Notes: generated by a model from the sequence alone, not told the origin. DNA of 20,988 nt from a virus (IMGVR_UViG_2778261588_000006:1-20988), one strand, 5' to 3'; counted from the stretch's first letter, positions 1 through 20,988 are shown. Translations and numbers: made by a program.

Positions 1-1248
1 ATGGCACTGAATATTCCATTCAGAAATGCGTACTATCGTTTTGCATCCAGTTACTCATTTCTCTTTTTTATTTCCTGGTCGCTGTGGTGGTCGTTATACG
101 CTATTTGGCTGAAAGGACATCTAGGGTTGACAGGGACGGAATTAGGTACACTTTATTCGGTCAACCAGTTTACCAGCATTCTATTTATGATGTTCTACGG
201 CATCGTTCAGGATAAACTCGGTCTGAAGAAACCGCTCATCTGGTGTATGAGTTTCATCCTGGTCTTGACCGGACCGTTTATGATTTACGTTTATGAACCG
301 TTACTGCAAAGCAATTTTTCTGTAGGTCTAATTCCGGGGGCGCTATTTTTTGGCTTGGGGTATCTGGCGGGATGCGGTTTGCTTGATAGCTTCACCGAAA
401 AAATGGCGCGAAATTTTCATTTCGAATATGGAACAGCGCGCGCCTGGGGATCTTTTGGCTATGCTATTGGCGCGTTCTTTGCCGGCATATTTTTTAGTAT
501 CAGTCCCCATATCAACTTCTGGTTGGTCTCGCTATTTGGCGCTGTATTTATGATGATCAACATGCGTTTTAAAGATAAGGATCACCAGTGCGTAGCGGCA
601 GATGCGGGAGGGGTAAAAAAAGAGGATTTTATCGCAGTTTTCAAGGATCGAAACTTCTGGGTTTTCGTCATATTTATTGTGGGGACGTGGTCTTTCTATA
701 ACATTTTTGATCAACAACTTTTTCCTGTCTTTTATGCAGGTTTATTCGAATCACACGATGTAGGAACGCGCCTGTATGGTTATCTCAACTCATTCCAGGT
801 GGTACTCGAAGCGCTGTGCATGGCGATTATTCCTTTCTTTGTGAATCGGGTAGGGCCAAAAAATGCATTACTTATCGGAGTTGTGATTATGGCGTTGCGT
901 ATCCTTTCCTGCGCGCTGTTCGTTAACCCCTGGATTATTTCATTAGTGAAGTTGTTACATGCCATTGAGGTTCCACTTTGTGTCATATCCGTCTTCAAAT
1001 ACAGCGTGGCAAACTTTGATAAGCGCCTGTCGTCGACGATCTTTCTGATTGGTTTTCAAATTGCCAGTTCGCTTGGGATTGTGCTGCTTTCAACGCCGAC
1101 TGGGATACTCTTTGACCACGCAGGCTACCAGACAGTTTTCTTCGCAATTTCGGGTATTGTCTGCCTGATGTTGCTATTTGGCATTTTCTTCTTGAGTAAA
1201 AAACGCGAGCAAATAGTTATGGAAACGCCTGTACCTTCAGCAATATAG
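1..1248 (+). CDS. cscB: MFS oligosaccharide:H+ symporter of the LacY family (sucrose permease-like), host gene
   Basis: 415-aa ORF starting at window base 1; 12-TM-like hydrophobic profile; LacY-family motifs (DKLGLKK, NFHFEYGTARAWG, FDQQLF, GPKNALL, FKY). Recognised from memory as CscB-like, not searched. Confidence 0.8.
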   Translation: MALNIPFRNAYYRFASSYSFLFFISWSLWWSLYAIWLKGHLGLTGTELGTLYSVNQFTSILFMMFYGIVQDKLGLKKPLIWCMSFILVLTGPFMIYVYEPLLQSNFSVGLIPGALFFGLGYLAGCGLLDSFTEKMARNFHFEYGTARAWGSFGYAIGAFFAGIFFSISPHINFWLVSLFGAVFMMINMRFKDKDHQCVAADAGGVKKEDFIAVFKDRNFWVFVIFIVGTWSFYNIFDQQLFPVFYAGLFESHDVGTRLYGYLNSFQVVLEALCMAIIPFFVNRVGPKNALLIGVVIMALRILSCALFVNPWIISLVKLLHAIEVPLCVISVFKYSVANFDKRLSSTIFLIGFQIASSLGIVLLSTPTGILFDHAGYQTVFFAISGIVCLMLLFGIFFLSKKREQIVMETPVPSAI

Positions 1249-1257
1249 ACGTAAACT

Positions 1258-1301
1258 TTTTCCGGTTGTTGTCGATAGCTCTATATCCCTCAACCGGAAA
1301 A
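1258..1301. other. 11-bp perfect inverted repeat (TTTTCCGGTTG / CAACCGGAAAA) with 22-nt loop, immediately 3' of the permease
   Basis: Read directly from sequence; possible terminator or protein-binding dyad, loop too long for a canonical intrinsic terminator. Confidence 0.35.
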
Positions 1302-1689
1302 TAATAATAGTAAAATGCTTAGCCCTGCTAATAATCGCCTAATCCAAACGCCTCATTCATGTTCTGGTACAGTCGCTCAAATGTACTTCAGATGCGCGGT
1401 TCGCTGATTTCCAGGACATTGTCGTCATTCAGTGACCTGTCCCGTGTATCACGGTCCTGCGAATTCATCAAGGAATGCATTGCGGAGTGAAGTATCGAGT
1501 CACGCCATATTTCGCTATCAGGATTCTGTGTGATGGTTACATCGCCCGGCTCAGGGCTGTTTAGTCATCAGCGCTTTCTGACAGTGCTGAGATTTCAACC
1601 TGTTGCAGTAAAAATGAGTAGATATAAGGCAAGTGTGCTGCCAAACCCATCTTTTACGGGGTGAAGGTAGATTTCGTTTGAAGGGTATC

Positions 1690-1704
1690 TGGTGTCCCCT
1701 GCAG
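1690..1704 (-). other. Putative prophage att core: partial tRNA-Arg 3' end (CTGCAGGGGACACCA on minus strand)
   Basis: Minus-strand 15-mer matches the acceptor-stem 3' half plus CCA of an argW-type tRNA-Arg as I recall it; no T-arm or remainder of the tRNA is present, as expected for the duplicated core at a prophage junction. Lies between the host permease and the excisionase. Confidence 0.5.
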
Positions 1705-1777
1705 ACATCTACTTGAAGCGGCAGGGGATTGATTGGAATGGTGTTTTTTAGGTGTGAGAAATATTTTACCCGCTATT

Positions 1778-1978
1778 TTACCCATTGGCGCGGCTTAAGA
1801 GCTTATTTTTGAATTCACAATGGTCACGATATAACCATCTTGCGCGTCCGTGGATAACTTTGGCTTTTGGCAGGTCGCCGGACTTAATCCGGTCATAGAT
1901 GAAGGTTTTACCGAAGCCAGTATCGGCCATGATGAATTTCAAATCAACCAGGGAATCAGGCTGTAGTTCGTGTTGCAT
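1778..1978 (-). CDS. torI: Excisionase / AlpA-family DNA-binding protein (TorI-like recombination directionality factor)
   Basis: 66-aa ORF with AlpA/Xis-like winged-helix pattern (TGFGKTFIYDRIKSGDLPKAKVI...GRARWLYRD); sits next to the att core; matches my recollection of KplE1 TorI in size and sequence, unverified. Confidence 0.6.
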   Translation of the reverse strand: MQHELQPDSLVDLKFIMADTGFGKTFIYDRIKSGDLPKAKVIHGRARWLYRDHCEFKNKLLSRANG

Positions 1979-2035
1979 GAGTGCTATCTCCGAATAGGGA
2001 ATCGAACCTGCAAATCAGGCAATAAAAAACCGCCA

Positions 2036-2203
2036 TCAGGCGTTTTTGTGTTCTTTCAGTTCTTCAATTCGAATATTGGTTACGTCTGCATGTGCTATCT
2101 GCGCCCATATCATCCAGTGGTTATAGCAGTCGTTGATGTCCTCTGCTTCGATAACTCTGTTGAATGGCTCTCCATTCCATTCACCTGTGACTCGGAAGTG
2201 CAT
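2036..2203 (-). CDS. Small hypothetical protein (55 aa)
   Basis: ATG preceded by GGAG SD at 7-nt spacing; co-oriented with neighbouring early-left genes; no recognisable domain. Confidence 0.35.
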   Translation of the reverse strand: MHFRVTGEWNGEPFNRVIEAEDINDCYNHWMIWAQIAHADVTNIRIEELKEHKNA

Positions 2204-2274
2204 TTATCATCTCCATAAAACAAAACTCGCCGTAGCGAGTTCAGATAAAAGAAATCCCCGCGAGTGCGAGGATG

Positions 2275-2559
2275 TTATTCATTGCCGATATTCACCTTTA
2301 TCGCGAACACCTTTACCGGTTTATCACCGAAGTGCGGATGTGTGATTGTCTTGATTTCATAGCCGCCATACGGAACGTCAATTCTGCGGCTGGAATCGTC
2401 ACGCTTCGGATATCCCTTTGTGATAATCAGGCGGTCATACTCCCGGAACATAATTCGCTTATTCCAATAGTCATTACACAGGCGATACTCTTCCGTTTTC
2501 TCTCCTCGAATCATGGCATCGAAGTATTCACCTTTGACGGCAAGTTGTAGGTTAGCCAC
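2275..2559 (-). CDS. Hypothetical phage protein (94 aa), possibly ASCH/PUA-like
   Basis: GTG start with AGGAGG SD 6 nt upstream; 8-nt overlap with upstream gene end; domain guess is weak. Confidence 0.5.
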   Translation of the reverse strand: MANLQLAVKGEYFDAMIRGEKTEEYRLCNDYWNKRIMFREYDRLIITKGYPKRDDSSRRIDVPYGGYEIKTITHPHFGDKPVKVFAIKVNIGNE

Positions 2560-2839
2560 GACCTTCCTCCTTTGGCTTGTGAATTTGTATCGTCATGCCG
2601 CTTTGAGTGGTGACTACAATGACAGAACCAGGCTGAAGGCTGTTAAGATTGAATGCTTCGTAAAACGAATCCAAGGCCAGCGCTTTTTTATTCTTTCGGT
2701 TCCACCAACGCCATCCCTTGCTACAGGCTACACTGACAATCCACTGTCCACTCCTGTAAGCCATATAAAACCAGATGAGCAAAACCTGAAGGAAGGCTAT
2801 CCAGTCAATAATCGTATATTTCGCGAAGGAGTCCATCAC
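2552..2839 (-). CDS. Hypothetical protein with N-terminal transmembrane helix (95 aa)
   Basis: ATG with AGGAGGTGA SD; hydrophobic segment IIDWIAFLQVLLIWFYMAY; 4-nt overlap with upstream gene. Confidence 0.5.
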   Translation of the reverse strand: MMDSFAKYTIIDWIAFLQVLLIWFYMAYRSGQWIVSVACSKGWRWWNRKNKKALALDSFYEAFNLNSLQPGSVIVVTTQSGMTIQIHKPKEEGRG

Positions 2840-3747
2840 TTCACCTCCTGCGGCGGTTCTGGTAGCGGCATCCAGTGTGTGACATTGCTAATCAGACCAT
2901 ATTCATTAGTTTGAGGATGGTTGCCGTTATCGTCTCCGTATTTAAGACTCTCCATAAAGCCATAATGCCTATCACCATTAACGCTCACAAAGCCGTAATA
3001 AGCAGGTATAACGCCGATCTCACACGTAACCAGTAAAGGAAAACTAGTTCTCCAATTTAGCTCGCCGATTACAGGCATTCGCTCACTACAGCTTATCCAG
3101 CCATCCGGAGTTACCGGATAGTTGCCCGATAGCGCATTACGCAATCGCTCCAGCTTCACGTATTCCTGAACCCTGTTTCCGTCGCATGCCTGAAGCCATT
3201 GCGCAGCCTTTTGCGCATCAGTGTGAAAGGCACAAGTGCGACCGTCATCAAATTGCATTTCGTAGAGGTCAGCAACTTGTTCAAACTGCGTATGTTGTGA
3301 CTTGTAAGTTTGGCTTACAGGTTCGGCACCATGAAGCATGGCGTCGCTCCGCTCTATGCCATCCAGCGCGATTCGCAGTGCCTGAATTGTGGTAGAGCTA
3401 TCGTTTGGGGCTATTCCATATCTCTCGAATACAGCTAAATGGTTGCGCATAATCTCAGGCGTAAGCTCTTTGTAAGCATAAGCAAGAGGCTCTGATGCAT
3501 TATCCGGCACAACCGACGCAGGCGCGGCAGCATAAACAGGAATAACGTCCGCTTGCTCTTTATTGCTTTCATCCGTTAAAGCCCAGAATAATTTCCCGGC
3601 CGGATGTTTGAAAATATAAGCAACTGGATCTGCTTCCAGCGATGCCAGCGCAATTCGTGCCAGTTCCATTTGTTCGCCACGGGTAAGCCCGTTTTCAAGC
3701 GTGGATTTAATGAACAATTCGATACGTTCTTTAGTGATAGCGCTCAT
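2836..3747 (-). CDS. DUF551-domain phage protein
   Basis: C-terminal WISCSERMP...THWMPLPEPP block typical of DUF551; start placed at MSAITK (3747) with AGGAG SD rather than the upstream in-frame ATG at 3789. Confidence 0.6.
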   Translation of the reverse strand: MSAITKERIELFIKSTLENGLTRGEQMELARIALASLEADPVAYIFKHPAGKLFWALTDESNKEQADVIPVYAAAPASVVPDNASEPLAYAYKELTPEIMRNHLAVFERYGIAPNDSSTTIQALRIALDGIERSDAMLHGAEPVSQTYKSQHTQFEQVADLYEMQFDDGRTCAFHTDAQKAAQWLQACDGNRVQEYVKLERLRNALSGNYPVTPDGWISCSERMPVIGELNWRTSFPLLVTCEIGVIPAYYGFVSVNGDRHYGFMESLKYGDDNGNHPQTNEYGLISNVTHWMPLPEPPQEVK

Positions 3748-3748
3748 A

Positions 3749-4249
3749 TCACTCTCCTTTGATGCGAATGCCAGTAGCGCGGATTGCATCGATGACTTCA
3801 GAAACTTTGTATGCCATTACCGTTTGGTAATCCTCGTGGAAATCTGTTCGATGAAGCATGCTGCTACGTTCTGGGAGCGATATTTCCCGTGCTTCCAGTT
3901 CTGCAATGCGCTTCTCTGCGGCTTCCAGCTCAACACGCAGTTTCCCTACCGTTAGCGCAATATCCTCGTTCTCCTGGTCGCGGGATTTGATGTATTGCTG
4001 GTTTCTTTCCCGTTCATCCAGCAGCGCCTGCACTACTTCAGGGTTGAAAGCTGCGATATAGCGAGCGTTGTTCTCTGCGTTTTTCTGTTCGTCGAATCCA
4101 GGCCAGTCGACAATATCTCCGTGATGATTATCTCCTGGCGTGTGCACGGCGTACGTGCCGTATTTGCCCGGCGAAATAAATGCGACCCATTCGCCTTGTG
4201 TTGCCTGTTTTGCTATCTCACGCAGTGCCTGATAGTTAATCTCGCTCAC
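3749..4249 (-). CDS. Hypothetical phage protein (166 aa), coiled-coil centre, Ea22-like region
   Basis: ORF with AGGAGG upstream; tight packing with neighbours; family assignment uncertain. Confidence 0.5.
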   Translation of the reverse strand: MSEINYQALREIAKQATQGEWVAFISPGKYGTYAVHTPGDNHHGDIVDWPGFDEQKNAENNARYIAAFNPEVVQALLDERERNQQYIKSRDQENEDIALTVGKLRVELEAAEKRIAELEAREISLPERSSMLHRTDFHEDYQTVMAYKVSEVIDAIRATGIRIKGE

Positions 4250-4761
4250 TGGTTGCCTCCTTTGCGAAGTTTCGCGGCAAAATCAGCCGCAACCTCTTTG
4301 ACCATATTGGAAAGCGGAGTGCCACCTCCGAATTTTTCTGAGAACATCTCCACGCCCTGTGCCCGCAGTTCCGACAGGAAAGAGTCGGTGGCTGGGGTTT
4401 CGATATCGTTAATTTCAGGAAGAATCTCTTCCCATGTGGCGATATCGCCATTCAAATGCCATCCGGCAATTCCACTGGAGTTATCCGCAACACTGCGAAC
4501 GGCTTCAATAGTTTCGAGCATTACCGCATTCTCCGCCGCAAGCGCCGAAAACTTCTCGTGTGCCAACTTAACAGCTGCATCAGCCTGCTTAATTGACTCA
4601 ATCGCTCTCTGCTGGTCTTCGGACAGAGCCGAAATCTTGGCCTCCGCTTCAGCAAATTTACGCACCAGATATTCAGCGTTTGTTTCGTTAACCTTTAAAT
4701 CTCGTGGGATGCATTTACCTTTCAGAAATCCATCCATCTCAATTAGTGACATTTGTTTCAT
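4246..4761 (-). CDS. Hypothetical phage protein (171 aa)
   Basis: Long ORF co-oriented in early-left operon with 4-nt overlaps at both ends. Confidence 0.5.
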
Positions 4762-4940
4762 TTCTTCCCACTCCGCAACATCGCATTCAGATATTTGTTT
4801 TGATTTACTGACGGAAAAGAATTTCTCTTAAGTAATTCCTCTCTCGATGGCATTGGCTTTACGCGTTGGCGAATAATCATTTCTGCCGGAAGAATGCCGG
4901 GATTGTATGCAAGTCCTCTCATGGTAAATTCCTCAGTCAT
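4758..4940 (-). CDS. Small hypothetical protein (start ambiguous: 4940 or 4922)
   Basis: Downstream part of the 4758-5072 ORF that does not overlap the better-supported 4933-5226 gene; ATG at 4940 overlaps the upstream stop, ATG at 4922 has a GAGG SD. Confidence 0.3.
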
Positions 4941-5226
4941 TACTGATAGCGCCATAGCGTGAGCGGTAATTACGCAGGCGCGGGTCAATTTCAGGGAAGT
5001 GGGTATATGTGGCTTTGCGGAATGGTCGGATTGATGTCTGGTAAATCCGCTCTCGTTCTTCTTTCTCTGCAAGCCATATACAGTGGCGAAATTCCTTTTC
5101 CTCTTGCGTTTCCTGCGGTAGCGACATTATCAGGTCGTAGTTTTTTCTGAATTTATCCAGCACCTCCGATACGGAATTGCCGGAACAGCGGCGCGCGTCG
5201 TCCGCACCATACAGAGGCGCTGGCAT
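4933..5226 (-). CDS. Hypothetical phage protein (97 aa)
   Basis: ATG with AGGAG SD 6 nt upstream, directly downstream of ssb. Confidence 0.5.
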
Positions 5227-5239
5227 GATTTTCTCCTGA

Positions 5240-5746
5240 TTAAATTGCGTGAATAGCGTGACGAGGGAAGGGGAGAGTTACTGGTGCAAAGGGTATATCG
5301 TCGTAAAAATCCATCGGAGGTTCGTTGTGTTGTGCAGGTGATGATTGCTGCTGTGGCTTCTGTGATTGCCTGCTGGCTGCTTGTTGTTTGCTGTCGCCAA
5401 TTCCGCCAAGCATTTGCATCACGCCATTAATTCCGACATGAACCTCGGTTGTGTAACGGTCTTGCCCTGACTGGTCTTTCCACTTTCTGGTTCTCAGCAT
5501 TCCCTCGAAATAAATCTGATCACCTTTTTTCACATACTGCCCCACAACCTCAGCCAGTTTCCCGGATACAGCAACACGATGCCATTCAGTCAATTCCTTT
5601 TGCTCGCCAGTATTTTTATCTCGCCATTGTTCTGACGTGGCTATTGTCAGGTTAGCGAACGCTGTACCTGATGGTGAGTATCGAACTTCCGGGTCTTGTC
5701 CTACCCGACCAAGGATAATCACCTTATTTATCCCGCGAGAACTCAT
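5240..5746 (-). CDS. ssb: Single-stranded DNA-binding protein (SSB) with C-terminal extension
   Basis: OB-fold SSB signature ([20 protein letters not shown]...TEWHRV), Gln/Pro-rich linker and acidic MDFYDDIPF tip; start at MSSRG (5746), overlapping the HNH stop as ATGA. Confidence 0.85.
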
Positions 5747-6210
5747 TTGCTCCACCTCTTGCCAGTTTTTATGTTGCTTATAATTGATTGAGATACACCC
5801 ATGTCTTTTGCTATCTTGTACTGACTCTCTTTTTCAGAGAGTCTTTTCCTAATTTCTATAACCTGCCACTCTGTTAATTTTGCACCATGATGAGCATGAC
5901 CTTTCTTGGCTCCACGATGCCTTCCTTTTGCTATCTTGTCGTCCATGTTTTCTTGCGCGCTACCTAAAAAGAGATGTTCAGGATTAACGCAGCATGGGTT
6001 ATCGCATTTGTGGCAAACCATCTTCCCAGATGGAATGGGGGAGTGATAAAGCTCAAAAGCAACCCGATGAGAAAGCATTGTTACGCCAAAGGCTACAAAT
6101 TTTGTGTATCCTCCTTTGTTTTTTGAATAGGTAGACTCCCAGCAACCTGTTGTTTCATTAACTTTGTAGCTGGACTCGAATCTTTTAATAATTCCGTCCA
6201 AGTGAGACAT
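5743..6210 (-). CDS. HNH endonuclease (HNH_3-type, homing-endonuclease-like) with C-terminal HTH
   Basis: [18 protein letters not shown] motif, His/Lys-rich segment, C-terminal helix-turn-helix-like tail. Confidence 0.8.
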
Positions 6211-6918
6211 TTATGCCGCCTGTTTTAGTTCGTTAACTCTGATGTTCATTACCTGAACGCATTTAGCCTGCGCCTCCTCGTTGCCAGCCATTAATTGCCA
6301 GTCACGCTGATAACGCTCGATGAGTTTTTTCTTGTCAGTTTCTGTTGATGCATAATCGCTGAAGTCTTTCAGGATTTGCTCGCAGTCAACCGATGGAGAT
6401 TTCTGGTTGGTATTTTCTGGTGATGGTTTGTTATCTGATGCTGGGATTGCCCAGCCTGGCAGCGATGGAGGGAGCCAGTAAAATCCTGTTCCATCCTTGA
6501 GTTTTGCCCTGTGCCATCCCTGCTTTTTGTCGAGAGATGTTTGTGCGAAACCTTCCTCAAGGTTATACAGATACCGACCGATTCCCCACTGAACGGCAGC
6601 GCGCTTCATTGCACCTGAACGACCACCTTTGACGGCTTCTACCTGCGTGTTTTCAGCAGCATCCCATTTGGTTACCCATTCGGAATCAATCTTTATTGAT
6701 ATGCCGCATTCAACGCCGCCGTTGTTGGGAATGTCGCGGTATTCATTGCGCCATCCTGCTTTGCCACAAACATCGTCCAGGCGTTTCATGATTGCCCGGT
6801 TCGTGACATAAGCCAGCACCATAGCCCACACCTTGCCATCGCGTGTTTTACCGCTTTGCTGTATTCGCCATTCGATATCTTCAGGGCTGAATGGCTCATC
6901 GAATTTGTTCAAATCCAT
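6211..6918 (-). CDS. Rad52-like single-strand annealing protein (Sak-type recombinase)
   Basis: Motifs AIMKRLDDVCGKAGW and KRAAVQWGIGRYLY resemble the Rad52/Sak SSAP fold; paired with ssb as in phage recombination modules. Confidence 0.7.
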   Translation of the reverse strand: MDLNKFDEPFSPEDIEWRIQQSGKTRDGKVWAMVLAYVTNRAIMKRLDDVCGKAGWRNEYRDIPNNGGVECGISIKIDSEWVTKWDAAENTQVEAVKGGRSGAMKRAAVQWGIGRYLYNLEEGFAQTSLDKKQGWHRAKLKDGTGFYWLPPSLPGWAIPASDNKPSPENTNQKSPSVDCEQILKDFSDYASTETDKKKLIERYQRDWQLMAGNEEAQAKCVQVMNIRVNELKQAA

Positions 6919-6926
6919 AATTCACC

Positions 6927-7097
6927 TCAGAATGGACACGGCCCAAGGAAATAACGCTGATTTAATACTTCGACTCGGGACAAATTAAGGCATACCCGCA
7001 TTCCTTCGCGGTCGCCATTATGGCGATACCAGAGAGCTTTCTGCGTGTACATGCGTCTCTGTAACTTGCTCTCCTTCACTGTGGTTGCAAGTGGCAT
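6927..7097 (-). CDS. Small hypothetical protein (56 aa)
   Basis: ATG with AAGGAG SD at 6-nt spacing; stop overlaps the SD of the annealase gene; not in ORF track because under 60 aa. Confidence 0.35.
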   Translation of the reverse strand: MPLATTVKESKLQRRMYTQKALWYRHNGDREGMRVCLNLSRVEVLNQRYFLGPCPF

Positions 7098-7232
7098 GAA
7101 TATCTCCTTCGTTACCGATTAATTCTTTCATCTGACGAATGAATTCTTTGTCTGACCATGTATCCGCAATGCTCATTGCTTAACGACCTTAATCAGTTCA
7201 GTTACCTCAATGATGTCCTCGCATAAATCCGA

Positions 7233-7337
7233 TTACTGAAATGGGCCGCAGTTGTGAGAGTTAGTGCGTCGGGCGAAAGCCATTTTTCTAAGCTCTTTCA
7301 GGGCTTCTTCCAGTTCCTCGTAAGTTGGTTTTTTCAT
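7233..7337 (-). CDS. Tiny hypothetical ORF (34 aa)
   Basis: ATGA overlap with upstream small ORF; AAAGG upstream; weak. Confidence 0.2.
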   Translation of the reverse strand: MKKPTYEELEEALKELRKMAFARRTNSHNCGPFQ

Positions 7338-7504
7338 GGCTGTACCTTTTGATTCAGAAACTCAACAAGACGATCCAGCAAGCTCTTAACGCGAGGTTGT
7401 TTAAAGTCTGCTCCGGTTAAAATGTTTTTTCGTGAATGCTGTACCGATAAAATCGGGTTGAAAGGGCGAACCGATGCCGCCCCTGCAATAGCGAACTGTT
7501 GCAT
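7334..7504 (-). CDS. CIII-like small regulatory protein (56 aa)
   Basis: AGGAG SD 6 nt upstream; N-terminus MQQFAIAG and SLLDRLVEFLNQ helix resemble lambda CIII (MQYAIAG...RLIDILNQ) as recalled. Confidence 0.4.
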   Translation of the reverse strand: MQQFAIAGAASVRPFNPILSVQHSRKNILTGADFKQPRVKSLLDRLVEFLNQKVQP

Positions 7505-7579
7505 AGGATGCTCCTTCTGTTTGATTGCATAACGAAAACGCCTCGAGTGAAGCGTTATTGGTATGCGGTAAAGCCGCGC

Positions 7580-7948
7580 TCAGGCGGCTTTGATAGTCAT
7601 ATCATCTGAATCAAATATTCCTGATGTATCGATATCGGTAATTCTTATTCCTTCGCTACCATCCATTGGAGGCCATCCTTCCTGACCATTTCCATCATTC
7701 CAGTCGAACTCACACACAACACCATATGCATTTAAGTCGCTTGAAATTGCTATAAGCAGAGCATGTTGCGCCAGCATGATTAATACAGCATTTAATACAG
7801 AGCCGTGTTTATTGAGTCGGTATTCAGAGTCTGACCAGAAATTATTAATCTGGTGAAGTTTTTCCTCTGTCATTACGTCATGGTCGATTTCAATTTCTAT
7901 TGATGCTTTCCAGTCGTAATCAATGATGTATTTTTTGATGTTTGACAT
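7580..7948 (-). CDS. Hypothetical phage protein (122 aa), acidic
   Basis: ORF with GAGGA SD; first gene downstream of an intrinsic terminator. Confidence 0.5.
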   Translation of the reverse strand: MSNIKKYIIDYDWKASIEIEIDHDVMTEEKLHQINNFWSDSEYRLNKHGSVLNAVLIMLAQHALLIAISSDLNAYGVVCEFDWNDGNGQEGWPPMDGSEGIRITDIDTSGIFDSDDMTIKAA

Positions 7949-7965
7949 CTGTTCATATCCTCATA

Positions 7966-7994
7966 GATAAAAAATCGCCCTCACATTGGAGGGC
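7966..7994 (-). terminator. Rho-independent terminator (minus strand): GCCCTC-CAATGT-GAGGGC then GATTTTTTAT
   Basis: 6-bp GC stem, 6-nt loop and U-run read on the minus strand, between two early-left genes. Confidence 0.5.
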
Positions 7995-8089
7995 AAAGAA
8001 GATTTCCAATAATCAGAACAAGTCGGCTCCTGTTTAGTTACGAGCGACATTGCTCCGTGTATTCACTCGTTGGAATGAATACACAGTGC

Positions 8090-8302
8090 TTATTCGCGAG
8101 CTTTGAGCATGGCATCAGCAATAAAGTAGGCATCATCTGCTAATTCTTTGTACTGTGGTGAATTCTGTCCACCACCAAAGGAATGTCCGTCCCATCTGCG
8201 CACTATTGCTGCCATAGCCTTAGCAGCGAAGTAATCACGTAATGTCGCATCACTTGCCATTTCTGGGCGTTTGATATCTGCTTCATAAAACTCGCACATC
8301 AT
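8090..8302 (-). CDS. Hypothetical phage protein (70 aa)
   Basis: ATGA overlap with upstream gene stop; GGAGGTGA SD. Confidence 0.5.
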   Translation of the reverse strand: MMCEFYEADIKRPEMASDATLRDYFAAKAMAAIVRRWDGHSFGGGQNSPQYKELADDAYFIADAMLKARE

Positions 8303-8595
8303 TCACCTCCCAGAGCCTTGCTGATTGCTGCAAGACCTTTATTAACAGCTCCATACCATTCTGGATATGTTGTCGTTGTTCTATTTTTGGATTGCTTAAG
8401 TAATAACTGAAGTGCTTCGAGAAGGTCAGGTGCTGCCGCTATTAAATTGGCATCTTCAATACATTGAACTTCCTCACAGATTGCAATATACGAACGCCAG
8501 CCTGCGCCATTTTCAAGTGAGTCTGCCTGGATTATTTTAATCTCATCGCCATCCATCATTATTTCCCACTTACCTTCAGTACCTTTAAATTCCAT
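8299..8595 (-). CDS. Hypothetical phage protein (98 aa from ATG at 8595)
   Basis: Track ORF begins at a TTG (8619); internal ATG MEFKGTEGKW with AGAGG SD 5 nt upstream is the better start. Confidence 0.45.
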   Translation of the reverse strand: MEFKGTEGKWEIMMDGDEIKIIQADSLENGAGWRSYIAICEEVQCIEDANLIAAAPDLLEALQLLLKQSKNRTTTTYPEWYGAVNKGLAAISKALGGE

Positions 8596-8642
8596 GTTAG
8601 CCTCTGTTGTTAGTGCCAAAAATAAAGGCCGACTATGCGGCC

Positions 8643-8825
8643 TCAGAATGGGTTGTATCCATGTTTAAAGGCGAAATCGTATGCCTCACCCTTAGTGCTG
8701 AAGTATTCATAATCAGCAAATCCATCACGATAAAACTTGCAGCACCAATGAGGCGGAATGCCATCCTCAGGGCCATAGTTTTGATGGAAAACATCCTCGA
8801 CGATTATATTTTCATCTTTTCCCAT
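8643..8825 (-). CDS. Hypothetical small protein (60 aa)
   Basis: ORF with GGGGTGA upstream; co-oriented. Confidence 0.4.
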   Translation of the reverse strand: MGKDENIIVEDVFHQNYGPEDGIPPHWCCKFYRDGFADYEYFSTKGEAYDFAFKHGYNPF

Positions 8826-8879
8826 ATCTCACCCCAAATAAGTGGTTTGCTGCGAAAGTAAATACGCTTAAGTTACCTG

Positions 8880-9017
8880 TTATTTATCCCACCAAGTTCC
8901 GTATCTATCTATCCAGTTACACCAATCATCGACACTCCATTTTGTTGTGTCGCATTTTGGCAACTGGCATGAATATCTACCTTCTTTGTAAAGTCGGCGT
9001 TTGACTTTCTTGAGCAT
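8880..9017 (-). CDS. Small Cys/Trp-rich protein (45 aa)
   Basis: ATG with GAGGTGA SD; begins 8 nt after the N-like gene; C-x4-C...C spacing suggests a metal-binding knuckle. Confidence 0.35.
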   Translation of the reverse strand: MLKKVKRRLYKEGRYSCQLPKCDTTKWSVDDWCNWIDRYGTWWDK

Positions 9018-9025
9018 GGCTCACC

Positions 9026-9331
9026 TCAATCGTAATAAGCTGGAATTGATTTTCCGCGTTGCTTCTGGCGGCCTGAGCAAGTCACACCCATTTCACTGCG
9101 TGGCTTGCGGTAGTAAATACGATTCTGTTTACTCTCGACTTCTTCTGCCTTCTTGCAGCGAAGGCTTCCGAGTGATGCTGCTTTATCTGCTCTGACGCAA
9201 CCAGAGAGCTTTAGCGCAATTTTTCGCGCCAGTCGCTGCTCTTGCATTGCCTGTTCACGTTGAGCCTGTCTGCGTGCTCTGCGGCGATTTCTGGCGTTAT
9301 CGTCAGCCAGATATGTAATGACTACTGTCAT
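9026..9331 (-). CDS. N: N-like transcription antiterminator with arginine-rich motif
   Basis: 101-aa basic protein with N-terminal ARM (NARNRRRARRQAQREQ) like lambda/P22 N; GGAGGT SD; located ~315 nt downstream of a boxA-boxB nutL. Confidence 0.6.
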   Translation of the reverse strand: MTVVITYLADDNARNRRRARRQAQREQAMQEQRLARKIALKLSGCVRADKAASLGSLRCKKAEEVESKQNRIYYRKPRSEMGVTCSGRQKQRGKSIPAYYD

Positions 9332-9645
9332 GTTGACCTCCGATGAAACAACTTTGGAATTTTTTTTATTACAAAGTGGTTTCCTTCCCCGCCAATTAGA
9401 CGGGGATGGAAGAGCATTTATGAGCCTTTATGGACTCTGCTCGATCAGTTCTATTTAATTAATCTCTCAATTGAATGTAAGTATTCACATAAATCCTCCT
9501 ACCTCTTGTGCAGCTTTCTTGAATATGGTGGCGGCTGCATAACGCCTATGGAATTGACTTTGGCGGTGACGCGCCGGGTGCTTATCTTCCGGTTGCCGTC
9601 GTGCAGCTGCACTTCACGTCACCCCAAAGCCAACTACTCTTTGGT

Positions 9646-9688
9646 TCCCGCATTTCGGCGGGACAATCCCATCAATGTTAAAGAGCCT
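9646..9688 (-). promoter_or_regulatory. nutL: boxA (GGCTCTTTAACA) + 12-nt spacer + boxB hairpin (TCCCGC-CGAAAT-GCGGGA)
   Basis: Minus-strand boxA matches the CGCTCTTTAACA consensus; boxB stem and loop are identical to the nutR copy at 11341-11362. Confidence 0.6.
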
Positions 9689-9734
9689 GCCAATCTGTTC
9701 CGTTTGGCTTCCAGCGTCCTGCTGATGGCTAAAG

Positions 9735-9772
9735 AATACTGTAGGTATTTTATTGTGTAAATACCCAAGGTA
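9735..9772. promoter_or_regulatory. OL operator region: two dyads ATACTGTAGGTAT (9735-9747) and ATACCCAAGGTAT (9760-9772)
   Basis: Same ATAC-N5-GTAT dyad as at OR, centres 25 bp apart, upstream of nutL and N (PL region). Confidence 0.5.
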
Positions 9773-9905
9773 TTTATTTTTGGTGAAATAATGATAAGCA
9801 AATGAATACAAAGGATATTTATTTTTTCGGTGTCTGCTTGTTCAGTGCTTTTTATGCGGGATATGTGAAGTGGATCCCGATAGCTATTGCTGCCGGGATT
9901 ATAGG

Positions 9906-10274
9906 TTAGTCAGCGAAGGTTAAGACGAGAATTACCTTAATGATGTCTGCTACAACAGACACGGCCATAGATAAACCAAAGACGATCCAAGCCACAGTGA
10001 TGTCTTCACTACCATCGTATAGAGTTCCGTAATCACTGGTGTAAGGCGTAAATGTCGCGCCTTGATACAATAGGTATAAGCTTGATCCATAGAGGATAAA
10101 TGCAGATATCCCTTGTATTGCTATGATCACCAGAATCATGAAACGAGCTGATCTATGCGCCCAAGCCTGGCTTATTTTTTCTGATAGAGATTTCGCAATA
10201 AAAGCATGCGCTAAGCCGTAAATTGTCGAGATTGCCAACATCCCAAAAAAGCTTGCTATAGCGGTTCCAACCAT
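9906..10274 (-). CDS. Small integral membrane protein (122 aa, ~3 TM) co-oriented with cI, in the rex/sie position
   Basis: ATG 18 bp after the cI stop with AAGGGG SD; three hydrophobic helices; no family recognised. Confidence 0.55.
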   Translation of the reverse strand: MVGTAIASFFGMLAISTIYGLAHAFIAKSLSEKISQAWAHRSARFMILVIIAIQGISAFILYGSSLYLLYQGATFTPYTSDYGTLYDGSEDITVAWIVFGLSMAVSVVADIIKVILVLTFAD

Positions 10275-10292
10275 AAGCGCCCCCTTGCGTGA

Positions 10293-11009
10293 TCAAACCA
10301 GTCTGAGTTTTGTCTCAATTGCAACGCCTATAATCTTGCAGTTTCCATTGATTGGCACGAGAGGCCATGCAGGATTAAGTCCCTTGAGGTATTTATTTCC
10401 GCCGTCGATTATCAGCTTCTTGAATGTTGCTTCGTTAGAGTCAGAAAGTTTTGCTATGACCAAGCTGCCGTTGATCGCCTCCCTTCCGGTATCGAAAAGA
10501 ACGAATGTTCCCTCTGGAATGCTTAACCCAACCGGTGCCGTCATTGAATCACCTTCCACTTTAAGCCAGAACGCATTACCTTGAATATGCGCGTCAGACT
10601 CAAGCCAAACATCTATGTCTTTAATGGTGTATGGTTCGCATGCTTCACACCACGAGCCAGCCTGGATACTGCTTAACACCGGATACCTCTTTCCTGCTCT
10701 GTATTCCCCTGCATACCTTACGTTGGCATCGCTCTTAAGGCTTTCTGCCTGTTCTGCAACCTTGGCAGCAATTGACTGGCTAAAATCAGCAATTGAGACT
10801 TGCAACAATCGTGCAAAACCAGATGCAACCTCAACGTTTAGCGCGTTTCTGCCATTAAGATAATGCCCTACCGCTCCTTGGGTGATACCCAGTTCATCAG
10901 CGATTGAGTATTGGGTTATTCCCAATTCTTTCTTTTTTGACTCATACAAAGCCTTAAGCCGCTTAGCGTCTTCGAGCTGTTCTGTCGTCAGTGATTTTTT
11001 ATTTTCCAT
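10293..11009 (-). CDS. cI: CI-type prophage repressor (HTH + S24 LexA-like peptidase domain)
   Basis: N-terminal HTH (LGITQYSIADELGITQGAVGHYLNG), EGDSM serine motif and downstream Lys; divergent from cro across operator dyads; no SD, consistent with leaderless PRM-type mRNA. Confidence 0.9.
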   Translation of the reverse strand: MENKKSLTTEQLEDAKRLKALYESKKKELGITQYSIADELGITQGAVGHYLNGRNALNVEVASGFARLLQVSIADFSQSIAAKVAEQAESLKSDANVRYAGEYRAGKRYPVLSSIQAGSWCEACEPYTIKDIDVWLESDAHIQGNAFWLKVEGDSMTAPVGLSIPEGTFVLFDTGREAINGSLVIAKLSDSNEATFKKLIIDGGNKYLKGLNPAWPLVPINGNCKIIGVAIETKLRLV

Positions 11010-11045
11010 AGCTTAATTCTAATAGCTAAGGTACTTAAACTAAAA

Positions 11046-11083
11046 ATACCCTGAGTATTGATTGCTTTGAATACCTGTAGTAT
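11046..11083. promoter_or_regulatory. OR operator region: two dyads ATACCCTGAGTAT (11046-11058) and ATACCTGTAGTAT (11071-11083); PR/PRM
   Basis: Dyad-symmetric 13-mers 25 bp apart between divergent cI and cro; same motif as at OL. Confidence 0.55.
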
Positions 11084-11115
11084 TCTTTGTTCATGGTTAA
11101 TAACGGAGAGTGCAT

Positions 11116-11310
11116 ATGATTCGAATGACACTTGCCGATTACGCCAAAATCCATGGACAGGCTAAAGCAGCCAGTGACTTTGGTGTAATCCAGTGCGCTA
11201 TCAGCAAGGCCATTCTGGCAGGCCGTAACATCATGGTTACGGTAAAGCCTGATGGCAGTGTGATTGGAGAGGAAGTTCGTCCTTTCCCAAGCAACAAGAA
11301 AAACAAATAG
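11116..11310 (+). CDS. cro: Cro repressor
   Basis: [15 protein letters not shown]...[24 protein letters not shown]...RPFPSNKK closely parallels lambda Cro; GGAGAG SD. Confidence 0.9.
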
Positions 11311-11316
11311 TAACAC

Positions 11317-11362
11317 CGCTCTTTAACAGTCATGGTCCTCATTCCCGCCGAAATGCGGGAAT
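11317..11362 (+). promoter_or_regulatory. nutR: boxA (CGCTCTTTAACA) + 12-nt spacer + boxB hairpin (ATTCCCGC-CGAAAT-GCGGGAAT)
   Basis: Consensus boxA 6 nt after the cro stop; 8-bp stem with GAAA-type loop. Confidence 0.65.
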
Positions 11363-11418
11363 ACAACGCGCATAAGTTGATGCGCATAACTTCTTATTTG
11401 TTAAGGAAATACTTACAT

Positions 11419-11697
11419 ATGGAACTTACAAGTACTCGCAAGAAAGCGAATGCAATTACAAGCAACATCCTGAATCGAATTGCTGTACGTGGTCAGCGAA
11501 AGGTTGCCGACGCGTTAGGGATTAATGAATCGCAAATTTCGCGATGGAAAGACAGCTTCATCCCAAAAATGGGAATGCTTCTGGCTGTTCTTGAATGGGG
11601 TGTTGAAGACGAGGAGTTGGCGGAACTGGCTAAGAAAGTAGCCAGAATGCTGACAAAAGAAAAAGCCCCGAAGAACGGCGAATTCTTCGAGGCCTGA
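11419..11697 (+). CDS. cII: CII transcriptional activator
   Basis: ESQISRWK...MLLAVLEWGV matches lambda CII core; lambda-like leader TAAGGAAATACTTACAT-ATG; the longer track ORF from 11332 would overlap nutR. Confidence 0.85.
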   Translation: MELTSTRKKANAITSNILNRIAVRGQRKVADALGINESQISRWKDSFIPKMGMLLAVLEWGVEDEELAELAKKVARMLTKEKAPKNGEFFEA

Positions 11698-11731
11698 TGT
11701 AGAAAGACTGGATCAATCCACAGGAGTAATT

Positions 11732-12376
11732 ATGACATACGAAAATGACAAATTCCAGGTTCTGAAGAGCATGAAGGTGCCAGATGATTTTAAATCAAAT
11801 GGCTTTGTTTATGTGCTTTCGAATGAGTGCATGCCAGGAATTTATAAGATTGGGATGACTAAGCATTCACCAGAAGTTAGGGCTAAAGAAATTTCAGCCT
11901 CTACTGGCGTTCCTAAGCCATTTAAGGTGATAGCAGCCTTTCATTCAAATAATCCCGCATCAGATGAAAAACTCATTCATAAAGCCTTTGCAAAAGAGAG
12001 GCTTAGTGATAATCGAGAGTTTTTCAAGCTTGAAGATAATGATCTTTCTGAATCTCTAAATGAAATAAGGGCGCTGGTTGGCCCTGAACGAAATGGCGAG
12101 ACGGCAGAATACGCAATTTACGACTCATTCATTTCTTTTCGCCATGAAAATGAGCTTGATCTTAATGAGGAGCTTATAGAGCAAGGTCTGGGTAGTGTAG
12201 TTGGTCATCTTCCTGCGGTGAAAAATTTCCTTATTCGCGCCGGAATTGATTACGCGAAGCAACTGATAAGCAAATATAACTCATCGATAGTTATTAATAC
12301 AGATGGCAGTGTGGTGATGGTTAAGTCTCTTGAAGCCCAATGCTTTGATGCGGAGGTTGGAAATGAGCCTTGCTGA
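11732..12376 (+). CDS. T5orf172 (GIY-YIG-like nuclease) domain protein, 214 aa
   Basis: N-terminal GFVYVLSNECMPGIYKIGMT...EVRAKE matches the T5orf172/GIY-YIG pattern; CAGGAG SD; stop overlaps the O start. Confidence 0.65.
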   Translation: MTYENDKFQVLKSMKVPDDFKSNGFVYVLSNECMPGIYKIGMTKHSPEVRAKEISASTGVPKPFKVIAAFHSNNPASDEKLIHKAFAKERLSDNREFFKLEDNDLSESLNEIRALVGPERNGETAEYAIYDSFISFRHENELDLNEELIEQGLGSVVGHLPAVKNFLIRAGIDYAKQLISKYNSSIVINTDGSVVMVKSLEAQCFDAEVGNEPC

Positions 12377-13157
12377 AGTATTTTACCTGCCGAAGAGTGA
12401 ACCTGTTGAACAGGAGCGAAGAGTGGCTGATATCGATGATGGTTACACCAGATTCGCTAACGAGCTGCTGGAAGCTATCGCAAGTGCCGATTTAACCGCT
12501 CGCCAGTTGAAAGTTATGCTGGCCTACGTCCGGAAAACATATGGATTCAATAAGAAAACAGATCGAATAGCCGATGAGCAAATTGCTCAGTTAACAGGAC
12601 TGTCAAGGCAGAATGTTAACAAGGCTAAAAAAGAACTGATTTCAATGAATTGCCTGTTTATGGATGGAAATCAAATCGGTGTAAATAGGGAGGTATCTGC
12701 GTGGCAATTCAGCAAGTGTCTCCAAGTTAGCAACTTTGTCTCGAAGTTAGAGACACACAAAAGACATTCTTTAAAGACAAAAGAAAATATTAATAAACCC
12801 CCTATATCCCCCAAAAAAGTTTCTCAGAAGTTCGACCCGCTAGAAACAGAGTTGCCTGATTGGTTATCAGCAGAAATATGGTTGTCGTGGGTTACCTATC
12901 GCAAGGAGATAGGTAAGTCGATCAAGTCTAAGCAAAGTGTCACTCAGGCTATCAACGTTCTAAGCAGAAGTCTGGAGAAGGGATATACACCTGAAGAAAT
13001 TATAAACCAGAGCATCGCCAGTGGTTGGCAGGGTATTTTTGAGCCCAAGACTCCAAAGGGGAAATCTCAACCGAGGCCGCAGCATCGAGCTATGCAGGAA
13101 AACTTTGCCACCAAAGATTACGGACAAACTGAAATGCCTTCATGGGCGCAGGAGTGA
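12363..13157 (+). CDS. O: Replication initiator O-like protein
   Basis: N-terminal domain (RRVADIDDGYTRFANELLEA...LKVMLAYVRKTYGFNK) parallels lambda O; GGAGG SD at 6 nt; iteron-like repeats inside the gene. Confidence 0.7.
   Translation: MSLAEVFYLPKSEPVEQERRVADIDDGYTRFANELLEAIASADLTARQLKVMLAYVRKTYGFNKKTDRIADEQIAQLTGLSRQNVNKAKKELISMNCLFMDGNQIGVNREVSAWQFSKCLQVSNFVSKLETHKRHSLKTKENINKPPISPKKVSQKFDPLETELPDWLSAEIWLSWVTYRKEIGKSIKSKQSVTQAINVLSRSLEKGYTPEEIINQSIASGWQGIFEPKTPKGKSQPRPQHRAMQENFATKDYGQTEMPSWAQE
12719..12800. other. Putative replication origin inside O: iteron-like repeats TGTCTC(C/G)AAGTTAG at 12719 and 12739, then A-rich ACACAAAAGACA...AAAGAAAATATTAATAAA
   Basis: Second repeat is a dyad (TGTCTC...GAGACA); adjacent A/T-rich block resembles the lambda ori arrangement. 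Confidence 0.45.
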
Positions 13158-13159
13158 AC

Positions 13160-14005
13160 ATGACGCTGGATGAAAAGATCTCCCAACTGGAGAAAAAACT
13201 TGCAGAATTGAGTTCTCCGCCAATTGCTATCGAGCATACAGCTGTAGAAATTGGCACTGGCATCTGTGAAAAACATGGTGAGTTTGAGCAGCGTAACCGT
13301 TACTCGACTGGGCCAATTAAGTTTGCCTCAAGACCTAGCGAATGCCCGGAATGCATGAGAGATGAGCTTATTCGGCTACAGGCAGAGAAGATTAAAATCG
13401 ACGAAGAATCACGTAAGCGCAATGTCGAGTTTCTGTTGAATAATCTTGATATTCCTGAACGATTCAAGGGTTGCACACTACAGAACTACGAGCCAGTCAA
13501 CGACGATGCAAAGAGAGTGCTCAGGGTGTGTCAGGCATACGCCAACAAATGGCCTGAGAGGTTACAGAAAGGCGGTGGGCTGGTTATGTGTGGAAAGCCT
13601 GGTACTGGAAAGAATCATCTTGCACTGGCTATCGCCCGGCACGCAATTACGGAACATCAAAGCTCAGCTATTTTCACAACGGCGCTGAAAATTGCCAGAG
13701 AATATAAATCAACATGGTCGAAAAACTCCACCCGCACAGAGGATGAAGTGATCCGACAGTTCACTAAACCTGACCTGCTAATTATCGATGAGGTTGGTGT
13801 GCAGTTCGGAAGCGAGGCGGAAAAGATGATCATGTTCGAAATCATCAACACCCGCTACGAGCGCATGAAGCCAACAATCCTGATTAGCAACCAGAGCAAA
13901 GATGAACTGTCTGCATTCATTGGTGAGCGTGTTATTGACAGGATGAATGATGGCGGCGGGTGCACTCTTGCGTTTACATGGGATAGTTACAGGAGCAGAT
14001 CGTGA
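13160..14005 (+). CDS. DnaC-like helicase loader (IstB-type AAA+ ATPase), lambda P functional analogue
   Basis: Walker A GKPGTGKNHLALAIA and Walker B LLIIDEVG; ATG at 13160 with GGAGTGA SD. Confidence 0.8.
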   Translation: MTLDEKISQLEKKLAELSSPPIAIEHTAVEIGTGICEKHGEFEQRNRYSTGPIKFASRPSECPECMRDELIRLQAEKIKIDEESRKRNVEFLLNNLDIPERFKGCTLQNYEPVNDDAKRVLRVCQAYANKWPERLQKGGGLVMCGKPGTGKNHLALAIARHAITEHQSSAIFTTALKIAREYKSTWSKNSTRTEDEVIRQFTKPDLLIIDEVGVQFGSEAEKMIMFEIINTRYERMKPTILISNQSKDELSAFIGERVIDRMNDGGGCTLAFTWDSYRSRS

Positions 14006-14292
14006 CTGGAAAAGAAATCATCCTGGAATATCTGAAAACTCATGAACAATTCTCCCCACATGAATTAGCACTGATCACCGGAATACCAAATAACAGAATC
14101 GCTCAAGCAGCAAGGCATATGGTGAAACAAGGACATTTGAGTGTTGTTGAGCGTAAGTGGAAGACGGTTATTTATGCAAAACGCAAAGTGAAGAAGGAGC
14201 CAATTAAAAGAAATCCAGATGGTACGGGGTGGGGATGTGCAAATCCAATGACGGCGTTTATTAATAGGGCGCTTATGGAGGTAAGGCAATGA
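14002..14292 (+). CDS. Hypothetical protein (96 aa), possible winged-helix, in ren position
   Basis: GTG start overlapping upstream stop (GTGA) with AGGAGC SD; followed by an intrinsic terminator. Confidence 0.45.
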   Translation: MTGKEIILEYLKTHEQFSPHELALITGIPNNRIAQAARHMVKQGHLSVVERKWKTVIYAKRKVKKEPIKRNPDGTGWGCANPMTAFINRALMEVRQ

Positions 14293-14319
14293 CCATCTAC
14301 ATCACTGAGCTAATAACAG

Positions 14320-14346
14320 GGGCTATTTACACAGTAGCCCTTTTTT
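14320..14346 (+). terminator. Rho-independent terminator (GGGCTA-TTTACACAG-TAGCCC-TTTTTT), tR2-like position
   Basis: 6-bp stem, 9-nt loop and T6 run on the plus strand between the replication and nin modules. Confidence 0.6.
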
Positions 14347-14373
14347 ATTGGATTAAGAACGAGGGGGATCCTG

Positions 14374-14586
14374 ATGGACACCGTTAACGGAATGTGTTCA
14401 GACGCACCGCGTGCCAAAAAATGTAAATGCGGAAAATTACCGACAATATTCGACATGGAGAACGGGTGCCAAATCTACTGCGCTAACCACGCCGCTGTGG
14501 CGGCCGCGAATTATCGCAGTGCGGTAACGGAGTGGAATAACCTGAAATCTGTTAGAGAGGGAAGTCATGAAAAAACTAACCTTTGA
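14374..14586 (+). CDS. Hypothetical Cys-rich small protein (70 aa)
   Basis: GAGGGGG SD 6 nt upstream; C-x-C...C...C pattern; overlaps ninB start. Confidence 0.4.
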   Translation: MDTVNGMCSDAPRAKKCKCGKLPTIFDMENGCQIYCANHAAVAAANYRSAVTEWNNLKSVREGSHEKTNL

Positions 14587-15007
14587 AATTCGATCTCCGG
14601 CACATCAGCAAAACGCTATTCACGCAGTACAGCAAATCCTTCCAGACCCAACCAAGCCAATCGTAGTGATCATTCAGGAGCGCAACCGCAGCTTAGACCA
14701 GAATCGGAAGCTTTGGGCTTGCCTTGGTGACGTCTCTCGTCAGGTTGAATGGCATGGGCGTTGGCTGGATGCAGAAAGCTGGAAGTGTGTGTTTACCGCA
14801 GCATTAAAGCAGCAGGATGTTGTTCCTAACCTTGCCGGGAATGGCTTTGTGGTAATAGGCCAGTCAACCAGCAGGATGCGTGTAAGCGAATTTGCGGAGC
14901 TATTAGAGCTTATACAGGCATTCGGTACAGAACGTGGCGTTAAGTGGTCAGACGAAGCGCGACTGGCTCTGGAGTGGAAATCGCGATGGGGAGACCGGGC
15001 AGCATGA
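14567..15007 (+). CDS. ninB: NinB (Orf) recombination protein
   Basis: Sequence is near-identical to lambda NinB as I recall it ([31 protein letters not shown]...). Confidence 0.9.
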
Positions 15008-15177
15008 TGCGATGTTATCGGTGCGGTGAATGCAAAGAAGATAACCGCTTCCGACCAAATCAACCTTACTGGAATCGATGGTGTCTCCGGTGTGAAAGAA
15101 CACCAACAGGGGTGTTACCACTACCGCAGGAAAAGGAGGACGTGTGGCGAGACAGCGACGAAGTATCACCGACATAA
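15004..15177 (+). CDS. ninD: NinD
   Basis: [34 protein letters not shown]... matches lambda NinD; ATGA overlap with ninB stop. Confidence 0.8.
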
Positions 15178-15320
15178 TCTGCGAAAACTGCAAATACCTT
15201 CCAACGAAACGCTCCAGAAATAAACGCAAGCCAATCCCGAAAGAATCTGACGTAAAAACCTTCAATTACACGGCTCACCTGTGGGATATCCGGTGGCTAA
15301 GACATCGTGCGAGGAAATGA
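15144..15320 (+). CDS. ninE: NinE (GTG start)
   Basis: Frame encodes [56 protein letters not shown], matching lambda NinE; GGAGGA upstream; overlaps ninD 3' end out of frame. Confidence 0.6.
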
Positions 15321-15724
15321 CAATGCTTTTAATTCAACCTGGATTTGGACTTAGCATCAAAAAAGGCCACATGTTTGGCGAGAAAGAGTCACAACGAAAA
15401 ATGGTGTCTATCCGGTTGCCATTTATCAGTATTTATTGGCTAAACAGGGAGGCAACAAATTATTGGTATACATGCGCCAGAGCAGCATTTAACGACCCTG
15501 ACTGGTTTGTGAAAAACCACCACGCAGTTCGTCAGGCAAAGAGAAAGGCCAACATGACATACATGAAGGCGTATCAAAAAGCATGGAAAGAACACCGCGA
15601 TCGATACCAGCAAGACATGGAAAAGCTTGAATCAGAAAACATGGAATTAAGACGAAAGCTTGGTGAAGCAAAACGAGACATTGATGCTTACAAGCGACTT
15701 TTTAATGGTGAAAGCCATGCTTAG
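15317..15724 (+). CDS. Hypothetical protein (about 135 aa) with C-terminal coiled coil, inserted between ninE and ninF
   Basis: ATG overlapping ninE stop (ATGA); no equivalent gene in lambda at this position; start uncertain. Confidence 0.45.
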
Positions 15725-15893
15725 TCCATCCCAATCTCTTCAATACCAGAAAGAAAGCGTCGAGCGGGCTTTAACGTGCGCTAACTGCGGTCAGAAGCTG
15801 CATGTGCTGGAAGTTCACGTGTGCTCCGATTGCTGCGCAGAACTGATGAGCGATCCGAATAGCTCAATGTACGAGGAAGAAGACGATGAATGA
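15717..15893 (+). CDS. ninF: NinF
   Basis: [36 protein letters not shown]... matches lambda NinF. Confidence 0.8.
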   Translation: MLSPSQSLQYQKESVERALTCANCGQKLHVLEVHVCSDCCAELMSDPNSSMYEEEDDE

Positions 15894-16608
15894 GTTAATA
15901 AATGGCAATGCCATCAAAATGACAAGCATTGAAATCGCTGAGTTGGTGGGTAAGCGTCATGACAATGTGAAACGTACCATCGAAACGCTGGCTAAAAATG
16001 GTGTTATCCGGCTTCCTCAAATTGAGGTTTCCGAAAGAATCAATAACTTAGGGTTCAATGTTCAGTACGAGCATTACGTCTTCGAAGGCGAACAAGGTAA
16101 GCGCGACAGCATTATTGTCGTTGCCCAGTTGTCGCCGGAATTCACCGCTCGTCTTGTTGACCGTTGGCGAGAGCTTGAAGAAACTGCGGTTAATATCCCC
16201 AAAACGCTACCAGAAGCGTTGCGCCTTGCTGCTGATCTTGCTGAGCAGAAAATGCAACTGGAAAACCAGCTCGCAATTGCCGCACCTAAAGTTGAGTTTG
16301 CCGATCGAGTTGGCGAAGCCAGCGGAATTTTGATTGGAAACTTTGCAAAGGTTGTTGGAATTGGTCCAAACAAACTGTTTGCGTGGATGCGCGATCACAA
16401 AATCCTTATTGCTTCAGGTTCCCGGCGCAATGTGCCAATGCAGGAATATATGGATCGCGGCTATTTCACAGTGAAAGAAACAGCGGTCAACACAAATCAC
16501 GGAATACAGATATCGTTCACCACAAAAATCACCGGTCGTGGTCAACAGTGGCTGACCAGAAAGCTGCTCGATAACGGAATGCTGAAAGTAACAGGGGAGG
16601 CTGCTTAA
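15886..16608 (+). CDS. Antirepressor (Rha-type N-terminal domain + ANT/KilAC C-terminal domain)
   Basis: N-terminal MTSIEIAELVGKRHDNVKRTIE (Rha-like) and C-terminal EFADRVGEASG...FAKVVGIGPNKLFAWMRDHKIL (Ant-like); ATGA overlap with ninF. Confidence 0.75.
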   Translation: MNELINGNAIKMTSIEIAELVGKRHDNVKRTIETLAKNGVIRLPQIEVSERINNLGFNVQYEHYVFEGEQGKRDSIIVVAQLSPEFTARLVDRWRELEETAVNIPKTLPEALRLAADLAEQKMQLENQLAIAAPKVEFADRVGEASGILIGNFAKVVGIGPNKLFAWMRDHKILIASGSRRNVPMQEYMDRGYFTVKETAVNTNHGIQISFTTKITGRGQQWLTRKLLDNGMLKVTGEAA

Positions 16609-16898
16609 TGGCTAACCTACGCAAAGAAGCGCGCGGCAGAGAATGTCAGGTACGTATTTACGGCGTATGCAATGGTAATCCTGAAACCACAGTTCTGGCA
16701 CATTACCGGATGGCTGGAATTTGCGGAACTGGAATGAAGCCTGACGACCTGATCGGCGCATGGGCTTGTAGCGCGTGTCACGATGAAATCGACCGACGCA
16801 CCCATAATCTCGACAACAAAGACGCCAGGCTTTACCACCTCGAAGGCGTGATCAGGACGCAGTCGATACTGCTGAAGGAGGGGAAGATTAAGTCATGA
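16608..16898 (+). CDS. DUF1364 / YbcO-like zinc-binding protein
   Basis: 96-aa Cys/His-rich protein directly upstream of rusA, as ybcO-rusA in DLP12; assignment from memory. Confidence 0.55.
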   Translation: MANLRKEARGRECQVRIYGVCNGNPETTVLAHYRMAGICGTGMKPDDLIGAWACSACHDEIDRRTHNLDNKDARLYHLEGVIRTQSILLKEGKIKS

Positions 16899-17257
16899 AC
16901 GAATATCAGTTTGTGCTTCCGTACCCGCCATCGGTGAATACCTACTGGCGAAGACGAGGAAGCCAATATTACATTAGCGATAAAGGCCAGAAATACAGAA
17001 AAGACGTTCAGCAAATCATCCGCCAACTTAAGTTAGACATTTTCACCAAATCACGACTCCGCATAAAAGTCATCGCAGACGTTACAGACTCCCGCCGCCG
17101 CGACCTCGATAACATCCTGAAAGGTTTACTCGACTCCCTTATCCACGCCGGATTTGCGGAAGACGACGAGCAATTCGATGACATTCGCGTAATTCGTGGT
17201 GTGAAAGTAGCAGGCGGACGGCTTGGAATAAAAATCACCGAACTGGAGAACGCATGA
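16895..17257 (+). CDS. rusA: RusA Holliday-junction resolvase
   Basis: Pattern LPYPPSVNTYW...RRRDLDNILKGLLDSL...GGRLGIKITE parallels E. coli RusA; occupies the ninG slot. Confidence 0.85.
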   Translation: MNEYQFVLPYPPSVNTYWRRRGSQYYISDKGQKYRKDVQQIIRQLKLDIFTKSRLRIKVIADVTDSRRRDLDNILKGLLDSLIHAGFAEDDEQFDDIRVIRGVKVAGGRLGIKITELENA

Positions 17258-17442
17258 ACGCCACAATTCAAACGATACCAGAGCTTCTTATCCAGACACG
17301 AGGCAATCAGACCGAAGTGGCGAGGATGCTTTCCTGCGCAAGAGGAACAGTGCTCAAGTACAACCGAGACAGCAAAGGCGAGCGTCATGTAATAGTTAAC
17401 GGCGTCCTGATGGTCAAACAAGGAAAGAGGGGAAGACGATGA
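17254..17442 (+). CDS. ninH: NinH-like protein
   Basis: IPELLIQTRGNQTEVARMLSCARGTVLKY...VNGVLMV parallels lambda NinH. Confidence 0.7.
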   Translation: MNATIQTIPELLIQTRGNQTEVARMLSCARGTVLKYNRDSKGERHVIVNGVLMVKQGKRGRR

Positions 17443-17957
17443 GCATAAGAGAACTAAACCTCACCAAAGAGCAGCACGAGTGGCTGAATGGCTGGCTTGA
17501 ACTGTGGGGCGCATGGGTTTATTCAGGTCGACTGGAAAAGCGCATGAGCAGCGTAATAGCGAAGTTCATGGAGAGCGTAGAGCCGGGAAGAGTTATGACA
17601 AGGCCAATGTGTAATGATGATGATGGAATGTTGATTTCTCAGGTCGTCGATTCCGTCATGTGCATTGACAAGAAAGCCTTTGGCATCCTCCTCAGCTACT
17701 ACGCTCATGGTTCATCTAAGCGAGCAATTGCATCCTACTATCACGCGACTGCAAAGCCACGCAAGATGTGTGGACGTGGTGGCGAGGGATGGAGAAAACC
17801 TTCACTGGCAACCTGTAGAAACGAAATTGACGACATCCTGAAAGCGTCATTATTTGTTTTATACCAGCCAATGCAAAATGCTTTCAAAATGCGTAAACGT
17901 GTTGAGAAAGTTAAGCATGTTGCTGTTAAAAGCCTTGACATGCAATTAGCCATTTAG
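17439..17957 (+). CDS. Q: Late-gene antiterminator Q (QuuD / non-lambda Q family)
   Basis: Positioned between ninH and the lysis cassette; WGAW and RPMCNDDD motifs resemble QuuD-type Q as recalled; unlike lambda Q. Confidence 0.6.
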   Translation: MSIRELNLTKEQHEWLNGWLELWGAWVYSGRLEKRMSSVIAKFMESVEPGRVMTRPMCNDDDGMLISQVVDSVMCIDKKAFGILLSYYAHGSSKRAIASYYHATAKPRKMCGRGGEGWRKPSLATCRNEIDDILKASLFVLYQPMQNAFKMRKRVEKVKHVAVKSLDMQLAI

Positions 17958-17964
17958 CCATAAT
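17935..17964 (+). promoter_or_regulatory. Candidate late promoter PR' (-35 TTGACA 17935-17940; -10 CATAAT 17959-17964, 18-bp spacer)
   Basis: Consensus -35 and near-consensus -10 straddling the Q stop codon, where lambdoid late promoters lie. Confidence 0.35.
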
Positions 17965-17973
17965 TAGAAGGTA

Positions 17974-18017
17974 AGCTGCCGTTAGTGACTCTTAAGTTGC
18001 AACGGTGGCTTTTTTTG
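17974..18017 (+). terminator. Candidate tR'-like intrinsic terminator (stem 17974-17983 / 18001-18010, then T7 run)
   Basis: About 10-bp stem (two G-U pairs) with large loop followed by TTTTTTTGTTTG; about 35 nt downstream of the candidate PR' start. Confidence 0.35.
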
Positions 18018-18040
18018 TTTGCACAACAGGTAAGAGCATT

Positions 18041-18090
18041 GCGCGCCTGACGAGTCCATGAGGGACGAAACGCATTAGCGTCGCGCGGAG
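18041..18090 (+). ncRNA. Hammerhead self-cleaving ribozyme motif (type I topology)
   Basis: Core CUGACGA 18047-18053; stem II GUCC 18054-57 / GGAC 18063-66 (loop AUGAG, G10.1-C11.1 pair); GAA 18067-69; stem III ACGC 18070-73 / GCGU 18078-81 (loop AUUA, A15.1-U16.1 pair); cleavage triplet GUC ending at C 18082; stem I CGCGC 18042-46 / GCGCG 18083-87. Every invariant core position is satisfied. Confidence 0.6.
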
Positions 18091-18532
18091 TATCCCCAGC
18101 CGGGGAATAACTGGATACCAGGGGAGACAACCCTAAGCGCATTTACGAGTGTGTTTAGGGCGTGGGTCGGCAATGACTCCCTGTGCAGCCGACATCTGGC
18201 CCGGCAACATACAGTGCTCTTTCCGTTGTGCTGAATTAAGCGAATACCGGAAGCAGAACCGGATCACCAAATGCGTACAGGCGTCATCGCCGCCCAGCAA
18301 CAGCACAACCCAAACTGAGCCGTAGCCACTGGCTATCCTGAATTCATCAGTGATAGTTATGCTGCGGCCTTCTACACATGACCTTCGTGAAAGCGGGTGG
18401 CAAGAAGTTGCGCTAACAACCTCCTGCCGTTTTGCCCGTGCATATCGGTCACGAACAAATCTGATTACTAAACACAGTAGCCTGGATTTGTTCTATCAGT
18501 AATCGACCTTATTCCTAATTAAATAGAGCAAA

Positions 18533-18548
18533 TCCCCTTATTGGGGGT
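18533..18548 (+). promoter_or_regulatory. sdi-like stem-loop (CCCC-TTATT-GGGGG) upstream of the S dual start
   Basis: Hairpin immediately 5' of ATG-AAG-ATG, as in lambda where it sets the S107/S105 ratio. Confidence 0.55.
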
Positions 18549-18553
18549 AAGAC

Positions 18554-18877
18554 ATGAAGATGCCAGAAAAACATGACCTGTTGGCCGCCATTCTCGCGGC
18601 AAAGGAACAAGGCATCGGGGCAATCCTTGCGTTTGCAATGGCGTACCTTCGCGGCAGATATAATGGCGGTGCGTTTACAAAAACAGTAATCGACGCAACG
18701 ATGTGCGCCATTATCGCCTGGTTCATTCGTGACCTTCTCGACTTCGCCGGACTAAGTAGCAATCTCGCTTATATAACGAGCGTGTTCATCGGCTACATCG
18801 GCACTGACTCGATTGGTTCGCTTATCAAACGCTTCGCTGCTAAAAAAGCCGGAGTAGAAGATGGTGGAAATCAATAA
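18554..18877 (+). CDS. S: Holin S (class I, dual-start S107/S105)
   Basis: [39 protein letters not shown]... is essentially lambda S as recalled; Met1-Lys2-Met3 dual start. Confidence 0.95.
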
Positions 18878-19337
18878 TCAACGTAAGGCGTTCCTCGATA
18901 TGCTGGCGTGGTCAGAGGGAACTGATAACGGACGGCAGAAAACCAGAAATCATGGTTATGACGTCATTGTAGGCGGAGAGCTATTCACTGATTACTCAGA
19001 TCACCCTCGCAAACTTGTCACGCTAAACCCAAAACTCAAATCAACAGCAGCCGGTCGCTATCAGCTTCTTTCCCGTTGGTGGGATGCCTACCGCAAGCAG
19101 CTTGGCCTGAAAGACTTCTCTCCGAAAAGCCAGGACGCTGTTGCACTGCAGCAGATTAAAGAGCGTGGCGCTTTACCGATGATTGATCGTGGCGATATCC
19201 GTCAGGCTATCGATCGTTGCAGCAATATCTGGGCTTCATTACCCGGTGCAGGTTACGGTCAGTATGAACATAAAATCGGTGACCTGATTGCCCGGTTTAA
19301 AGAGGCTGGCGGGGTGGTAAATGAAGCTGAGCTATAA
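18861..19337 (+). CDS. R: Endolysin R (lytic transglycosylase)
   Basis: [39 protein letters not shown]... matches lambda R over most of its length; the C-terminal ~20 aa differ. Confidence 0.95.
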
Positions 19338-19713
19338 GCTGGTTATCGCTGCTTTCTTCGTGACTGTCATCGGTTCTTTCACATGGTCTGCCAGCCACTA
19401 CTACAGCAAATATCAGCACGAAAAGAAACGTGCTAATGAGGCTGTACGAAATGCTGAATCAGCAACTGCCATTACCAATAACGTCCTGCAATCACTACAA
19501 ATCGTCAATACAGTTCTGGAGGCTAACCAGTATGCAAAACAGCAGATCGCACTGGAGTCACAGAGAACCCAGGAAGATATCAAAGGGGCTGTTGCGGATG
19601 ATGATTGTGCTGTACGTCCTGTGCCTGCTGCCGCTGCTGACAGGTTGCGGAAGTACGCGAACAGTTTACGTGCCGGTTCCGGCGGTACCGCTGCCAACAA
19701 GCCTGACCACTGA
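19321..19713 (+). CDS. Rz: Rz-like inner-membrane spanin (i-spanin)
   Basis: N-terminal TM (LVIAAFFVTVIGSF), coiled-coil body, directly after R with 17-nt overlap; not lambda Rz sequence. Confidence 0.6.
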   Translation: MKLSYKLVIAAFFVTVIGSFTWSASHYYSKYQHEKKRANEAVRNAESATAITNNVLQSLQIVNTVLEANQYAKQQIALESQRTQEDIKGAVADDDCAVRPVPAAAADRLRKYANSLRAGSGGTAANKPDH

Positions 19714-19855
19714 AACGCCCCAGCCAGTCATTCCCGACCCGCTGACCTATGGGGCCAGTCTGGATCTGAATGTGAGCCTGCTTTCGGCGCTGGGCCAGTG
19801 CAACATCGACAAGGCCAGTATCAGGAAGATAGAAACGTCACGCAACTCACAGTAG
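19598..19855 (+). CDS. Rz1: Rz1-like outer-membrane lipoprotein spanin (o-spanin), overlapped architecture
   Basis: +1-frame ORF inside Rz with lipobox LLTGC and Pro-rich mature region; extends 142 nt past the Rz stop. Confidence 0.6.
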   Translation: MMIVLYVLCLLPLLTGCGSTRTVYVPVPAVPLPTSLTTETPQPVIPDPLTYGASLDLNVSLLSALGQCNIDKASIRKIETSRNSQ

Positions 19856-20080
19856 CCATTACAAAGCTCATCTGCGGGTGGGCTTGATAATGAAACCGGA
19901 ATTTATTCTGGGCAACCAGTTACGGCAGTACCACGAAACAACCCAAGCCAGTAAGTGGGGAAATAACACTGGCAGCCACTGAAAGATGAACCTCCTGCCT
20001 TATGGCAAAAAAGATTCTTTGTGGTGGCGGACTGATGGAAAGACATCCTAATCAAGCAACCACTCTACAGGGTCATAATT

Positions 20081-20461
20081 ATGAACGACCAGCAAATCGA
20101 AAAAGAAATCGTTGAGAAAGGCAAAACTGCACCGCGAATCACCCCGCAGCACATCGAAGACGTGATTAAAAGCGAGCATTACTTTACTGCTTATGATGGA
20201 CGAAATGGTGCCATTTCCAGCAACGAATATTGTGGCAGGGAAAAACCAGAAGAAGGCGATCGTGATTTATCACCATTGAAGTTGCTCACTTTCTGCGTAC
20301 TGGTGCTGAAGAATGGCTTCACCGTCACCGGAGAGAGTGCCTGTGCAAGCCCGGAAAACTTTGATGTAGAAATTGGTCGGAAGATTGCCCGGCAGAATGC
20401 TGTAAACAAAATCTGGATGCTCGAAGGTTACTTGCTGAAGCAGAAGCTAAGCGAACAGTAG
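20081..20461 (+). CDS. Hypothetical phage protein (126 aa), possibly Gp49-like
   Basis: Isolated ORF after the lysis cassette, flanked on both sides by a repeated linker motif; family guess weak. Confidence 0.5.
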   Translation: MNDQQIEKEIVEKGKTAPRITPQHIEDVIKSEHYFTAYDGRNGAISSNEYCGREKPEEGDRDLSPLKLLTFCVLVLKNGFTVTGESACASPENFDVEIGRKIARQNAVNKIWMLEGYLLKQKLSEQ

Positions 20462-20564
20462 TTATTACAAAAGCCATTCCCTACAGAGTGGCTTTGATAA
20501 TGGCTTATACCCTACACGGGATAACTTAACTGATATCCCTTTTAACGGATAAACGGAGCCAACA

Positions 20565-20807
20565 ATGGCAGAGATTATTCCCATGACTGAAGAACAGAAA
20601 TTCAAGTTAGAAATTTACCGACTGCTATCTAAGAACAATTCAGCGGCAGAGGAAGCTTTTGCATTCATTGGTGCTGACCAACTGAAACTGGAATTGTTCA
20701 AGTTGCACTACAACGATGGCGGTGCAAATCCAGACTTCACATCTCGCACTATCGAAGCGGTGCGTAAATCGAAGGAAGCGTTAGACCTGTTCACTACCGG
20801 AGCATGA
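20565..20807 (+). CDS. Hypothetical small helical protein (80 aa)
   Basis: ORF with GGAG-containing leader; stop overlaps the next start. Confidence 0.45.
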   Translation: MAEIIPMTEEQKFKLEIYRLLSKNNSAAEEAFAFIGADQLKLELFKLHYNDGGANPDFTSRTIEAVRKSKEALDLFTTGA

Positions 20808-20808
20808 T

Positions 20809-20988
20809 GTGAGCCGCGTAATCAATTTGGGTAAGGAGAAGAAATTCCCAATTACTCAAGAGCTATACGAGCGGCTGGAAAGCGTCATCCATGATTACGA
20901 TGGCGAAATCAGTTTATGCGAGGCGATTGGCACACTCGAATTGCTGAAGCAGTCACTGATTGAAGGCGCGAAAGAGTCATCAACCTGA
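20809..20988 (+). CDS. Hypothetical small protein (59 aa, GTG start), ends at last base of window
   Basis: GTG 1 nt after the upstream TGA with GGAG 6 nt upstream; under the track length cutoff. Confidence 0.3.
   Translation: MSRVINLGKEKKFPITQELYERLESVIHDYDGEISLCEAIGTLELLKQSLIEGAKESST

Follow-up and report, generated by a model that had tools for sequence, protein, structure and literature searches.

An Acb4-family gene and two independently assorting neighbours between the lysis and terminase genes of a P22-like prophage

In phage lambda, the accessory gene bor occupies the stretch between the lysis and packaging genes, is encoded on the opposite strand and yields a lipoprotein in lysogens. 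Near the packaging genes of P22-like phages, other small genes are known, such as genes 66, 67 and 68 of Shigella phage Sf6 and orf80 and orf59c of P22; the latter two belong to a model phage that is among the best studied, evolve under purifying selection and are without a published function. Our searches with the terms DUF2560, orf80, orf59c, hkbM/hkbN and the BTP1 locus tags found no functional description in the searchable literature. A different body of work concerns the Pfam family PF13876, which has been equated with the Acb4 family of anti-CBASS sponges and has 1,331 members (Chang et al., 10.1101/2024.12.30.630793). Acb4 of Bacillus phage SPO1 is a tetrameric sponge with four 3'3'-cGAMP bound (Kd about 157 nM); it has cUA and other isomers of cGAMP as further ligands and blocks CBASS (10.1101/2024.12.30.630793). 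In the same study, 3'3'-cGAMP was bound by all eight of the diverse homologues that were purified, 3'3'-cAA was bound as well by homologues from phages of Gram-negative hosts, the family fold was derived from dsRNA-binding domains, and the extensions of some members were proposed to add functions (10.1101/2024.12.30.630793). For a fusion of Acb4 with Tad2, blocking of CBASS in vivo has been described (Tal et al.).

The DNA analysed here is a stretch of 20,988 nucleotides (IMGVR_UViG_2778261588_000006:1-20988), referred to as the window. The original prediction had placed three small plus-strand ORFs between the lysis cassette and the expected packaging genes, and our ORF listing confirmed all three, at the predicted lengths, between the lysis genes and the packaging side of a P22-like prophage (Table 1). 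The window ends exactly with the stop codon of ORF3. In the prophage of E. coli CH4804, the closest contiguous relative, ORF3 is followed after 23 nt by the small terminase gene and then by genes for TerL, portal, scaffold and a P22-type capsid. The remainder of the window corresponds to an early region of the P22-like/lambdoid kind, encoding a Rad52-type recombinase, a CI-type repressor, replication protein O with a DnaC-like protein, RusA and Q, and no known RNA families or tRNAs were found in the window.

Table 1. Positions of the features discussed, counted from the first nucleotide of the window
Feature	Position	Strand	Description
Q gene	17439-17957	+	PF06530
Late promoter-like site, PR'-type	17935-17964	+	TTGACA-18-CATAAT, 11/12 matches, end of Q gene
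Lysis cassette	18554-19855	+	lambda-type holin, endolysin, Rz, Rz1 (Pfam and PHROG)
Holin	18554-18877	+	Phage_holin_3_1, 2.4e-30
Endolysin	18861-19337	+	phrog_90, 1.3e-62
Rz	19321-19713	+	Rz-like spanin phrog_214, 7e-46
Rz1	about 19598-19855	+	LysC/Rz1, 3.7e-18; overlaps Rz and extends beyond its end
Hairpin copy 1	19857-19892	+	ATTACAAA-stem-loop-GATAATG, directly 3' of Rz1 stop; -17.6 kcal/mol, z -2.7
Spacer	19893-20047	+	no coding assignment; conserved, 92-97% identity in relatives with or without ORF1 (blastn)
ORF1 cassette	20048-20460	+	413-bp block, present or absent as one unit (blastn)
ORF1	20081-20461	+	126 aa, ATG start
Hairpin copy 2	20460-20505	+	directly 3' of ORF1 stop, 60 nt upstream of ORF2; -20.6 kcal/mol, z -5.1
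ORF2	20565-20807	+	80 aa, ATG start; stop TGA 20805-20807
ORF3	20809-20988	+	59 aa, GTG start

All three ORFs matched Pfam or PHROG families, with E values from 1e-34 to 1e-43, and comparison with the Sf6 and P22 orthologues gave dN/dS ratios of 0.13 for ORF1, 0.25-0.28 for ORF2 and 0.11 for ORF3. With such family matches and ratios spanning 0.11-0.28, the three ORFs are real genes under purifying selection. They are orthologues of Sf6 genes 66, 67 and 68, and each belongs to a known family already catalogued in P22-like phages; related sequence of some kind is present in about half of the complete E. coli genomes. The description of all three as uncharacterised thus stands for ORF2 and ORF3, which correspond to P22 orf80 and orf59c, long known and without a described function, but not for ORF1, a member of PF13876 and thereby of the Acb4 family.

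ORF1 matched PF13876 ('N4 Gp49/Sf6 gene 66') along the whole profile (1-82), with an E value of 1.8e-34 and 118.6 bits against a cut-off of 27. It differs from Sf6 gp66 (Q716B1) at two residues, G3D and A96V, and Q716B1 is itself an entry in Table S3 of Chang et al. (10.1101/2024.12.30.630793). A direct phmmer search of the PDB with ORF1 found the Acb4 structure 9e4w at E 0.0096, and a profile of eleven family members found the same structure at E 8.3e-8. These similarities place ORF1 firmly in the Acb4/PF13876 family, the link between the Pfam family and Acb4 being already published. Proteins of the Sf6 gene 66 type, annotated as 'hypothetical' in many P22-like prophages of E. coli, Shigella and Salmonella, can accordingly be assigned to the Acb4 anti-CBASS family. 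By analogy with the studied members, ORF1 is predicted to be a cyclic-dinucleotide sponge, and its product would bind such ligands and help the phage to evade CBASS.

Alignment with SPO1 Acb4 showed that three of the ten contact residues, F48, F62 and I66, which form the stacking/hydrophobic pocket, are identical in ORF1, as is the G67-R68 motif. Two further contacts are conservatively changed (V56 to C and N63 to D), and in place of the five polar contacts K36, E49, Y57, T70 and K81, ORF1 has L, T, A, I and M, respectively. Since only three of the ten contacts are identical and five are replaced, the ligand range of the Sf6-type ORF1 may differ from that of SPO1 Acb4. A stronger form of this argument would make ORF1 an Acb4 protein by descent whose ligand or target is something other than the CBASS dinucleotides, either another nucleotide signal or RNA bound through the dsRBD-like fold. 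The replacement of five contacts, including the base-specific K36 and E49, points in that direction, as do an insertion of roughly 30 residues that is absent from SPO1 Acb4, the origin of the family fold in dsRNA-binding domains and the functions proposed for the extensions of some members. However, the pocket retains its aromatic and hydrophobic residues, eight of eight diverse homologues bound 3'3'-cGAMP (Chang et al., 10.1101/2024.12.30.630793) and the Acb4-Tad2 fusion was active against CBASS in vivo (Tal et al.), and we consider such a change of target quite improbable.

The boundaries of the segment carrying ORF1 could be defined precisely. A blastn comparison of the window with related loci showed that in five of them, one being phage N7, position 20047 of the window is joined to position 20461, with 1 nt between them, and the intervening 413 bp were present or absent as one unit. 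On the left, the cassette adjoins the conserved spacer, of which the part from 19922 to 20047 was also found in P22 and BTP1 (94.5-96.0% identical by blastn), where it is located after the rha gene; small ORFs inside the spacer had no family match. Across 80 related IMG/VR loci, the slot upstream of ORF2 held at least 15 gene families. The gene nearest upstream of ORF2 was an Acb4 homologue in 19 of these loci, a Rha-like regulator in 14 and simply Rz in 7, and the other occupants represented more than a dozen families, including KilA-N and Tad2-like proteins. For example, P22 and BTP1 have rha in the slot, with orf25 annotated in P22 and pid in BTP1, and phage Huey has, just upstream of Acb4, a protein of 166 aa whose domain is Tad2-like (PF11195, E 1.7e-24). 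The label 'anti-CRISPR protein' attached to the Huey homologues was not adopted, one of these proteins belonging to PF13876 (Acb4) and the other to PF11195 (Tad2-like).

The lysis/packaging junction of P22-like phages is therefore a hypervariable cargo slot and ORF1 is cargo in the form of a mobile cassette; given the precise 413-bp indel and the varied contents of the slot, the original prediction was right to regard this position as a cargo slot. The junction is a hotspot at which counter-defence cassettes (Acb4, Tad2-like) and regulator cassettes (Rha, KilA-N) are swapped, and an inventory of its contents should be useful for annotating prophages and for predicting which phages are able to overcome CBASS or Thoeris.

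A simple consensus scan detected a single sigma-70-like site upstream of the three-gene block, namely the PR'-type site at the end of the Q gene. The same type of scan found no promoter-like site between 17965 and 20988, and no plus-strand terminator-like site was found from the PR'-type site to 20988. The three genes would thus be expressed as part of the late operon, their late timing being deduced from the simple consensus scan only. In the reading that we consider probable, the block forms the accessory tail end of a prophage late operon of the P22-like (Lederbergvirus) type and is made up of three independent genes, of which ORF1 encodes an Acb4-type sponge. According to this proposal, a Q-dependent late promoter would read the three genes together with the lysis and head genes; the ORF1 product, by homology a presumed homotetramer with ligand pockets at the protomer interfaces, would bind 3'3'-cGAMP and related cyclic dinucleotides made by the CBASS cyclases of the host; and with the signal sequestered, the CBASS effector would stay inactive and the phage could complete its late phase.

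ORF2 matched PF10834 (DUF2560) with an E value of 5.5e-37 and 126.3 bits against a cut-off of 25, and corresponds to P22 Orf80, HK620 HkbM and Sf6 gp67. It is 100% identical to the protein of phage N7 and 77.5% identical to P22 Orf80. The AF2 model has four helices (pLDDT 78.7), and comparison of the model with known structures gave no consistent fold relative. DUF2560 is a small family, with 74 representatives among 1.84 billion proteins; none of these showed a genuine informative domain fusion, the long hits being repeat proteins or chimeras. ORF2 is thus a conserved protein, with a predicted four-helix fold, encoded at the head of the segment that directly precedes the terminase genes.

ORF3 matched only PHROG 3546 in the Pfam and PHROG searches (E 4.4e-43) and corresponds to Sf6 gp68, P22 Orf59c and HK620 HkbN, being 98% identical to the latter two. 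Its model, of medium confidence (pLDDT 71), has a strand-helix-helix fold that matches ribbon-helix-helix (RHH) DNA-binding proteins by fold only. Attempts at an RHH assignment at the sequence level failed: 25 members of the family gave no Pfam RHH match at E<=10, the PDB profile search gave no match, and hhalign against a hand-made RHH alignment yielded a probability of 2%, with the register correct. Going by the model, the product of ORF3 is most likely an RHH dimer that binds DNA or another partner, with DNA binding suggested by the fold; its net acidic charge counts against this assignment. The hairpin/palindrome elements of these loci occur irrespective of the presence of ORF3.

The original prediction further held that the last two genes are translationally coupled and could form a two-gene module, with toxin-antitoxin or phage exclusion as phenotypes to look for. 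Coupling is plausible, since the ORF2 stop codon lies 1 nt from the GTG of ORF3 and a GGAG motif is found 7 nt upstream of this GTG; this spacing, counted as 2 nt, is also kept in 20 of the 23 related loci that have both genes. The module itself did not survive the analysis of co-occurrence, for which we used 78 IMG/VR loci with ORF2 and sufficient flanking sequence. ORF1 and ORF3 were both absent from 41 of these loci, ORF3 was present without ORF1 in 17, ORF1 was present without ORF3 in 15, and both were present in 5, compared with 5.6 expected if they were independent. ORF3 therefore stands beside ORF2 in 22 of the 78 loci (28%), and ORF2 occurs without it in the other 56. In a phage collection, ORF2 was found in 140 records and ORF3 in 45. 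The arrangement also varies in other ways: in phage Bas106, only the last third of ORF2 is left, and a gene of 95 aa separates it from an intact ORF3; in three IMG/VR loci, about 300 nt separate the two genes; in Salmonella prophages, genes of 47 and 134 aa lie between ORF3 and TerS; and distant ORF3 homologues (47-49% identity) are found without ORF2, in a Providencia phage within the nin region and in Erwinia phage AH03 among small early-type genes. We conclude that ORF1, ORF2 and ORF3 are three independently assorting genes and not one module.

These data weigh heavily against a reading in which ORF3 would be an RHH antitoxin, ORF2 a helical toxin, and the pair a toxin-antitoxin or abortive-infection/exclusion module. 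In its favour, ORF2 and ORF3 lie side by side and are probably coupled in translation, and the fold predicted for ORF3 is that of many type II antitoxins (ParD, TacA, MazE, RelB). However, with ORF2 lacking ORF3 in 56 of the 78 loci, and an identical ORF2 in N7 directly followed by the terminase gene, a toxin would usually be without its antitoxin, or the reverse, and the pair is not tenable in these terms. The persistence of ORF3 beside the truncated ORF2 of Bas106, the loci with about 300 nt between the genes and the distant ORF3 homologues elsewhere in genomes without ORF2 argue in the same direction, as does the result of the consensus scan, in which the pair had no promoter of its own. 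Searches of Pfam, NCBIfam and PADLOC gave no toxin, antitoxin or defence match for either protein. On the grounds of co-occurrence and of these absent family matches we rejected the module, which appears extremely improbable.

A second reading would have ORF2, with or without ORF3, act with the small terminase as an accessory factor in the initiation of packaging, for example as an RHH protein that binds near pac. In P22-like phages from several genera, ORF2 is always found directly upstream of the terminase region, and in loci of the N7 type the terminase gene starts 2 nt after the ORF2 stop codon. Co-variation with the terminase is, however, not seen: both ORF2 alleles pair with all major downstream terminase types, and identical alleles are followed by at least four unrelated downstream gene types. 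ORF3 was present in 10 of 26 loci with a P22-type terminase, 9 of 25 with an Sf6-type and none of 18 with an N7-type terminase, and its absence from 16 of the P22-type and all 18 of the N7-type loci speaks against a part in packaging, as do the extra genes that separate it from the terminase gene in Salmonella prophages and its distant homologues in nin or early regions. Neither ORF2 nor ORF3 matched any packaging family in Pfam or PHROG, and no confident assignment to a structural or packaging protein, which would have refuted the original prediction, was obtained. Since there is no co-variation with the terminase, and ORF3 is optional and movable, a packaging-accessory role is disfavoured, and we give it little credence, though it is conceivable for ORF2, whose position is constant.

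A third reading, suggested by the contents of the slot, takes the whole junction for an anti-defence island, with ORF2, ORF3 or both encoding additional counter-defence or host-takeover proteins and ORF3 perhaps acting as a small regulator comparable to Aca proteins from anti-CRISPR operons. Both genes are neighbours of anti-defence cargo of proven families (Acb4 here, Tad2-like and Acb4 in Huey), both encode small, acidic products, and ORF3 is an optional gene. In addition, the 95-aa gene inserted in Bas106 shares a domain that is fused to Tad2 and to Acb4 in PHROG families. On the other hand, ORF2 is nearly constant, whereas true cargo varies; ORF2 and ORF3 resemble neither Sequestins nor any other anti-defence or defence family searched in Pfam, NCBIfam and PADLOC; there is no separate promoter for a regulator to act upon; and the two sequences do not appear in the searchable supplementary tables of Tal et al. 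It is the neighbourhood alone that hints at a counter-defence role for ORF2 or ORF3, and we regard this role as rather unlikely. As a specific candidate of this kind, Sequestin-like sponges acting against Thoeris were rejected: neither protein matched PF21825 (Sequestin) at E<=0.1, and hhalign against 13 published Sequestins gave probabilities of 0.06% for ORF2 and 0.33% for ORF3.

The region between ORF1 and ORF2 contains a hairpin that recurs in the window. A pattern search found two matches, compared with none expected (Table 1). In related loci, the hairpin precedes ORF2 in 78 of 80 cases, and copy 2 lies at the left boundary, itself conserved, of the ORF2 module. Among 19 distinct variants, 93.6% of cells were paired, compared with 31-47% in slid controls, and compensatory changes were found in five pairs. 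The element had no Rfam match and no U-tract. We note, as a separate observation, that this conserved and covarying element is common to the 3' ends of Rz1 and ORF1. One may tentatively suppose, as a possibility of low probability, that Orf80 (DUF2560) and/or Orf59c represent a new late-expressed phage factor, combining an RHH DNA binder with a helical protein, that would counter host defence or modulate the start of headful packaging, and that the late transcript would contain, in the hairpin upstream of ORF2, a functional RNA element.

To what is already catalogued for these phages, our analysis makes modest additions, namely the boundaries of the ORF1 cassette, the inventory of the slot, the finding that the three genes are independent of one another, an RHH-like fold predicted for Orf59c and the conserved hairpin. 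Compared with lambda, the genes occupy the same kind of position as bor, that of accessory cargo between lysis and packaging genes; unlike bor, they are three genes on the strand of the late operon, with no promoter-like site of their own found and, as originally predicted, with no resemblance to Bor, since no Bor-family match was among the Pfam hits at E<=0.1. ORF3, when compared with RHH (MetJ/Arc/CopG) proteins such as TraM, CopG, ParD and TacA, has no detectable sequence relationship to them and is without an adjacent toxin, its own promoter or an identified operator. SPO1 Acb4 (9e4w), the founding member, belongs to the same Pfam family as ORF1, and both are small and phage-encoded, with the beta-sheet core and C-terminal helix aligning; unlike the SPO1 protein, to which it is 28% identical, ORF1 is 30 residues longer, with the insertion located between the N-terminal helices and strand 1, and it resides in the late operon of a temperate podovirus and not in a virulent Bacillus myovirus.

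The P22 genes orf80 and orf59c (BK000583) have the same arrangement as ORF2 and ORF3 (stop, 1 nt, GTG) and the same position, 23 nt upstream of gene 3, whereas the upstream slot of P22 has rha, orf25 and pid (the last annotated in the close relative BTP1) and no Acb4. Sf6 (AF547987) is different from the present locus in that its Rz/Rz1 are of another type, its gp68 has a different and longer C-terminus than ORF3 (63 aa), and its gp67 is only 79% identical to ORF2, which is here of the N7 type (100%). Nevertheless, Sf6 genes 66, 67 and 68 are like the three genes described here in order as well as in location, being the last genes of the late accessory region, just ahead of the gene for the small terminase, and the DNA of Sf6 is 93.5% identical to the window from 19907 to 20988, a segment matching the end of the Sf6 genome.

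A hairpin element follows two of the genes at this locus, and both conserved copies, one at the end of the spanin gene Rz1 and one at the end of ORF1 (the Acb4-family gene, a predicted cyclic-dinucleotide sponge), fit the pattern ATTACAAA...GATAATG. Copy 2 precedes ORF2 (DUF2560, P22 Orf80) in 78 of the 80 related IMG/VR loci that carry this gene. Compensatory base changes were found in the element: over 19 variants it is 93.6% paired, compared with 31-47% in slid controls, and five pairs covary. The hairpin lacks a U-tract and has no match in Rfam; it may act in the processing or stability of RNA, or else mark a recombination boundary. The spacer separating copy 1 from the ORF1 cassette matches no family and lacks any convincing ORF, yet shares 92-97% identity across relatives, whether ORF1 is present or absent. 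Part of it (19922-20047) lies directly 3' of rha in P22 and BTP1.

Positions of the features in the window and in related loci (L-numbers)
Feature	Location	Remarks
LacY/CscB-type sugar-proton symporter (first ORF), 415 aa	window 1-1248	ATG at base 1; PF01306, E 3.4e-193
T5orf172/MUG113-domain protein	window 11732-12376	between immunity region and replication gene O
Rha/KilAC antirepressor-type protein	window 15886-16608	in nin region
Leader, roughly 600 nt	window 17958-18553	late promoter to holin gene
Rz/Rz1 pair	window 19321-19855	
Hairpin copy 1	window 19857-19892	directly 3' of Rz1 stop codon
Non-coding-looking spacer, 155 nt	window 19893-20047	
Hairpin copy 2	window 20460-20505	directly 3' of ORF1 stop codon
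Tad2-like-domain protein, 166 aa	L002 (phage Huey) 1988-2488	PF11195 at C-terminal end; adjoins Huey Acb4
Stand-alone protein, 95 aa	L015 (phage Bas106) 2204-2491	inserted between ORF2 and ORF3
Extra genes, 47 and 134 aa	L098-L101 (Salmonella prophages) 3170-3717	between ORF3 homologue and small terminase gene

The 47- and 134-aa genes of the Salmonella prophages have no Pfam match, and their position, beyond the homologue of ORF3 (P22 Orf59c), means that the stretch downstream of ORF2 is a second insertion slot. The Bas106 protein is homologous to the N-terminal domain of the Huey Tad2-like protein, and in PHROG 9467 the same domain is joined to an Acb4 domain. On the reasoning that Tal et al. 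apply to fusions, this common domain is a candidate for a new signal-sequestering module.

Elsewhere in the prophage, the T5orf172/MUG113 and Rha/KilAC proteins look like further accessory cargo. The symporter ORF represents either host flank adjoining the prophage or carried cargo; a 'sucrose transport protein' is likewise annotated in the phage record vB_EcoP-611R6, and the interval from the symporter ORF to the early genes shows no integrase ORF of full length.

The Rz/Rz1 pair is of an uncommon type, with a detectable Rz homologue in only one of the 80 related loci (59% identity); Rz1 starts within Rz, at about 19598, and extends 142 nt beyond its end. The leader upstream of the holin gene contains no tRNA genes; in Sf6 and BTP1 this position is occupied by tRNA-Asn and tRNA-Thr.
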